A stretch of 64,000 bases of DNA from Malassezia furfur (Eukaryota), in the NCBI GenBank assembly GCA_052055015.1, contig JBQJIT010000017.1, one strand, 5' to 3'. Positions 1 through 64,000 of the stretch are shown piece by piece. A program made the translations under genes and the position numbers. Within the stretch, counting starts at the first letter, position 1; the number at the start of each line of letters is the position of its first letter. Below the pieces are notes generated by a model. The model was not told the origin of the DNA. It did no database searches and saw only the letters and a list, made by a program, of their open reading frames with translations.

Positions 1-1053
1 GCGGTCCGCATCGTCCTTGGGCTTCGCAAAGCCACTCTTCCCTGCACCGAAACGCGGTCGGCCGCTGGCCTCACGCCGCGCGCGGTCAAGGCGGATCTTG
101 CGCGCAAGCTCCGTCTCGCCGTCGACGTGGTCGATCGGCGCACGCGCGGCACCATCGTCACCGGCCGCAAACACAGGCGGCTCGTCACCCTCGCCAAACT
201 CGCCTTCGGAGAGGATGACGTTGTCAGCGGTGGCTTCCACCTTCCGCGGCCCGTTGGGGGTCCGGAAGATGTGCTGCTTGGAAATCAGCTCGCGCCCTGC
301 CTCGCCAAGCATGTCACGCGCGTGTTCTTTCTCATCGCGCTCGACCTGCTCCGGGCTGAACTGCTTCTCGTACTTGCTCTCGTAGTTCTTGCCCTGCTTT
401 TGCGCGGCGTCTTGGAGATGGGCCTCTTCCTCGATCGTGGGCATACCCTCGGCGATACGTTCGCGGTTCTCTTCCTCGAGTTCGATCTGCTTGTGCTCCG
501 CAAAGTGCTTGAGATCCTCGGGGTGCGTATAGGAATCCGCGCCTTGGTCCTCTTCCTTGCGGTGGTAAATACTCTCGTGGTGCACAAAGAACTCGGACTC
601 TTCGTCATAGTGGTGCCCAAGCGTGTGTTTGCCGTACTCGGGGAACGTCGGCAGGCCGTTAGGACCGCCAGCGAGGAACTCTTGCCGCGTGATCAGCGAA
701 TCATGGTTCTTGTCGAGGCGGCGCAGCACCTCGCGGACAATCTTGTCCGCCTTTTCGTCATGCACCTCGGCATTCGGCGAGTGCTTGCGCGAAAGAGAGT
801 GGTGGACGCCGTAGATAGCCTCGATCTCTGCTCGATCGAGCAAGCCGTTCCGGTCAAAGTCGTGTAGCGCGAAAAAGCTCGCGAGGTCAAAGTTGCCAAT
901 ATGGTGCTCGTTCGCCATGTGCTCCTGCATGTAACTGCCCGCGCCATCCGACTTGGATGTGTCCTTCCCCTTGGATGGCGCCGCATTGCGGGCGCCCACG
1001 GGCGCCAGCGCTGCGCACGCCACAATCGCTGCACCCAGCACGCCGGTCCGCAT
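1..1053 (-). CDS. SSP120: Ssp120/nucleobindin-like secreted EF-hand protein (3' end runs off the window)
   Basis: Hand translation from ATG 1053: signal peptide MRTGVLGAAIVACAALA, then HMANEHHIGNFDLASFFALHDFDRNG (EF-hand), LDKNHDSLITRQEF (EF-hand), GHHYDEESEFFVHHE, HPEDLKHF. Not in the ORF track because its stop lies outside the window. Confidence 0.85.
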   Translation of the reverse strand, partial: MRTGVLGAAIVACAALAPVGARNAAPSKGKDTSKSDGAGSYMQEHMANEHHIGNFDLASFFALHDFDRNGLLDRAEIEAIYGVHHSLSRKHSPNAEVHDEKADKIVREVLRRLDKNHDSLITRQEFLAGGPNGLPTFPEYGKHTLGHHYDEESEFFVHHESIYHRKEEDQGADSYTHPEDLKHFAEHKQIELEEENRERIAEGMPTIEEEAHLQDAAQKQGKNYESKYEKQFSPEQVERDEKEHARDMLGEAGRELISKQHIFRTPNGPRKVEATADNVILSEGEFGEGDEPPVFAAGDDGAARAPIDHVDGETELARKIRLDRARREASGRPRFGAGKSGFAKPKDDADR

Positions 1054-1175
1054 CGTGGCCGTGTCAATGTCTGGCGTCGCAAAATACGGCCGTGCCACCC
1101 TGGCCACGTGGCACCGCACCCCAGTGCGCGTGCCCAACCGCGGAACATGAAACAGTACAAGGGGAGTGTGCGAAT

Positions 1176-4100
1176 CTACGAGGGCTCGAGCGCCTGGAGA
1201 CGAACGAGGTTGGCGTACACACCCTTCTGGGCCATGAGGGTCTGGTGGTTTCCCGACTCGGCGACGACGCCGTTCTGGAAGGCAAAGATGCGGTCCGCGT
1301 GCGAGATGGTGGCGAGACGGTGGGCAATCGAGATGGTCGTACGGCCTCGGGCGGCACGGTCGAGCGCCTGCTGTACAATTTTTTCCGAGTCCGAGTCGAG
1401 TGCCGACGTCGCCTCATCCAAGAGCAGGATTTTGGGGTTGCGGACCAAGGCGCGTGCAATGGCGATGCGTTGTTTCTGCCCACCACTGAGCTGCGTGCCC
1501 TTGGCGCCGACCTGGGTATCAAATCCGTTGGGAAGTCCCTCGATGAATTCGAGGATGTTGGCCTGTACAGCAGCCGCGCGCATCTGCTCATCGGTGACGT
1601 CGTCAGGCGAGTCGAGCGCACCGAGACGCAGGTTAAACGCAATCGTGCCATCGTACAGGGTGGGCTCTTGCGAGACCAGCGCAATATGCTTCCGTAGCGA
1701 ACGGACATTGAGCGTGCGAATGTCGTGGCCATCGAGCGTGATGCGCCCGCCTTCGACGTCGTAAAAACGCTCGATAAGCTGAATTGTGGTGGATTTTCCG
1801 CATCCACTGCTGCCGACGAGCGCGCAGTAGGAGCCAGGCGGAGCATCCATCGTAACGCCGCGCAGCACTTGCACGCCCGGACGCGTAGGGTAGCGGAACA
1901 AGACGTGCTCAAAGCGCAGGTGGCCCTCGCAGTGGTCCAGCACAATGCCATCATCCGTGTTGGCGTCGATTTTCGGCACGTTGTCCAGCAGCTCAAACAC
2001 CGCCGAGGCCGCCGTGCGGGCATTGGAGATGTCGGGGACAAAGTTGAACACATTGCCCGCCTGGATGCTGCCGAACACGACCGCGGTAAAGATGGTAAAG
2101 AACTGTCCTGCGTCGTACTCGCCGCGGAACTGCAGCTGCGAACCGTACCAGAATCCGAGCGAAATGACAAAGAACGAGGTGCTCTGCGACAGGGCATAGA
2201 AAATGTTGCCATAGAGCGCAGCCTTTTTCGCGACCTGCGACGCGCTCTGCAGCGACTCGCTGTATTCGGCGAGGCAGTCATCCTCGCGCGTGAGCGAGGC
2301 CACCGTACGGATCGCGTTGGCCGACTCGCATGCCTTTTGTGAAGAGACGAGATGCGCCTTGCGGACCTTGACGTCCTTCATCACGACGAGCCACAGGCGC
2401 ACAAAGCCGGCGCACAGCGTAAACGGAATACAGGCAATCACGACCAGCGCGAGCTTCCAGCCATAGATCAGCGCAATGATCGCGCCGACAATCAGCGTCG
2501 AGATCGATTGAACGATGGTACCGAGCGACACACCAATGAACCCGTTGATCTTTTGCGTGTTCTCTGCAAGCGCACTCGTCAGTGCACCGCTGCTGTGGTC
2601 CTTTTCGTCGAAGAAGGACACATCCGCACGCAAGTAGGCACGGAACATGCGGCTGCGCAGGCGCTGCATGAGCATTGCCGAGCCCTGCTGGATAAGCGCC
2701 ATCTGGAAGATGGTGGAGAACGTCGAGATGATGGCAATAATGAAGAAGTAAAGCGCCTGCATGTTGGCCGTATGGCGCATATCGCTGCGCTGAGGCTCGG
2801 GACAGTTTTCCCCCAACTCGTTTTGACACTTGCTGAAGTTGGTCAGCGCGAGGCCAAACAGGATCGAGAAGCTAGGATACGTCCCGCCGGACGCCACTGC
2901 ACACACCATGCCTGGCAAAAAGTAGGGAACCAGCAGGTCGCGGCCGATGCGCGCGAGACGCAGCAGCACGTATACAAGGCTCTGGGGTCTGTGCTTGCCC
3001 TCTTCGTCAAGCTTGCCGTGGCGCAGGCCTCCCATCTTCATCACCTGCGACACGGCCGACTCGTCGGGTGGGAGGCTCAGGTGCGACGTCATGACCTGGT
3101 TGCCTTCGCGCTCCTTGTTCGAAGCATCGTCCCAGTCGGTGTCGGGCGGCGACGTGTCGTGCTGCGTGAGCATTGCCTCGGTGTTTTCGCGGTTGATCTG
3201 CTGCGTGGCAACAAGGCCAGCGTACACGCCATGCGGGATTTGCAGCAGATCGTTGTGCTGGCCCTGCTCGACAATTACGCCGTTCTTCATCACGACAATG
3301 TTGTCCGCGTTCTTGATTGTGCTCAGCCGGTGCGCAATGGTGATGGTCGTGCGTCCCCGCGACGCCCGGTCGAGTGCCTCCTGGACGATGCCCTCGGACG
3401 CCGTGTCGAGTGCACTCGTCGCCTCGTCGAGCAGCAAAATGCGCGGGTTTTTGACGATCGCCCGTGCAATCGATACACGCTGCTTCTGGCCGCCACTTAA
3501 GAGCGCCGCACGCTCGCCGACATGCGTCTGGTAACCCTGCGGGAGGTCAAGGATGAAATCGTGTGCATTCGCCTGGCGCGCTGCCTCGACGATCAGCTTG
3601 TCCTTCTCCTCGGGCGAATAGTGCTCGTACGGCGTGTGAACTAGGCCGTAGGCAATGTTCTCCCAAACGGTCGTAGCAAACAGCGTCGGCTCCTGGCCGA
3701 CAAGGCCGATCTGCGTGCGGAGCCACTGGATGTTGAGCTGCGGCAGCGGCAGGCCGTCAAGCAGTACCTCGCCGGCAGTCGGATCGTAAAAGCGCTCCAC
3801 AAGCGACACAATAGTGCTTTTGCCTGAACCTGATGGGCCGACGAGCGCAGTCGTGCGGCCCGCGGGGATGTCCAGCGAAAATTCTTTCAGGATCGGCACG
3901 TTGGGGCGCGAAGGGTACACAAAACTGACGTGGCGCACCGACAGGTTGCCGATGCAGTGCGGCGGACGCAGTCCGTCCGGGCTTGACGAGTCGATCGCGG
4001 GCTGGCGGTCGATCGTCTCGTACACCTTGCCGGCGGCCGCCTGCGCAAAGCTGAGGGCTTGCAAGTTCGGCGCAAGCATCGCCATGCCAAACGCGCCGAT

Positions 4101-5903
4101 CAGCACCGAGAAAATGACATTCATCACCACACCACTTTGGATGTTGCCATCCGCCACGAGCTTCGAGCCGAAGAAGAACGCGAGTGCATACGCCGAGTAC
4201 ACACAGAAGAAGAAGAAGCCCACACCGATGCCCGTCGCAATGGCGCGCCGCCGGCTCGCCGTCATTGCGAGCACATTGCGCGCATCGTACATGTTGCTAA
4301 GGTGCGGCGTCATGTCAAAGGCCTTGGCCGTACGCACAGTCGAGAGCGTCTCTTCGGCGAGCGAGGCCGCCTGCGCGACGTACCCTAGTTCAATTTGCTG
4401 GTACTTGGCGACAAAGATGTTCATCACCACGGCAGTTACCACAATGCACGGAATGATGGCGGTCATGACGAGCGCCAGGCGCCAGTTGCGGATGTACGCG
4501 ACGATGAAACCGGCAATGAACGTCGAGAGTAGCGCGACCATCAACGGAATCTTGTCGCTGATTCCGTCCTGGATGAGCTGAATGTCGCTCTGGATGCGCG
4601 TCGTGATTTCGCCTGCGCCCAGGTTGTCAAAGTAAGCAATGTCCTGCCGCAGGACCGCCTTGAGGTAATTTTGCCGGATGCGTAGCGTAATAACCTCGCC
4701 CGTGTACACCCAGATTGCCATGTAGATGTAGATTACCACCCACGAGCAAATACCGATAATGGTCAGGTACAATGCGTCCATGTTGACATTGTGCCGCACG
4801 CGGTTGACGCGGTCCATAAACTCTTCGAGGGTTGTGTGACTGTTTATGCCCAGGAACGCGGTGGTCAGGTTGCCGAACAGCACGGTCATGAGCGGCTGTG
4901 CGATGCCCGAAATTGCTGCGCATACGATGCCGAGCAAATTGAGGAGGCGTTCGTTGGGCGTCGCATAGCGGAACAAGTCGCCCACTTTGACCGGTTTGGG
5001 CTTGCCCACCTCGGCGGGTGCCTTACCCTTTTTGCCCTTGGCCGGCTTGTCCGACGCACCGGCACCGGCGTCGGTGCCCATGTCGACGGTGGTGGTGGGC
5101 GGCTGCGGCGGTACGTTGCCACCTGACCACTCTGCCGCATCGTGATCGGATGCACCACCATCGTCGTGGCCCTTGCCCGACGAAAGGTATTGCTTCGAGA
5201 CGGGGAGCAGGTGCGGTCGGTCACCGTACGCGCCCTGCCCTTTTTCTCCACCAAACGGCGCAAGCAGGTGTGAGGTACTGTACGTTTCGTTCGGGGCGAA
5301 CCCGGAGGACTGCAGCGGGTGACCCACGCTTGGCGAGAGGTGCACCGACTGCGATGGGCTGAATCCAATCTCGGACTCGGTGCGCATGAATCCGGTGCGC
5401 GATTGCATATGCAAGTCACGCTCGTTTTCATCCCAGTAAGTCTCTGCGAACGCCGGGGTATCTGGGCCATAGGATGCGAAGCGGCCCTCGCTCGGCAGGA
5501 TGGGTGTGTCGAGATACGGGTCATACATGGGGCTCTGCTCAAGAGCCCGCAGGGGCTGCGGCCTGTCCTTGGCGAAGACAGGAGAGTCGCCCAACTGCGA
5601 ACTGCTGGGCGTCTGTGCGACCTTGGGCGGCACAAACACGCGGTCACCGCGTGCGGAGTCTGCGTCAGCAGGCGACGACAATTGCGTCCATGCCGCGCTA
5701 GGCGGATGCGGTGCATTGTCCTGAGGTGGTGGCGTGTGCGTTCCCCATGTGCCGTCGTCCGCCGAGGGCGACCACATCGGCGAAGACAAGAGATGTGTGC
5801 GCGAAGCCTGCGGTGGGGGCGTCCACGTCCGATCGGGCTCACCGCCAGGGCGAGCGCCTAACCGGATCTGCAGGTCCTTGGGTCTGTCCAATGGATGCGA
5901 CAT
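1176..5903 (-). CDS. Full-length ABCB (MDR/P-glycoprotein) transporter with a long disordered N-terminus
   Basis: TMD-NBD-TMD-NBD; Walker A GPSGSGKS and GSSGCGKS, two LSGGQKQR signatures, two LLLDEATSALD motifs. Confidence 0.95.
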   Translation of the reverse strand: MSHPLDRPKDLQIRLGARPGGEPDRTWTPPPQASRTHLLSSPMWSPSADDGTWGTHTPPPQDNAPHPPSAAWTQLSSPADADSARGDRVFVPPKVAQTPSSSQLGDSPVFAKDRPQPLRALEQSPMYDPYLDTPILPSEGRFASYGPDTPAFAETYWDENERDLHMQSRTGFMRTESEIGFSPSQSVHLSPSVGHPLQSSGFAPNETYSTSHLLAPFGGEKGQGAYGDRPHLLPVSKQYLSSGKGHDDGGASDHDAAEWSGGNVPPQPPTTTVDMGTDAGAGASDKPAKGKKGKAPAEVGKPKPVKVGDLFRYATPNERLLNLLGIVCAAISGIAQPLMTVLFGNLTTAFLGINSHTTLEEFMDRVNRVRHNVNMDALYLTIIGICSWVVIYIYMAIWVYTGEVITLRIRQNYLKAVLRQDIAYFDNLGAGEITTRIQSDIQLIQDGISDKIPLMVALLSTFIAGFIVAYIRNWRLALVMTAIIPCIVVTAVVMNIFVAKYQQIELGYVAQAASLAEETLSTVRTAKAFDMTPHLSNMYDARNVLAMTASRRRAIATGIGVGFFFFCVYSAYALAFFFGSKLVADGNIQSGVVMNVIFSVLIGAFGMAMLAPNLQALSFAQAAAGKVYETIDRQPAIDSSSPDGLRPPHCIGNLSVRHVSFVYPSRPNVPILKEFSLDIPAGRTTALVGPSGSGKSTIVSLVERFYDPTAGEVLLDGLPLPQLNIQWLRTQIGLVGQEPTLFATTVWENIAYGLVHTPYEHYSPEEKDKLIVEAARQANAHDFILDLPQGYQTHVGERAALLSGGQKQRVSIARAIVKNPRILLLDEATSALDTASEGIVQEALDRASRGRTTITIAHRLSTIKNADNIVVMKNGVIVEQGQHNDLLQIPHGVYAGLVATQQINRENTEAMLTQHDTSPPDTDWDDASNKEREGNQVMTSHLSLPPDESAVSQVMKMGGLRHGKLDEEGKHRPQSLVYVLLRLARIGRDLLVPYFLPGMVCAVASGGTYPSFSILFGLALTNFSKCQNELGENCPEPQRSDMRHTANMQALYFFIIAIISTFSTIFQMALIQQGSAMLMQRLRSRMFRAYLRADVSFFDEKDHSSGALTSALAENTQKINGFIGVSLGTIVQSISTLIVGAIIALIYGWKLALVVIACIPFTLCAGFVRLWLVVMKDVKVRKAHLVSSQKACESANAIRTVASLTREDDCLAEYSESLQSASQVAKKAALYGNIFYALSQSTSFFVISLGFWYGSQLQFRGEYDAGQFFTIFTAVVFGSIQAGNVFNFVPDISNARTAASAVFELLDNVPKIDANTDDGIVLDHCEGHLRFEHVLFRYPTRPGVQVLRGVTMDAPPGSYCALVGSSGCGKSTTIQLIERFYDVEGGRITLDGHDIRTLNVRSLRKHIALVSQEPTLYDGTIAFNLRLGALDSPDDVTDEQMRAAAVQANILEFIEGLPNGFDTQVGAKGTQLSGGQKQRIAIARALVRNPKILLLDEATSALDSDSEKIVQQALDRAARGRTTISIAHRLATISHADRIFAFQNGVVAESGNHQTLMAQKGVYANLVRLQALEPS

Positions 5904-6070
5904 GCTGATGTGCGCAACGGTCAGTCTCCCAGGTTTGGCTGGGTTACCCTACCCAACGAAATCCTTTTTTGGTGTGGACACGGTTGGGAGGGTCCCTGCG
6001 ATACATGACACGTGTTCTATGGGCCTAGTAGGCCGCCGACGGACCTCCACACGAGGAGGCGCTGTCAACA

Positions 6071-8650
6071 TCAGGGGCGGCGCGCTGCAGGCGGCGCGAG
6101 CCCGACAGGTAGACAATTTTCATTGGACCAATCCCCGATGAATTCGGCTGGATGCGCCAATTGCCGACGCGCCTCTGACAAGGTGTGTACGTTGAGTAAA
6201 ACGGGCGCATCCAGTGCGCCGCCGACGGGGCGCTGCAGAGGCGCGTCCTCCCAGGGCGCACGACTCAAAATCCGTAGGTCGGCCGGGACCACCGTGGGGA
6301 AGACGAGGACGTGGACCGCCGGGCGCATCCACGTGCGTCCTCCGAGCGTGGTCTGCGTGGAGACGGCCAGGCGCTCCGCACGGTCCAGCGCCGCTTGGAT
6401 GCGCGCACGGTCCCCGCGCGCGTCGCGCCCAATTAGGACATAGATCTCGAGGCCCGCGTCGAGCAGCGCGACACGATCGGCACGTAACGCCTCACTCGTA
6501 AATGGCACAGCCTCGGTGTCATCCGCGCTTACGTACAGCCGCGCTGTGCGGAGCTCCGGCGAAAGCGCCGCAAAATGACGCCAGTGCCAGCCGGACGCGT
6601 GCGTATCTGGGAACCGGCGGCGCCATGCGGGGGTTGCGTGTGCCTCGTCCATCTCAACGACCTTACGCTGCTTCATTTGCGCAAACTGCATCGCGCGTTT
6701 CCGCTGCTCGGCGGTGCTGCCCTTGCCATGCCAGACCCACACCTCGTCCGGCGTATGCAGCACGGCGCTAAACGCCGAACACAGCGAATCGGACGTGACG
6801 GGCATCTCGTCCACAAATAGCCCCGCCTCAGTGCTGCGGAACACGAGCAGCTCCGTGGACTCCCGCGCCGCGCCGCGTGCGCCCCTTCGTGTGACCAGCG
6901 GCCCCTGCAGCAGCGCCGTAAATGCAACAGGCTCTGCGCCCTGGTGCACAGTGCGGCACGTATCGCCGAGCGCCGCCTGCACCGCCCCGGGGATCTCGGC
7001 CGGTGCCTGCGCCCCACGCCACACAAAAGATTGGGGACCCTGCTTGGCGATCAGCAGGTCAGTCGCATACACTTCGGGCGCAAACGTATTGAGCGGCACG
7101 AGGTCACCGGACGGGCCCACGTACGCCAGCTTGGTTTCGGTGCGGGGCGCGGGTCCCGCGGTGCGGCGATCAGTCGCTGCTGAGGCAGCAGGTGAAGCAG
7201 AAGCAACAGGTGCAGCAGGTGCAGCTGCCGTAGCGGGCGAGGCCCCGGCGGCCTTGGCGTCCGATGGCTCCTTCCGTGCATCGGCCAGTACTTTTTGAAT
7301 CGCCTGCACAATCAAGCGGTGTTCGACGGCGTGCATGCGTGTCTCGAGCGCATCGAGCGGCTCGCCGTGGTGAATCGGCACCTGCTCGACCAAAATCGGC
7401 GCACCGCGGTCGACCTCGGCGACGACTTCATGCACCATGATCCCGGTGTGCTCGATGTCGCCCTTTTGGAAGGCCTCGTAAGCGCGCTCGATCGCATTCG
7501 CGCCGTCAAACGCGCCGGGCAGCGCCGGGTGCAGGTTGATGATCGACACGGGCTGCGCTGGGCGTTTGGCAAATGTGGGCGGCGATGCGAGAGACGTCTT
7601 GTGACCCAGCGCACTCAGGAACGTCTCCGAGACGATGTGCATGAAACCAGCGAGGACGATCAGGTCCGGAAGCGCACCGTCGCCCAGCACGTAGTCGGCC
7701 AGCACGAGGTCGTAGTCCTCGCGCGTCTTGCCCGGATTGCGGTTCTGGAAGGTCTTCAGCGAGTGCACCTTGGTGGGGATCGGTGGGTCGACGTTCTTGG
7801 CGCGTTGGAGTCCGTAGGCGTTCATCCGGTTGGAGATGACCCGCACGATCTGCGCATCTTGCAAGGTGGGCGATGCCCCGCACGTCGCGTCGATGATGGC
7901 CTGCAGGTTGCTGCCCGACCCGGAGATAAGAACGACAATGCGTTTGCCCGCCGTGCTTCGCTTGGCCAGCGGCGCGGTAGGACCGGACGCAGTGAGGCTC
8001 GGAGTTGGTCCCTTGGCAGGCACCGCATGTGCGTCGCGAGCGGGCGCCGGCGCCGGCACCTCGGTACGCTGGTCTGCATGCGCTTCGCTGGTCGACGTGT
8101 CCGGCTTGTCGTTGGCAACGTCCGGCGCGTCCATAGCAGGCGTATGGGGCGCGTCGCTGGGCGCGTCGGGTGTCGCTGGCGTAGCGGTCTCATCGCCCTC
8201 CTTGTCGGCTGTGGCGGGGACCACGGTCGGGTTGTCATCCTTGGGCGCCTCGGTGTCCTTGGGCGCTTCGGTTGCGCCCGCATCGCTCTGGTCCGCGGTG
8301 GCTTGTGCCTCCTTGGCGGCCGCCTCGTCCGGGAACAGCTCGCGGTGCCGCATCTCCATCATTTTGGCCATCGAACCATCGGGCTTGGCGATACCAGGCA
8401 GTCCGCGGTACGTCGGCTCGTCCGCAAGCGCGGCCTCCGGCACCGATGTCCGCCCGTCACCCGCGAGCTGGCCCAGGCGAGGCGCCTTGGCCTTGCCGCC
8501 GATGAACGAGGCGAGCGACACGGGCTGCCCATCGGGGCCCGCTTCTGCATGCCCGGTGGGGCCTTGTGTGCCGCCATAGCGCGACAAGAGCGCATCTGCG
8601 CGCGCGCGTGCCGAGCCTGGCGTGTCTTCGTCGTGTGGTGCGCCGCCCAT
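6071..8650 (-). CDS. ADE8: Fusion: gelsolin/villin-like protein with an internal phosphoribosylglycinamide formyltransferase (GART) domain at about 7283-7945
   Basis: Single uninterrupted ORF. RIVVLISGSGSNLQAIID, LIVLAGFMHI, NLHPALPGAFDG and TGIMVHEVVAEVDRG are GART motifs. The C-terminal VWRG..QGAEP, DEMPVTSDSLCSAFS..VWVWHGKGST and VALLDAGLEIYVLIG segments resemble gelsolin repeats. ATG 8650 chosen because an E-box lies just upstream. Confidence 0.8.
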   Translation of the reverse strand: MGGAPHDEDTPGSARARADALLSRYGGTQGPTGHAEAGPDGQPVSLASFIGGKAKAPRLGQLAGDGRTSVPEAALADEPTYRGLPGIAKPDGSMAKMMEMRHRELFPDEAAAKEAQATADQSDAGATEAPKDTEAPKDDNPTVVPATADKEGDETATPATPDAPSDAPHTPAMDAPDVANDKPDTSTSEAHADQRTEVPAPAPARDAHAVPAKGPTPSLTASGPTAPLAKRSTAGKRIVVLISGSGSNLQAIIDATCGASPTLQDAQIVRVISNRMNAYGLQRAKNVDPPIPTKVHSLKTFQNRNPGKTREDYDLVLADYVLGDGALPDLIVLAGFMHIVSETFLSALGHKTSLASPPTFAKRPAQPVSIINLHPALPGAFDGANAIERAYEAFQKGDIEHTGIMVHEVVAEVDRGAPILVEQVPIHHGEPLDALETRMHAVEHRLIVQAIQKVLADARKEPSDAKAAGASPATAAAPAAPVASASPAASAATDRRTAGPAPRTETKLAYVGPSGDLVPLNTFAPEVYATDLLIAKQGPQSFVWRGAQAPAEIPGAVQAALGDTCRTVHQGAEPVAFTALLQGPLVTRRGARGAARESTELLVFRSTEAGLFVDEMPVTSDSLCSAFSAVLHTPDEVWVWHGKGSTAEQRKRAMQFAQMKQRKVVEMDEAHATPAWRRRFPDTHASGWHWRHFAALSPELRTARLYVSADDTEAVPFTSEALRADRVALLDAGLEIYVLIGRDARGDRARIQAALDRAERLAVSTQTTLGGRTWMRPAVHVLVFPTVVPADLRILSRAPWEDAPLQRPVGGALDAPVLLNVHTLSEARRQLAHPAEFIGDWSNENCLPVGLAPPAARRP

Positions 8651-8741
8651 CGTTGCGGGTCCACAAGCCCAGACCCACGTGGCACACATACACAAAATCC
8701 GGTCGTTACAAAAATGCTAAGTAGTGCTAAAGATGCCTCGT

Positions 8742-11096
8742 CTACCGCGTCGCCACGTCGATGGCGTGCTGGACGTCGGTCGTGAGGCGCTCACCGCGCG
8801 CACTGGCCGCGGTGAACCAGTCAAAGGCAAGCTGCGCCACCTTCTCCTGCTGCTCGGCACGCTCGACGTCCGAGCGGCGCTGGCTGATCGCCACGCGGAA
8901 CTTCTCTTGGAGGTCCCAGCTGGCGAGGCGCAGCACCTTGCGCGTCTCGCGCGTGACACGCGAGGCGTGCAGAGTCGCAAACGCGTCGGTCGAGTTGCGC
9001 AGCAGCGCCGAGCTGTTGCCCGTCGCGTGGACGCCACGGCCCGACTTGAGCTCGCGCTTGAGGCTGCGTCCGACGTTGCGCGGCACGGCGTTGGGCAGGT
9101 CCATCACGACCCACGTCAGTGCGCCGACGCCGAGGAGCAGCAGCACAGGCGCAGCCCACCGGCGTGCTGTGCGGCTGCCGAGGATGTCGGTCACGCGCAC
9201 AAACGCATCGACCGCGGTCTTCAGACCGAGCGAGCGCGTACCGACCAGCGTCATGGCGCCCAGACCGATCGACATAGACGACACGAGGCTCGTCTCCTTG
9301 TCCGACTTGCTCTCCTGCGTAAGGAAGGTGAGGTGGTGCTCCACGTCGAACAAATCCGAAATGCGCACTGCCACCAGGTCCACGCGCACGCCCAGACCCG
9401 CGAGGTGCGTCGTGGGCCGCTTGGCAAACATGGCCTCGGGCACAAACACGCGCTGGGGCACCTCGATGTCGCGCGGGAGGTGCGCGTCGCCGGTCGCGGC
9501 AATGTGGGTCACCGCGTCGGTGGTCTGCTGACGCGCCGACGCTTCGCACTCGCCGACGACCGCCTGCAGACTTGCGAGGAAGGCCGCGCGCACGTCGTGC
9601 GCATACTCCCACAGGCCCAGCACGCCAGGGTACGCGGGAAGCGACACATGCGTGCTTGCCGACTCGCCACGCCCGATCTTCTCGAGCGCCTCGGCGACGC
9701 GCGCCTCGGTCGTCTCGCCGACGTGTGCCACGACGCGGTCCTCTTCGCTCTCGACGGTACGCTGCGCCTTGACGGCATTCGCCTCGCACTCGGCAAGCGC
9801 CGGGCGGCTCTTGGCGAGCTGCTTGCGTGCCGCGTCCATATCCGCCTGCGCTGCTTCGAGGTTGAGCCGCGCAAGGAACAGCACGTCGCCCAGTGCGCGC
9901 TCGAGGAAAGTCTGCGCGGGTAGCAGCTTCGACTTGGCGCGCCGGCGCAGCACAAACTCGCACAGGTTTGCCTCGAGCGACGCAAAGCGCTCCGTGTCGG
10001 GCGACGTAGTACCCGCCGCCTCGCACATGGCGCGCGCATCGACAAAGTGCACGAGCTCCGCGGCCTCCTCGTACGTACGCGGCGACAGCTCGCGAATCTG
10101 CTCCAGGACGCGCGCACGGCACTTCTCCTTGTTCTTGATCTGGTCAAACTTGTTCACCACCACAAACACGTAAGCCTTGTCGTTCCGAGCGTTCTCCAAA
10201 AACTCGCACGCGCTCAGCGTGAAGTGGTTCTCGGCGCTGACAACAAACACCACGACGTCGATCTCCTCCTCGCGAGCAAACAGCGCCGTCGTCTGCACAC
10301 TGTCGCGGTTCAGACCGGGGCCGTCGATCAGCGTAATGTCCATCACGTCGTTGTGCAGCAGGCTCTCTTCGCCGCTGGACACGTCCGCGCAGTAGCACTT
10401 GAGCACGGGCGCCTCGGCGTGTTCCTTGTTCTCCTCCTCCTCAAAGATGGCCTCAATCTCGTCGAGCGCACGGCGCGAGTAGGTGCTAGGGTCGTCGACC
10501 TGATAACGCGCCGCATCATACACGACATGCACCTCCTCGACACCCTTATTCTCGCGCGCAGCATCGTGGATCTCGCAAAAGACCATTGTGCACGGCTGCT
10601 GGTCCACGGGAACCATGGAACGGCGCATCAGCGCATTGATAAACGTCGATTTGCCGGCGTTCAAGTCACCCGTGACCAACACCTTGGACTGCGTGTCGCT
10701 GATACGAACACGCAGGTTTCGCAAGTGCGTCAGCGAACGCACCATACGTTCGTCGAGCAGCTGCCCGACGGAGGACTTCTCCAGGGAGTCGACCAGCGTC
10801 GACGCATTGCCGACAGAACCGAGCTTCAGTTCCAGACGCAGCACAGACAACGGCGAGTCCTGCGACGCACTCGTGGGGTACCGCAGCACCCACTGCGCCC
10901 GGTTAAACTCGCGCAGCTCACGCAGCAAAGCGTCGGTCGCATCGAGCGAAGTCAGCAGATTGTCGCGACTCCGCAAAAAGGCTTCTTGGCTCATTTCGGG
11001 CACCGTGGCGGACGACTCAGTGGGGGGTGCCTGCACACCCTCCTCACGAGCCTCCTCAACCACCGGCGCCACGTCCTTGGGCTTGGCCGCAAGCAT
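8742..11096 (-). CDS. FZO1: Mitofusin, mitochondrial fusion GTPase
   Basis: KVLVTGDLNAGKSTFINALM, PVDQQPCT, LIDGPGLNRDS, FVVSAENHFTLS, VVNKFD; two hydrophobic segments near the C-terminus. Confidence 0.93.
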   Translation of the reverse strand: MLAAKPKDVAPVVEEAREEGVQAPPTESSATVPEMSQEAFLRSRDNLLTSLDATDALLRELREFNRAQWVLRYPTSASQDSPLSVLRLELKLGSVGNASTLVDSLEKSSVGQLLDERMVRSLTHLRNLRVRISDTQSKVLVTGDLNAGKSTFINALMRRSMVPVDQQPCTMVFCEIHDAARENKGVEEVHVVYDAARYQVDDPSTYSRRALDEIEAIFEEEENKEHAEAPVLKCYCADVSSGEESLLHNDVMDITLIDGPGLNRDSVQTTALFAREEEIDVVVFVVSAENHFTLSACEFLENARNDKAYVFVVVNKFDQIKNKEKCRARVLEQIRELSPRTYEEAAELVHFVDARAMCEAAGTTSPDTERFASLEANLCEFVLRRRAKSKLLPAQTFLERALGDVLFLARLNLEAAQADMDAARKQLAKSRPALAECEANAVKAQRTVESEEDRVVAHVGETTEARVAEALEKIGRGESASTHVSLPAYPGVLGLWEYAHDVRAAFLASLQAVVGECEASARQQTTDAVTHIAATGDAHLPRDIEVPQRVFVPEAMFAKRPTTHLAGLGVRVDLVAVRISDLFDVEHHLTFLTQESKSDKETSLVSSMSIGLGAMTLVGTRSLGLKTAVDAFVRVTDILGSRTARRWAAPVLLLLGVGALTWVVMDLPNAVPRNVGRSLKRELKSGRGVHATGNSSALLRNSTDAFATLHASRVTRETRKVLRLASWDLQEKFRVAISQRRSDVERAEQQEKVAQLAFDWFTAASARGERLTTDVQHAIDVATR

Positions 11097-11280
11097 TCTC
11101 CAATTCGTGCGTTACAACCAGCGGTGGCAAGACAACGCCCAAATCACGTTGCCGCGGCTGTAGACTTTGCCCACCGCGTCAAATTATTTACCGACGTCCC
11201 GCTCCCACGTGGCATTGGCCGGCCGCGGCCTGGCGCGCACGCCGGGTGGAGCATGGACATGCAGGTTGGTCAAGGCGAGC

Positions 11281-13152
11281 ATGACGTCGCTGCTGGGCGC
11301 CCTACGCAATACGGTGTGGCCGCAGCCATTCCGGTTCATTTTGGAGTACAAGGAGGCGCCTTCCACAAGTGGCAGCCCGGTTGCCGAGCTGATTCACGCT
11401 CACTGCCCGCACCTCTCTGGCGCTCAAACCCCGCCCTACCCCACACGCTGGCTCCCGTCCGGTCATTTGCAGACCGTCTACTCGGCCGCGGGTGACTTTT
11501 CCAAGGTGGATCGCGTGGAGTACAAACGCAAGGTGTTTCTCACGCCGGACGGCGGCACGGTTGCGCTCGACATCAGTACGTCACACACCTCTGCACTACT
11601 GACCCAGCGCCGCCCGCGCTCGCCGAGAGCCCACGCCTGGATGCTGAGGATGTACCGACCGTGGTCGTCTTGCATGGCCTTACGGGAGGATCGTACGAGA
11701 GCTAGTACGCTGGCACTGCGCTCACCACAGCGTACGTAACTGCGTCGCACCTTTGGCCAAGGCCAAGCAGGAAGGCGGCTATGGATACCGCTGCGTCGTG
11801 ATCAACGCGCGTGGATGTACGTAACACCACCTTTAACCCAGGTGCAAACACCCCTGTGACCTCGCCGCAGCTCTACTCGGCATCCAAGACGGCCGACGTG
11901 GCCTCGGCGCTGCTCTTGCTCACACGCATGTACCCCAACTCGCCCATGGCCGGCGTGGGATTCTCGCTGGGTGGTGCCATTCTCGCGAAATACGCCGGCG
12001 AGGCCGGTTCAGACACGCCATTGATCGGTGCGGTATGTGTGGGTGCACCGTACAAGCTGGACGAGACTTGCAAATCGCTCGAATCGACCGCCGTGAAGCG
12101 CGTCTACTCGTACGCTATGGGCCAAAACTTGCTCAACGTCATTCGGCGGCACGTCGACACCTTGGCGCTTGACCCATCGCTCGCTGCTCCTTTGGAGGTG
12201 GCATTTGGCGAGCGGATCCGGCCTGGAAGCGATGAGCCGCTTCCGACGCCCAGCAAGGAGGGGCCATCTAAGGGATCGCTGCGGTTCGTCGACCACTATG
12301 TCACCAGCAAGGCGGGGGGGTATCCGGCACCCTATGGCGAGTTCCCGTTTGCTACAGCAGATGACTACTATCGGCACGCGAGCCCCACAAATCGGCTTGG
12401 CAGCATCGCGCGGCCAATGTTGGCACTCAACGCCGATGACGACCCCATCGTGCCGCTTCACGAACTCAAGTCGGTTCGTGCTGAGCTGGATAATAACCCC
12501 AATATTGTGCTCGCCCACTCGCGCTGCGGTGGCCACCTGGGCTGGTTCGCATCGGCATTACCTACACGCTGGTCGCATGTACCGATCAACGAATTCCTCG
12601 CCGCCCTGTTCGAGCGTTTCCGTGAAGCCCAGGAGCCGCGCCCGGCCTCCGGCCTTGGGTCCGGCGGACCGCAGCAGTCACTATGGAAGCAGGACAAGGT
12701 CAAGCACCAGCCCGTGGATGTCGAGCTGCTACCGGTGAGCGCGCTGCTGCCCATCCTCTCGGGCGTGTCGCCGCAGACGCATGCGGATGCCGATGCGCCC
12801 GAGGATGCGACCGGCGAGCCGGTGCATGCATGGCTCCGTACGCATGTGCTTCCTGCTATTCCACTCGTGCATCCCAAAGATTCGCCAGCTCGCAAAACGC
12901 AGGAAAACGCAGCGCCGATAGCCCCTGGCAAGATGCTCCACCTCACACTGGTAGGTGGGCAGCTCACTGACCCCAGTACCAGGACGCCCAACACCCAGAA
13001 ATTGGGTTCATAGAGGTGCCCGACGACGTCCACGTTGGTATGTACTCGCCTTTTGTACTGACTCAGGCGGCAACGGAAGCATCATTCACGGAGAAAAGCT
13101 TACCCAACAGGCGCGAAGGGGGATGCGCTCGTCCAAAATTGCCGGCCTTTAG
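11281..13152 (+). CDS. Alpha/beta hydrolase, Eht1/Eeb1/ABHD1-3 family (about 5 short introns)
   Basis: Spliced reading gives WLPSGHLQTVY, TPDGGTVALD, LHGLTGGSYESYVR, NARGCANTP, GFSLGG nucleophile elbow, LNADDDPIVP, GGHLGWF. Confidence 0.85.
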
Positions 13153-13311
13153 TATCTAAAGGGCGACATTCGCCGCCTCCGCCGCCCCCACGACCAGTCA
13201 TTCAATAGGGTCCTAGGAGAAAATCATCCACGGCTGTATGCCTACGTACATCACAAACAGAGACACATACTGTACAGTGATGTCTTTTGGATTGCGTGTC
13301 TACGACACGGC

Positions 13312-13810
13312 TTAGATGAGACCAATGCGGTTCGACACGTCGAGCGCGTCCTGGTCGGCAGTCAGGCGGATAAAGGCCTTCTTCTTGCCATCGGGACTGC
13401 AGTTGTGTTAGTACGTGTCCTTTGCACAGCGAAGATACATACCGGATGAGGGTGTTGACCCTAACGGCGTCCACGTCGTACGCCTTCTTCAGGGCCTGCT
13501 TGATCTGACGCTTGTTCGCCTTGCGGTCAACAATGAACACAAGAGTGTTGACCTCCTCGATCTTCTTCATCGCGCTCTCGGTGTTCAGGGGGAACAGAAG
13601 CACCTTGTACGCGTCAGTGCGAGGAGCGTGGGGGGCGCTCTTGCGAGGGTATTTCGGGTTGCGCGCGAGACGCAGCGTCTTGGGGCGGTGGAACGACGCC
13701 GAGGTGCGAATCGTACGCAGGCGCTTCTGACCCGACTCACCCTTCTGCACAACCTTCTTGGCGACGTTGGCCTTCCGCGTAGTCGTCTTCTTGTCAGTAG
13801 CCGGCGACAT
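13312..13810 (-). CDS. RPL25: 60S ribosomal protein uL23 (L25), one intron near the 3' end
   Basis: [58 protein letters not shown]...IGLI* after removing the GTATGT...CTAAC...CAG intron. Confidence 0.95.
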
Positions 13811-13923
13811 GGTAATGGACAGCTCGGTTGTGTAGAGGACAGGGCGCGCGGTGTTCCCAGCACGAAAGGCGCGCGAATCTGTACTGTGTCACGTGTCGGT
13901 TCGGTCATGTGATTCGTATAGTT

Positions 13924-15646
13924 CTATGGCGTGGTCTGTGCGTCGTCATCGAGCACCGGAGTGGGTGGAGGTGGAGTAAGCGCATACTGGTAGACATGCT
14001 GTGCGCAGCCAACCAGGAGCACAGGGGAGGCACTTGATGTGTCAGACGACCCCATGGGGAGCGAGTTGGCCCAGCACAATGCATGTACCTGTTCTGGAAA
14101 AACGATCTCCTCCAATTTTCGCGACTGGTGAGGAGGGACGGCAGGCTCAATGGAGGGAAGGCAGGGGTCGGCACGGTCAAGAGTCCACACGCGTACGCGA
14201 CAATCATCTCCAGCGCAGGCAACTAGGCCATGTGACGGATCTGTAGATACTCCCTGTATGTGAGTCACCATATACCTACCAAGTCAGAACGAAACTTGTT
14301 TTGATGGCCCTCGTAGATACACAGCGGCGCGTCTTGGAAACGTGTGACATCAAACCGGATCATCTGCGTCAGCGAGCTACCACGCACGTCTCCATTGGTA
14401 TACAGTGCAAGAAATTCAGCATTAGAAAGAAACTCCAAATGGTAAACGGCACCAGCAGAAACGAATGAGCATTGTTCACCCTCAGACGCGGGGGAAACAA
14501 GGGTGACATTCCCCCTTCGTCCGTCTTTAACGTGGAGAAAGTGGCGCACAACTTTCCCAGCACGAAGACCCGCCAAAAGGATCACTTTTCGGCTCTCTTG
14601 GTCAAAATTCATCGAGAGTGCCATCACGTCACTGGAAAGATGAATAGTATGATGATGCCAAGCATCGGAAGCAGCAAGATCAGGTTGAAGAATTTGCACC
14701 CTTTTTCCGACGCCTTTCGACGTAAGTATTGCCTTTTTTGTTTACGAACCCAATGCGAGGACGAGTGCGGTTGAGGACGACTCGGGCTCGATGCCTAGCT
14801 CCAAAACAGACAAACACCTTAAATCACGGTCCGCATATTTGCTCTTGTCGCTAAAGTTCAAGGCGATTTTGTCTTTGCTTGATGGGGTTGAATAGACACC
14901 AACATGCCAACGCGAATCAACAGAAGCTTCTCTAGGGTCAGCGAAAAAAGCATACATAAATAAACCAGAACGTTCTGCGGTAGCATACAGCGTAGGGTGG
15001 TGTGCGGTTGTGATTTTTACAGTTTCAACATCATTCGTAACCGATACCAGCGCGCGGTTGTGAAAGCATCCTTCCAATAAGCTGGATGGGTATTTTGTCA
15101 GATCGCAATTTTTGGCACTGGATGAGATGGACAATGCGTACATTATCGTGTCGGTTCCTGTGAATGCAACCGCCAATGGCTGGGTAGATCGTGTTTTGGA
15201 TGAAATTCGCTGATGTTAGCAATTGCTGCATACGAGAAAAGATGAAATGTTGCTTCGCTCCGCCAAGGAGTCCTTGAATGAGACGACGTGAGACAATTGT
15301 AATGAATGTGCAGCGATTCTTAATATGCGCCTGAAGTGTGGGTGAATAGACATACCTTTTGTAGCGAGTCTTGCGAAGCGAATGGTATGGATAAGCGTGA
15401 TCAAATAGGCTTTCTCGTTCAAAGGGTTTTGTCTCTGTAGAATCAGGCATCGACTTTGCATTGACTAAGGTTTTGGTGTGTCTCAAGTGTCCGTGCGTAG
15501 GTGTAGACAGACTGGGAGCCTGATTACTCTTAAAGAAGCGCTTTTTCCTGAAAACACATGTAAGTATTTATTCCGTGTATCTGTCTCCTGACGTACGCTG
15601 GATCCCAGCGGAATCCTGGCAAGTAGAACGGTGCCCGTTCATCCAT
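13924..15646 (-). CDS. DCAF4/WDR21-like WD40 protein (putative CUL4-DDB1 substrate receptor), multi-intron, low GC
   Basis: Spliced N-terminus MDERAPFYLPGFRWDPAKKRFFK matches the DCAF4-type LPGFYFDPEKxRYF motif; C-terminal YEGHQN and ACAGDDCRVRVW are WD-like. Internal exon boundaries only partly resolved. Confidence 0.65.
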
Positions 15647-15967
15647 GGTGAGATGGTCCGTGAGCCAGCAAAAATATTGACGCGATGGAGCGGGAAAATT
15701 AGGCCGAATTAATAATTACAGCGGAGCGGAGTCACGACTACGTCTGATAGTCGGGATCTACCTGTGTACATCTGGACCTACGCGAGAGTCAAGACGATCA
15801 GATACGATGCACACAGGGTGATACGCAGTAGCGGTTGTACCAGGATGTGATCCAATCCACAGTTCTCTATGCACGTAATGACTGCTACAGTTACAGATGA
15901 GAAGAAGAAAATGAAATAAGAAGCTGTACACTGATGTCGTTTCGTCTTCCGTGCTAAGTTGTGGGCA

Positions 15968-17564
15968 TTATTTGCCGTTGGCGGCTTGCATCTGTGGAGC
16001 GAGAATCCGCCTCCTAGCATTGACAAACTAACGGTTAGTAGAGACAAACATACCCAATTCGAAATCTGACAGATGTCTAACCCTGTGTATTCACAGAATT
16101 TGCGCTTTTCTTCTTCTGTCGGATAAGGATGATCCGCGTGATCAAGTAGCCATGATTTGAGCATGTCCGTAATCGGCTTGGGAAGTTTACCACCACGCTT
16201 TGGCTGTGACTCGGAAACTTGAGCACCATCGCTGTTCTTGTTTTTCGAGGCGCGGCCTTGAGTGGCACGGTTCAACATGGGTTGAGGTGTTGGGCTTTCA
16301 TGCGCACCCTCCTTGTGTTTCATGTACGCAAATGCGCCCGGCGAGTTCTTTGTACGCCCACCTGTCTCATAGGTAATGTCTTCGGGAGGTGGTGCAAGCA
16401 GATCTGTCTTCCGCCCAGGCCCGTACGATTCGTTCGATGAGCGCCGCCGCTNNNNNNNNNNNNNNNNNNNNNNNNNNNNNNNNNNNNNNNNNNNNNNNNN
16501 NNNNNNNNNNNNNNNNNNNNNNNNNNNNNNNNNNNNNNNNNNNNNNNNNNNTAGGGATGATATATTTCAGGAGCACGATGGGGCGAAATGGACGGCTCGA
16601 ACGGAGTACCCGAAGGCCCATACGAACAGTTCGATGGATAGGCCCAACCAGCTTTTGAATGGTTTCCATGGGAGCCACTCAGGTTAGAATAACGCGTATG
16701 ATCGTAGTCCTCGTCGGCGTAGTTGCCATACCACCGATATTCCGCGGAGGGCGGACGATGACGAGGATATGGACTCAGTCGATGAGACCCTGAGCTCTCA
16801 GGACGGTGCCAAGGACGGTATTCGCGGGGTTTGTTGAGCGCATAGCGTCCAAGATCGTCATTTCCGTGCGTGCCTTCTTGGCCCGTACCGCTCGTGCTGT
16901 ACGTCTCGGACCTGGATCGGAATCGTTTCGGAAGTGCACCATGACCAGAAGGTTCATGCTGATAACCCAATGGTTGACCGTACAGGGAATGTGCCATGCG
17001 GTCTCGCATCTTTATTTCCGGGTATACTTCGGGCCAAGACTGGGCGCGAGAATGATCTCGTGCAATTTGTTCAAGGACCGAGTACGGGATGAGTTTCCGA
17101 GGGAAATCATCGGGTCCTCCCGTCGCAAGAATACCGGGAATTCGAGGCCTGGGCGGTGATTCCTCTTGGGTCGGTGTCTTGTCATCCGCAAACACCTCTT
17201 CGGGTGTCGATGAGTCAATTTTGACCCGCACGGGCAAGGCGTCTGCTTCTCCCGAATGCACGGGATCTGAATGACTTGCTTGTGCTACACGCCCAATCGG
17301 CTTAAGATGGTCACTAGAACCGCGATCGGCGCCAGAAGCTGATGACGATCGATAGTCTCGTGGCCGAGGAAGCACGTGTTGGGACTCGAAGTCCGAATCG
17401 TATTCGGTGGTAAAAAAGGATGGCAATGAGTTGTCCTGTCCTTTCATAGCCTGTTCATGGCCATGTCTAGAAGAGGGAATGGACTCATACAGTCTTTCAG
17501 TTACAGATGGCGAGTTACGATCGCGAAGTGGGAGGTCGCCGGCCTCTCCTTTGGTGCCCGACAT
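15968..17564 (-). CDS. TALE-class (Cup9/Tos8-like) homeodomain transcription factor, interrupted by an assembly gap
   Basis: KRGGKLPKPITDMLKSWLLDHADHPYPTEEEK...QISNW|FVNARRRIL after removing a 26-nt intron (16028-16053). The frame is open on both sides of the N run, but continuity across it is assumed. Confidence 0.75.
16452..16551. other. Assembly gap (100 N, probably an unknown-length placeholder)
   Basis: Run of exactly 100 N. Confidence 0.99.
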
Positions 17565-18275
17565 GGATACCTCCCATCCACTCGCGTAGTTCGTGGACAA
17601 CAGTTGCCTGTGGGAACCAAGGAGAGACCGACTAAACCTTGAGCAGGACGGGAGCCCAGAGGCGGGTGGCGGAAATCGAGGAAACTTGGGGCCAGATCCT
17701 CTGTTTTCTTTAGATAGCACCTGTCGGGTATGTACGCATTTTATTCATTTAACAACAGGTCCGCGACACTCCACGTCGGCTGCTGCCGCGGCTGGGTGGG
17801 AATTCACGGGTTTTTCAACGCGTCTCAGACGGGGTGTTCAGGGCCAATAGTAGCGGGGTTTCAGATCGGAAATGAGCTACAGAATCGGCGGGATGTCATC
17901 TATGTCGTAACGTAGGTTTGCACGCGGCACGAAACGTGATCTCAATCGGTAAATATATGCAAAATGCCCAATCTCGTGCATGCATTCGATCATCGCTTGT
18001 ATTTATACGCTCGGAGACTTTTTTGATTGGTCGATAATACAACCGGGAAAGAGCTATATGCACGATAAAAGATTCACTTTTCACGCGTCCGTATAGGGGT
18101 CCTATTTTCCGACTAGTTTCCCCCAATTAAGCACCTATGAGATGCAAAGATTAGACCGAAAGCCTTGGCTGCAGAGATTGTGCGCAGCAAAATGGACACG
18201 CGAGCTTAACCCTTGATTTGACTGGTTTTCAAGAAACTGGATGTATAACACTTATGTTAGCTGCGCGCTCTGGTG

Positions 18276-21200
18276 TTAAACCTGCCGCGAACTCCGCCCC
18301 ACGCGAGCCGTCCTTGGTCCCGCACCCCGGAAAGAACCGGTTTTAGATGACGACACGTCGTTCTTCGTTTGAGTGGAGGTAGGTCGCCGCCCATTCGCAG
18401 CAAGCGGAATCGACGAGGTTTGCCCGGTGGCCCGCCTGCCATTTGTGTCAGAGGCAGTTACGTCGGGTCCGTGCGCCTGCTCCTCGCTGACAGCAGCACG
18501 TGTACGAGAAGCACGCGTTGCTGTAGTGGTCATGGAGCCCAGGTTGGATACAGCCACCCGAGCCGGCAGGCGTCTGCGCACAGGCACATATGGTTCCTTC
18601 TGTGGCACCGTTCGCGGCGCCATCCGAGTCGCCTGCGCTGCTTGTGTTTGCGCCCGTTGCGCCTGAGCCGCCGCGCGCCTAGGGCTCATCCGAACTGGCA
18701 CAGCGGCCTCTGCGCGTATTTTGGTCTGAGTCTCTTTTGGCATGCTTGTCGCTGTTTTAATGTCTTTCGTGGGAATAGATGCAGCAGAGGTAGTGCGCTG
18801 ACCATCGGTATTGTTTCCTGTCGGGTCCGCCACGGTCTCATTAGTAGTACGTTCCTTGAGATAGTTTGACTTGGGAGGCGACGTTCCCGTGGTGGTCTCA
18901 CGCTCGGTAGGATACAGATTGGGTGTCGCCGCAAGTGCAGACACAACGGGAGCCGAATACTTGTTTGCCGACTCAGTCTCGGGGGTCGCGATCATGTTTC
19001 CGGGAGTAACCGATGCCTCTTGCGGAGCGCCGCGGAGAAGGTTTCTGGGTTCTTCTTTCTTGCTCGCTTCAACCTTATTAGTCTCACCCATGTGATCATT
19101 TTCTTCACATGTCAAGAAGTTAGGTGGCACTCCAATATCGCTAGACTCATGCCCGGCCTGTGATGGAGGTAGTGAGACAGGTTCCTCGGAAACATCATGC
19201 CAAGGCCCGTCATGCTCCTCCGGTTCAGCCGTGAGAGTATTCCAAGCACTGGCCAGGCTAAAGTCGTTCTCAGAGGCCACGTCAGGTCGCATCATGTGAC
19301 GGAAGTCCGACATGTAAGACTCTGATGCCAGCCGAGGTGGCTCAGCAAACATGTGCTTCAGTCCTTGCATGTCAGGGGTCTGGCTACCGTTTGGCATCGT
19401 AGGCAGAGCTGGCGAGGTAGGCAATTGGTGCATCTCAGACAACTTCGTCAGGGAGATATCCGGCGTCGTACTGGACTCTTCGATGTCCATCGGTTCATAA
19501 GCATCGGAGTTGACCTCGTTTTCAACGTCGAAAAACTCGTCGTGCACCGGTGCTACATCGTTGGCCGTTGGTGCGGCGGATTTTGGTTCGAGAAGCTCCG
19601 ACACCTGTGCGCGGGAACTGTCCTTTTCCTCTTCGGAGGGCTGCACATCGGTCCGCCTTTCGTCTTTCGTGGTGGGCGACTTGAACAGGTCTCGGAGCCA
19701 TTGCCAAGAGGATCGAGACTTGAGCTTGGGAGTCGACGGCGCATCAGGGTTCGACATGCGCCGCAGCATACGTTGTTTAGGTTGCTGGGGTGTGAGGAAG
19801 TTGGTCAAGACCGGTGCACGCTCCTTTGGCTCTGGGGTCTTAGGGCGTTCAAATTCCGGCCCCGATCCTGAGGAACCTAAGCTCCTGTCAATCTCGTCTT
19901 CATCTTCGGACGAAGTGTCTGAATCACTCGAAGCATCACCCCCAAAGTCTCGCGTCATGTCCATGTCGCGCGACCCTGTAGAGATACGAGGTGCAACAGG
20001 AGACCGACCCATAGGGGCTGTATTCTGGTTTGCAGCACGCATTTCTGACAAGGGTACAAGTGGGTACTGGGCACTTCGTTTGAGAAGTGTCGCAGTGCGC
20101 AGACTCACCTTGCGGGACTTAGACGGAGTCCATTGAAGAGGTGGCGTTCTTGGCATGACAAACGGCAATGCCGATGACATGCGAACGTTGCTCGGCTGTG
20201 GCGATGATGGGGGGCCAGCAGAAGAGGGGTTCTTCTCATTCAACAAGTTGTCGGCAACCGCGGTCGCTTCCATATCGTCAAGATGCAAGGTTTGCACAGT
20301 GTCGTCTTCGCTTGGAGAGGGCGATTCCACGGCCAAGCTCAGCTCTGAGTCTTCTTGCTGAGATGGCACGAGATCGAGAGGTTTTGTTGGAGCGGTAGCG
20401 ACTTGTTCCACCGGACGATCAGGTTCATCGGAAGATACGGGGCGCGTGAGTTCTTCTGGATGGGACATAGCATCGGTGTCTTGCTCTTTTTCCTGCAGCT
20501 CAGGAAGATCGAGGGTCTGGGGAGATTCAACAGTTTCAACCTTGGCAGAAGTAGGGGAGCTTTCTTCGGCTTCGACGGGCTCGTAAGAGGACGCTCCAGA
20601 GGTTTCGGATACAGGCCCAGGTTCCCTTTCTTTCGCAGGCTTCGGTCCAAAAGGAAGATCATCGATGCTTGTGCTGAAATGGTCCGTGTTGCGAGCCGCA
20701 GCACTTGACTCGCCTGCGTGTTCATCTGCCGAATGCGCCGACGAGGTATTCACGCCTGCATCCATCTCGGTTGCTTTAAGATGAGTATTTGCCAAAGATT
20801 GTGCCTGAGGAGACATTGTACCCGTTTTCAGGCATGGGGAGCTGTACTTGGCCTTGAGCCGCGCGCTCTGGCGTCTTGGCGTGACGGGCGAATCTGCTTT
20901 GGTTTGACGACGACGGCTTGGAGTCGACCGCGATGGCGACAAAGTGGCCACCTCATTTGGCGACTTTAAAACCGACGACGGATATGTGAAGCTCAGAGTG
21001 TGCTTCGAGATCTGGAGTTTGTCTCCATCTGCTAAGTCGACCCGGTCGGACGATTCGTTGGGCTTCAGAAGCGACCCATTGAGCACAATCCCATTCGCCC
21101 CAAGAATGTGAAGCACAGCCTTGGTAAGTCATTGTATCCGTCCGTACCTTGGACTCCTCATTGAATTCAATACGGCAGTGCTCGCGACTCACATCTTCAA

Positions 21201-21375
21201 GAAGGAGACGCACATCGTTCGAGAGTGCGCTGCATGAGGTATGTGCAACGTACCGTCCCAAGGTAATGGTGCTTTTACGAATCGTATACGTATGACGTTG
21301 GACTCCCTGCTCATCCAACAGCTGCAGAGCGCCGTACATACACGGCGCATCGGCACTTGGCCCCATGGCCTCCAT
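18276..21375 (-). CDS. N-terminal FHA domain plus long disordered SP/TP-rich region (Ki-67-like architecture), 2 introns
   Basis: Removing introns 21230-21253 and 21120-21147 gives YGALQLLDEQG...ITLGRALSNDVRL..EDVSREHCRIEF...ANGIVLNG...LADGDKLQISKHTLSFTYP, a canonical FHA pattern. Confidence 0.75.
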
Positions 21376-21428
21376 CAACCTTCGTGTTGGTCTGGCACCT
21401 GCGCGCGTGTTTGGCTGGACGCGTTGAG

Positions 21429-21436
21429 TCACGTGA
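21429..21436. promoter_or_regulatory. TCACGTGA E-box in the 87-bp divergent promoter of the FHA gene and RRP42
   Basis: Palindromic bHLH-type site between two ATGs. Confidence 0.6.
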
Positions 21437-21462
21437 ACCAAGCTCCACACCAGTCTTCGACC

Positions 21463-22473
21463 ATGTCGCATGCAGCGCTGTCCCGCGCAGAGCGCAGCTA
21501 CATTGTCGATGGATTGTCTGCGACGCCGCCACAACGCCAGGACGGGCGCTCGCTCACTGATTTTAGGCCTATCCAGGTGGAAGCTGGACAGACGCCGCAA
21601 GCAGATGGGTCTGCGCGTGTGATGCTAGGGAGCACCGAAGTGGTGTGCGGCGTGAAAGCTGAAGTGGAAGCATATCAGGCAGCGCGCGTGAGCTGCACGG
21701 CAGGGAGCAAGGAAGAAGAGTTTATGCCATGGCTTCCACCGACACCGCGGGTCCAAGCAGCCATCGAGTTCTCTCCGGCGCTGCTGCACGAGCACAATGC
21801 GGTGGAGCTGAGTATGATTACCAGCGCAGTGCAAGAGATGCTCAGCGCATGTTTCCGACTGCATTCAGATCGATTTGGCCCGCTGGATGTACGGCAGTTT
21901 ATCATTGTGCCGTTTGCCAAGTTCTGGACGCTGCATGTCGATGTCTATGTCCTTTCATGGAGTGGCGGCAATGTGCTCGATGCAATTTTTGCTGCCGTGC
22001 TCGCTGCCATTCGCAATACCCGTCTACCTGGCACGAAGATGCTGGCAATGGACACCGCAAAACTGCAGGAGGGGGCTGCGACGGCGCCCGACGCGACCGA
22101 GGACGACCCTATGGGCATGAAGTTCATTACGCGGGGCAAGAAGCACGCAGCAGGGCGTCCGGCGGCGCAGTCGGTTGACTTTGCGCTGGAGGACGAGTGG
22201 GAAGAGGGTGACCTGCTGGATGGGCGTGCCGAGGTGCCGGTGTGCATCTCCGTGTACCCTGTGCGTGACACCTTTTTGCTGGACCCGACGCTGGAGGAAG
22301 AGAGCGCGCTTTCCACGTCCATTGCGGTGCTTGCCTCGGCGAGTGGGCGGTTGTACGGTGTGCGCCAGCGAGGGGTCGGCGAGGTGACGCTTCGCACGAT
22401 GAACCAAGCCATTGAGGTGGGGATGTATTATGCACGTCAGCTAGCGAAGACACTATCCGTGTCCGTTGCGTAG
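21463..22473 (+). CDS. RRP42: Exosome core subunit, RNase PH family
   Basis: LSRAERSYIVDGL..RQDGRSLTDFRPI..QADGSARV..TEVVCGVKAEV; WTLHVDVYVLSWSGGNVLDA; FLLDPTLEEE. Confidence 0.88.
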   Translation: MSHAALSRAERSYIVDGLSATPPQRQDGRSLTDFRPIQVEAGQTPQADGSARVMLGSTEVVCGVKAEVEAYQAARVSCTAGSKEEEFMPWLPPTPRVQAAIEFSPALLHEHNAVELSMITSAVQEMLSACFRLHSDRFGPLDVRQFIIVPFAKFWTLHVDVYVLSWSGGNVLDAIFAAVLAAIRNTRLPGTKMLAMDTAKLQEGAATAPDATEDDPMGMKFITRGKKHAAGRPAAQSVDFALEDEWEEGDLLDGRAEVPVCISVYPVRDTFLLDPTLEEESALSTSIAVLASASGRLYGVRQRGVGEVTLRTMNQAIEVGMYYARQLAKTLSVSVA

Positions 22474-22508
22474 ACTACGGAAAGGACCAGGAAGTAGATA
22501 CCAACCGT

Positions 22509-24806
22509 TTACCAGTCCGTGTTGGAAGCGGCCGCGCGTCCCTGGGCGACCTTTTGCGAGCCTTTGTGCACCACGCCGTCGAGCCACGGGGTGGCCTGGC
22601 GCCGCTGCTCAAACGCGGTGATCTCCTTCTCCTTGTGGAGGGTGAGAGCAATGTCGTCAAGGCCGTTGAGCAGGCAGTGGCGCACGAACGGCGGTGTCTC
22701 GAAACTGAAGGCGGTCGTGCCGTCGGCACAGATTACCTTTTGCTGCTCGAGATCCACCGTAATCGGCTTGCCCTCCTGCGCATCCTTTGCGACGCGTGCA
22801 ATTTCCTCCGGTTGGAGCACGACAGGGAGCTGACCGTTCTTGGTCATGTTGTTTTTAAAGATGTCCGCAAAGCTCTCGGCGATCACGGCGCGGATGCCAA
22901 AGTCGAGCAGGGACCACGGCGCGTGCTCACGCGAGGAGCCACACCCAAAGTTCGAACCAGTCACGACCAGGATCTTGGCTTCGGTAAACGGCTTGCGGTT
23001 TAGCACAAAGTCGGGGATCGGCTGGTTGGTGTTCACGTCGTACCGCAGCGGCCAGAAGAGCGCCGAGCCAAGACCGGTGCGCTTGATCGTCTTGAGGAAC
23101 TGCTTCGGAATGATCACGTCCGTGTTCACGTTGGAGCGGTCCATAGGCGCCGCAATCCCCGTCAGCACACGGAACGGCTCCATGCCGCCCTGCGGGGGGA
23201 TGGCCGGCTGCGACTTGGACGCCACATCCTCCTTCTTGAGCAGCGGGTCGTCCACCGGGTCGGACACCGCACCGGGCGTGATGGTAAAGTCGCCCGAGTT
23301 GATAAACTGCATCGGGTCCTGGATCTCGATCTGGAAGTCGGCTTCTCCGGCGCTAAAGCCTGGGATCTTGCCCTGGTTGAGCTTCCGCACGTCGGTGAGG
23401 TAGCCCGTGACAGCGGCGGCGGCGGCCATCGCAGGGCTCATGAGGTGCGTACGGCCACCGGCACCCTGGCGGCCCTCAAAGTTGCGGTTCGACGTCGACG
23501 CACACCGCTCCCCCGGCGCGAGCTGGTCGGGGTTCATGCCGAGGCACATGGAGCACCCGGCCTCACGCCAGTCAAAGCCCGCGGCCTTGAATACCTTGTC
23601 GAGGCCTTCGGCCTCGGCCTGCTTCTTGACCAGACCCGAGCCCGGCACGAGCATCGCGTGCACATGCGACGCAATTTTGCGACCGTGCAGGACGCGCGCG
23701 GCCTCGCGCAGGTCCTCGATGCGCGAGTTGGTGCACGAGCCAATGAACACCTTGTCCACCTTGATCTCCTCCATGGGCGTGTTGGGTTCGAGGCCCATGT
23801 ATTGGAGCGCATGAACCCACTCGTGGCCGAGCTCCTCGCTGGGGGCGTTCTTCGGGTCAGGCACCTTGCCGGTGATGGGCACCACGTCCTGTGGGCTTGT
23901 ACCCCAGGTGACCGTGGGCGGGATATCCTTGGCATCGATGCGGACCACCTTGTCGTACACGGCGCCCTCGTCCGAGGCGAGCGACAGCCAGTACTTCATC
24001 GCGCGGTCCCACTCCTCGCCCTTGGGCACGAGCGGGCGGCCCTTGAGGTAGTCAAACGTCGTCTGGTCCGGCGCAATGAGGCCTGCGCGGGCACCGGCCT
24101 CGATACTCATGTTGCACATACTCATGCGCGCCTCCATGCTGAGGCTGCGGATCGTCGAGCCGCTGAACTCGAGCACGCCACCCGTGCCGCCGGCCGTGCC
24201 GATCACACCAATGACGTGGAGCATAATATCCTTGCTCGTAACACCCTCGGGAACGTCGCCGTTCACCTCAATGAGGATGTTCTTCATCCGCTTCTGCAGC
24301 AGCGTCTGGGTGGCCAACACGTGTTCCACCTCCGAGGTGCCAATGCCGAACGCAAGCACACCAAAGGCGCCGTGCGTCGAGGTGTGCGAGTCACCACACA
24401 CCAGCGTCGCGCCGGGCACGGTGAAGCCTTGCTCGGGACCGACGACGTGCACAATGCCCTGTCGTCGGTCGTTCAGGCCGTAGAAGGTCAGGCCGAAGTC
24501 GCGCACGTTCTGCTCGAGCGTCATGCACTGCAAACGCGAGTCGGCCTCATGCACGAACGTCTCCGTGTCGTGGTAGTCCTTCCGGCTATCCGTGGGGATG
24601 TTGTGGTCAACGGTGGCCAGGGTGCAATCGGTGCGGCGCACCTTGCGGTTCGCAAGGCGCAGGCCTTCGAACGCCTGGGGCGAGGTGACCTCGTGCACAA
24701 GATGACGGTCAATGTAGATCAAACACGTTCCATCCTCCTCTTCCGAGATCAAATGCGAGTCGAATATCTTCTGATACAGCGTCCTAGGTTTCGCTGCGGC
24801 GGCCAT
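22509..24806 (-). CDS. LEU1: 3-isopropylmalate dehydratase (fused large and small subunits)
   Basis: [72 protein letters not shown]. Confidence 0.97.
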
Positions 24807-24867
24807 GATGCTCCTGCAATGCGAACATCCGGGGGAGCCAGGGTCTGACTCGGCATTTCCAATCAAC

Positions 24868-24875
24868 CACGTGAC
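24868..24875. promoter_or_regulatory. CACGTGAC E-box in the LEU1/VMA3 divergent promoter
   Basis: Motif seen directly in the intergenic spacer. Confidence 0.6.
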
Positions 24876-24980
24876 GTTTTGTCAGCAACGGCCGAGCGGC
24901 CCGCGGCTGCGAGCGGCGTGGCGCGACGGGCCCAGACGCTCCTCTATCCGGTGTTTCAGCGAGCCCACACGAACGTTAGG

Positions 24981-25674
24981 ATGAGCGAGCAGATCAACTT
25001 CGAACTGTGCCCCGTGTACGCGCCGTTCTTTGGCGCTATGGTACGTCGTCTCAGTGGAAGCGGACGGGTCACTAACACGACGATCAGGGCGTGACGGCGG
25101 CCATTGTGTTCACTTGTACGTATGCACCTACCGACGCTGACCGCTAGGTCTCGGTGCCAGTTACGGTACCGCCAAGTCGGGTGTCGGTATCTCGGCCATG
25201 GGTGTGCTTCGCCCGGACCTTCTGATCAAGTGTATTATTCCCGTCGTTATGGCTGGTATCATTGCCGTACGTACTGTGCCCGAAGCGCAAACAAACTAAC
25301 CCACCAGATTTACGGCCTGGTCGTCAGTGTCCTGATCTCGGGTGACAGTGCGTATCATGCACATGCGTTTTGCTGACCACAGTCAAGTCGCCCATGTCGC
25401 TCTACACCGGTTTCATTCAACTCGGCGCGGGTCTTTCCGTGGGTCTCGCCGGTCTTGCTGCCGGTTTCGCGATTGGCATTGTCGGTGACGCCGGTGTGCG
25501 GGGTACTGCGCAGCAGCCTCGTCTGTACATTGGTATGATTCTGATCCTCATTTTCGCCGAGGTGTTGGGTCTGTACGGCCTGATTGTCGCCCTGATCCTC
25601 AACACCCGTGCGTCGGATGTCACGATTGGCGTACGTATTCTGTTTTGCTCACCGTACAGTGCATGCTCAAGTAA
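24981..25674 (+). CDS. VMA3: V-ATPase 16-kDa proteolipid subunit c (5 short introns)
   Basis: Spliced: [14 protein letters not shown]...[23 protein letters not shown]...[15 protein letters not shown]...[38 protein letters not shown]. Confidence 0.93.
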
Positions 25675-25859
25675 TCTCGCGCGCCTTGTCCGCACCGTAC
25701 GGGTAGCGCCTGTAGCAGCCGGTCCTCATAGCTGATAAGGATGTCGAGACATCGTACGGGGGGCTGCACGCCGCACCCGCCCTGCACGAGGAAGAGTTTC
25801 GATATCTTGACGAGACTACAAGCCTAGCTCGATGCGGCCGCTACGAAGTCTTGCTCCGC

Positions 25860-27351
25860 TTAGTACATCAGGCCGGACATGTCGGCGCGGATACGGTTGT
25901 AGTCGAGCAGACCCTCGACGCGACCGGTCGCCGCGAGGGCAAAGTCCTGGTCCCAGATGTACTTCTTCGCGACGTGCTGCAGCTCCGCAGGGGTGACAGC
26001 GTCAATAGACGCCTCAATCTCCTGCGGCGTGAAGCGCTTGCCAGTGGTCACAAGCTGGCGACCAATGTCCTCGGCGATGGCGGTGGTGCCGTCGAGGCCG
26101 AGCAGAAGCGACGCCTTGAGCTGCGCCTTGGCACGCTCCACCTCGGCGGTGCCGAGACCCGTGGAAGCCCGCTGCCACTCCTTGAGCGTGAAGTGCGCAA
26201 GGTCGTCGAGGTTACCGAGGTTCTCCGAGACCATGTAGATACCCCAGAGACCCGTGTCGGAGTACGACGTGCTGAAGTGCATGAACGAGTTCGCCAGGTT
26301 GTTGCTCGAGATAATGTGCGACAGGCGGCTCGAGGTGAGCGGCGCAGCGCCGAGCGAGCGGTCCCAGTTACCAAACACGGACTGGAGGACCAGCATGGGG
26401 AAGTAGTCGGGCGACTTCCAGCTGGCACCCTGCACGGCGATGGCAAAGTTGACGGTCGACGCAGTGTCGTCCCGGTCACGCACCTCGGAGCCGATAAACT
26501 CGCTAGGGGTGTAGGGGCTCTGGCCCAGACCCACGGGGTTCGACGAGGTGGGCAGGTTGTTGAAGTGCTGCTCCGCGAGCTTGACAAGCTCCTCGTGCTC
26601 CACACCGCCGGCACCGACCAGCACCATGCGGTCGGGCGTGTACTTCGACTGAATGTAGTTGGTCAGGTCGTCGCGGCTGATAGAGAGAATGTTTTGCTTG
26701 GGGCCCAGGATCGTGCGGCCCAGCGCCTGGTTCTGGAAGGCGGTGGCATGGAGCTGGTCAAAGACGACCTCCTCGGGGAGCTTGTCGACCTCCTCCTGCT
26801 CGCGGAGGATCACGTCGCGCTCACGCTCAATCGCATTCGAGTCGAGCTTCGAGTTCTGGAGGATATCGGAGACAATGTCCACGGCCTGGGCCACGTCCTT
26901 CTTGAACGCCTTCGCGTAGTACACCGTCTGCTCACGCGAGGTGTACGCGTTCAGGTGCGCACCCATGTTCTCCACCTCAATCTCAAGCTCCTGCTGCGAG
27001 CGCTTGTGGGTGCCTGTGGGTCAGCCAGCGACCACCTACCCTTGAAGGCCATGTGCTCCAGGAAGTGGGCAGTGCCGTTCGTCCGCGCGGTCTCCGAGCG
27101 GGAGCCCGAGTCGATCCAGACACCGACAGTCGCGGTCTGCGCGCCGGGGATCGTCTCCGAGGCCACCGTGAGGCCATTGGGGAGTGTAGAGACCTGCGTC
27201 AAGGGCTGCAAACACATTGGTCAGCAATCGGTTCTTCGACCACAACACGAGCACCTACCTGGCGCGACGCAAAGGAAGAGAGCGTGCGAGCAGCACTCGG
27301 CAAGCGAACGCTCCTCTTCAGAGTAGATGCCAGAAAGAGACGGCTCGACAT
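25860..27351 (-). CDS. MAS1: Mitochondrial processing peptidase beta subunit (2 introns)
   Basis: Arg/Ser-rich presequence; [25 protein letters not shown] (HxxEH), [13 protein letters not shown]. Confidence 0.93.
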
Positions 27352-27597
27352 CACGACTATAGCCAACGAGGCGTCAAATGTGTCTCGAGGGAGAGAGAAG
27401 AATTTGATTACCCATCTTTCGTGCCCGGCTTGCCGAGCGGGCAGCAGCCACGCCAATTTGGGATATTTGCAGACCTACCCCCTCTTTCGGCCCCGGTTTC
27501 GACCGATCGGTAAAACCGAACGACGCGCATTGCTAAGCAGAAGTCACGCAGACGGCCCATGCGCACGCACGCTCCACAAAAACGTTCCTGCGGCGCG

Positions 27598-28536
27598 ATG
27601 CAGTGGCACAATCCGCGTGATGTAGGCGTGGTCGTGGGGGAAGACGACGATGTATGGGGAATCGATGTAAGCCCTGATACCCAGTCTTACTCCCCGTCAT
27701 CTGCCGGCTCATTGTCGAGCTTCGTATCTGCGCGTGGCGCTGCGGCGCGGCCCGTGGAGGCGGTGGTTATCAGTGATGCCGAGGGGGATGGCGACGACGA
27801 TGGTGATGATCTTCATATTCAGCGCGTTTATCGCCCCACTGCCGAAGAAATCCGAAGGCAGCGCATGGATGCTGCGCGCGCGGCTCTCCGCCGTGCCGCC
27901 AATGCCGCGCCGCGGCGCCCGCCACCGACCAACCCACTGTTGTCGACGTACAAATGTTCCGTGTGTTTATGTGCACCAACAAATGTGTGTGTCACGCCGT
28001 GTGGGCACATCTTTTGTGGCGCCTGCCTGTATGACGCACTTGCGATGCAATTGCGCCAGGATGGGAACGCGTGGTCCGAAACGGATTGGCTCGGCGTGAT
28101 GGGCGACCCATTGGCTGGCCGGCAGACGCGCACCAACAGCAGCATTTTCACGCCGTTCGGAAGTGGCGGAGCCATGGCGCTCGCCAATGCCGCAGGTGTC
28201 TCGTCGACGCCCACGCGCGAGCTCTTTTCGGAACTCGTGTCGCAGCGTCAGGCAAGGGCGCCAGACGAACCACCGGCAGAAACCAGCTCGCTACCTGCTA
28301 GTCGGCTACGCGCGACAAACGGCACGGGAAAGCTCCGAGGACACTGTCCCGTATGTCGAACCATGATACCCGGCGGCTTTACCGGCCCCTCCCGGCGTGG
28401 GATCCTCGGTCTAGATATTATGGTGGGCACTCCTGCCCCTGAGCCGCAGCCGGTCGACGAGAAGGACAAGCGTACTAACGAGCCAGGCACGTCCGATGCC
28501 CCTCCGTCTCATACCAAACGCGTACGTGTACAATAG
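27598..28536 (+). CDS. RING (C3HC4) E3 ligase with SIM-like motifs, Slx8/RNF4-like
   Basis: CSVCLCAPTNVCVTPCGHIFCGAC...CPVCR; N-terminal VGVVVGEDDD and EAVVISDAE resemble SUMO-interacting motifs. Confidence 0.7.
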   Translation: MQWHNPRDVGVVVGEDDDVWGIDVSPDTQSYSPSSAGSLSSFVSARGAAARPVEAVVISDAEGDGDDDGDDLHIQRVYRPTAEEIRRQRMDAARAALRRAANAAPRRPPPTNPLLSTYKCSVCLCAPTNVCVTPCGHIFCGACLYDALAMQLRQDGNAWSETDWLGVMGDPLAGRQTRTNSSIFTPFGSGGAMALANAAGVSSTPTRELFSELVSQRQARAPDEPPAETSSLPASRLRATNGTGKLRGHCPVCRTMIPGGFTGPSRRGILGLDIMVGTPAPEPQPVDEKDKRTNEPGTSDAPPSHTKRVRVQ

Positions 28537-28539
28537 TGT

Positions 28540-29218
28540 CTACGAGGATTCCTCCGATTTCGCCTGCGGGTTCTTTTCGTCCGCAGTAAGGAAGCGGCCA
28601 AAGTGTCCCCGGCGTGGGTTGAATGCAGCGCGGTGCTCTCGCTGGAGATCCAAAGCGGTCTTGAGACCGAGCAGCGACGATTGCTGGATCAGCACATTCA
28701 CGTACCAGTCGCGTCGCCAGAATAGTGTACATGTCGGGTGCCTGATAGATGCAGTCATTAATGATGTAGTAGGCAGCAGCAGGCGGATCGACTAGGTCAG
28801 CAAGCACACCTACCTTGGTTGGGACTGCGTCGATACCGCTTGTGGATCACAAAGCATGGGGCCCGCGCATGGACCAGCGCAAATTCCAAACCAGTGAACC
28901 GCCTGGGTGAGCGTGCACAACCTACTTGAGCTCCTCTTGATGCCGCTTAGCGATCTCAATCATGAGTTCAGGGCCCGACTGCGGCATCATCGCCATCGTT
29001 TGCGCGACCAACACCGCACTTTGCATGCGTACATGCTCGTTGTTGCTGTGCCGGTCGTAAAATGGTGACGTGCTAAAGTACTCCATCACATTGGACGCAT
29101 CCAACACCGATGCACCAACCGGTACACCCCCCTTCTGGGCACCCAGGTAGGCCAGCATCTCGGGGTTCTTCCATTGGACATGCAGCGGATTGAACTGCGG
29201 CACCTCTGGTGCCGCCAT
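28540..29218 (-). CDS. MED6: Mediator subunit 6 (multi-intron)
   Basis: LHVQWKNPE, NVMEYFSTSPFYDRHSNN, FTGLEF, AAYYIINDCIYQAPDMYTILATRL. Confidence 0.88.
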
Positions 29219-29307
29219 CGTCCGCGTCAATGTGGAGGAACGCGTGAGCTTGGTTGAATTTTGCATTAAATCCGAGCGCCGCGCGTTCTTCCAACGTGTT
29301 CTCTACC

Positions 29308-30123
29308 ATGACGGTTCCTGTGCAGCGCCGTGCGGCTGGTGCGAACGAGCAGGTGCTCTCGCAGTATGATGACCACGTTATGGATGATCAAGGTTCGTGA
29401 ATACGTCCGTGCTCACACAGAACAAGAGCAAGTGATTGATACCATCCGCCAGGACAACGAAAAGGCAAACTACTGGTACCGTGTATCGCTGCTGGTAATC
29501 TACGGCCTAATCCTGGTTCTGTATGTATTCATCACTCATACAGCTACCTCTCTCCTGTTCCTGCGTATGCCCTTGGGAAGCACCCCAAGAGCCACATGAC
29601 GCTCTTCTTTGTGCATCACCAAGCGGTTGGCACGGTGGATGACCTGACCTACCTGCCCGCCTTCCCCATCTACATGGTGGTTGCGTCGCTCCTGGTGTAC
29701 CTGATGTATCTCGCCTCGTACGAGATCGCAGACCGTCTGCATTTCGTCAAGCCGCAAGAGTTCACGTTTCCCCGGCAGCCGCATCCGTTTGGCACCGCGC
29801 CTTGGTGGATCGTGCCGGTGCTCCGTGACTTGCGTCTGCAGCCGAGCAAGAATGTGCAGGTTACTGAGAAGGGCAAGGGGCCCGAGAAGGTGGAGCTTGC
29901 CAAGGTGCTGCCCCCGCGCCTGACGTACGTGGGCTTCCTCTGGGTCTGCACGTGGCCCATCCCCCTCATGACGTTTGGGCTGGGCGCCTTTGACGACGCG
30001 CTGTGGTGGGCGTTCCCGTTCATGGGCGTCTCTATTCACCTGCTGATCGAGTACTGGATTTACAAGGCCGACCGCGAGGCGCTCAGCCTGTCGGGTCTGC
30101 GGTACAACTACAAGGGCGCGTAA
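29308..30123 (+). CDS. Uncharacterised multi-pass membrane protein ending LRYNYKGA (2 introns)
   Basis: Spliced frame DDQEQEQVIDTIRQDNEKAN followed by about 4 hydrophobic segments; canonical short introns join the ORF pieces. Confidence 0.65.
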
Positions 30124-30127
30124 GACA

Positions 30128-31152
30128 TCACCACATGACTTCGAGCTGGTCGTCGTCTTCTAGGTCGTTGTCTTGCACAGCGGAGCTGGGCGGCACGCGC
30201 TGATGGTGAGTTGTGAATGTGTACGCACCTCGCCCTCAAAGCTCAAATAGGCATTTGCTTTTTCGTCCGCAGTAAGATCCGCATTCTGTACAAAATGGGC
30301 GAGAATCGTGGCCATCTTGGTGGTGGGCCGAACTTTGACAGGCACCGCACTGCCCTTGGCCGCCCGCAGCACCAGCGACATGGTATCTCCATCATCCTCG
30401 TGGGTCGCGGGCGCTGGCGGTGTGGGCAGCTTCGGTGCAGGGGTGGGTACCGGCCGCTCGTCGTCCGACGAGTCGTCAATCGTGATGACATTGGAGGCCG
30501 GTGACGAGCTCTCGTTGACCTCGTTGACCTCGGCCTTTTCGACCTGTTTTTGTCGTTGCGCCTGCATCTCACGCTCGCGTGCAATGGCACGTTCGCGCAG
30601 TTTGTGCGCGTTGGGACCCTTGTAGTAGCGCGCAAGGTCGGTGTTCAGGTCGAGCGACACATCGTCGCTGGTGGGAGCACCCAGTTCGAAGTCGTCGTCG
30701 GCCTCAGGCGCCTTGGTCTGGTCGCGGCGCATGACATTCTCCACCGCACGGCGCGCAAACTCGCGCATGTCCTCGTCGAGATCGGGCGGCGGCGTGACAC
30801 TGACGCTGCGGCTTCGCGGCGCGTCGATGCGCGTGTCAGGCTCCTGAGCGGTTTCTTGCGGCGTAGGCGACGCACTCTCGCTTGTTCCGGAGCGCGAAAC
30901 CCACTCCGGAAGCGCACGTCGGCGTTTCCGGCGTGGACTCGTCTCGTCGCTGGGCGGCGGAGTGGCCGAGTGGGGTGACGCCGATTCGTCCGGTTCGTCA
31001 AGCAACGCAGGTGGGATGGATCGACGCGAGAGAAAAAACGCGTCTTCGTCGAGGCTGTTTGCCTTTGGCACCGAGACGGTCTCCTGCGGTGTTGCTGGTG
31101 CAGGCGTGGCCGCCGTGCGTGGCCGCGGACGCGGCATCGGACGCCGGGCCAT
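30128..31152 (-). CDS. ESC2: Esc2/Rad60-like protein with a C-terminal SUMO-like domain (1 intron)
   Basis: RSRSVSVTPPPD, SIM-like VITIDDSSD, C-terminal VKVRPTTKMATIL..LSFEGE|RVPPSSAVQDNDLEDDDQLEVMW*. Confidence 0.75.
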
Positions 31153-31173
31153 CGTCCGGGGGCGTCGTAGTGC

Positions 31174-31179
31174 CACGTG
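31174..31179. promoter_or_regulatory. CACGTG E-box in the 58-bp ESC2/SEC11 divergent promoter
   Basis: Motif seen directly in the intergenic spacer. Confidence 0.6.
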
Positions 31180-31210
31180 GTCGACGCGTCGTGTTCGTGT
31201 CACGCCCACA

Positions 31211-31788
31211 ATGTTCGCACAGCTGCAGGAATTGCAGGGGCAGCCCTGGCGGCGCAAGGTGTTTCAGGTGGTGCAGATGCTGCACATCATTGCGGTGGCG
31301 CTCGCCGTCTGGAAGGGACTGGCGCTCGTGACCAACACGGAATCGCCTGTGGTGGTCGTGCTGAGTGGGAGCATGGAGCCCGGTTTCTATCGCGGGGATC
31401 TGCTCTTTCTGGTCAAGACGAGCCGGCCTATCGAGGTCGGTGACGTGACCGTGTACCGTGTGCGGAACACCGAGATACCCATCGTCCACCGTGTGCTCGA
31501 GACGCATTCGTACGTTGTGATGAGTGCTGACACAGTGCCTCGCATGGTCAGCTGCTGCTCACCAAGGGCGACAACAACCTGATGGACGATATTATGCTCT
31601 ACAACGGCGCACGCTGGCTTCACAGTAGCCAGATCGTGGGCCGTGTGGTGGGGTGCGTTACGCGTGCACTGACCGCCAGCTACCTGCCCTATGTGGGCTA
31701 CGTTACGCTCCTGATGAACGACTACCCCATGCTCAAGTACGTTGTGCTGGGCCTGCTGGGCCTGTCGATGCTGTTCGAACGCGAATAG
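31211..31788 (+). CDS. SEC11: Signal peptidase complex catalytic subunit (2 introns)
   Basis: [50 protein letters not shown]. Confidence 0.95.
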
Positions 31789-31798
31789 ACCCTGTTCC

Positions 31799-34432
31799 CT
31801 ACGTACTATAAGCCACTCCCTCCTTGGAATGCGACCGGCGGTGCAGCGAGCCGCCGTGCATCGAACTGCTCGGACGCACATTGGGGATGAGGTCCGAGTA
31901 GCAGTAGGGATCGACGACCCCCGTGGCACTGCTCTCACTGTCGGTGTGCGACAACGTGGGCACATGCTCGTTCCATCGCATGTCGGGCGCCACCGGGCAC
32001 GAGCCCAGGAGCGATGCTGAGGCCACGTCCAGCGTGCCTGTCACCCCATCCGACTCGAATGCGGTCACCGACGAGCCGTGCGGGTCGCCGACATAGAAGC
32101 TGCTCGCGCGCGGCGCGGGCGGCAAGTCACACGGTATCGAAACAGGCGAGTTGGAGAGCGCGCTGAACGACTGGATCGTGTTGCGCCGCTTGAGCCGCTG
32201 CTTTTCCATGCGTCGGTGGTTGCAGCGCCGCACGAGCCACACCACAAAGCCGAGCAGCGCCAGTCCGGCGATCCCCGAAAAGGAGCTCACGAGCGCAGTT
32301 CGTGTATTGAGTGGGATCGTATTCGATGCGTCGTCCGAGTCTGTCGGGGAGTAAGCGAGAATGTCGAAGGACGGATCGATCTGTGACAGGAGCTGAACCT
32401 CGACCGGCGTCGCGTGCGGCGGTGTCATGGCCGCCGTCGGGTCCTGCAGCGCCGCCTGAAGCTCCTGGACCTTGTCAACAGGCACATAGGCGAGGTACAG
32501 TGTAAGCACCGTGTCGTTCAGGGTGTAGGCCCGCAGCTCCTTGGTCGTGACCGCTTGCGGATCCGAGCCAGTCCCGGTGGCCAGGAGGCGCGGCATGTAG
32601 GTAAAGATCTGGGCGGCTGTCTCTCGCTGCTCCACGACCCACAGCCAGGGCATCGTGCGCTTGAACAGCACGGCCACCGACGTCGTGTCCTTGGGCGCTG
32701 TGTTGCTCGCCCCCAGCGGCACGACCGCCGCGGGGTAGGCCGGTACCGACGAGGACGCATGGCCATGCGACGTACTGCTTGACGCCGCACTTGTAGGAGA
32801 TGACGGGGAGGGCGTCATGGCCGTGCCGAGACTCGCGGTAGACGAGCGCATCGGCGGCTGCGCCTGGTTCTTGGGTAGCACCAGCGACTCGGTGTTGACA
32901 AACGGACGCGACCGGTCTGGCGTTTGGGCACTTGCGCGCGACGAATTGGGTAGCGCCGGCGTGATGCGCGAGGAGATTGGAGGTGTTGATGCGCCGCGCG
33001 ACTCGGACGGCGTGGCACCACTCCTGGCATGCGTCGCCGTAGTGCGATATGCCGAAGACATCGCCGGGCGGGACGTACTCCAATACGGCACACGGTGGGC
33101 GCTCGTCGAATTGCGCCCGTACGACCACGCCGAAGCGGCTGCGGTCCAAATCTCCCGGCTCCGTGAGCGCGTGTGCGGCGTTTGGCTCGACGACGGAACA
33201 TTTATTGTGATCCCCGACACGACACTGGGCGTGATGCTCAACGCGGGGCGCCGCGTTGCCGACCCATGCGGTAGCGAGGCATGGCGGGTGCGCGACGAGA
33301 GATACGCCGTGCCGTTCCGTGCATGCGCCGGCGTCTCGTCGTGCGACCCACTCGACGTGCGCTGGTACGTGTTAGTGCTGCTCCGTGATCGGTGTCGCGT
33401 CGAGGTATGCCTGGAAGACGTCGCCTCGGCCGTGGCGCTCGGTCTGTGCGTGTGTGACGAGCGCGTTTGTACTGGCCGCGTGCCAGAGGTACGACGGTGC
33501 GATGGAACACTGGAACTGGTCGGCTCATCTGTATCGGACGTAGCCTTCGCGTGCCGATGTCGTCGCGACGTCGTTGCCTCGGACGTGCTGCCCGTCTTGT
33601 GAAGCGTGTGGTGTGCATGTCGGTTGTCCGCATCGCCCGAGTGCACCGAATCATCTGACGCCGATGCCTTGGGGTTGTTGTCGGTTGGCGTGTCCGAGGG
33701 TCCGTCGTCCGTTGCCGAGGACGTAGGGCCGTCGTCCGACGTAGAGGCCGTGGGTCCGTCGTCCGACGCCGAGGCCGAAGGTCCGTCGTCCGACATTGGC
33801 TCTGCCTCCTCCGAGTCCGAGGACGGTTCTGGAGTGTCGGATGCAGCGTGGGTCGGACGCGCTCGGTATGTCGATGCTCTGTGGCTCGAGCTCTCCTCGA
33901 CATTGGCCGCGCTCGTCTCTGCCCAAGACACAAACGATTCGCTGTACTTTTTCGAGGGTCCATGCGACGGCTTGGAATGCGCCGTCTCCGCTGAAGAATA
34001 CCAAGTCGCTTGTCCCGTCGACCCCGGGTCGCGACGCCAGGACGTCTCGGTGACCGACGCGGACTCGGCCGTCGCCTCTGCCTGGCTCCACGACGAGCGT
34101 GTGACATGCTTTTGACGTCGGTGTGTCTTGGATTGTGAGGTTGTCTCCTCGAACGTATCCGTCTCGTCCGCATCGTCCGCCCCGGCGTGCGAAGACCGGG
34201 TCGGGGAAGACGTACGCGTCCGTGATGCGGTACGACGCGACGCGGTCACCGCCGAACTCGAGCGGTTACTAGCGATGCTTTCGTCGGAGTCCCTAGCCAA
34301 GTCCGTGCTTTTCGTGCTCAATACCTCATGCGTACGCAGCAGGCCGTGTGCATGCTCGGTTGCACTTGATGAGTCCCCCGCTAGAACTCCAGCAGCTAGA
34401 ACGACAGCGGCGACGACCACGAGCGGACGCAT
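31799..34432 (-). CDS. MSB2: Msb2/Hkr1-type signalling mucin
   Basis: Signal peptide, long Ser/Thr-rich region, HMH-like segment VLFKRTMPWLWVV..TAAQIFTYMP, one TM helix (GIAGLALLGFVVWLV) and a cytoplasmic tail. Confidence 0.75.
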   Translation of the reverse strand: MRPLVVVAAVVLAAGVLAGDSSSATEHAHGLLRTHEVLSTKSTDLARDSDESIASNRSSSAVTASRRTASRTRTSSPTRSSHAGADDADETDTFEETTSQSKTHRRQKHVTRSSWSQAEATAESASVTETSWRRDPGSTGQATWYSSAETAHSKPSHGPSKKYSESFVSWAETSAANVEESSSHRASTYRARPTHAASDTPEPSSDSEEAEPMSDDGPSASASDDGPTASTSDDGPTSSATDDGPSDTPTDNNPKASASDDSVHSGDADNRHAHHTLHKTGSTSEATTSRRHRHAKATSDTDEPTSSSVPSHRRTSGTRPVQTRSSHTHRPSATAEATSSRHTSTRHRSRSSTNTYQRTSSGSHDETPAHARNGTAYLSSRTRHASLPHGSATRRPALSITPSVVSGITINVPSSSQTPHTRSRSREIWTAAASAWSYGRNSTSAHRVPYWSTSRPAMSSAYRTTATHARSGATPSESRGASTPPISSRITPALPNSSRASAQTPDRSRPFVNTESLVLPKNQAQPPMRSSTASLGTAMTPSPSSPTSAASSSTSHGHASSSVPAYPAAVVPLGASNTAPKDTTSVAVLFKRTMPWLWVVEQRETAAQIFTYMPRLLATGTGSDPQAVTTKELRAYTLNDTVLTLYLAYVPVDKVQELQAALQDPTAAMTPPHATPVEVQLLSQIDPSFDILAYSPTDSDDASNTIPLNTRTALVSSFSGIAGLALLGFVVWLVRRCNHRRMEKQRLKRRNTIQSFSALSNSPVSIPCDLPPAPRASSFYVGDPHGSSVTAFESDGVTGTLDVASASLLGSCPVAPDMRWNEHVPTLSHTDSESSATGVVDPYCYSDLIPNVRPSSSMHGGSLHRRSHSKEGVAYST
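33650..33796 (-). repeat. 27-bp coding tandem repeat (SDDGP[ST]xxx, 4 good copies plus degenerate ones) in the mucin
   Basis: (t/g)ccgtcgtcc recurs at 33701, 33728, 33755 and 33782. Confidence 0.85.
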
Positions 34433-34650
34433 GGTCAGGGGCAGACGGGGGGAGAATGCCGCGTTTTGTAGCAGCACTGATCCCTCGTCACATATCTAGG
34501 GTGCCAATTTGAGGGTCTCGGCATTCGCGCCATCGTGTCAGTGTCGCATCGTAATGCCGTGCGCACGGAGCGACCTCCACCTGCACGGAGGCCGCCGGCG
34601 CTGGGCGGGGGAGCAGGTCCAGTCCTGGGCGCATGGCATGGCATTCTACA

Positions 34651-36453
34651 TTATGTACGGGATGCTTCAGCAGGTTGCGACGGCGCTGCACCAGGCACGG
34701 CAGGTGCTGCACCAGGCACCGCAGGAGGCACTGCATCGTCGCCGCGTGATTTCTTGGCACTGGAGTCTTGGTTGTCGTCCGCGTGCTGGGTGAGTTGGGA
34801 CGGGCGTACCTTGTTCTTGGACCGCTTGGATGCCACCTTGCGTGGCCGCGGATCACCGTCAAACACATAGTCGGGCAGGTTAGTGCCCTTGATGTGGCGC
34901 ACGACGATGCCCATTGCCGTCTCGTCAAACTGCTCCCACTGCTTCACCTTTTGTGTAAAGTCGATGGTCGGGTATGAGATGTCCAGACGGCGTGTCGCCC
35001 CGTCGTTGGCCTGTCGTGGCTCGATCTTGAGCCCGATGTAAAACGTCGTGGTATATATCGTGCGGCGTCCCTTGTCCGCATCGACCTCCTGCACCGCCTC
35101 GTCTTTTTCCTTGGCCGCCTCGCTCTCGGCGGGGAGCTCCTGCACCTTGGTGCGCTGCGCAACCGCCTCGGGGATATCGCCCGTGGCCACCTGGCGCACC
35201 TCCTCGTCGGTAAAGCACAGGCTCTCCTGGTTGAAACCTTTGACAAACGGGTGCGCATACAGCAGTGTCGGGACCAGCTCGAGTTTCATGACGAGCTGCC
35301 GCAGGCGAGACTCGACCGTACCCTGCCACTTGAGCTGCAAATCCGCCGAGCCAGACGACGCAATCACTTGCAGGTAGTACTTGTACTTGTGGAAAAAGTC
35401 GTGCTTCTCAAACAGCTCGGACCACTGCGCCTCGCCGCGGAACACGCGGTCGACGATCTCCGAGCCGCGCAGAAACTCTTGGGTCATAACCATTTCGGTG
35501 GACTGCGAGACGTTGTGCGTTGCGCACATGGACGGGTACGCGGGCGTGATGATGGGCATACGGTGCAGCCGGTCCGTCGGATACAGCCGCGGGTTCCACA
35601 CACGGACGTGCAGGGGTCCCTCTTCAATGTTCTTGAGCAGGACCGGCTGCGGCCACTTCCACTGGTGCAAGATGATGAAGAAGCGACTGACGATCGGCCC
35701 CGGTGCCTCGTTCGGGTACAGCTGGCAGATGCGCGCGACCAGCATCGCCCACGCCACACCGCCCAGGAAGCCGAGCACGTTGGAGTAGATCGCTCGCCGG
35801 CTTGCCCACAACTTGATGCACCGCAATGCCATACGGAACACATGTACGTTGGGCACGAGGCGCAGAATCTCGTCCGTGACGCGCGAACCACCCAAACTGC
35901 GCACGTCACGCTCGTCCAAATTCTTGAGCAGGTTGTCGTCCTTCAGCTCAAGCGAGTCGTCAATGCGCGGTAGTGCGATGCGCGCAAACAGGAAATCGAT
36001 CGAGATCCCCATAAACTTGGTCTTGATCACTGGAACAAATGCTTCGGGAACGCCCGCGAGCTCCGACACCTCCTCGCGCTCCTTCAGGAGCGCCTCAAAG
36101 ATGGAGAAAAAGTCTTCGCGTTGCACATGTTTCGGCACGACGCACAGCGTGTCGATATCCGAGCCCGGGCCGTGCACACCGAGGCGGTACGAGCCGAAGG
36201 TAAAGATCTTGCCGCCTGCGTTGCGCGCGGCGCTCTCGGGCAGCCCGTGCGCGATCGACGCACGGTACACAAACTCCTTGACGATCGCATCCACGCGTCC
36301 GAGCACGACCTCGCGCAGCTTCGCCTCTTCGTTCGACTCAAACACGTTCTGCGCACGCAGCTCAGCCTCCAGGCTCTTGGAGATTTCGAGATCCTTCTCC
36401 GTGGGCCCTGCCAGCGAGATCGGGGGCGTCACCCCGAGGTACTTGGTGCTCAT
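34651..36453 (-). CDS. PAP1: Canonical poly(A) polymerase
   Basis: YLGVTPPIS, KIFTFGSYRLGVHGPGSDIDTLC, GFLGGVAWAMLVARICQLYPN, MPIITPAYPSMCATHNV; probable 24-nt intron at 34786-34809. Confidence 0.96.
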   Translation of the reverse strand: MSTKYLGVTPPISLAGPTEKDLEISKSLEAELRAQNVFESNEEAKLREVVLGRVDAIVKEFVYRASIAHGLPESAARNAGGKIFTFGSYRLGVHGPGSDIDTLCVVPKHVQREDFFSIFEALLKEREEVSELAGVPEAFVPVIKTKFMGISIDFLFARIALPRIDDSLELKDDNLLKNLDERDVRSLGGSRVTDEILRLVPNVHVFRMALRCIKLWASRRAIYSNVLGFLGGVAWAMLVARICQLYPNEAPGPIVSRFFIILHQWKWPQPVLLKNIEEGPLHVRVWNPRLYPTDRLHRMPIITPAYPSMCATHNVSQSTEMVMTQEFLRGSEIVDRVFRGEAQWSELFEKHDFFHKYKYYLQVIASSGSADLQLKWQGTVESRLRQLVMKLELVPTLLYAHPFVKGFNQESLCFTDEEVRQVATGDIPEAVAQRTKVQELPAESEAAKEKDEAVQEVDADKGRRTIYTTTFYIGLKIEPRQANDGATRRLDISYPTIDFTQKVKQWEQFDETAMGIVVRHIKGTNLPDYVFDGDPRPRKVASKRSKNKVRPSQLTQHADDNQDSSAKKSRGDDAVPPAVPGAAPAVPGAAPSQPAEASRT

Positions 36454-36515
36454 CCCTGGCGAAGCTGCGACGCGCGCCCTCGGCCGAATGTCCGTGCGCG
36501 CGTCCGCCGACGAGC

Positions 36516-38030
36516 ATGCACGCGGGGGCCCTCGCACTCGGCGCGGGGGGATGGGGCGCTGTGCAGGCGCTCGTGCGCTGCGCACCGACCGCGCCGTGGA
36601 TTGTTGAGGCGCTGGACCGCGTCTCGGCAGAGCTTGTCGTCACGCTCCTGTACGTCACGGTCGAGACCACCGCGTGGAACGCATGGCCAGTGCAGGCCTT
36701 GGCCTGGGCCGCGGCGCGCAAGGCCTGGCGACGCTTTTACGACGTGGGCATCGTGTGCGCCGGCGTGTGTCTCGTAGCAATGATCGGTGTGCTGCTCACC
36801 ATGTGCACGCAGCTTTTGGAGGCACCGGCACTCGCGAAGCGCAGCGTCGCATCCGAGTGGACGCTCGTACCGGTGGTACGTGCGCAACTGACCCAGATCC
36901 CAGGCGTGACGGTGCCGCTCACCTACGCAATCCCGCTGATTTTGGCGCTGCTTGTAAGTCAGGGCGCACATGAGGCGGGGCATGCGCTCGCCGCCGGGCT
37001 GCATCGCATCAAACCGCTCGCAATGGGCCTCACCGTCGTTGTGCCCCTGATCCCCATCGCCCACGTTGCATTGCCACGCCTTGAAGGTCGTCTTACGCGC
37101 CGCGAGCAGCTGCGCATTGTCTCCGCGGGCGTGTGGCATAATGCATGCATCCTTATTGTCCTATACGCCGTACTTGTTTCCGGCATGGCGCATGTCTTTT
37201 GGACAGACGCACAGGCCCTGCGCATCACCCGCTCGGCAGACGCCGAATTGCGTGAATGGCTGCCGGCTGGGGCACGGATCCGCTCAATTAACGATCGCGA
37301 ACTCGCGCCGATGCCGCCGGCGGCGCGACGCGAGGTCTGGGAAGCCATGCTGCACAACGACTTGCCCCCGGCCCAGGGGTGGTGCATCGAGGCGCCGCGC
37401 TGGGCGAATGCCTCGGATGCGTGCTGCGCGGAGCCCACGCCAGTCGAGACGTGTTTCAAAGGCGATGATGCACGGTGCTTGCCCACCTCCGATGTCCTCT
37501 TGCTCGCTGCACGGTGCAATACGACGTGCGACGGCGTATGTGTGCGCCCTGCGCCGCACGAGTCGCTTGCATGGCTCCTGCTCGATGTTGCCCCATCGAC
37601 CGAGCAGGTGATCCTGCGAGGCCCTTTTGATACCCTTCCGGCGTATGTCGCGGTGTCGACGGAGCGCCTCGTCGCGTGGCTGCGCGTGTGGGGCCTCGAG
37701 GCGATCGGCGACGCGGTCGCATACCTGTGCAGCGTGCTGACATTCAGCCTGACGATCGTTAATACGACCCTGTGCCTGCTCAATATGCTGCCGATTGCAC
37801 CGCTTGATGGCGGTGCCTACATACGTCTTGTGCTTGCCGAGACCTACGCGTGGCGGCATGGCGACGCAAGCGACACCTTCGCGCTCGACGCCGACGAGGA
37901 AGAGGCCGAAGAGGTGCCATGGGCCGCGCGCGTCGAGCGGGTTCTGCGGTTCGTGCAGGTGACCACGTACGCCTTGTGTGCCATGGCATTGGTGCGCAGC
38001 CTCGCGACGGCCCTGCACTATGTACGATAG
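36516..38030 (+). CDS. Site-2 protease (M50A, MBTPS2/Stp1-like) intramembrane metalloprotease
   Basis: IPGVTVP, HEAGH, QLRIVSAGVWHN, Cys-rich insert, LNMLPIAPLDGG. Confidence 0.85.
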   Translation: MHAGALALGAGGWGAVQALVRCAPTAPWIVEALDRVSAELVVTLLYVTVETTAWNAWPVQALAWAAARKAWRRFYDVGIVCAGVCLVAMIGVLLTMCTQLLEAPALAKRSVASEWTLVPVVRAQLTQIPGVTVPLTYAIPLILALLVSQGAHEAGHALAAGLHRIKPLAMGLTVVVPLIPIAHVALPRLEGRLTRREQLRIVSAGVWHNACILIVLYAVLVSGMAHVFWTDAQALRITRSADAELREWLPAGARIRSINDRELAPMPPAARREVWEAMLHNDLPPAQGWCIEAPRWANASDACCAEPTPVETCFKGDDARCLPTSDVLLLAARCNTTCDGVCVRPAPHESLAWLLLDVAPSTEQVILRGPFDTLPAYVAVSTERLVAWLRVWGLEAIGDAVAYLCSVLTFSLTIVNTTLCLLNMLPIAPLDGGAYIRLVLAETYAWRHGDASDTFALDADEEEAEEVPWAARVERVLRFVQVTTYALCAMALVRSLATALHYVR

Positions 38031-38031
38031 C

Positions 38032-39451
38032 TTACAACAAATCAAACAGGTCCTTGGATCCACCCGTGGGGTTGGCTGGCTTGGTGCCCCACACCGAGCT
38101 CGTCGTTTGATCCTTGGCCAGCTGCGCCATGCTTTTCTTACCCTTGTCATCCGACTGCACCGGCTTGCCGCGCGACGTCGCCCACAGATCGTCGAACGTC
38201 GACGCCGCACTCGGCTTGGTCGTCGGCGTAGCCATCACCGTAGACGACTTGGACGCCCCCGCACCACTCGGCTTGGGCATTGCCGACGCACCGACCGGCG
38301 CCGGGGCAACCGTCGTGGCATTCGCCGACTGCGCGGGCGGCGCATCGTCCAAGAAGTCAAACAGCTTTCCCTTGGACGGCTGCGTGGGTGCCGGCGCACC
38401 CGGCGCAGGCTTCGGCGCCGCGGCCGGCACCGTCGTTGGCGCCGACTGGAAGTCGTCAAATTCGTCAAACACGGCAGCGGCGGCAGGCTTGGAGGCGGCC
38501 GGCGCGGCGGCAGGTGCAGCGGCCGGCGCAGGCGCAGGCGTCTCGTCCTCCGCGTCAAAGCTAAACAGGTCAGCGACCGCCGGCTGTGTCTTCGCTGCCG
38601 GTGCACTGCTCGCTGCAGCGGTGCGCGACGACGAACGTGTCGTGCGCTCATCGTCGCCCGCATCGTACTCGTCGTACTCGGGCTCTGCGGCAGCACCGTA
38701 CGTCGAAGGTCCCGTATGGCTTGCGCCCGCCGCGCCAGCGTAGTAGGCGTCGCTGCTGAACCCGCCGTAGCGACCGCCGCCGCTGCCGGGCACAAAGTCG
38801 CCGCTGCCGGTGCCCTGGTACTTGGCGCGGTTCGCGCGCGCCTTGCGGCGCTCGGCGCGAATCAGTTCAACGTCGGAGAGGAGTGCCGCGAGTTCCTTGG
38901 CACGGTTGCGCACTGCGTCAGGAAGCGGGCCACCTACCGTTGATGCCCTGGTCTTTGCCCTTGTCGTCGATGTAGTGGAAGTTGCGGAGGATCTTGATCG
39001 TGGCGAGGTGCGCGCGCGCCTCATCGACCACACGCTCAGATCCGTGCTTCACGATGTATTCGAGCAGTTGGAGTGCCTTGTAGATCTGGCGCCAGTCGCG
39101 CGCCTCCTTCTCCATGAACCGCCGGAAGATGGTCGGCATGATTTCGTTAAAGTCGTGGCTGGGTCAGGGCGGGGCTACCCACTAGTTGTACGTGCTGTGT
39201 GAGTTGTGAATACGTACGCCTGAGCGATCTCCTGCATCAGCGTCGAGCTTGCGCCCCACGGGTCGTCGTTCGTCGCCTCGCGGACCTTGGCCTCGATTTC
39301 GCTGATGTTCAACGCATAGTTTTTGGCCTGCGTGTAGAATGACTTGATGTCATAGAAGGTCAAGTTCGACAGCTTATTGCCACTGTGTGAGCGTACACGA
39401 CGCACATCTCCTCCAGATCCTGCGGTCAGCTTCGCGCATCGCACGTACCAT
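38032..39451 (-). CDS. ENT3: Epsin-related ENTH-domain adaptor (5 introns, two micro-exons)
   Basis: Spliced: M|DLEEI|GNKLSNLTFYDIK..KVREATNDDPWGASSTLMQEIAQA|TYNY|HDFNEIM..WRQIYKALQLLEY..DQGINV|RNRAKE; DLFSFD, FDDF and DLFDLL motifs. Confidence 0.9.
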
Positions 39452-39527
39452 GATGGCGGCGCAGCAGTGTTGGTAGCGGGTCGCTGACTAAGCACGTGAT
39501 CGGCGTGCGGCTGACGACGCACCCACC

Positions 39528-40303
39528 ATGTTTCTGACGCGGTCCGAGTACGGTACGTGCGGCCCACTGACGCAGACCGCGGCGTGAACACCTTCTCGCC
39601 GGAAGGGCGTCTCTTCCAAGTCGAATACGCGCTTGAGGCCATCAAGCTCGGGTCGACGACCGTCGGGATTGCGACCAAGGAGGGCGTCGTGCTCGGCGTC
39701 GAGAAGCGCGTTCAGTCGCCGCTGCTCGAGACGAGCTCGATCGAGAAGATTATGGAGATTGATACCCACGTCGGCGCTGCGATGAGTGGGCTTACTGCGG
39801 ACGCGCGCACCATGATTGACCACGCCCGCGTCGTGAGCCAGAACCACAGCTTCGTCTACGACGAAGAAATCAAGATCGAGAGTGTCGCGCAGGCCGTGTG
39901 TGACCTTGCGCTTCGCTTCGGCGAGAATACGGAGGATGACGAGGCGATGATGAGCCGGCCGTTTGGTGTCGCGCTGCTCATCGTCGGCATCGACGAGAAC
40001 GGGCCGCAGCTCTTCCACGCGGACCCGTCGGGGACGTTTGTGCGCTACGACGCCAAGGCTATCGGCTCGGGCTCCGAGGGCGCGCAGGGCGAGCTACAGG
40101 AAAAGTACAACAAGGACCTGTCGCTGCACGATGCGTCGATGCTCACGCTGCGTGTGCTGAAGCAGGTCATGGAGGAGAAGCTCAACGAGCACAACGTCCA
40201 GCTCGCGACCGTTACGCCGCGCACTGCCAAGGACGGGCGCATGTCGGGCAAGTTTGAGATCATGGACGAGGCCCGGCTCAAGCAGCTCGTCGAGGCGATG
40301 TAG
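39528..40303 (+). CDS. PUP2: 20S proteasome alpha-5 subunit (1 intron, 39553-39575)
   Basis: [46 protein letters not shown]. Confidence 0.96.
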
Positions 40304-40425
40304 TTTCGTAGCGTGCCCCGCAAACCCTTTGGCTGTTACGCTGCACGCCGGCGCCGCGCAACCCCACCGTCGGGTGGAGGTTCGCGTCGCCCCACCTTCC
40401 CCCGCCGTGGTGCATTGGCGCGACC

Positions 40426-43400
40426 ATGACCGACGCGCCCGAGGGTCGCGCGATCCGCATCACGTATGCGACGCACTCGTCGCCCCAGGCGGGTGCGCTG
40501 ATCTCGCATGTGACCGGCCTGCTGCAGCAGCAATTCCCGCTCCGCAACGTGCACTGGCGCCCGTCGCCGTCCACGCGGTGCCTGCGCCCGTCGGCGACGC
40601 GCGCAGCCGGCGCCGTATCGCAGGCGCCGCATGCGATCCGCACGCTCCAGATGCTCCCGGTGAATCTGGTGCCCGTGCAGGCGCCCGTGAACGTGCGTGA
40701 GCCCGTGCTGGCACGCACGCCGTGTGTGCACCTGTTCTTTGTTGCGTGTGACGACAACGACATGTACCGAAGCAAGGTGCGCAGCGAGATCCGCAACTGG
40801 ATTGCATCGCTGCCTTCTCTTATGCCGCAAGATTTTGCGGCGATGCGCGTGCCCGGCGAGGAGGGCCACGACGTGCCTGCGGTGCTGGAACCCGAGTTTC
40901 TCATTGTGCTGGTGCCGCCGATGAGCGAGGCGGCACCTTCGACGCCACCAGTGATGGGCGGTGGTGCACACCCTGCGATGCCTGGGACGCCGCAGACAAG
41001 CGCGCCCAAGGGCCCCATGAACCGCTTCTACAGCATGAACAAGGGCACCGTTTTCGAAAAGGTCAAGGCCGATTTCAATTCGTCGCTGCACGAGCGTGTG
41101 GTACAACTGCCCAAGTTGCCCGGCACGGTATCGCCTGCAGCGACCAACGACCCCGTACTGTGGATCGAGCTTCTTGCGCGCATGAAGGAGTGTGTCGCCA
41201 ACACGATCGGCAGCCTCGTCGAGCTGCAAGACCGCACCATTACGCTGTACGACGCTCAACGTGGCCAGCCGTCGTGGTCGTTCAGCCAGTCGCTTGCGCG
41301 CACCGAACAGCTCATCGAGACGCTCGAGGGTGTCGAGCTGCTCGAGGACAGCCTCACGTTGTACCAGGAGCTCGACCAGCGCCTCGCCGCCGGGCTCGCC
41401 GATGGCTCTGCCTCCTTCCCTGCGATTGGCGGCACAGACCCCGGCGACGATAGTTTGCTGCTGTTGGGACCCTTGCGCAAGCCGTACCACGCGCAGCTCG
41501 AACAGGGCACCATCTCGCTGTTCGACCTACGATGCTACCTGTTTGCGCAGCAGGCGATGCTGCTCGGCACGCTCGGACACGTGCTCAAAGTGATCCAGAC
41601 GACGCCCGCGTTCATTGCGCATGTCGCACAGATGTATGCACGCTGCGGCACTGCGGGCCTGCCGCGCTTCTTCGTCGAGGCGTGGTCCTTTTCCGTGGCG
41701 CTCGATGCCGTCGAGCAGTGCCAGGCGTGGCTTGTGGAGCAGACCAACGAGGGCGACGAGGATCCCTCCCAACTGCCCGCCTTCCATGCAGCCAAGGCGG
41801 ACCTGCTCGAGCTCGCGGTACGCCAGCTGCTGCGCATCGGTCTCCGCACGGGCCACCTGCCCGACCGCGACCCGTTCCGCTTGGCGGACGCCGGGGGCCT
41901 GGCGTATCCCGAGGCCTCCGACGCGCCCATCACGCGCAAGGAGCTCGTCGAGGCAATGGACCGCCGCGACGTGTTTGACATGCAGCTGCGCAACCTCATC
42001 CAGCGCGCGGTACTTGCCGCGTCGCTCGCGCAGCAACACAGCCGCCTGTTCCGCCTCAAATACGTCCTCGCCAGCCTCGACATGCTGCGCGGCTCGTACG
42101 CCGCCGCTGCCCCACTCTTTTCCGAGCTGCTTGCCGGCGACGCACCTGCCGCGTGGGGGCCGCTGCACGCCGCCGTGCACGCCGAGCGCCTCGCGTGCTT
42201 GCGCCACGCCGCGCGCGACCACGGCGTGGAGTGGGTCGACGCAAACCTCGCGGCGCTGCGCACCGTGTGTGCGATGCGTACGTTGATGCGTGCACCACAG
42301 CCCCTCGACGAGCGCGCGCTGCTCGTGGCGCTGCAGGAGGAGAGCGCGGCGCTCGACCAAGAGACGACCCTCGTGGGCTACAACGGCTTCCGTGTGCGCC
42401 TTGTGCACTTCCGCGCGATGCGGACGGGGGACGATGACGGCGCGTGGCTCGATGTCGACGTGTTCTCGCACCTGGGCTTCCCGCTTGAGGTGCATAGCGT
42501 CGGCGTGTATGTGTCCAACTATCAGCAGGACCAACTGTGGTTCCAGAGCGCGCCGCTCACGATTTATCCTGGCACAACATCGTGCCGCGCGTACTGCGCG
42601 ATGCCTGCCGCGGGCTTCTTCCACGTCCAGGCGACGCAGGTACGCCTCGGCACGCACGTGCTCCTCGAGCAGCTCGTGCAGGGTGCCTTGTCGCTCTCGA
42701 CACTCGCCGACGCGCAGCAGCACGAGTATACGCGCCCGCGCATCTTTGTGCCGGCGGACGGCGATGCGGCCGATGTGCGCATCCTTCCACAAACGCACGT
42801 CGAGCTCGACGCGCCGCGTCACGCCGTGCTTGAGGTAGCGGCGGGGCGCAATACGCTCTCGGCCACGGTCCGCATCGAGCCGGGGGCGGGTGTACGCCTC
42901 GCGGCGGTGACGGCGCCGATGACCGACAGTACTGCGCGCGTCGAATGCGTCGGCGATACGGTGCGCATCGACGGCCTTGTGCCGTACACACATTGCCGTA
43001 TCCCGCTGCCGTTCGCTGCCGTGCCGCGCGGCGGTGTGTGTGAGCTGCTGGTCACGCTGCGCTACCGCTCGCAGCAGAGCCATGCAGATGTTGACCGCGT
43101 GCGAGTGCGCCGTCTGACTGCCGCACTGGCGCTCCCGCTCGGGATCCAAATTCAGGACCACTTCCGCCTCGCGCACCTTCTCTCGCAGCTCACGCTCGAA
43201 GCAAGTCCGGGTGCGTACACGCGGATCGCCGCGCCGCGGATCGCCGCGCCGGCGTCGGGCGCCTTGCAGGTGCAACTCCCCGCCGCGGCGCCGGCGGTGC
43301 TCGTTCCTGAGCAGCCGAGCGCCGCCCTACTGCGCTTTACGCTCCCTGAAGGCCAGCACCGCACGGCACAGCCAGAGACGTTCCGGCTGACGATCGCCTA

Positions 43401-44529
43401 CCGCGGGCTTGTCGAAGAGGCACAGGCACTTGCGCTGCTCACCCTCGCGCAACTGCCGCAGTGTGCCGAACTGGACCGTGGCGACCAGGCGCTCATCCAG
43501 GATGCATTGGTGCACGCCATCGCCGACGCCGTCGACACACCGCGGTACGCGTGGACAGGACGCCTGGGGCTCGCGCCCTTCGACCCCACCGAGTGGGACC
43601 GTCATGCCCAGCGCTGGGGCTGGCCGCGCACAAGCGCCAAGACGCGCGCCATGCGCGAGGTGCTGGCCGCGCTGTACACGCGCCTCGCCTTAGCGTCGCC
43701 GCCCGGGGAGCAGGCGACGCCCCTGCCCGACGACGCGAACGACGCACAACAGCGCGCATGGGACGCGGCCCAAACGCTGCTGACGTGGCGCACGCTGTCG
43801 CTGCCGCTTGATGTGCCGCTTGTCGACGTGGTCGCGGCGGTGACCGTCGAGTCGCAGGCGCCGCGCGCGGTGGTAGCACAACCGATCGAGGTCGAGATCC
43901 GCATTGAGATCTCACTCCGGTGGGGCGCATCCAAAGACAAGGGGGTTCTTCCCCACGCCGCGGCATCGGCTGCCGCACAGGACCAAAAGGCTCTTGCGGC
44001 GCCCGAGGCGGCGCCCAAACCAGGGTCCGAAGCGGCGCCCGCCGGCGCGCCGACCGACCCAACCACAGGCGTGCAGGACGACGCATCCGACCTCGCATCG
44101 ACCTCTACACCCGGCACTGCGCTACAGGACCTTGGTGATGCCTCTTCGTCCATGTCCTCGTCGCACGGCTCGTCCGAACCGCGGTCGGACGCGGCCCAGC
44201 CTGTGGCTGAGCGGGAAATCCGCCTCCAATACAACGTTGCCGCCGACTACGTCCACTGGATCGTATGGGGTGACAAAAAGGGGACGTTTACCGTATCTAC
44301 TGATGCGCCGACGTACACCCATACGGTGCGTGCGACGCTGCTGCCCGTGCACGCCGGCGCGCTCCTTCTGCCTCGCGTGCGTGTCTCGTGCGTCCCACCC
44401 ACCCCCAGATCGCTGCAGTGCGAGTCGTACATGACCAACGGCGCGGCATGCATCGACACGCTCGACCCCGACGCGGCGGACAGTTACTGGGTGGATCTTT
44501 CGCCGCTCGACCGCCGTGTGCCTGTATGA
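40426..44529 (+). CDS. TRS130: TRAPPII subunit Trs130/TRAPPC10
   Basis: QFPLRNVHW..IRTLQ, HLFFVACDDNDMYRSKVR, GTVFEKVKADFN, ISLFDLRCYLFAQQ, C-terminal WIVWGDKKG..LLPVHAGALLLPRV. Confidence 0.85.
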   Translation: MTDAPEGRAIRITYATHSSPQAGALISHVTGLLQQQFPLRNVHWRPSPSTRCLRPSATRAAGAVSQAPHAIRTLQMLPVNLVPVQAPVNVREPVLARTPCVHLFFVACDDNDMYRSKVRSEIRNWIASLPSLMPQDFAAMRVPGEEGHDVPAVLEPEFLIVLVPPMSEAAPSTPPVMGGGAHPAMPGTPQTSAPKGPMNRFYSMNKGTVFEKVKADFNSSLHERVVQLPKLPGTVSPAATNDPVLWIELLARMKECVANTIGSLVELQDRTITLYDAQRGQPSWSFSQSLARTEQLIETLEGVELLEDSLTLYQELDQRLAAGLADGSASFPAIGGTDPGDDSLLLLGPLRKPYHAQLEQGTISLFDLRCYLFAQQAMLLGTLGHVLKVIQTTPAFIAHVAQMYARCGTAGLPRFFVEAWSFSVALDAVEQCQAWLVEQTNEGDEDPSQLPAFHAAKADLLELAVRQLLRIGLRTGHLPDRDPFRLADAGGLAYPEASDAPITRKELVEAMDRRDVFDMQLRNLIQRAVLAASLAQQHSRLFRLKYVLASLDMLRGSYAAAAPLFSELLAGDAPAAWGPLHAAVHAERLACLRHAARDHGVEWVDANLAALRTVCAMRTLMRAPQPLDERALLVALQEESAALDQETTLVGYNGFRVRLVHFRAMRTGDDDGAWLDVDVFSHLGFPLEVHSVGVYVSNYQQDQLWFQSAPLTIYPGTTSCRAYCAMPAAGFFHVQATQVRLGTHVLLEQLVQGALSLSTLADAQQHEYTRPRIFVPADGDAADVRILPQTHVELDAPRHAVLEVAAGRNTLSATVRIEPGAGVRLAAVTAPMTDSTARVECVGDTVRIDGLVPYTHCRIPLPFAAVPRGGVCELLVTLRYRSQQSHADVDRVRVRRLTAALALPLGIQIQDHFRLAHLLSQLTLEASPGAYTRIAAPRIAAPASGALQVQLPAAAPAVLVPEQPSAALLRFTLPEGQHRTAQPETFRLTIAYRGLVEEAQALALLTLAQLPQCAELDRGDQALIQDALVHAIADAVDTPRYAWTGRLGLAPFDPTEWDRHAQRWGWPRTSAKTRAMREVLAALYTRLALASPPGEQATPLPDDANDAQQRAWDAAQTLLTWRTLSLPLDVPLVDVVAAVTVESQAPRAVVAQPIEVEIRIEISLRWGASKDKGVLPHAAASAAAQDQKALAAPEAAPKPGSEAAPAGAPTDPTTGVQDDASDLASTSTPGTALQDLGDASSSMSSSHGSSEPRSDAAQPVAEREIRLQYNVAADYVHWIVWGDKKGTFTVSTDAPTYTHTVRATLLPVHAGALLLPRVRVSCVPPTPRSLQCESYMTNGAACIDTLDPDAADSYWVDLSPLDRRVPV

Positions 44530-44567
44530 TATTCATAGATCGGGCCCGATCGCACTCCACCTCCCCC

Positions 44568-47500
44568 ATGTCGCGCGCAGAGCAGGTCCGTCCGCGGCTC
44601 GTGGACCTTGCCGAGGTCGAGGAGGAGGGGAACGATGCACTGATGAACTGGCCGGCGGCCGCAACCGTCGTGAGAAAGCCGCCACCGGACGTAGGCACGA
44701 AACAGGTGCGCTTTGCGCACGCCGACGACGAAGCGCCCGCGCCCGAAGCGCCCGCGGGCGTCGACGCCAGCATGCCCGCCGACACCGCCCCGGTCGAGAA
44801 GCCGTTTGTGCCTGTCATGGGCGCGATTCGTGAGCGTACAGATGACGAGGTGCCGAGTGAGCGCCGGAACGCGCCCCGCACGTCGCGCTTCCGTGCTCAG
44901 CGCGCTATGGACCGCGCCCTGGACGAGGGCGTCGACGAGCACGGCAGGCCGCTTTCCGCCTTTCGTCGGTCGCAGCTGCTCAAGGCACGCACCCAGCCGG
45001 CCTCGCCCGGTGCGCCGCGTGCACACGCGCAGGGGCTTGCGCACAGTTCCGACATCCCGGCAGCGGCCCATGCCCCCGTGCACTCCGGCGCACGTACCCC
45101 AGCACCGTCGGCATCTGCGGATGCAATTGTGCCGGACCCTTCCCGAGACCCTGGTGGTGGTGCGCCACCGGACGAAATGGCGGCGCTGCTTGCCCAGGTT
45201 TCCTCCGAGAACGCCGAAAAGGTCTCCCAAATGAACTATGCGACGGTTGAAGACGAACTGCGCGATGCCATCTCGTTCTTTGGTGCAGATACGCTTGCCA
45301 AGCTCAAGGCGCGGCGTACAGACGTGGATGCTCCGGGCACGGTGCCAACGGACGGCGCGTCCAACGCGCGTACCGGAGACAACGAGGCAGCGAGGGACGC
45401 CGCCGATGTGCCTCATGCGCGGGACGCCGCCTTTGACGCCCCCACAGCACCTATGGTCTCGCAAGGCTGGCCGGCGCTCGAGCGGCGCCTTGCCGACGTC
45501 GACTTGGATGCCCAGCGTGCGCCTTCCATCCCCGTGCACACCAGCAGTGCCGCCGAGCTCGAGGCGTTCCGCGCCAAGTACTTCCCACAGGAGCCCGAGG
45601 CGGTGAACCCGTCGCTGGCATGGACCGTATCCGAGGACACATCGGGGGCACCACCCAAGGTGCGCTTCGATTTTGCGGGCGACGTCAGCTGGCGGCCTGG
45701 CGAGGCACGTGCGAACGATGCAACCTACCTTGCCGGTCTGCATCACCATGGCGCGCAGCAGCACGCGCCCGGCTACACGATTGACGAGCTCTTGCACCTT
45801 GTACAGAGCTCCGTGGCGTCGCAGCGTACCGTCGCGCTGCAAGTGCTCGGCCGGATCTGCATGCGCACTCCCCAGCGCCTCGCGCACGGCCTAAGTGGCG
45901 CGCGGTGGGAGACCAAAGAAGCGGATCCGTTTGTCGCAGCGGCGCTCGACGAGGAAGTGAGCGTGCCGCGTGCGCACATCTTGCTCAGCGCACGCTGGCT
46001 GCTCAACGACCGGCACCGCAGCGTGCGCGTCGCGGCGATCCAGTGCCTTGCTGCTGCGGTGCAGTCGGTGAGCGTGCTGACGGCCGATGATGCAGTGGCC
46101 ATAGGTGCGTGGCCCGTGTGTGCGCGGCCGCACACCAACTGGCTTTGGCTCGCGTCGCTGCACGACGATGCACGGTGGACGCCCCACGAACAACCGCCGT
46201 ACGTCGCTGAGAGCGACGCCAGCTATCTCGAGCTCGTGCGCCGCGACTGGGCCGCGACGCTGCTCCAAACCGAGCTGCTCCCGACGCTCGACGCGCTCGC
46301 CGCCGCATACGCGGGCCTCGATGAGGCGGCGCGCGGCGCACCGCTCGCGTCCGAGGCGCTCGAAACGCGCGCGTCGCTGCTCCGTCTTGTGTACGCCCTG
46401 GTTGTGCACAGCGCTGCGGCAGCATATGCGCTGCCGCAGCACACGCACCTTGTGCGCCTCGTGGCTCAGCGCGCCGGCACCGCGTGTGCGTGGCCACTCG
46501 GCGACGCGGCCAGCTGGCCAGATGCGTGTGCATTGGCGATCGTGCTGCGGTGCGTCGAGGCGAGCCGCGAGGCCGCCGACGCACTCATGGGCCAGGGCGT
46601 GCTGGGCGGCGTGCTGCGCTACATTGTGCTGCCGCCTGTGCCACCACAGGCCGGCGCGGCGTTTGTGCGCGAACAGGCGCTGCTGTACCTGGCCGCGCGC
46701 ATTGTCACGGCCCTTGCGCGCTACGGACAGTGCAGTACGGCAGTGCGCGAGACGTGGCATGCGCTGCAGCAACTGGGGCCTTGGGCGGCAACCTCGGCGG
46801 CGCTCGCGGCGCCGGCGGTGCTTGACATGCTTGCAGCCTGGACGCACCTGGCGCACGTCGCGCCGCAGCACGGCGATCTCGGTGTGAATTGGCCCGCGGT
46901 GCGTACGTGGGTGGCGTGGAGTGTGCAGGGCGTCCTTGGCACGGCGCATGCGCCCACCCAAACCGCGGCGCTGGCGCATCTCGCGCGCTGGGCCCGCGTC
47001 GCCCAGGCGCTCGAGCCCGCGGCGGTCGATGAGCTTGCACAGCAAGACGAGATTGTGGCTGTCGTTGATGCTCGCGTCGCCGCCCTCGGCAAGGGGCTCG
47101 ATACGCGCCTTGCTGCGCTGCACACGGCCCGCGAGGCGCATGACGCCGCACAGGCCCAAAGGATGCTCGATGGGCTCGTGGCCGACGGCCAGTACCTCGG
47201 TGCGGCGGCCGAGTTGATGCGTGCAACGGCAGGATGGGGATGGCTGCATGTGCGGACGTGTCGCGACGCACAACGTGCCCTCCTTGCGTCCGATGCCCCC
47301 GCGATGCTGAGCCTGCCCGTGCTGGACGTGAATGGGATGGGATCGGCCGCACGTACCGTGCTGCTGGCCTCGTGCGGGGCTGGTAACGTCGAGGAGCTGA
47401 ACAGCGCTGCCGGTCAGCCGGCTAAGGCCATGGAGGCGGACAACGCGGAGACTGAGGACGACAACCCCACCACGGATGCCCCGGTCGCCGCCTCGACGGC

Positions 47501-48809
47501 CGCCACCGATGCGCTTGTGACCCTCACCGCACTTCCCCCCCAAGAAGGCGCACTGGCACGCACCGTCCTCACGGCGCTCGTGCAGCACTTCGACCCCCAC
47601 CTCTGGTCTGTTCTGCAGCCGTTCTTGTGCGACGCCCTGGAGCGCGCCGGCTCGCCGCCTGCGCCGCCCTTCTCCTTGGTCCGTGCGCTGCAGTACGCCG
47701 AGGCACCACCCGTACTGGCGGTGCCCGACATGCCGCTCGGCATGCCTGAAGCGGACAGTGTGACCGGTGCGGATCTGTGGCAGCTCGCGGCCTCCGGCCT
47801 GCCGCTGCGGCCTGACTGGGCATTTGCAGCGCTGGACGACCTGCTGCACAGCGGCCATGCGCGTGCCCTGAACCGTGCGAATGCACTGCCGCCCAACTGG
47901 GACTACAGCGAGGCAGAGATTGTGCGTGCGACACTGCAGCTGGCGGTGCGTGTGGTGCACACGTCGCTCGGCATGCGCCTGCCGTGCCTGCCGCAGGCCG
48001 CCCACGTCTGGCTCGGTATCGCTAAGGTCTTTTTGCTGGAGCAGGAGCAGGGTGGCGGTCCGGACGGCGCCTATTCAGGTGCCGCGACCGGGCGCGACCT
48101 GTACACAACCGAGCCTGTGCGCCGTCTGATTGAGACGCTCGTGCGCCTCGCCGACTGTGCGGCCTGCGCGGCGCCGGCGCTCAGCCTCGAGGCTGCGGCC
48201 GATGCGCTGCGCACGGGTGTGTCGTTCTACCAGGTATATACCGACCTCGTCGGGCTGTACGACGCCGTGTCACTGGGCGACCCGCTGTTTGCGCTCACGC
48301 TGCTCCCGCCGCTCGCGATGACGTATGCGCCCGACTATCGCCGGCTGCTGTGGAGCGACTATGCGCACTTGCTGCGCACCATCACGACGCCGCTCGACGC
48401 CGCTCCCGTCGCGACGGGCGATGTCGCGGACGGTGGCGACGCGTCAGAAGAGGCCGACGCGCTATGCATCCCGCTCGCACGCCGTCTGCATGCATACCTT
48501 TTTCCGCTCGAGACGGACGCCATGGTGCTGGGCAGCTACGCCCAGGCGCTGCTCACCGGTCAGGTGACCGAAGCGCAGCCGCTGCTGCACCACATCGCGG
48601 TGCACCATGTGGGCGGCGCGCTCTGGGCGTCGCTCGAGCACTGGCCCGGTGCGCGCAGCCTCGCCGTAGCCGAGCGGGACGCACTGGGCCGCCGCGTGTT
48701 TGCGGCTTCGACGCCGTCGGTGGTACAGGAGGCCCTCTTTGCCTACGTTCCGGCGGACGTCATCCCCGGGGACCGTGCGGCAGTGCGCGCACGATGGGTA
48801 TCTACGTAG
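44568..48809 (+). CDS. RBA50: RNA polymerase II assembly factor Rba50/RPAP1
   Basis: RPAP1_N-like VSSENAEKVSQM..EDELRD and RPAP1_C-like RFDFAG..GLHHHG..PGYTIDELLHLVQSSVASQR. Start could instead be ATG 44526. Confidence 0.85.
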   Translation: MSRAEQVRPRLVDLAEVEEEGNDALMNWPAAATVVRKPPPDVGTKQVRFAHADDEAPAPEAPAGVDASMPADTAPVEKPFVPVMGAIRERTDDEVPSERRNAPRTSRFRAQRAMDRALDEGVDEHGRPLSAFRRSQLLKARTQPASPGAPRAHAQGLAHSSDIPAAAHAPVHSGARTPAPSASADAIVPDPSRDPGGGAPPDEMAALLAQVSSENAEKVSQMNYATVEDELRDAISFFGADTLAKLKARRTDVDAPGTVPTDGASNARTGDNEAARDAADVPHARDAAFDAPTAPMVSQGWPALERRLADVDLDAQRAPSIPVHTSSAAELEAFRAKYFPQEPEAVNPSLAWTVSEDTSGAPPKVRFDFAGDVSWRPGEARANDATYLAGLHHHGAQQHAPGYTIDELLHLVQSSVASQRTVALQVLGRICMRTPQRLAHGLSGARWETKEADPFVAAALDEEVSVPRAHILLSARWLLNDRHRSVRVAAIQCLAAAVQSVSVLTADDAVAIGAWPVCARPHTNWLWLASLHDDARWTPHEQPPYVAESDASYLELVRRDWAATLLQTELLPTLDALAAAYAGLDEAARGAPLASEALETRASLLRLVYALVVHSAAAAYALPQHTHLVRLVAQRAGTACAWPLGDAASWPDACALAIVLRCVEASREAADALMGQGVLGGVLRYIVLPPVPPQAGAAFVREQALLYLAARIVTALARYGQCSTAVRETWHALQQLGPWAATSAALAAPAVLDMLAAWTHLAHVAPQHGDLGVNWPAVRTWVAWSVQGVLGTAHAPTQTAALAHLARWARVAQALEPAAVDELAQQDEIVAVVDARVAALGKGLDTRLAALHTAREAHDAAQAQRMLDGLVADGQYLGAAAELMRATAGWGWLHVRTCRDAQRALLASDAPAMLSLPVLDVNGMGSAARTVLLASCGAGNVEELNSAAGQPAKAMEADNAETEDDNPTTDAPVAASTAATDALVTLTALPPQEGALARTVLTALVQHFDPHLWSVLQPFLCDALERAGSPPAPPFSLVRALQYAEAPPVLAVPDMPLGMPEADSVTGADLWQLAASGLPLRPDWAFAALDDLLHSGHARALNRANALPPNWDYSEAEIVRATLQLAVRVVHTSLGMRLPCLPQAAHVWLGIAKVFLLEQEQGGGPDGAYSGAATGRDLYTTEPVRRLIETLVRLADCAACAAPALSLEAAADALRTGVSFYQVYTDLVGLYDAVSLGDPLFALTLLPPLAMTYAPDYRRLLWSDYAHLLRTITTPLDAAPVATGDVADGGDASEEADALCIPLARRLHAYLFPLETDAMVLGSYAQALLTGQVTEAQPLLHHIAVHHVGGALWASLEHWPGARSLAVAERDALGRRVFAASTPSVVQEALFAYVPADVIPGDRAAVRARWVST

Positions 48810-49404
48810 CTTTGTTCTTGCCCTTGTCTGCGGGCCGGTCGTCGGCACTGGCGAGAGCCCCGGCGCTCGCTGCGACGTCTTCGACGCCACCGATGCGCCG
48901 GGCCTCAGTGACCATCTTGTCCGCGTACAGTAGCTGTTCCAAGCGCCCGAGCTTTTTGCGGTCGTGCCGCAATGCGTGCTTGATGTCGTCGAGCTTGGCA
49001 CGCTGCCGATGCGTCTGGAGCGCGGGCGCATGGCCACGCAGTGAGGTGCTGGGTGTCTCGCCCTGCTCGATCGCACTTGCGGCCGCCTGCGACGTCGTGA
49101 GCCCGAGCGTGTACACGGACGGCTCCGCGCGCAGGCACAGGTCGGTAAGGAAGTCGATCGTCATTTCCTCGAGCACTGCGATGGAGTCGGGCGACGGGTT
49201 CGGCGCGTCGCCGTACGCGTACATGAGGAGGCGCAGGTCCTTGGCGAAGAGCCCCGGGTTGTTGAACGGGCGGCGACCGCGCGCCGCGAGGTCCGCGCGG
49301 TACGACGCGGGTGCGTGCTCACTAGCGTCGGCGTGCGCGCGCGCCTCGGCGTCGTACGGCGTCGCGCGTCCGCCGGTGTACCGCAGCGGGGTGGTCGGCG
49401 GCAT
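48802..49404 (-). CDS. TAF13: TFIID subunit 13 (histone fold)
   Basis: GLFAKDLRLLMYAYGDAPNP..SIAVLEEMTIDFLTDLC..KLDDIKHALRHDRKKLGRLEQLL. Confidence 0.9.
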   Translation of the reverse strand: MPPTTPLRYTGGRATPYDAEARAHADASEHAPASYRADLAARGRRPFNNPGLFAKDLRLLMYAYGDAPNPSPDSIAVLEEMTIDFLTDLCLRAEPSVYTLGLTTSQAAASAIEQGETPSTSLRGHAPALQTHRQRAKLDDIKHALRHDRKKLGRLEQLLYADKMVTEARRIGGVEDVAASAGALASADDRPADKGKNKAT

Positions 49405-49450
49405 CAGAGATCACGTGGCTGGCGGCCGGGCGCTCGTTCGGCGTACCGGG

Positions 49451-51043
49451 ATGCCACCGCGCTTTGGGTTCGTGCGTCTGTCCTCTGTGTTTCGCCGAGG
49501 CCTACCCCCCGTGACTCCGAGCATCCGCCCAGCTTTTCGACTGGGTCAAGTGTCTGCGCATCTCGCCGCGTCTATTCACACAAGTGCACCCGCGAATATG
49601 CCCCCTGTCCAGCCCCCCAGCGAAGCGCACTACGATCTGATCGTCCTTGGCGGCGGGTCCGGCGGCATGGGCGCCAGCCGCCGTGCTGCGTCGTACGGCA
49701 AGAAGGTCGTGGTGATCGAAGAATCGGGCGTGCTTGGCGGTACGTGCGTCAACGTCGGGTGTGTGCCCAAGAAGATCATGTGGCATGCCGCCGATCTGCA
49801 GGAGCACCTTAAGGAGGCGCACGAGTACGGCTTCGAGGATGCAGGCAAGTCGTTCAGCGTGCCGAGCGTCAACTGGACGACGCTGGCTGAAAAGCGCGAC
49901 GCGTACGTGCGCCGCCTGAACGGCATCTATGACCGCAATCTTGAGAAGGACCACGTCGACTACATCTCGGGCCACGGCCGCCTGATGGGCAACGGCCGCG
50001 TGCGTGTGTCGCCCTCGCCGCACGGCGAGCTGAAGCAGGAGGTGAACATCTCGGCTGATCACATTGTGATCGCGACCGGTGGCCGTCCCAACGTGCCGAG
50101 CGACGAGAAGATCCCCGGCGCAAGCCTCGGCATCGACTCGGACGGCTTCTTTGCGCTGCGTGAGCAGCCGAAGCGCGTGCTCCTCGTTGGTGCGGGCTAC
50201 ATTGCCGTGGAGCTGGCGGGCATGTTCAACTCGCTCGGCTCCGAGACGCACCTCGCTATCCGCCACGATACGGTGCTGCGCAACTTTGACCCGATGATCG
50301 GTGAAACGGTCACCGACGTGATGCAAAACATGGGCATCGACGTCCTGAAGCAGACCAACGTGACCAAGGTCGAGGGCGAAAAGGGCAAGACGCTCACCGT
50401 CCACCTCGACTCGGGCAAGACGCTCGAGGTCGACGCGCTCGTTTGGGCGATCGGCCGCCACGCCAACACGCACGACCTTGGCCTCGAGACGCTTGGCGTG
50501 AAGACGGACGCAAAGGGCAACATCGAGGTGGACAAGTACCAAAACACCAACGTCGACAAGGTGTACGCCGTCGGCGACATCGGCGGCAAGGTCGAGCTGA
50601 CGCCCGTCGCGATCGCCGCCGGCCGCCGCCTGTCGAACCGCCTGTTTGGCCCCGCCAAATTCAAGGATGACCATCTCGACTACAACAACGTCGCTTCGGC
50701 CGTCTTCTCGCACCCGCCCGCAGGCTCGGTTGGTCTGAGCGAGCCCGCGGCCCGCAAGCAGTACGCGGGCGAAAAGATCACAATCTACCGCACGCGCTTC
50801 ACGCCGATGTACTACGGACTGCTCTCGCACAAGATGCCCGCTGCATACAAGATTGTGTGCGTCGGCGAGGAGCAAAAGGTCGTCGGTGTGCACATGGTCG
50901 GCATGAGCTCTGACGAAGTGATCCAGGCCGTTGCGATCGCCGTCAAGATGGGCGCGACCAAGCAAGACTTTGACGACACCGTCGCCGTCCACCCGACGTG
51001 CGCAGAAGAGCTCGTGACCACCTACACGCCGGTCCAGGAGTAG
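49451..51043 (+). CDS. GLR1: Glutathione reductase (second in-frame ATG at 49598)
   Basis: YDLIVLGGGSGG, GGTCVNVGCVPKK, GAGYIAVE, LTPVAIAAGRRL, VAVHPTCAEELVT. Confidence 0.95.
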   Translation: MPPRFGFVRLSSVFRRGLPPVTPSIRPAFRLGQVSAHLAASIHTSAPANMPPVQPPSEAHYDLIVLGGGSGGMGASRRAASYGKKVVVIEESGVLGGTCVNVGCVPKKIMWHAADLQEHLKEAHEYGFEDAGKSFSVPSVNWTTLAEKRDAYVRRLNGIYDRNLEKDHVDYISGHGRLMGNGRVRVSPSPHGELKQEVNISADHIVIATGGRPNVPSDEKIPGASLGIDSDGFFALREQPKRVLLVGAGYIAVELAGMFNSLGSETHLAIRHDTVLRNFDPMIGETVTDVMQNMGIDVLKQTNVTKVEGEKGKTLTVHLDSGKTLEVDALVWAIGRHANTHDLGLETLGVKTDAKGNIEVDKYQNTNVDKVYAVGDIGGKVELTPVAIAAGRRLSNRLFGPAKFKDDHLDYNNVASAVFSHPPAGSVGLSEPAARKQYAGEKITIYRTRFTPMYYGLLSHKMPAAYKIVCVGEEQKVVGVHMVGMSSDEVIQAVAIAVKMGATKQDFDDTVAVHPTCAEELVTTYTPVQE

Positions 51044-52027
51044 CTAGTATTTTGCCGTAGGCGCCGCGTTGTGCGCTACCGCCGTCTCAAGAAATTGGCG
51101 GATCGCCGCCCAGTATGTGCCGGGCGCATGCCGCGCAATCGCGCAATGCTTCGGCGTGGCCCACCGGCAGAGCTGCACAGTGTCTTCCGTGAGGCGCACC
51201 TCCTCGGGCGCCAGCTTTTCCAGGTCGTGCACACGCACCGGCACATGGCGCATCGTGTCCTGCGCCTCTTGTGCATGCGCAATCACCGCACCCGGGTCAA
51301 TGAATGCGTCCGCCTCGGTAAACGTATACAGCCGTGCAGGCAGCTGCGCCGGCCGCTCGCCCCACGCCCAGCTCGCGACGTCATTCACCTGGTGCTTGGC
51401 GATATCGAGGGGATTGTCCCGCCGGAGAAGCCACGCATATGCATTCATCCCATCAAACACAGCACGCGTTGAGTTGCGCATCATCCAGTGCTGGAATTGG
51501 CCCAGGTACGAGCTGCCGGGTGCCATCGGCGCCATGGCCTTGGCAAACAGCTTACCGTCCAGTAAGCCAGGCGAGCAGTCCATGATATAGGCGAGCGGAC
51601 GGGGGAGTCGTTCGGGTGCACGGCACCCGTACTCAAGCAGCGATGTGAACGGCATCAGCCCCCCGTTCGAGAAGCTGTGGAACGCCACCGTCGGGCGAAC
51701 GTCGGGCGATGCGGCATGGGCACGGTCGTGGGCTTCGCGGAGCAATTCCAACGCCGCAAGCGTGTCTTGTTCGCCGCCTGGTGGTGTCGTCATAAAAGCG
51801 CTCTTCGTCGTGCTCAACTGCACCAGCACAGTCGCGTGAGGATACAGATCCATGTACGGCTGCACGTACTTGGATACATACTTCAGCTCGGCGTCCATCC
51901 AGCCGTACACAAAGACTGCACATGGAGCATACGCCGACTTGGCCTTCTGAACGGCCGGCCGAGCCGCATACAGTGCAGTACCGACCTGTTGCAGCGCGGG
52001 CGCCATCGTACGTAGCGTCGTCCACAT
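51044..52027 (-). CDS. DUF829/TMEM53 family alpha/beta-fold protein
   Basis: VFVYGWMDAELKYVSKY, FHSFSNGG, IMDCSPG, RLYTFTEADAFI, HCAIARHAPGTYW. Start 52027 or 52006. Confidence 0.8.
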   Translation of the reverse strand: MWTTLRTMAPALQQVGTALYAARPAVQKAKSAYAPCAVFVYGWMDAELKYVSKYVQPYMDLYPHATVLVQLSTTKSAFMTTPPGGEQDTLAALELLREAHDRAHAASPDVRPTVAFHSFSNGGLMPFTSLLEYGCRAPERLPRPLAYIMDCSPGLLDGKLFAKAMAPMAPGSSYLGQFQHWMMRNSTRAVFDGMNAYAWLLRRDNPLDIAKHQVNDVASWAWGERPAQLPARLYTFTEADAFIDPGAVIAHAQEAQDTMRHVPVRVHDLEKLAPEEVRLTEDTVQLCRWATPKHCAIARHAPGTYWAAIRQFLETAVAHNAAPTAKY

Positions 52028-52075
52028 TAAGCGTACTACCCCGCGCCGCCGAGAGGGGGCCACTATTTCACGTGA

Positions 52076-53389
52076 TTAGGGGTACGGCGCAAAGCGCTTC
52101 TTGGGGCCGGTGGACCGTGCACGGCCAGTCGACGCACCGGCGCCCGGCACGTCTGCGGAAGAGGATGGCGCCATGGCACCGGGCGGCGGAACAGCTTGCT
52201 GTGGGACGCTACCGTCGAGCGCCCATGCCAGAATGCAGCCGTCCTCGCCACCAGTGTAAAGACGCTGCGTACCGGCGTCCCACGCGACGCTGCGTACAAT
52301 GTCGCTGTGCGCTGTTGCGCATGTCTGCGCACTGGGCAGTCGGGCATGCATGGACCACTCGGTATGCATTCCCGCAGCATCCACGTCAAAGCTTAGGAGC
52401 GCCGCGCCACCATCTTGGTCGCCGGTCATAAGGGGCACACGCACGCCGTTGGCGGGCGGGAGCATCGGCAGTAAGGTGCCCGCATCCACGACGTAGTCAC
52501 TCACCCATGGTGGTGCATAGCTCGTAGGTGTACGTACAGGCACCTCTGCAACAATTGGATCGAGCTTGTCCGCGTCCCACACCCCGAGTGTCTGCATGTT
52601 GCTCACCGCATAGATGGGGCCGAGGTGCGTGCGCCGCGGATCGTTGCTGAGCACCGTGTCCTTTTCGTCCATGCCAACATCGGTCGCCTCGGTGCGCGGC
52701 GTGTACGCATACGTGCCGTGTTGTGCAAAACCGACGCGGGCGAGGCTGCTGTCCGTATTCCCGACCGAGATCACCGCATCTTCCTCGGCGGCGATAGTCG
52801 TGTCGATGGCGCTGACAAGCCCATCCATCCCGCCACTGAGCAGCACGCCCGGGTGACGGGGGGTATCCGGATGGAAGGTGAGCGTCATAATGTCGTCCGA
52901 ATGCACCTCGCTGTAGGTACAAACGGGCGCAGACGGATTCCGCAGATCCCACAGATCAATCACAGCGTCGGCGCCCTTGAGCTCTGTGCCTGCGGCAACC
53001 AGCGGTCCGGTCGCTGCGAGTGACAGGTACGGCGCGCCGCTGGGGCCTACGAGGCGCGTTGCATCGGCGTGCGCGGAGCGCGCGTCCCAGAGCGCGACGT
53101 ACCCACCGAGCGACGAGCCTGCCCATGCCGTGGACGCGAAGTCGACGTTGGTAATGCCCGTGATGTTTTGGTCGGCCGGCACGCTGATCGTGCGGACGGG
53201 CGCATTGAATCGGCCCTTGTCAAAGAGGAACAGCGCCGGTGTGTCACACACAGCCAGAAGGTGTGCGGGCGACACGCTGGGCATGAGCAGGTGCGTAAAG
53301 TATGGCTTGCGTGCATCGCTGCTCGCAAAGCGGTCGAGCGGGCGGGCAGGCGTGACGCACCCGTCGACGGCGCGCAGCGTGTCAGTCAT
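52076..53389 (-). CDS. WDR89/YNL035C-like WD40 protein
   Basis: AAGTEL..IDLWDLR..YSEVHSDDIMTLTFHP..LLSGGMDGLV, AHSDIVRSV..LYTGGEDG, C-terminal KKRFAPYP. Confidence 0.8.
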   Translation of the reverse strand: MTDTLRAVDGCVTPARPLDRFASSDARKPYFTHLLMPSVSPAHLLAVCDTPALFLFDKGRFNAPVRTISVPADQNITGITNVDFASTAWAGSSLGGYVALWDARSAHADATRLVGPSGAPYLSLAATGPLVAAGTELKGADAVIDLWDLRNPSAPVCTYSEVHSDDIMTLTFHPDTPRHPGVLLSGGMDGLVSAIDTTIAAEEDAVISVGNTDSSLARVGFAQHGTYAYTPRTEATDVGMDEKDTVLSNDPRRTHLGPIYAVSNMQTLGVWDADKLDPIVAEVPVRTPTSYAPPWVSDYVVDAGTLLPMLPPANGVRVPLMTGDQDGGAALLSFDVDAAGMHTEWSMHARLPSAQTCATAHSDIVRSVAWDAGTQRLYTGGEDGCILAWALDGSVPQQAVPPPGAMAPSSSADVPGAGASTGRARSTGPKKRFAPYP

Positions 53390-53457
53390 CGGCGCACCGA
53401 AAAAAAAAGCGCGGCGTCGTCGGCAGGTGGAGGCCCTCCCCCGGCTTCCCCGGAACC

Positions 53458-54283
53458 ATGCTCGGTACGTGCCTGAAGCTAATGAAGTGATTGGATTGAC
53501 AGGTGGCATTGCGTCGGGCAAGTCGACGGCTTCGCGGCTGCTACGTACTCACAAGATCCCCGTAGTGGATTTGGACGAGATTGCCGTCGAGGTCGTCAAG
53601 CCCGGCACGCCGACGCTGCGCCGGCTGGTCGAGACGTTTGGCACCGACATCCTCAACGAAGACAAGTCGCTGAACCGCGGTGAGCTCGGCCGCCGTGCGT
53701 TCGGCGACAAGGAAAAGACGAAACTACTGAACAAGATCACGCATGGCGCAATCCGCCGCGTGATGCTCTTCCGCCTGATCAAGCTCTGGCTGACGGGCGC
53801 ACGGTGTGCCGTGGTGGACACGCCGCTGTTGATCGAGGCGGGATTGTACAAGTGGTGTGCGCTAACCGTGCTGGTGTGGTGGTACGTGTGTCATGGGGCT
53901 AACGCAGTACGGAAGAACAGCAACTGGAGCGCATGCTCAAGCGCGACGGCCCCACCAAGGGCCTGACCGAGGCCGATGCGCGCGCACGCCTCGCGTCGCA
54001 GCTGCCGCTCTCGGAGAAGCTGCGGTACGCGGACAAGGTGATCGACAACTCGACTCACTACGGGGACGGCTCGACGCCGCTGCGTGAGGAGGTCGAGGCG
54101 CTCGTCGCCAACCTGCGCTACGACCAGCACTCCGTGCCGAGCACCCTTGCATGGTTGCTCAACTGGCTGCTGCCGCCCGTCGGCCTGCTGTGGGGCCTAC
54201 TGGCTGCGCTGCTGCACGCCCGGCGCATCCAGCTGCATCACAACCAGCAGCTGTTGGCCGAGGGGAAGAAGAAAGACGAGTAG
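53458..54283 (+). CDS. CAB5: Dephospho-CoA kinase (2 introns)
   Basis: ML|VIGLTGGIASGKST, VVDTPLLIE, QLERMLKRD..ARLASQLPL..VIDN. Confidence 0.93.
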
Positions 54284-55921
54284 CTATGTAGTGGGATTAT
54301 TTGCGCCCTTGGTCGTGCTGGGCGCCTTGACGCGCGTCGGGGGGATGGGCATGGAGCCGGGGAACGGCACGCGCAGGTTCCAGTTGCGCTCGAGGTGCAG
54401 TTGGATGTCCTTGACCTCGAGGCGGTCACCCTTGCGGTGCTTGGCCAGGCGACACCCGAACGACGTCACGCTTTCGATAAACTCGTCGGCAATCTCGAGC
54501 AGCAGGTCCTCGACATCGCCCTCGAGCTGCTCGTTTGGGTCAATCTCACTGACCAGCTCCTGCACTTTGCGCTTCGTCAGCAGCCGGTTGTTGCCGCTCG
54601 CCGCACCGAGCCCAAACTGCGCCGCGGGGCCCGGACCCAGCACATCACCCAAGTTCGCGGCAAACCCGTCGCTGTCCAGGCTCAGATTCAGGCTCTCGTC
54701 TACCGCCGCACTGTCGCCCGCGCCGATGCCCAGCAGGTCCTCCCAGTGCTGACCGCCGCGGGGGGTATGTAGCGACTTGCCGTTGCGGCCCACCGGGTTC
54801 GGGCGGACCAGCACGGGCGGCGTCCCAGTCACCGGTGGCGTGCCGAGGCCCTGCGTCAAGGTCGGGTGCGGGCCGTGCGCGTTAGGGTACGGCTGCGGCG
54901 TCGAGGTATGTTGGGCGATCAGGTTCGCAAGCGCACCCGTCGACGATTGGGGCGTGCCGCCGCCCGTGGGCAGCAGCGACGAGGGCTGCGCAATGCCGGT
55001 AAGCGGAGTGCTTGACGACGCGCCACCCTGTGCATGCGAGCGCAGCGCCCCGGCCGTCTTCGACGAGGGCGTCTCAGGTGCCGCCTTGTTGCCGCCCGCG
55101 TCGGCGGCGAGCTTACCGGCGGCCTTGGCCGTGGATTGCGGCGTGCTTGGCGCATTGCTCGGCGTGCTTGGCCCCGGCGTGTGAGCCGCTTTGCCGCCCG
55201 ACGGCTGCGCCTGCATCGGCGGCGCCTGCGGCTGCGGCGCAGGCTGCGGCGCCTGAGGCTGCGGCGCCTGCTGCGCCTGCGACGGTTGTTGCTGTTGCTG
55301 CTGCTGTTGCTGCTGTTGCTGCTGCTGCTGCTTGTGCTGCTGGAGCAGCATCTGGTACTGCTGCTGGTCCTTGGCCCGCGCCTGCTCGCGAGCCAGAGCG
55401 ACCTGACGCGCCAGGCTCATTTGCTTCGTCTTTAACTCATTGTACAGGTTCTGCTGCTGTTGCTTCTCCTGCGCGGAGAGATTGGGGTTCCGCAGTGACG
55501 CCTCGAGGTGCGAGATGTTGAGCATGAGCGGCGACATGACCTTGTTGAACTGCTCCATCAACATCGCCTCGTGCTGCGGCATCTGCGCTTGCGGCACGGC
55601 GTTCTGCATCGGCTTCGGCTGCGCGGCAAACGAGCCCTGCTGTGCCGATCCCGCGGCGTCAGGGAACGTCTGGGGCATTGGGCGCTGCTGCACGTTTGGC
55701 TGGGTGGCCGCGCGCTGTTGCGACCCGAGGATCGCGCGGATCTGCTGCAGCTGCTCGGGGCTCACTTTGCCCTCGCGCGCCGCATTGACGATCGCCGTGA
55801 GCCCCTCTGGGTTGTTCGCAAGCAGCGGCTGCAGGCCCTGCATTGCGCTCGCGGGCAGGCCACCGCGGCCTGCCATGTTGGGCGGCACGCCGCCATTGCC
55901 TCCGGGGCCGTTGGAGCCCAT
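54284..55921 (-). CDS. TAF12: TFIID/SAGA subunit 12, Q-rich N-terminus and C-terminal histone fold
   Basis: RLLTKRKVQELVSEIDP..LLLEIADEFIESVTSFGCRLAKHRKGDRLEVKDIQLHLERNWNLRVP. Confidence 0.92.
   Translation of the reverse strand: MGSNGPGGNGGVPPNMAGRGGLPASAMQGLQPLLANNPEGLTAIVNAAREGKVSPEQLQQIRAILGSQQRAATQPNVQQRPMPQTFPDAAGSAQQGSFAAQPKPMQNAVPQAQMPQHEAMLMEQFNKVMSPLMLNISHLEASLRNPNLSAQEKQQQQNLYNELKTKQMSLARQVALAREQARAKDQQQYQMLLQQHKQQQQQQQQQQQQQQQPSQAQQAPQPQAPQPAPQPQAPPMQAQPSGGKAAHTPGPSTPSNAPSTPQSTAKAAGKLAADAGGNKAAPETPSSKTAGALRSHAQGGASSSTPLTGIAQPSSLLPTGGGTPQSSTGALANLIAQHTSTPQPYPNAHGPHPTLTQGLGTPPVTGTPPVLVRPNPVGRNGKSLHTPRGGQHWEDLLGIGAGDSAAVDESLNLSLDSDGFAANLGDVLGPGPAAQFGLGAASGNNRLLTKRKVQELVSEIDPNEQLEGDVEDLLLEIADEFIESVTSFGCRLAKHRKGDRLEVKDIQLHLERNWNLRVPFPGSMPIPPTRVKAPSTTKGANNPTT
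55284..55340 (-). repeat. CAG/CAA microsatellite encoding polyQ in TAF12
   Basis: (tgc/tgt)n run on the + strand. Confidence 0.9.
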
Positions 55922-55942
55922 CGTGGTCGTGGCAATGAAAAG

Positions 55943-55950
55943 CACGTGAC
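55943..55950. promoter_or_regulatory. CACGTGAC E-box in the 56-bp TAF12/MTQ2 divergent promoter
   Basis: Motif seen directly in the intergenic spacer. Confidence 0.6.
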
Positions 55951-55977
55951 ACCCGCGTCGCGTCGCGCACGGCCAGC

Positions 55978-56672
55978 ATGCTGCCGACGCCGGACATCGC
56001 GCATGTGCGCCGCACGTACGGCGACGAGGTGTACGATCCGGCGGAGGACACATTTGCGCTCATGGATGCACTGGAGCAGGATGCACCGGGGCTTCAGAAC
56101 ACGTCGCTGTGCGTCGAAATCGGCAGTGGCAGTGGGTGCGTGTCGACGTTCGTAGCGCAGCTCGTGGGACCGCACGCCGCGTACGTGTGCACCGATATCA
56201 ACCCGGCAGCTACGCTGTGCACACGCGAGACGGCGGAGCGCAACCATGTGGCGCTTGACGTTGTACGTGCGTCGACTCTCGACGGCCTGCGGCTTACAGG
56301 GCTCGTAGATCTGTTGCTGTTCAATCCACCGTACGTCGTCACCAGCGACGAGGAAGAGGCCGCGGCGCAGGCGCATGCAGCTCTTGCCGGCGCGTGGGCA
56401 GGCGGCACGTACGGAACTGCGCTGCTCCAGCGCATGATCGACGATGGCGTCTTTGAGGTACGTCGTCCTCAGCTCTCACGCAGCGCACTTTGCGATCTGG
56501 CGGACGCCTGTATGTGGTGACGATCAAGCAAAACGACCCAGAGGAGCTCGTGCGCCAGCTCGCCGCGCACGGCTTTGATGCCGACGTACGTACACTGCTC
56601 CTTACCCAGATCGTGCTGCGCCGCCGCGCAAATCGTGAATGGCTACATATCCTACGTGCAATCAAGTCTTAA
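55978..56672 (+). CDS. MTQ2: HemK-family eRF1 glutamine methyltransferase (N6AMT1), 2 introns
   Basis: MLPTP..EVYDPAEDTFALMDALE, EIGSGSG, LLFNPPYV, WAGG. Confidence 0.92.
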
Positions 56673-58648
56673 GCCATGCGCCACAGCTTCGCACACACAT
56701 CTGCTGTCGCATCCGTCTCCTCCGTCGGGAACGCGTAGTGCCGCAGCCGCTTGCGCGTCTCGCGGCGCACCGCCTGCTCGGCCGTCGCCGACTTCGTCGG
56801 CAGCATCGCAGGTACCTGCAGCGTGACGTCCAGCGGCTCGGTCGCCGGCGGCGCGCGCGGCTTCGCGCGCTCCTTGTGCTGCAACGTCTTACGCGCCTCG
56901 GTGTCAAAGAGCGTGCCGTAGGTCGTGTCGAGGAACTCCTCGAGGTTGTATTTTTGTTGCGTAAAAGGCTCCGCGAGAATGCTCGCAAACGTCGTCACCG
57001 AGCCGAGATAGTGCGTATCGCCGCCGGCCTCCAGCGCGCGCTGCTGCTGGTTCTGGCTAAGACGGTACGCGCCAAACGCCGCAATCTCCCACAGTGAGCT
57101 CTCAAGTGCACCCGTGTGCAGCGGATTGGGCTCTTGCGCGTCAAACGGATCCTCGACACCGGTCGGACCGAGCGCCAGGTGATCGCCATCCCATTCGCGG
57201 TGGATCATCGGCATGCAGCTGGGGTGCCGGCGCAGCAAATTCCACACAAACGGCACAATCTCGACAATCGCTGCGGGCGTCGCACGCAGCGACAGCCGGC
57301 TCAGCCGCTTCAGGAAGGACGCAACGATGGCGACGGGCAGGTGTGTCGAGCTCAGGAATGTGTCGAGCATGCGCATGAAGCGCGAGCGGTATTTGGTATG
57401 CATCACCGATGCATCCAGCAGGCCATAAAGCCGCGTGTAGAACGCGGGGTAGTCGAGGTTGTGCGACACAATCAGCGTAAACAGGCCGTTGAGCGCCAGC
57501 AGCGCCGTCGTTCCGCGCGCGTCCAAGCAGTCCACGAGGAAATCGTGTAACATCGTCGGTTTGGGCAAGTGCGGCAGGATCTGGGTGTGCAGGCGCACCA
57601 GGATATCATGCGTCTCGGCAAGCGAGAGCGAGCCGCCATGGACGACCAGCGTACCGGACGCGTCGGTATGCGATGCAGGGAGCAGCAGACTCAGCCATGC
57701 GCCAGCGAATGCCTGGCGCTGCGCCGCAAGACCGTGCATCGACTCACGTAGCGTCTTGGTGCGCCGCGCACGGCGGCCCCGGCCGGCCGGCACCTCGGCT
57801 ACCTCGTCGTCGTCGCTGTCGGACGCCTGAGCGAGCACCTCCTTCATGTCCTCGTCCTCGTCACTCCCCGCACCGTCCTCGCCAAATTTGGGCTTCTTTT
57901 GTGTCTTGCTCTTCTTCTTGGGCGGGGCTTTGGCGAGGTGCGGTACCAAAAAGTTGTTTAAGTGGTCGTCTTGCGTTGGGATTGCCGTGATCCGCACCAG
58001 CCACGTACGTGCGCGCGAACGGATATGCGCATGACGTGCAGATGCATCAGGGATCGCACGCAGGACGCGGATGAGTTCCCGACAAAACTCAAAGCGCACG
58101 TCGTCATAGATTTCGAGATACGACTCGGCGAACGCATCAACAACGTCGTCGGCCACCTCGCGGAAGAGCAGCGTGCGAACGAGCAGCCGGAACGGCGTAA
58201 TAGACCACTTCCCAGCATCGCAGGCCAGGGCCTCGGACGCGGCCACCTGGAGCGACATGGTGACCTCGAGTGCGGCAAGGCGCACCGACGATACCGGTGA
58301 CACCAGCAACGTCTCGAGCACAAACTGTACGTACGCATTCCACTGCTCCTTCATCCAGCGCGCGACCTGCGCGCGCGGTTCATCGCTTGCCTCACCAAGC
58401 ATAAGCAGGCCGACGTCCGTGACGTGTGCTACGTCTAGCGCACCAGACGCACACAACGCCACGAGACTCTGCGACAAGACGCGTACGGCGAGGGTCAGCG
58501 CCTTGAGATTGTCCTTGTCTTGTGTCTTCAATAGCTCACCATGAAGTTTCCGAGCAAGCTCCAAAAGCTCGACGATCGGATTCAGGTCCGTGGACGCGGC
58601 GAGCTGCCCCTGGATCGCCTTGACGCGCTCCAACGGTGCCGCTCCCAT
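56669..58648 (-). CDS. NOC4: Nucleolar complex protein 4 (CBF/Mak21 domain)
   Basis: YDDVRF, LLALNGLFTLIVSHNLDYPAFYTRLYGLL, FLSSTHLPVAIVASFLKRLSRL, ALESSLWEI, YNLEEFLDTTY. Confidence 0.93.
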   Translation of the reverse strand: MGAAPLERVKAIQGQLAASTDLNPIVELLELARKLHGELLKTQDKDNLKALTLAVRVLSQSLVALCASGALDVAHVTDVGLLMLGEASDEPRAQVARWMKEQWNAYVQFVLETLLVSPVSSVRLAALEVTMSLQVAASEALACDAGKWSITPFRLLVRTLLFREVADDVVDAFAESYLEIYDDVRFEFCRELIRVLRAIPDASARHAHIRSRARTWLVRITAIPTQDDHLNNFLVPHLAKAPPKKKSKTQKKPKFGEDGAGSDEDEDMKEVLAQASDSDDDEVAEVPAGRGRRARRTKTLRESMHGLAAQRQAFAGAWLSLLLPASHTDASGTLVVHGGSLSLAETHDILVRLHTQILPHLPKPTMLHDFLVDCLDARGTTALLALNGLFTLIVSHNLDYPAFYTRLYGLLDASVMHTKYRSRFMRMLDTFLSSTHLPVAIVASFLKRLSRLSLRATPAAIVEIVPFVWNLLRRHPSCMPMIHREWDGDHLALGPTGVEDPFDAQEPNPLHTGALESSLWEIAAFGAYRLSQNQQQRALEAGGDTHYLGSVTTFASILAEPFTQQKYNLEEFLDTTYGTLFDTEARKTLQHKERAKPRAPPATEPLDVTLQVPAMLPTKSATAEQAVRRETRKRLRHYAFPTEETDATADVCAKLWRMA

Positions 58649-58705
58649 CGTGGCTGAGAAAAAAAGAGCCGCCTCCACTCCCATCTTCTTGTCGCCCTCC
58701 ACACA

Positions 58706-60613
58706 ATGCACTGGCGCACCGTAGTGTGGGGTGCGCTCGTGCTCGCGTATGCTGCAGCGCGCGCGACGCTGCCAGATGCGCAATTATCCCATGAGGGTAT
58801 CTATATCAACTTGCCGGCAACATCTTCGCTCAGGATATATATGGAACCTGCCGAACTCGAATTGGAAAATGCAACTGTATCAATTAGTGCGCTGCGCACG
58901 CGCTCCGCCGACCAGGTCGAACTGTGCAAGCAGGGCCAACTACGCTCGATTGAGGCGTGCAGTGCAACCGATCTCTTTACAACACATGAATTCACACCTG
59001 TGTTCACCATACAACACGAGGATCTGCAGCCTGATCAGGGCGTGTCTTTATCCCACCTATGGGCATCGGCCAACGGCAGCCTAGCGGCGCTCGTACATCC
59101 TGAACCCCATGGGGTCTTACGCAGCGTGATAATAAAACTGCGTACGAACAGCCGACACGGAGTACGTACTCGCTTTTGGTGGCTTGGCAACCTGGTCCCC
59201 GAGCGCGGCCTGTGGCCGATCGCCGCGTCCGATGTTGCATCGCGCGACGGGCAGCCAGTCAATGGCAGTGCTTTGGATATCCCCTGGGACGGGCGTGCCG
59301 TGCGGATAAGTGGTACGATGCAAGACCCATTTCTACCTCGCTCGCGCCAGCGGGCGTACATGCGAGACAGCTCGTGGGCCCGCGGTGTGACCATACGCAC
59401 GCGCACGGGCGGAGACCCTGTCCCGCTCTACTCGCCTACGAATGGTACTGTGGTGTGGAGCGCACCCTACGTGCATGTGCGTCCGCCCCACACAGGTGCT
59501 CATGCGGGCGAGAACAACGAGGAGGACTGGTGCGTGATGATCCAGGATGCCTGGGGCACCGTCTTCCAGCTGTTTGGCCTCCAGCGCGGACACGCAACAG
59601 TACGAGTGGGCGAGCGGGTGCGGGCTGGCCAAAACATTGGCATTGCACATCAAACGCAGCTTAGCCAGATGCCGCCCAGCACCGAAGCGCCCGCTGACCC
59701 GCCCAAATCCTACGAAATTCAACGGTTTTTGCCATACCCCTATCGTTTCCGCCGGCTCGAGGTGCGCGTCGGGCGCACATCATGTATCCGCCCCGGTGAC
59801 GCATGTTTTGCGCCAGACGCACCGTGGGATTACTACCCCCCGCAGTTTGTGCTCCGCAAACGCGATGAGCCGTCGGCGATCCCGCCGATGGTCGAGCCCC
59901 ACCGCATCTACTTTGCGCCGGCGGCCGCCTCGCCACTCGACCACGTCCCTCTTGCGGCGCCGAAAAGTGCCCTGGCGCACCCATTGCCCTTGTCTGGGCG
60001 TGTGGATGTACTGAGTACGCTGGTGTCGTTTGAGTCGACGCCCGGACACCTTGACGATGCGATGGACCCTCTAGCCTTGTATGCCCTTGAATGGGCCGTC
60101 GTCCCGCAAAGTGCGCAGCCAGTGTGCGAGCAAACCAATGTGTATTGGCGAAAGTCCTTTGAGCACAACCGCCTGCCGAATCCAAACAACGCCAACCTCG
60201 ACGATCCCGCGTTCCTCCAGGCGCACTACGTCCCCACGGTGGTGGTTGCCAGCGTCGCCGGACACGCCTTCCGTGCGCAGATCAAGAGCCAATTTGACGA
60301 AAAGGAGCGTGCCCTGGTCTACGCGCTGAGCCGGACACGGGGCGGTAGGCCACACATTGAGGGGGCCTGGGACATTACGCGCGAGCCAACGCGCGGTGTG
60401 CACCAAGTGGCCATCCGTGCATGGGACATGAGCGGAAATGCAGTGTGCACGGAAACCACCGTTCTCCTCACCGACGTCGTGACACCGCGCCCCAACTTAT
60501 GGCAGAGCCGCGAGTGGCACACGGCGGTGCTCGACTCGGCGCTACTTGGGCTGCCGCAGGCGGCAGCGACGCTATTGATGGGCGTAGCGCAGTTGCTTTG
60601 GGTCCTTTTGTAG
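58706..60613 (+). CDS. Intronless secreted, C-terminally anchored protein with a degenerate M23/LytM-like domain and an Ig-like module
   Basis: Signal peptide; LWPI...ISGTM...RGVTI..PVPLYSPTNGTVV...VMIQDAWG..FGL..VRVGERVRAGQNIG...RLEVRV; WDITRE..GVHQVAIRAWDMSGN; hydrophobic C-terminus. Confidence 0.6.
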   Translation: MHWRTVVWGALVLAYAAARATLPDAQLSHEGIYINLPATSSLRIYMEPAELELENATVSISALRTRSADQVELCKQGQLRSIEACSATDLFTTHEFTPVFTIQHEDLQPDQGVSLSHLWASANGSLAALVHPEPHGVLRSVIIKLRTNSRHGVRTRFWWLGNLVPERGLWPIAASDVASRDGQPVNGSALDIPWDGRAVRISGTMQDPFLPRSRQRAYMRDSSWARGVTIRTRTGGDPVPLYSPTNGTVVWSAPYVHVRPPHTGAHAGENNEEDWCVMIQDAWGTVFQLFGLQRGHATVRVGERVRAGQNIGIAHQTQLSQMPPSTEAPADPPKSYEIQRFLPYPYRFRRLEVRVGRTSCIRPGDACFAPDAPWDYYPPQFVLRKRDEPSAIPPMVEPHRIYFAPAAASPLDHVPLAAPKSALAHPLPLSGRVDVLSTLVSFESTPGHLDDAMDPLALYALEWAVVPQSAQPVCEQTNVYWRKSFEHNRLPNPNNANLDDPAFLQAHYVPTVVVASVAGHAFRAQIKSQFDEKERALVYALSRTRGGRPHIEGAWDITREPTRGVHQVAIRAWDMSGNAVCTETTVLLTDVVTPRPNLWQSREWHTAVLDSALLGLPQAAATLLMGVAQLLWVLL

Positions 60614-62293
60614 CTATGACACATACGAACGGAGCGCGTACAGCAGCACACGACCCCGGCTGTTGCCGATCGCCATGTACCGGCTCTCGGACGAGAAGTC
60701 GAGCGCAGTAACATGCCCGAGCGGCGTGCCCGCCGTCGGCCAGTTGGAGTAGGTCTGCAACGTGGGCACATGCACCATGCGCAAAGCGTCCTTCTTGTTG
60801 CGCGACGCAATCGCAAGCAGCTGCGCGTCGTGGCTGAATCGCATCGAGGTGATCGCCGTCGTTAGATTGCCGAGCGCGCGCCGCGACTTGAGCTGCACGT
60901 CGTCGGTGACCGGCGCAGCGACGGGAGTGTCGACAAGCCCATCAAGCGTCGCGCTCGTCGTCACGCGGTCGTCGGTGCCGCCATACACATTTACCACACC
61001 GCTAGTCGACCCCACCGCCCACGCCGACGGCACGAGCGACGACGAGGCACACTCAAGGCCCTTGGCGCCAAACAGCCCGGGATCGAATGCCGTCACGGGG
61101 CACGCGCGGTTGCGCACATCCCACACATGCACGCGACCCTCGGTGGAGAGCGTCAGCAGCCGCGGCGTGGAGGTGGAGGGCGCCCAGGTCATGCCGGCGA
61201 GCGGCGCATTCATGCGCAGCTCGCCGATGCGCTGTCCGCCGCCGTTGGCGGTCACACCGCCGGCACCCCAGTCAACCAGATGGACTTGCCCGCGGCGCCC
61301 ACCGATCGCAACGAGGCGCGCGTCCGCACCCGGCTCGAATCGCACAAAGCTCAGGTCGCGCTCGGCACCCGCATCGACTTCCGTGCCACCAGCACTCGAC
61401 ACCACCTTACCTGCGCCACGCCATGGCGATGAGCGAATGGTCTTACCGGAACGAATGTCGTATGCGTACAGGTACGGGCGGTTGCCGGCGATCAGCACCG
61501 AGTGACCAGAGGGGTGGAACTGTGCTGTCTTAATTGGCAAATCGGGCACATGCAGTGTCTCAAGTAGCGGATTGGTGCTCCCGTTGATTTGGAACAGGCG
61601 CACACGCCGATCGCGCGAGGCTGTAAGAAGGACATGCGAGCGTGCGCTAGGGTGGAATGCAATGTGTTCGATTGCCGCAGGCTCCTCGGCACGTTCCTGC
61701 GCCTCGTTTGCGTCACGCAGGCGCTCCACGTCAAGACGGTCGGGCGTCAAACGTCGGGTCACGCCGCGGCTCACGAGGCCCGACTCGGCACTGAGCAGGT
61801 CACTGAGCAGGGGCGCACTCCATGCGCTGCTCTCGCCCATGCTGGGAGCCACAGATGCCCAGGCCGGCCGCGGATGCATGCGCTCGTACTGCCGGCGCAA
61901 ACGCCGCTGGTACTCGGCACCGCTGATCACCTGCTCACTAGGGTTGGTGCGCAGTTTACGAAGTTTTTTGACGCCGCGCATACTGCCGTCGGGTGCGCGC
62001 GCACCAGCACCCGCAAGCGGCACCATGATCTGCTCATCGTCCGCGTCAGTCCATGCGGCATGTGGTTGGTCAGATGTGGCTGTCGCCGCGGGTGCGTCGG
62101 TGCTTCCGGGGACGTCAACGTCGACGTCGAGCGCAAACAGCTGCCGGTGAGTGGGCGGGAGACGTACGTCTTGGTCCTGGGCCTCCTGTAGGGTATCCTC
62201 GTCTTCACGCTTCCGCGTGACGCCGGCGCCGCCAAACAGGCGCTGCGCCAAGCGCTGCTCTTCGGTGCGCTCTGCGCCGTGCGCGTCTCCCAT
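60614..62293 (-). CDS. UTP18: U3 snoRNP/SSU processome WD40 protein
   Basis: AAWTDADDE, LRKLR..ISGAEYQRRLRRQYERMHPRPAWA, ERLRDAN, LRMVHVPTLQTYSNWPTAGTPLGHV, GNSRGRV; probable 27-nt intron at 62141-62167. Confidence 0.93.
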   Translation of the reverse strand: MGDAHGAERTEEQRLAQRLFGGAGVTRKREDEDTLQEAQDQDVRLPPTHRQLFALDVDVDVPGSTDAPAATATSDQPHAAWTDADDEQIMVPLAGAGARAPDGSMRGVKKLRKLRTNPSEQVISGAEYQRRLRRQYERMHPRPAWASVAPSMGESSAWSAPLLSDLLSAESGLVSRGVTRRLTPDRLDVERLRDANEAQERAEEPAAIEHIAFHPSARSHVLLTASRDRRVRLFQINGSTNPLLETLHVPDLPIKTAQFHPSGHSVLIAGNRPYLYAYDIRSGKTIRSSPWRGAGKVVSSAGGTEVDAGAERDLSFVRFEPGADARLVAIGGRRGQVHLVDWGAGGVTANGGGQRIGELRMNAPLAGMTWAPSTSTPRLLTLSTEGRVHVWDVRNRACPVTAFDPGLFGAKGLECASSSLVPSAWAVGSTSGVVNVYGGTDDRVTTSATLDGLVDTPVAAPVTDDVQLKSRRALGNLTTAITSMRFSHDAQLLAIASRNKKDALRMVHVPTLQTYSNWPTAGTPLGHVTALDFSSESRYMAIGNSRGRVLLYALRSYVS

Positions 62294-62319
62294 GGCGTCG
62301 AGGGAGAACTTTTTTCCTG

Positions 62320-62327
62320 CACGTGAC
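62320..62327. promoter_or_regulatory. CACGTGAC E-box next to a T-tract in the 58-bp UTP18/HEM3 divergent promoter
   Basis: Motif seen directly in the intergenic spacer. Confidence 0.6.
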
Positions 62328-62351
62328 GATCGATTCGAAGCTGCGACGTCG

Positions 62352-63946
62352 ATGGCGGAGATCCACGCGCAGGAGCCGCCGGCCTGCCCGGTGCCGCACG
62401 CCAGGGAGCAGCCGCTTCCGCCAGGACACCCACCCGTGCCTGATGCGGCACCCAGCTCGTTGCAGCCGCCGACGGGACCGCACTGCATTTTTTTCCGCCA
62501 GCCGGAGGACAAGCTCGACGCGCCGGAAAACGTTGCGAACGACGTGCCGGAATCGGACCCGAGCGCGGAGGCTGTCGCGGATGTCGTGCAGGATATCGTG
62601 CCTGCAGAATACCTGCTGGTGCTCGCTAGCCGCACGAGCAAGCTCGCTGTACGTCAGGCCGAGCAGGTACAGCACATGCTCGAGGTGCGCTTTGGTGCAT
62701 CATCGCCGGCGTTTGCCGACCCGGTGCCCGAGGACGTGCGTGAGGAGGTCGCAGCAATCCACGAGCGTTTACGTGCGCTAGATGGCCCTGATGCGCCGCT
62801 GCGTCCATTTGCGTTCCCTGCGCGCACGATGCAGACGGGCGGAGATCTGAATCTGCGCTCACCTTTGTACGTGATCGGCGGCGAGGGCCGCGCGATCTGG
62901 ACGAAGGAGCTCGAGGTTGCACTGCTAGCCGGTGGTGTGGATGCGATCGTGCACAGCTTGAAAGACGTGCCCACGACGCTGCCCACCAACCTCGAGCTCG
63001 CGGCGATTCTTGAGCGCGAAGATCCGCGCGATGCGCTCGTTGTCAAGGCTGGCCTTCCGTACGCGTCACTCGAGGAGATGCCGCCTGGTTCAGTGATTGG
63101 TACATCGTCGGTGCGCCGCGTCGCGCTGCTGCGCCGTGCTTACCCCCATTTGATGTTTAGCGATGTGGTATGTCTTGGAAGCTAACGCAGCGCGGCAATA
63201 TCCACACCCGGCTCGCGAAACTCGATGCCGAAAATGGACCCTATACGGCGCTTGTGCTTGCCGCCGCAGGGCTCAAGCGTATGCAGCTCGCTACGCGTAT
63301 TACCGCATACCTCACTGCACCTGTTATGCTGCACGCCGTCGGCCAAGGCTCGCTTGGTATCGAAATCCGGTCACCAAACGGTTCACCGCGTGATGCGCGC
63401 GTCAAGGCGCTCATCGCGAGCATCGCCGACTGGCGCGCGACGTGGCGCTGCAGTGCGGAGCGGGCACTGCTGCACCGCATGGAGGGAGGTTGCTCCATTC
63501 CGCTCGGCGTTGCATCGTGGTTTGACGACCACCACGAGGTCGAAGTGACGCGTAACGAGCCGCTGGCCACGCCCGCACAGCTCGCGGCCGAAGGCAAGCC
63601 CGTCAGTGCGCCGGTCGATCTGCGTTTCTCGACGCCGCCGCCAGACGGCCAGGTGCTGACGCTGCGTGCGGTGATCGTGTCGTTGGACGGCACGCGCAGC
63701 TGTGAGTACGAGGCATCAGCGCTGTGCAAGTCGGTGGACGATGCCGTGGCGCTAGGGATACAGGTTGCCGACGACCTTGAGCACCGCCAGGGTGCTCGTG
63801 AGATTCTTGAGGAGGTCGAGCACCACCGCCGCCTCGCCGAGCAGGCGGACGAGGCGCAGCGGCAAAAGCAGCAAGTACCCGCACAGGAGCAGGACCGGCG
63901 GTTTGTGCCGCGCACGGACGGACAGCCCAAGGTATGGGAAGTGTAG
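62352..63946 (+). CDS. HEM3: Porphobilinogen deaminase with an N-terminal extension (1 intron, 63168-63190)
   Basis: ASRTSKLAVRQA, WTKELEVAL, IVHSLKDVPT, REDPRDA, GTSSVRR, DV|RGNIHTRLAKLD, HAVGQGSLGIE, EGGCSIP. Confidence 0.95.
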
Positions 63947-64000
63947 TAGTCATTACGCGTCTACGTGGAAATAGATCACCTCGGCGAGCAGCACACCGAG

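What the first reader, a model, noticed from the sequence alone, without database searches (positions are those of the whole stretch)
6071..8650. Purine-biosynthesis enzyme Ade8 (GART) inserted in-frame inside a gelsolin/villin-like protein
Seen: one stop-free ORF, with no intron signal I could find, comprising an N-terminal SLASFIGGKAKAPRL motif, an acidic Pro-rich linker, a complete GART domain with catalytic N-x-H and Asp motifs (about 7283-7945), an Ala/Pro linker, and about 350 aa of gelsolin-like repeats. Known: fungal Ade8 is normally a stand-alone protein of about 200-220 aa, and animal GART fuses only to other purine enzymes. From memory, the SLASFIGG motif occurs at the N-terminus of basidiomycete villin-like proteins, which implies domain insertion rather than end-to-end fusion. 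Inference: the enzyme may be tethered to actin or the bud neck, a genetically encoded purinosome-cytoskeleton link.
Basis: partly seen in the sequence, partly recalled or inferred. Interest (0 to 1): 0.78.

Follow-up and report, generated by a model that had tools for sequence, protein, structure and literature searches.

The report
Ade8 enzyme inside fungal Bsp1 protein
This Malassezia-type gene really does encode a purine-synthesis enzyme embedded in the middle of an actin-regulating, gelsolin-like protein, but the same architecture is shared by most smut-related fungi and was already described in print in 2024.

Summary
A stop-free minus-strand ORF (6071-8689, probable start Met14 at 8650) encodes three conserved modules. 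These are a Gly/Pro-rich N-terminal module with the SLASFIGG motif, a full-length GAR transformylase (Ade8) with the Asn-His-Asp catalytic residues, and three gelsolin-like domains resembling gelsolin G4-G6 and villin V4-V6.

The "insertion, not end-to-end fusion" reading is supported. Relatives in Agaricomycetes, Exobasidiales and Pucciniomycotina have the same gelsolin-like C-terminal module without the enzyme. The Agaricomycete and Exobasidiales relatives also carry the N-terminal module.

It is not new. Hummel et al. 2024 (PMC10881157) describe exactly this as "group III Bsp1" of Ustilaginomycotina: Ade8/GART inserted in the centre of the actin regulator Bsp1.

- A capping-protein-interaction (CPI) motif or its remnant still sits upstream of GART in some lineages such as Microstroma. 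It is completely gone in all Malassezia-type proteins. So GART was placed beside the motif, not in its place.
- Exobasidiales (Meira, Exobasidium) have the GART-less form.

Function (enzyme tethered to actin structures) remains inference. No transcript data or whole genome could be consulted.

The parts
6071..8650 (-). Probable CDS (Met14 to TGA stop at 6071-6073). The open frame extends upstream to an ATG at 8687-8689.
   Evidence: ORF; start choice: first 13 aa unconserved, homologue offset, ATG context
8321..8626 (-). N-terminal Bsp1-type module (aa 22-123). Consensus: LLxRYGGxxGPTGxA...PVSLAxFxGGKAxxPRLGxLxGDGR...LPG...SxAxFxExR.
   Evidence: Local HMM hit at aa 22-123; conservation; mostly low-confidence/disordered with short helices in the model
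8453..8524 (-).
   Evidence: S58, L59, F62, G64, G65, G73, G77 and G79 are invariant in 44 aligned proteins; the motif was found in the Malassezia-type and some other homologues
7958..8320 (-). Linker 1 (aa 124-244): acidic, Pro/Thr/Ala-rich, not conserved, with no CPI motif.
   Evidence: unconserved, pLDDT below 50; no CPI match, even at E<=10 with filters off
7274..7957 (-). GAR transformylase (Ade8/PurN-type) domain, aa 245-472.
   Evidence: Pfam PF00551 E 9.1e-36; human GART and E. coli PurN structures E 5.5e-24 to 1e-20 over the full length; pLDDT above 90
7529..7537 (-). Catalytic Asn385-Leu-His387.
   Evidence: Aligned with the N-x-H of human GART; N-x-H-P...[VIL]-D-x-G is present in 60 of 60 fused GART regions
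7409..7411 (-). Catalytic Asp427.
7133..7273 (-). Linker 2 (aa 473-519): Ala/Pro/Ser-rich, not conserved.
6860..7132 (-). Gelsolin-like domain 1 (about aa 520-610). This is the DUF7904 region in relatives.
   Evidence: Model; Foldseek; DUF7904 hits at this position in homologues. Boundaries are approximate.
6545..6859 (-). Gelsolin-like domain 2 (about aa 611-715), with the VWVWHGKGS signature.
   Evidence: aligned with villin repeat motifs. Boundaries are approximate.
6152..6544 (-). Gelsolin-like domain 3 (about aa 716-846). The Pfam Gelsolin hit is at aa 725-775.
6074..6151 (-). C-terminal tail (aa 847-872), with the partly conserved LPVG motif.

Best explanation
The locus is one intron-less gene of a Malassezia-type yeast (closest named relative M. 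obtusa). It encodes the Ustilaginomycotina form of the fungal actin regulator Bsp1, called 'group III Bsp1' in Hummel et al. 2024. In this form the cell's GAR transformylase (Ade8, step 3 of de novo purine synthesis) is embedded between the conserved N-terminal Bsp1-type module and a C-terminal half-gelsolin of three domains.

Shown here: the architecture, its conservation, intact catalytic residues, the G4-G6-like fold, and the complete absence of the capping-protein-interaction (CPI) motif in Malassezia-type proteins.

Inferred: the GART domain is catalytically active and is probably the organism's ADE8. The gelsolin half binds actin (monomer or barbed end), as G4-G6 does. This would place the protein, and so the enzyme, on actin patches or the cytokinetic ring, as reported for yeast Bsp1.

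Inferred history: a native basidiomycete ADE8 was inserted just downstream of the CPI motif of an ancestral group I Bsp1. The CPI motif then decayed. In Malassezia the central region shrank to two short disordered linkers.
For: One gene:
- The ORF is uninterrupted.
- Full-length collinear homologues exist in named Malassezia species: M. obtusa 63% identity over 97% of the query, also M. yamatoensis and M. psittaci.
- 43 of the 211 classified proteins are N+GART+C.
- Linkers vary in length and sequence while the frame is kept.
- GC by codon position has the same pattern in linker 1 as in the domains.
- All 7 GT..CTRAY..YAG intron candidates fall inside conserved, confidently folded sequence. 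None would isolate GART.

Enzyme:
- Pfam E 9e-36 and full-length alignment with human and E. coli GART, with Asn/His/Asp aligned.
- The catalytic motif is kept in 60 of 60 fused GART regions.
- GART is the best-conserved part of the protein.
- Among the 120 best short (<479 aa) GART relatives listed, none is named Malassezia or Ustilaginales. The three Ustilaginomycotina-like entries look like fragments of fused genes.
- There is no second GART in the 64-kb window.

Gelsolin half: pLDDT 93.4; Foldseek villin V4-V6 and gelsolin G4-G6 E about 1e-21; sequence E 5e-12.

Insertion:
- 42 N-C proteins have no GART, and 32 of the 42 carry a CPI-like motif between N and C.
- A CPI-like motif or remnant lies upstream of GART in 14 of 43 NGC and 3 of 9 -GC proteins. 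It is found in 0 of the 22 Malassezia-type rows.

Published description: PMC10881157 section 10.
Against: No transcript, peptide or localisation evidence was available.

An internal promoter or start site that yields a separate GART or gelsolin isoform therefore cannot be excluded. Nor can a second, divergent ADE8 elsewhere in the genome.

Actin binding by the three domains is inferred from fold alone. No actin- or calcium-binding residues were checked.

Orthology to S. cerevisiae Bsp1 itself rests on the paper. No S. cerevisiae sequence was compared here. The profile comparison with ascomycete DUF4045-gelsolin proteins returned only the C-terminal module.

The fused GART domains were not recovered as a single clade in the quick GART tree, whose backbone is unresolved.
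Confidence: 0.85

Rival explanations
1. Functionally neutral fusion. ADE8 landed in a disordered, tolerant linker of Bsp1 and was fixed. Enzyme and actin regulator each do their normal job, and the tether has no adaptive or regulatory meaning.
For: GART is flanked by non-conserved, disordered linkers of very variable length. The full-length model gives no confident inter-domain packing (pTM 0.50). Exobasidiales have the same scaffold without GART, so the two parts are separable.
Against: The fusion is retained across several classes of Ustilaginomycotina: Malassezia, Ustilaginales, Tilletia, Microstroma, Tilletiaria. The frame is preserved despite extensive linker turnover. CPI loss accompanies the fusion in most lineages. 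This hints at a functional change, but neither observation proves selection for the tether.
Confidence: 0.35
2. Two or three adjacent genes, or isoforms, that only look fused. Separate transcripts from internal promoters, or splicing, would give a stand-alone Ade8 and a separate gelsolin-like protein.
For: No transcript data could be consulted. High GC content makes long stop-free frames common here; for example, a 451-aa antisense ORF overlaps the gene.
Against: An upstream gene would need a stop codon, and there is none in frame over 2.6 kb. The same continuous frame occurs in 20 Malassezia-type protein clusters from independent assemblies and in many other genera. Intron candidates lie only inside conserved domains.
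Confidence: 0.05
3. The GART domain is a pseudo-enzyme used only as a structural or ligand-sensing module. Purine step 3 would be done by another gene.
For: The whole genome could not be searched. Only the best 120 of 7879 short GART relatives were listed.
Against: Catalytic Asn/His/Asp are kept in 60 of 60 fused domains. The domain has the highest conservation of the protein. It aligns over its full length with active enzymes. No stand-alone Malassezia or Ustilaginales ADE8 is among the 120 listed.
Confidence: 0.05

Closest known systems
Group III Bsp1 of Ustilaginomycotina (Hummel, Hakala, Toret, Kaksonen, Mol Biol Cell 2024, PMC10881157)
   Same: Same architecture and taxon: a Bsp1-type N-terminus, Ade8/GART inserted centrally, C-terminal ADF/gelsolin domains, and no CPI motif. 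The window's protein is a member.
   Different: [quoted passage not shown] Here a CPI-like motif or remnant coexists with GART in some lineages, and Exobasidiales carry a GART-less form. I could not see Figure 5A or a species list. The supplements held as text have no such terms, so I do not know whether Malassezia was among their examples.
Group I Bsp1 (dikaryan proteins with a CPI motif followed by up to three gelsolin domains; Pfam DUF7904 + Gelsolin, and DUF4045 in ascomycetes)
   Same: Homologous C-terminal three-domain module (hhalign E 3e-56 against ascomycete members; phmmer E down to 1e-26). The basidiomycete members share the N-terminal module.
   Different: They have no GART. Most keep a CARMIL-type CPI motif between the N and C modules (32 of 42). 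They are 1000-1600 aa against 859-872 aa here.
S. cerevisiae Bsp1 (group II)
   Same: Stated orthologue (paper). It localises to actin patches and the cytokinetic ring, binds F-actin, and binds capping protein through its CPI motif with KD 45 nM (paper sections 6-7).
   Different: It has no gelsolin domains and no GART, and it ends with a CPI motif. No sequence comparison with it was made here.
Gelsolin G4-G6 / villin V4-V6 / adseverin A4-A6
   Same: Three-domain fold: Foldseek E 1e-21 to 1e-19, TM 0.63-0.68, about 20% identity. The hhWxGxxS signatures are present.
   Different: It is only one half (three domains), with no villin headpiece and no N-terminal G1-G3 half. Actin and calcium binding are untested.
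Stand-alone fungal Ade8 and the animal trifunctional GARS-AIRS-GART
   Same: Same catalytic domain and residues. It is 53-58% identical to Agaricomycotina Ade8.
   Different: Here the domain is embedded in a cytoskeletal protein. It is neither free (213-304 aa proteins) nor fused to other purine enzymes.

Membership tests
Group III Bsp1 (Hummel et al. 2024) | GART/Ade8 domain inserted in the centre of the protein | tested here: met
   PF00551 at aa 245-472, between the N module (aa 22-123) and the C module (aa 521-865)
Group III Bsp1 (Hummel et al. 2024) | C-terminal ADF/gelsolin domains (up to three) | tested here: met
   Three domains in a pLDDT 93.4 model; G4-G6 / V4-V6 matches; Pfam Gelsolin above its cut-off
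Group III Bsp1 (Hummel et al. 2024) | CPI motif absent | tested here: met
   No regex or HMM match in the protein or in any frame of the window. The motif consensus used was recalled and adapted, then turned into an HMM from 69 segments found here.
Group III Bsp1 (Hummel et al. 2024) | Occurs in Ustilaginomycotina | tested here: met
   The closest named relatives are Malassezia species (lineage)
Group III Bsp1 (Hummel et al. 2024) | Orthology of the N-terminal part to S. cerevisiae Bsp1 | not tested
The N module is shared with basidiomycete GART-less, CPI-bearing relatives. hhalign against ascomycete relatives returned only the C module.
GAR transformylase (PurN/Ade8, PF00551, EC 2.1.2.2) | Full-length formyltransferase N-domain | tested here: met
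   Pfam E 9.1e-36; aligned to residues 3-186 of human GART 5j9f
GAR transformylase (PurN/Ade8, PF00551, EC 2.1.2.2) | Catalytic Asn-x-His and Asp | tested here: met
   N385, H387 and D427 are aligned and conserved in 60 of 60 fused domains
GAR transformylase (PurN/Ade8, PF00551, EC 2.1.2.2) | Enzymatic activity / ade8 complementation | not testable with these tools
   Needs a bench assay
Canonical villin/gelsolin | Six gelsolin repeats (plus a villin headpiece for villin) | tested here: not met
   Only three domains, and no VHP hit. Canonical villins found (P0298, P0321) have 5 Gelsolin stretches plus VHP.
Canonical villin/gelsolin | Gelsolin-repeat fold | tested here: met
Canonical villin/gelsolin | Actin binding and Ca2+ regulation | not testable with these tools
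   No residues were checked and no assay was possible
CPI-motif capping-protein regulators (CARMIL type) | LxHxTxxRPK-type motif | tested here: not met
   Absent from this protein and from all 22 Malassezia-type rows

The most novel reading that the evidence does not exclude
In Malassezia the cell's only GAR transformylase is built into a CPI-less Bsp1 scaffold. Either step 3 of purine synthesis is physically placed at actin patches or the cytokinetic ring, or actin capping by the half-gelsolin is gated by substrate or folate occupancy of the GART domain. This would be a natural metabolic-cytoskeletal coupling that took over the position of capping-protein recruitment. The insertion arose once, next to a still intact CPI motif (a state preserved in Microstroma-type proteins). 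Exobasidiales either reversed it or never acquired it.
Probability: 0.12. Interest if true: 0.7.

Novelty: already known. Interest (0 to 1): 0.3.

Why it matters
An essential purine-pathway enzyme permanently embedded in an actin-regulatory scaffold is an unusual natural fusion. It could make enzyme localisation, or coupling between nucleotide supply and actin dynamics, genetically testable in tractable fungi such as Ustilago maydis or Malassezia.

- Independent confirmation for a Malassezia-type genome.
- A structural assignment of the C-terminus as a G4-G6-like half-gelsolin.
- Two corrections of detail: the CPI motif coexists with GART in some lineages, and Exobasidiales lack the insert. 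Both bear on how and when the fusion arose.

Tried and rejected
- Whole-genome search for a second ADE8: no genome is held for this window.
- Docking of the N module (aa 20-135) on the gelsolin half (aa 515-872) with complex prediction: after queue refusals the job ran and gave no verdict (score 0.14, mark 0.34, controls not folded). This is neither for nor against binding.
- ESM Atlas look-up of the N module: no usable hit.
- Earlier findings of this scan by sequence: nothing.
- Profile comparison of basidiomycete and ascomycete family alignments: only the C module was returned, so N-terminal homology to DUF4045 proteins is not shown.
- Purine-regulon-type TGACTC elements: 11 in the window (fewer than in shuffles), none near the gene; the nearest is at 13059.
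- First attempt to tabulate catalytic columns by hmmalign: the columns were mis-mapped and the result discarded. It was replaced by a motif count.
- Species-tree support for 'loss in Exobasidiales': the phylogenomic paper (Kijpornyongpan et al. 2018) is not held. The rDNA-based paper read in passages (PMC7451774) says that inter-order relationships are unresolved.
- AU test on the C-module tree: it does not reject one clade of all 48 GART-bearing rows (p 0.694). The gene tree therefore cannot tell loss from late gain.
- Rejected: a chance ORF in GC-rich DNA. All three modules are conserved.
- Rejected: horizontal origin of GART. Its closest relatives are Agaricomycotina ADE8 at 53-58% identity.
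Full report
OBSERVATION. The finding lies on the minus strand. The ORF listing gives one stop-free frame at 6071..8689 (872 aa; translation). I take Met14 as the probable start for three reasons. Residues 1-13 are not conserved. The nearest homologue's N module is offset by 14 residues. Met14 has A at -3 and G at +4, while the first ATG has T at -3.

Pfam finds Formyl_trans_N (E 9.1e-36, 123.7 bits against a cut-off of 26.1) and Gelsolin (E 2e-7, 31.2 bits against 21, aa 725-775). It also gives a sub-threshold DUF7904 hit.

The GART region (aa 245-472, nt 7274-7957) aligns over its whole length with human GART and E. coli PurN structures (best E 5.5e-24). Asn385-x-His387 and Asp427 fall on the catalytic residues.

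IS IT ONE GENE? Several results say yes.
- There is no in-frame stop over 2.6 kb.
- A word-index search with the whole protein gave 68 hits among proteins of 479-1526 aa. Full-length collinear proteins occur in named Malassezia species: M. obtusa at 63% identity over 97% of the query, and M. yamatoensis, M. psittaci, M. vespertilionis and M. pachydermatis. Longer ones (950-1500 aa) occur in Ustilago, Sporisorium, Pseudozyma/Moesziomyces, Melanopsichium, Tilletia, Microstroma and others. Almost all are annotated phosphoribosylglycinamide formyltransferase.
- A 21-protein alignment shows three conserved blocks (aa ~25-120, 245-465, 520-860) separated by unconserved linkers.
- GC by codon position in linker 1 (0.74/0.63/0.75) follows the same pattern as the N and C modules.
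- All 7 GT..CTRAY..YAG intron candidates lie between aa 429 and 561, inside conserved and confidently folded sequence. None would isolate GART.

Transcript evidence could not be obtained. That is the main gap.

THE C-TERMINUS. I aligned aa 515-872 with 53 relatives (A1). AlphaFold2 gave pLDDT 93.4 and pTM 0.91. Foldseek against the PDB gave the following:
- villin bound to actin (9jus, 9jvt), E about 1e-21;
- gelsolin G4-G6 (1nph, 2fh4, 1p8x, 1h1v), TM 0.65-0.68;
- adseverin C-terminal half (3fg6).

Full-length calcium-free gelsolin scores TM about 0.44. By sequence alone the region hits villin (E 5.1e-12) and the second half of gelsolin (E about 1e-9).

The 'about 350 aa of gelsolin-like repeats' are therefore a three-domain half-gelsolin. 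There is no headpiece and no second half, so the protein is not a canonical villin.

INSERTION RATHER THAN END-TO-END FUSION. An exhaustive phmmer search with aa 515-872 against 1.84 billion representatives gave 253 hits at E<=0.001, of which 150 were listed.

I built three local HMMs:
- N, from aa 20-125 of my alignment;
- G, from stand-alone Agaricomycotina ADE8;
- C, from aa 520-865.

With them I classified 211 proteins, namely P0001-P0069 and P0190-P0331, including the window's own sequence twice:

| Class | Count |
|---|---|
| N+G+C | 43 |
| G+C | 9 |
| N+G | 4 |
| G only | 14 |
| C only | 99 |
| N+C without G | 42 |

The N+C proteins are 930-1650 aa long. Named ones come from Hygrophoropsis, Epithele and Exidia. 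Pfam sees DUF7904 plus Gelsolin in them, and DUF4045 in addition in ascomycete-type relatives.

The SLASFIGG module belongs to the N-terminus of a pre-existing gelsolin-like protein, and GART sits inside that protein.

WHAT THE HOST PROTEIN IS, AND PRIOR DESCRIPTION. A full-text search for 'ADE8' plus 'gelsolin' found Hummel, Hakala, Toret and Kaksonen, Mol Biol Cell 2024 (PMC10881157). I read passages around the terms, the abstract and outline, and sections 6, 7 and 17 in full. I also searched its two supplements held as text and found no relevant terms. Figure 5A itself cannot be seen.

Section 10 defines three groups of Bsp1 orthologues:
- Group I: a CPI motif followed by up to three ADF/gelsolin domains, in ascomycetes and basidiomycetes.
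- Group II: Saccharomycotina, no gelsolin domains, ending with the CPI motif.
[quoted passage not shown] '

That is this finding, including its speculation.

The paper shows experimentally, for S. cerevisiae Bsp1, localisation to actin patches and the cytokinetic ring, F-actin binding through WH2-like motifs, and capping-protein binding by the CPI peptide (KD 45 nM).

Further searches found no other description:
- 'Bsp1' plus 'Ustilaginomycotina' returned only this paper.
- A five-term search returned nothing relevant.
- 'DUF7904/DUF4045/PF25480/PF13254' returned nothing relevant.
- 'ade8' plus 'Ustilago' returned 10 papers. The purine review PMC10879430, read in passages, does not mention the fusion.

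REFINEMENT 1: THE CPI MOTIF. I used a CARMIL-type pattern, [LIVM]xHx[TS]xxR[PAV][KR]. The consensus is recalled, not taken from a call. Matches by class:

| Class | Proteins with a match |
|---|---|
| N-C | 32 of 42 |
| C-only | 33 of 99 |
| NGC | 2 of 43 |
| -GC | 2 of 9 |
| NG- | 0 of 4 |
| G-only | 0 of 14 |

The four GART-bearing matches are P0023 (Microstroma glucosiphilum) and the unnamed P0045, P0028 and P0044. They read like LEHLTKGRAKGPARR and lie about 45-65 aa before GART.

An HMM built from the 69 matching segments then found remnants at E<1e-3 in 14 of 43 NGC, 3 of 9 -GC and 1 of 4 NG- proteins. An example is LTKARAKGPVRK in Ustilaginaceae, with the His lost. The remnants are always upstream of GART. 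Most are 45-75 aa away, and the distance reaches about 240 aa in Tilletiaria P0210. None was found, even at E<=10 with filters off, in the 22 Malassezia-type rows P0001-P0022 or in any frame of the window.

An alignment around the junction shows the shared RLPGMG..SPF motif, then the CPI(-like) motif, then either RSTxGKR plus GART or an unrelated linker.

So GART was inserted beside the CPI motif, not in its place. The motif decayed afterwards and is wholly lost in Malassezia, where the central region shrank to two short disordered linkers.

REFINEMENT 2: NOT ALL USTILAGINOMYCOTINA. A search with the GART-less P0192 gave 49 hits. It found named GART-less orthologues in Meira miltonrushii (P0335, 1070 aa) and Exobasidium rhododendri (P0212, 1084 aa). 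It also found GART-less ones in Rhodotorula, Rhodosporidiobolus and Mycena.

My HMMs confirm that the Meira and Exobasidium proteins, like the other Exobasidiales-type ones, are N+C with no GART. The three Rhodotorula/Rhodosporidiobolus proteins match only the C module, with a CPI-like motif. Meira is in Exobasidiales and Microstroma in Microstromatales. Both are in class Exobasidiomycetes (PMC11687029 passages).

In a quick LG+G4 tree of the C module (121 rows), these GART-less proteins group with the non-Malassezia fused proteins at SH-aLRT 86-91. An AU test does not reject all 48 GART-bearing rows forming one clade: p 0.694, and the constrained tree is 17.7 log-likelihood units better than the quick free tree. 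The gene tree therefore cannot tell secondary loss from divergence before the insertion. The phylogenomic species tree was not available to me, and rDNA trees leave the orders unresolved.

IS GART THE ORGANISM'S ADE8? A search restricted to proteins under 479 aa with the GART region listed the best 120 of 7879 hits. Of these, 117 are stand-alone ADE8 of Agaricomycetes and Tremellomycetes (or unnamed relatives), 53-61% identical. None is named Malassezia or Ustilaginales.

The three most similar entries look like pieces of fused genes:
- P0070 holds the N module plus GART and stops at the end of GART.
- P0071 holds a CPI remnant plus GART.
- P0072 (Ceraceosorus guamensis, 'partial', 248 aa) carries the RSTxGKR junction motif seen only in fused proteins.

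In the GART tree the Agaricomycotina stand-alone enzymes form one clade (SH-aLRT 100) and the Malassezia fused domains another (98). The backbone is unresolved. The catalytic motif is intact in 60 of 60 fused domains.

This fits a native ADE8 that moved into Bsp1 and remains the working enzyme. A second, divergent copy cannot be excluded without genomes.

THE N MODULE. Its consensus is LLxRYGGxxGPTGxA(8)PVSLAxFxGGKAxGPRLGKLxGDGR..PPEA..LPG..SLASFLExR. It is shared by the fused proteins and the Exobasidiales GART-less ones. Only its core is recognisable in Agaricomycetes.

In the full-length model (pLDDT 77.2, pTM 0.50) the module is mostly of low confidence, apart from helices at aa 25-37, 59-64 and 107-133. 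No confident domain arrangement emerges. Its function is unknown. A docking test against the gelsolin half gave no verdict.

MECHANISM, WITH STATUS. Shown: the architecture, its conservation, the catalytic residues, the G4-G6-like fold and the loss of the CPI motif.

Inferred:
- The GART domain makes formyl-GAR for purine synthesis.
- The half-gelsolin binds actin.
- The protein, and so the enzyme, sits on actin structures as yeast Bsp1 does.
- Without a CPI motif, the Malassezia protein no longer recruits capping protein in the Bsp1 manner.

Whether the tether matters (local nucleotide supply, metabolic gating of capping) or is a tolerated accident in a disordered linker is open. I put the neutral reading at about one third.

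VERDICT. The insertion reading is supported. The functional inference is untested. The novelty is removed by PMC10881157.

Noticed in passing
window 8651-8744: Only 91 nt separate the stop codon (TAG, 8742-8744) of the upstream same-strand gene from Met14 of this gene. The gap is AT-rich: 8690-8741 has GC 0.40 against about 0.65 around it. The promoter and 5'UTR must be very short, or must overlap the neighbour's 3' end.
   Followed up: partly
window 8745-11096 (-): A 784-aa ORF with Dynamin_N (E 6.7e-19) and other GTPase hits. It is a dynamin-family large GTPase and was not characterised further.
   Followed up: no
window 1179-5903 (-): A 1575-aa full-size ABC transporter with two ABC_membrane and two ABC_tran stretches. 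It has a Pro/Ser-rich N-terminal extension of about 300 aa before the first membrane domain.
   Followed up: no
window 7430-8785 (+): A 451-aa antisense ORF and several other long ORFs overlap the gene. They are most likely chance frames in GC-rich DNA.
   Followed up: no
P0293, P0346 (proteins): Two Ustilaginomycotina-type family members carry plant names: Adiantum nelumboides (a GART-less form with a CPI-like motif) and Cichorium endivia (N+GART+C). They are probably fungal contigs in plant assemblies.
   Followed up: no
P0055-P0059: In Agaricomycete entries the ADE8 domain at the N-terminus is joined to protein kinase, PP2C or transporter domains. These look like merged neighbouring gene models and not real fusions.
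   Followed up: no
P0192, P0193, P0195, P0212, P0335, P0338: Six GART-less proteins in the alignment (two named: Exobasidium P0212, Meira P0335; four unnamed) share a conserved motif (A/E)(D/E)(S/G)(T/V)(A/G)ALEAL(L/V)(E/A)G between the CPI-like motif and the first gelsolin domain. No counterpart is recognisable in the GART-bearing proteins.
   Followed up: no

Follow-up and report, generated by a model that had tools for sequence, protein, structure and literature searches.

The closest described systems for comparison are the degenerate LytM factors of bacteria (EnvC, NlpD, DipM, SpoIIQ and Csd2). In the review PMC9662197 these factors are described as acting outside the cytoplasm and working by binding, and for most of the degenerate LytM domains known so far the ligand is a protein. 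The same review presents vertebrate LECT2 as the sole mammalian M23 member, in which the active centre carries an additional loop and a catalytic His is missing. LECT2 binds zinc, as stated in the abstract of PMC8039541.

The gene analysed here lies in a stretch of 64,000 nucleotides of Malassezia furfur (contig JBQJIT010000017.1), referred to as the window. The encoded protein is probably a non-catalytic binding protein of the secretory pathway with a degenerate LytM fold, and belongs in all likelihood to an old family inherited vertically within the Ustilaginomycotina. The features of the gene are listed in the table. A preliminary description of this DNA had proposed an intronless frame of 635 codons. 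This frame runs uninterrupted from ATG to stop and is colinear with its orthologues. The lack of introns is plausible because orthologues of 616–635 aa can be aligned with the 635-aa Malassezia protein from end to end.

Table. Features of the gene and of the encoded protein, in positions of the window.
Feature	Position	Strand	Basis
Complete CDS, 635 aa and TAG stop	58706..60613	+	ATG-to-stop frame; full-length orthologues
Signal-peptide-like N-terminus, residues 1–20	58706..58765	+	Hydrophobic stretch; modelled helix 3–19; putative cleavage after ARA
N-terminal domain, residues 22–165, mixed β/α (model)	58769..59200	+	pLDDT mostly 84–96
Degenerate LytM/M23-fold domain (predicted), residues ~166–387	59201..59866	+	VIA, Foldseek, Pfam, hhalign
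Former HxxxD zinc motif, now A225-R-G-V-T229	59378..59392	+	hhalign to MepM H-R-G-V-D
G291 at the catalytic His position, ~30 residues before HxH	59576..59578	+	hhalign
Strand P345-Y-R-F-R-R-L-E-V-R-V355 replacing the HxH strand	59738..59770	+	Putative register; no His in 316–398; modelled strand 350–357
Single Fn3/Ig-like β-sandwich with long loops (predicted), residues 388–595	59867..60490	+	Domain model, VIA
C-terminal tail, residues 596–635: low-confidence linker and hydrophobic helix 603–634	60491..60610	+	Hydropathy, model

The AlphaFold2 model of the 635-aa protein has a pLDDT of 86.0 and a pTM of 0.84, and in this model the central domain is an M23/LytM fold. In VIA, model residues ~164–387 match the 45 best entries with Z-scores of 8.7–12.6 over ~115–158 aligned residues. 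These entries are M23/LytM proteins by title where the fold is named there; those with titles that do not name the fold are presumably M23/LytM proteins as well. The match to the LytM domain of EnvC (8c0j_B) has a Z-score of 12.4 and an r.m.s. deviation of 2.3 over 124 aligned residues. The Z-scores for LytM (2b13_A), SpoIIQ (3tuf_B) and lysostaphin (4qpb_B) are 11.6, 11.6 and 11.3, respectively. The fold match ends at residues 383–391, and the next fold classes after M23/LytM reach Z-scores of 7.3 at most. Foldseek gives a probability of 1.00 against M23 entries. The M23-type fold suggested earlier for this region is thus borne out by the structure check.

Pfam reports PF01551 as the sole family for the protein at E ≤ 10, with a score of 21.1 bits that lies under the curated threshold of 28.7. 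Sixteen of the 26 fungal relatives match PF01551 at E ≤ 1, with 2.6e-4 as the lowest E-value. The family profile matches 5gt1_A at E 0.001; the title of this entry names no fold, and the entry is also matched in VIA (Z 11.2). Alignment with MepM/EnvC/NlpD by hhalign yields an E-value of 7.8e-5, and 28 of 30 Atlas feature matches are M23 clusters, with a weak score of 0.90. No NCBIfam family was found for the protein at E ≤ 1, and phmmer with the single sequence gave no match among the PDB sequences at E ≤ 10. Pfam and hhalign independently align residues 226–321 to M23, which covers the blocks RGVTI, PVPLYSPTNGTVV, VMIQDAWGTVFQLFGL and VRVGERVRAGQNIG. As the structural match spans residues ~164–387, LWPI (169–172) and RRLEVRV (349–355) are covered too. 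The M23 order of motifs given in the preliminary description holds.

The bacterial degenerate LytM factors have the LytM core fold in common with the fungal protein (Z 11.5–12.4) and, like it, have lost the zinc-binding and catalytic residues. The motifs of E. coli EnvC are likewise devoid of the H, D and HxH residues. In contrast to these factors, the fungal protein occurs in an organism that itself has no peptidoglycan, shows neither a coiled coil nor a LysM accessory domain (Pfam) and has no known amidase partner. It has its own N-terminal domain, a predicted Fn3-like C-terminal domain and two family-specific loops in the LytM-fold domain (~255–272 and 315–346). The active M23 peptidases (LytM, lysostaphin, MepM, ShyA, Csd3 and StM23) show the common fold (Z 11–12.6) and the same order of blocks, whereas the fungal protein lacks H(x)nD, the catalytic His and HxH, and its Pfam score is below threshold. 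LECT2 is similar as a eukaryotic, secreted non-peptidase with an M23 fold (5b0h_A, Z 10.2, r.m.s. deviation 2.8, 124 aligned residues). However, LECT2 consists of one 16-kDa domain, compared with three in the fungal protein, which is also devoid of the zinc ligands. The likeness shown between the two is one of fold.

When 1.84 billion representatives were searched exhaustively with phmmer, 40 matches at E ≤ 0.001 were obtained. Among the 32 of these 40 that were checked, ten carry an organism name, and all ten belong to the Ustilaginomycotina. Orthologues are present in eight genera, namely Malassezia and the plant-associated Ustilago, Tilletia, Exobasidium, Violaceomyces, Ceraceosorus, Jaminaea and Microstroma. 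A word-indexed homologue search with a 26-sequence profile returned just the same eight Malassezia proteins. In a quick maximum-likelihood tree, midpoint-rooted for drawing only, the Malassezia clade (support 99) is separated from the remaining members (99), and Ustilago and Violaceomyces are paired (98). Judged from these sequences, the family looks old and vertically inherited within the Ustilaginomycotina. A link to life on skin, as envisaged in the preliminary description, is not supported, given the plant-associated members and a tree that matches taxonomy. With vertical inheritance in this subphylum, the role of the protein would be general for the lineage and not an adaptation to skin. 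Vertical orthologues across the fungi with no bacterial sister clade had been named as the pattern opposed to a bacterial origin. This pattern is seen in part: inheritance looks vertical inside a single subphylum, and neither phmmer (E ≤ 0.001) nor the pattern scan revealed a bacterial sister clade, but members of the family did not turn up in the fungi at large.

In structural alignments the protein is only 13–23% identical to bacterial LytM domains, which is too low for a reliable tree with these domains. There is no named bacterial protein among the 40 phmmer matches. In 185,579 prokaryotic species genomes, scanned for patterns from an 8-sequence alignment, there were 37 pattern matches and no confirmed relative. 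The whole-family profile, searched against the E. coli K-12 chromosome, yielded no candidates, a result that is uninformative. It is rather unlikely that the ancestor of the Ustilaginomycotina received a bacterial LytM-type gene long ago and put it to new use, as a surface or secreted protein that binds peptidoglycan or interacts with bacteria. A single acquisition would explain the patchy distribution well, with relatives found in one fungal subphylum only, and the fungi concerned share plant surfaces and skin with bacteria. Besides the low identity and the missing bacterial sister group, the GC dip of the gene is mild, and peptidoglycan binding would be at odds with the predominance of protein binders among the known degenerate LytM domains (PMC9662197).

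A more far-reaching version, which is equally doubtful, regards the proteins as the first fungal M23/LytM-fold family, acquired once from bacteria by the ancestor of the Ustilaginomycotina and acting as a non-catalytic extracellular hub or sensor. If this were true, stem peptides of bacterial peptidoglycan would be what the protein senses where fungi and bacteria live together, on the leaf surface or on skin. Alternatively, fungal wall-remodelling enzymes would be controlled as EnvC controls amidases.

The reading of the protein as an old, non-catalytic member of a vertical lineage includes the loss of the active site. The hhalign profile alignment with E. coli MepM puts A225 and T229 in the places of H and D in the first zinc motif, and G291 in that of the upstream catalytic His. 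The latter position is Gly in 25 of 26 members. None of the members has His in the H column (0/25, one row gapped) or Asp in the D column (0/26). The hhalign alignment is reliable only for residues 226–321. The HxH strand was never aligned reliably, either in global or low-threshold mode or with or without the C-terminal extension of MepM, and its register is putative. Residues 316–398 contain no His, and in the last core strand stray His residues occur only singly, in 3 of 26 relatives. All five canonical catalytic and zinc positions are replaced in the M. furfur protein, and the three alignable ones are replaced in each member that is not gapped at the column. The replacement of the zinc ligands of HxxxD and HxH, noted previously, is confirmed (A225/T229, and no His in 316–398), and G291 is found at the catalytic His position. 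The proposed inactive, EnvC-type form is confirmed as well: the M23 fold lacks the complete catalytic set, and the same losses are seen in all 26 members examined.

With the zinc ligands and both catalytic histidines lost, the LytM-fold domain would be unable to act as a metallopeptidase. A hydrolase with a non-canonical active site is very improbable, although basic residues are located on the former HxH strand (R347 in 22/26, R/K at 349 in 23/26) and D281 is nearly invariant: none of the five canonical positions is retained in the M. furfur protein, and M23 enzymes that function in their absence are not known (PMC9662197).

Most likely, the protein functions by analogy as a non-catalytic extracellular binding module. 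This role is suggested because EnvC, NlpD, SpoIIQ, DipM, Csd2 and vertebrate LECT2 have analogous degenerate M23 folds; for such folds a binding role is described in PMC9662197. The protein would enter the secretory pathway and expose three packed extracellular domains, followed by a hydrophobic C-terminal tail. The predicted order is N-terminal domain, degenerate LytM/M23-fold domain and Fn3/Ig-like β-sandwich. The LytM-fold domain would work by binding, with a peptide-like ligand or a partner protein held in the putative vestigial substrate groove. The site of action may be the cell surface or the wall, where the protein is possibly tethered.

The low GC content of the 5′ part, which had been counted by hand, is close to the computed values of 46.7% (58801–58860) and 48.3% (58981–59040), but it does not serve as evidence for transfer. 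The GC content is 55.6% in the first 495 nt of the gene versus 62.4% in the window, and 61.3% in the whole gene. Among all 300-nt windows, 6.4% have a GC content of 53% or less, a count that is slightly high since a gap of 100 N (16452–16551) was scored as non-GC. The dip is mild and no composition outlier; it lies within the normal spread of the window and is thus rejected as a transfer signal. A recent horizontal transfer from skin bacteria to Malassezia, in favour of which only the lower GC content of the first ~500 nt can be cited, is effectively excluded, because the gene tree is congruent with taxonomy and all named relatives are Ustilaginomycotina, with orthologues in eight genera, no bacterial phmmer match at E ≤ 0.001, housekeeping genes on both sides and an inconspicuous GC content of the gene as a whole.

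The family is undescribed, old and common to Malassezia, the smut fungi and their yeast relatives. Among the papers listed, the literature search found nothing that links peptidase M23/LytM to Malassezia, Ustilago, Ustilaginomycotina or Basidiomycota, no horizontal transfer of a LytM domain to fungi or eukaryotes and no match to the locus tags of five orthologues. The main text of a preprint on horizontal gene transfer in Malassezia (10.1101/2020.01.28.923367) contains none of the terms 'M23', 'peptidase' and 'endopeptidase'; the gene could still be among its 30 candidates (Dataset S5). In UniRef, five orthologues (from M. psittaci, Tilletia horrida, Ustilago bromivora, Ustilago hordei and Ceraceosorus guamensis) already have an entry with the automatic name 'Peptidase M23 domain-containing protein', which is among the points that limit the weight of the finding. 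A conserved, presumably secreted three-domain family with a LytM fold spans a whole fungal subphylum that holds the dominant human skin yeast genus as well as the cereal smuts. Degenerate M23 folds thereby have a wider range than was known, and anyone studying contact between fungi and bacteria, or the regulation of the fungal wall, has a defined candidate in this protein.

The domains flanking the LytM fold are less easily assigned. The N-terminal domain (residues 22–165) has no Pfam match, and the Atlas search gave no usable match for it. C74, E83 and C85 of this domain are nearly invariant, the two cysteines across 26 family members, and C474 is invariant in eight Malassezia sequences. The protein contains four N-x-S/T sites. 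These sites and the cysteines, together with the hydrophobic N-termini of the family, speak for entry into the secretory pathway.

For residues 388–595 a separate domain model was obtained with a pLDDT of 83 and a pTM of 0.82. The best VIA Z-scores are 8.0 (6tn6_A), 7.8 (PorU) and 7.0, with the background stated as 7–8. Below these, many Fn3, Ig and CBM domains follow at background level (Z 6.1–6.7). Each match comprises ~90–120 aligned residues spanning the whole region. Foldseek gave no match for this region at E ≤ 0.001. As modelled, the region is generically supported as one Fn3/Ig-like β-sandwich and corresponds to no specific bacterial Ig family. Thus, the Ig-like character proposed for the tail is retained in generic form and at background-level Z-scores, but its bacterial (Big) type is not, since neither a Big nor an Fn3 family is matched in Pfam at E ≤ 10.

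The signal-like N-terminus and the hydrophobic C-terminus of the earlier description are both present. The stretch from M1 to ~A20 is hydrophobic, as in nearly all full-length relatives, and the last 20 residues have a mean Kyte-Doolittle value of 1.68 and zero charge. Strong hydrophobicity of the C-terminal tail is limited to the four closest sequences. More distant members of the Malassezia clade that keep the tail have 2–4 charges in it, and the tail is absent from the entries of M. vespertilionis, M. psittaci and M. yamatoensis and from all non-Malassezia members. As it is absent or charged in many relatives, tethering to the surface is no feature of the family. A GPI-anchored wall protein would be expected to have a conserved omega site of small residues next to its hydrophobic C-terminus. 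The M. furfur protein has a D-S-A triplet ahead of the tail, but the corresponding residues differ in relatives that are 54–61% identical.

Structure comparison of a predicted model settles the M23 (LytM) fold that the preliminary description had assigned to the middle of the 635-residue protein. The supporting sequence matches are weak but consistent. Pfam PF01551 aligns with residues 226–321 (E = 3.6e-4) and, with 21.1 bits, does not reach the curated cut-off of 28.7 bits. At E ≤ 1 it is found in five of eight Malassezia orthologues and in 16 of the 26 family members (the query protein and its homologues). The next commonest weak Pfam matches are barrel-sandwich hybrid families, namely RnfC_N (five members) and Biotin_lipoyl_2 (two). 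A search of the PDB with the 26-sequence profile gave chain 5gt1_A (E = 0.001).

The template-free AlphaFold2 model, calculated from the 26-sequence alignment, has a mean pLDDT of 86.0 and a pTM of 0.84. With this model, Foldseek assigns many M23 entries a probability of 1.00, among them 6jmy, Csd3, SpoIIQ, ShyA, DipM and StM23. The lowest E-value belongs to a multi-sandwich alpha-2-macroglobulin, with a probability of only 0.80. The top 45 entries of VIA-align superimpose on model residues ~164–387 with Z-scores of 8.7–12.6, and all of them, by title or else by what the entry is known to be, are M23 peptidases or LytM-domain proteins. Among them are StM23 (Z 12.6), LytM (11.6), SpoIIQ (11.6), lysostaphin (11.3), human LECT2 (10.2) and the LytM domain of EnvC (Z 12.4, rmsd 2.3, 124 of 131 residues aligned). 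This group is followed by PorU at Z 7.3, which fits another region of the model, and by IIA-Glc domains at Z 6.7–6.9. In an Atlas feature search with residues 160–392, M23 clusters make up 28 of 30 matches; their score of 0.90 is weak by the tool's own scale.

The zinc ligands had been described as replaced. Family residues 160–395 were aligned to a reference profile of E. coli MepM (active), EnvC and NlpD (both degenerate), and hhalign matched residues 226–321 (E = 7.8e-5, probability 61.5%). The H-R-G-V-D motif of MepM aligns to A225-R-G-V-T229 and the catalytic His of its Y-M-H motif to G291. In the family, the first of these columns holds His in none of 25 sequences (one of the 26 rows is gapped), the Asp column holds Asp in none of 26, and the catalytic His is replaced by Gly (25/26) or Arg (1/26). 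Profile methods gave no trustworthy alignment of the HxH strand; the E-V-R register of the general M23 pattern would presumably put HxH at F348 and R350. The conclusion of inactivity is independent of this register, since His is absent from residues 316–398 of the query and the structural match ends at 383–391. Among the relatives, isolated His residues turn up in this strand just three times. The defining motifs and their roles follow the available text of a review (PMC9662197). As the motif columns are empty of His and Asp throughout, the replacement extends beyond the query and the entire family is a degenerate M23 fold, in which the catalytic residues were lost before the members diverged.

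The family represents a known fold in a fungal form, a three-domain, fully degenerate LytM protein. No description of it was found in the open-access literature, where most subscription journals are missing. The automatic UniRef name 'Peptidase M23 domain-containing protein' is already attached to five orthologue entries.

Forty matches at E ≤ 0.001 were obtained when 1.84 billion representative proteins were searched exhaustively with phmmer. Source names were examined for 32 of these, and an organism is given for ten of the 32 clusters: Malassezia vespertilionis, Malassezia sp., Exobasidium, Violaceomyces, Tilletia, Ustilago, Ceraceosorus, Jaminaea (twice) and Microstroma. M. psittaci and M. 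yamatoensis are two further sources named among the relatives. All named genera are Ustilaginomycotina; six of the eight were confirmed in a taxonomy database, and Ustilago is a member of that group. A tree of 25 sequences from a fast maximum-likelihood search sets the Malassezia clade (SH-aLRT 99) against the rest (99), with a midpoint root for drawing only. Ustilago and Violaceomyces are joined with a support of 98, in agreement with their shared class. Malassezia was placed in the Ustilaginomycotina after a published abstract. None of the 37 matches from a pattern scan of 185,579 prokaryotic species, one genome each, was confirmed as a relative.

As considered in the preliminary description, the gene may have been transferred long ago; entry into the ancestor of the Ustilaginomycotina would fit both the restricted range of the family and the overwhelmingly bacterial occurrence of the fold (97% of InterPro entries, according to the available text of PMC9662197). 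Identity of the query to bacterial M23 domains in structural alignments is only 13–23%. A recent transfer on skin is excluded by the range across the Ustilaginomycotina, the tree, the lack of a prokaryotic relative in the scan and the ordinary housekeeping genes (CBF/Mak21-family and WD40) that flank the gene.

The protein has a secretory-type N-terminus, three domains that pack well in the model and a LytM core that has lost its catalytic residues. By analogy, the protein would work extracellularly, through binding. This mode is described for EnvC and NlpD (amidase activation), SpoIIQ, DipM, Csd2 and LECT2 in the available text of PMC9662197, and the same is proposed for the fungal protein. 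The former groove would be edged by two family-specific, confidently modelled loops (~255–272 and ~315–346), the latter with a conserved P-P-A-D-P-P. The former HxH strand has conserved basic residues (R347 in 22/26, R or K at 349 in 23/26). Because the family is common to plant- and skin-associated fungi, a skin-specific ligand is rated below two other candidates, a partner from the fungus's own wall or secretory pathway and a wall peptide of bacteria in general.

Residues 388–595, folded alone (pLDDT 83.0, pTM 0.82), align as a single beta-sandwich. Between 90 and 120 residues, spread over the whole region, match single Fn3, Ig-like or carbohydrate-binding-type domains, so the proposed Ig-like tail is probably correct as a generic fold; no evidence points to a bacterial Ig family. 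The best matches are a mannanase C-terminal domain (Z 8.0), PorU (7.8) and BT3049 (7.0), followed by many Fn3 domains (6.1–6.7). Only one of 48,161 chains has Z ≥ 8, which is background level according to the tool, and Foldseek gave no match at E ≤ 0.001. The N-terminal domain (22–165) is confidently modelled within the full-length model and has no Pfam or Atlas match. Of the seven cysteines of the query, which also has four N-x-S/T sites, C74 and C85 are almost invariant in the 26-sequence alignment.

Both hydrophobic termini noted earlier are present by hydropathy. The signal-like N-terminus forms a helix (3–19) in the model, and the final 20 residues have a Kyte-Doolittle mean of 1.68 and no charge. 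Strong hydrophobicity of the tail is confined to the query and the three sequences closest to it; more distant tailed sequences of the Malassezia clade carry 2–4 charges. No such tail is present in the entries from M. vespertilionis, M. psittaci and M. yamatoensis or in any non-Malassezia member. A GPI or membrane anchor may exist in the query's lineage and is not a family-wide trait. The deposited models of the M. psittaci (P0006, 579 aa) and M. yamatoensis (P0007, 560 aa) orthologues stop within the C-terminal beta-sandwich, and the latter also lacks the signal-like segment. This shortening is probably gene-model truncation and no real difference.

The open reading frame was confirmed. Orthologues (616–635 aa) align end to end with the query, so the intronless gene model is reasonable. 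By Pfam, all four surrounding genes have ordinary housekeeping functions.

Coordinates of the gene and its neighbours
Feature	Position	Strand	Basis and arrangement
ORF, 635 codons	ATG 58706 to TAG 60611-60613	+	reading frame
CBF/Mak21 family gene	56669-58684	-	Pfam; upstream neighbour, divergent
WD40 beta-propeller gene	60614..62488	-	Pfam; downstream neighbour, convergent
TFIID 20-kDa subunit domain gene	54284-56053		Pfam
Porphobilinogen deaminase gene	62292-63185		Pfam

The 47–48% GC counted by hand in two 60-nt stretches of the 5' part proved nearly exact (46.7% and 48.3%). The first 495 nt have 55.6% GC compared to 62.4% for the window, and the whole gene has 61.3%. Values of ≤53% occur in 6.4% of all 300-nt windows, a slightly high figure with the 100-N gap at 16452–16551 taken as non-GC. 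GC3 is 0.68, compared to 0.72–0.83 in five neighbouring ORFs. The 5' drop is mild and no signature of foreign DNA. Elsewhere, a low-GC stretch (14200–18300; ~47% at 14.2–16.3 kb and 17.8–18.3 kb, compared to 62% for the window) encloses the assembly gap.

The start codons of the gene and the CBF/Mak21 ORF are separated by 21 nt. This spacing makes separate conventional promoters impossible, unless translation of the CBF/Mak21 ORF begins further in, at Met 13, or transcripts originate within the neighbour. At the other end, the stop codons of the gene and the WD40 gene adjoin as TAGCTA (60611–60616) with no spacer, so the 3' UTRs must run into the coding sequence of the neighbour.
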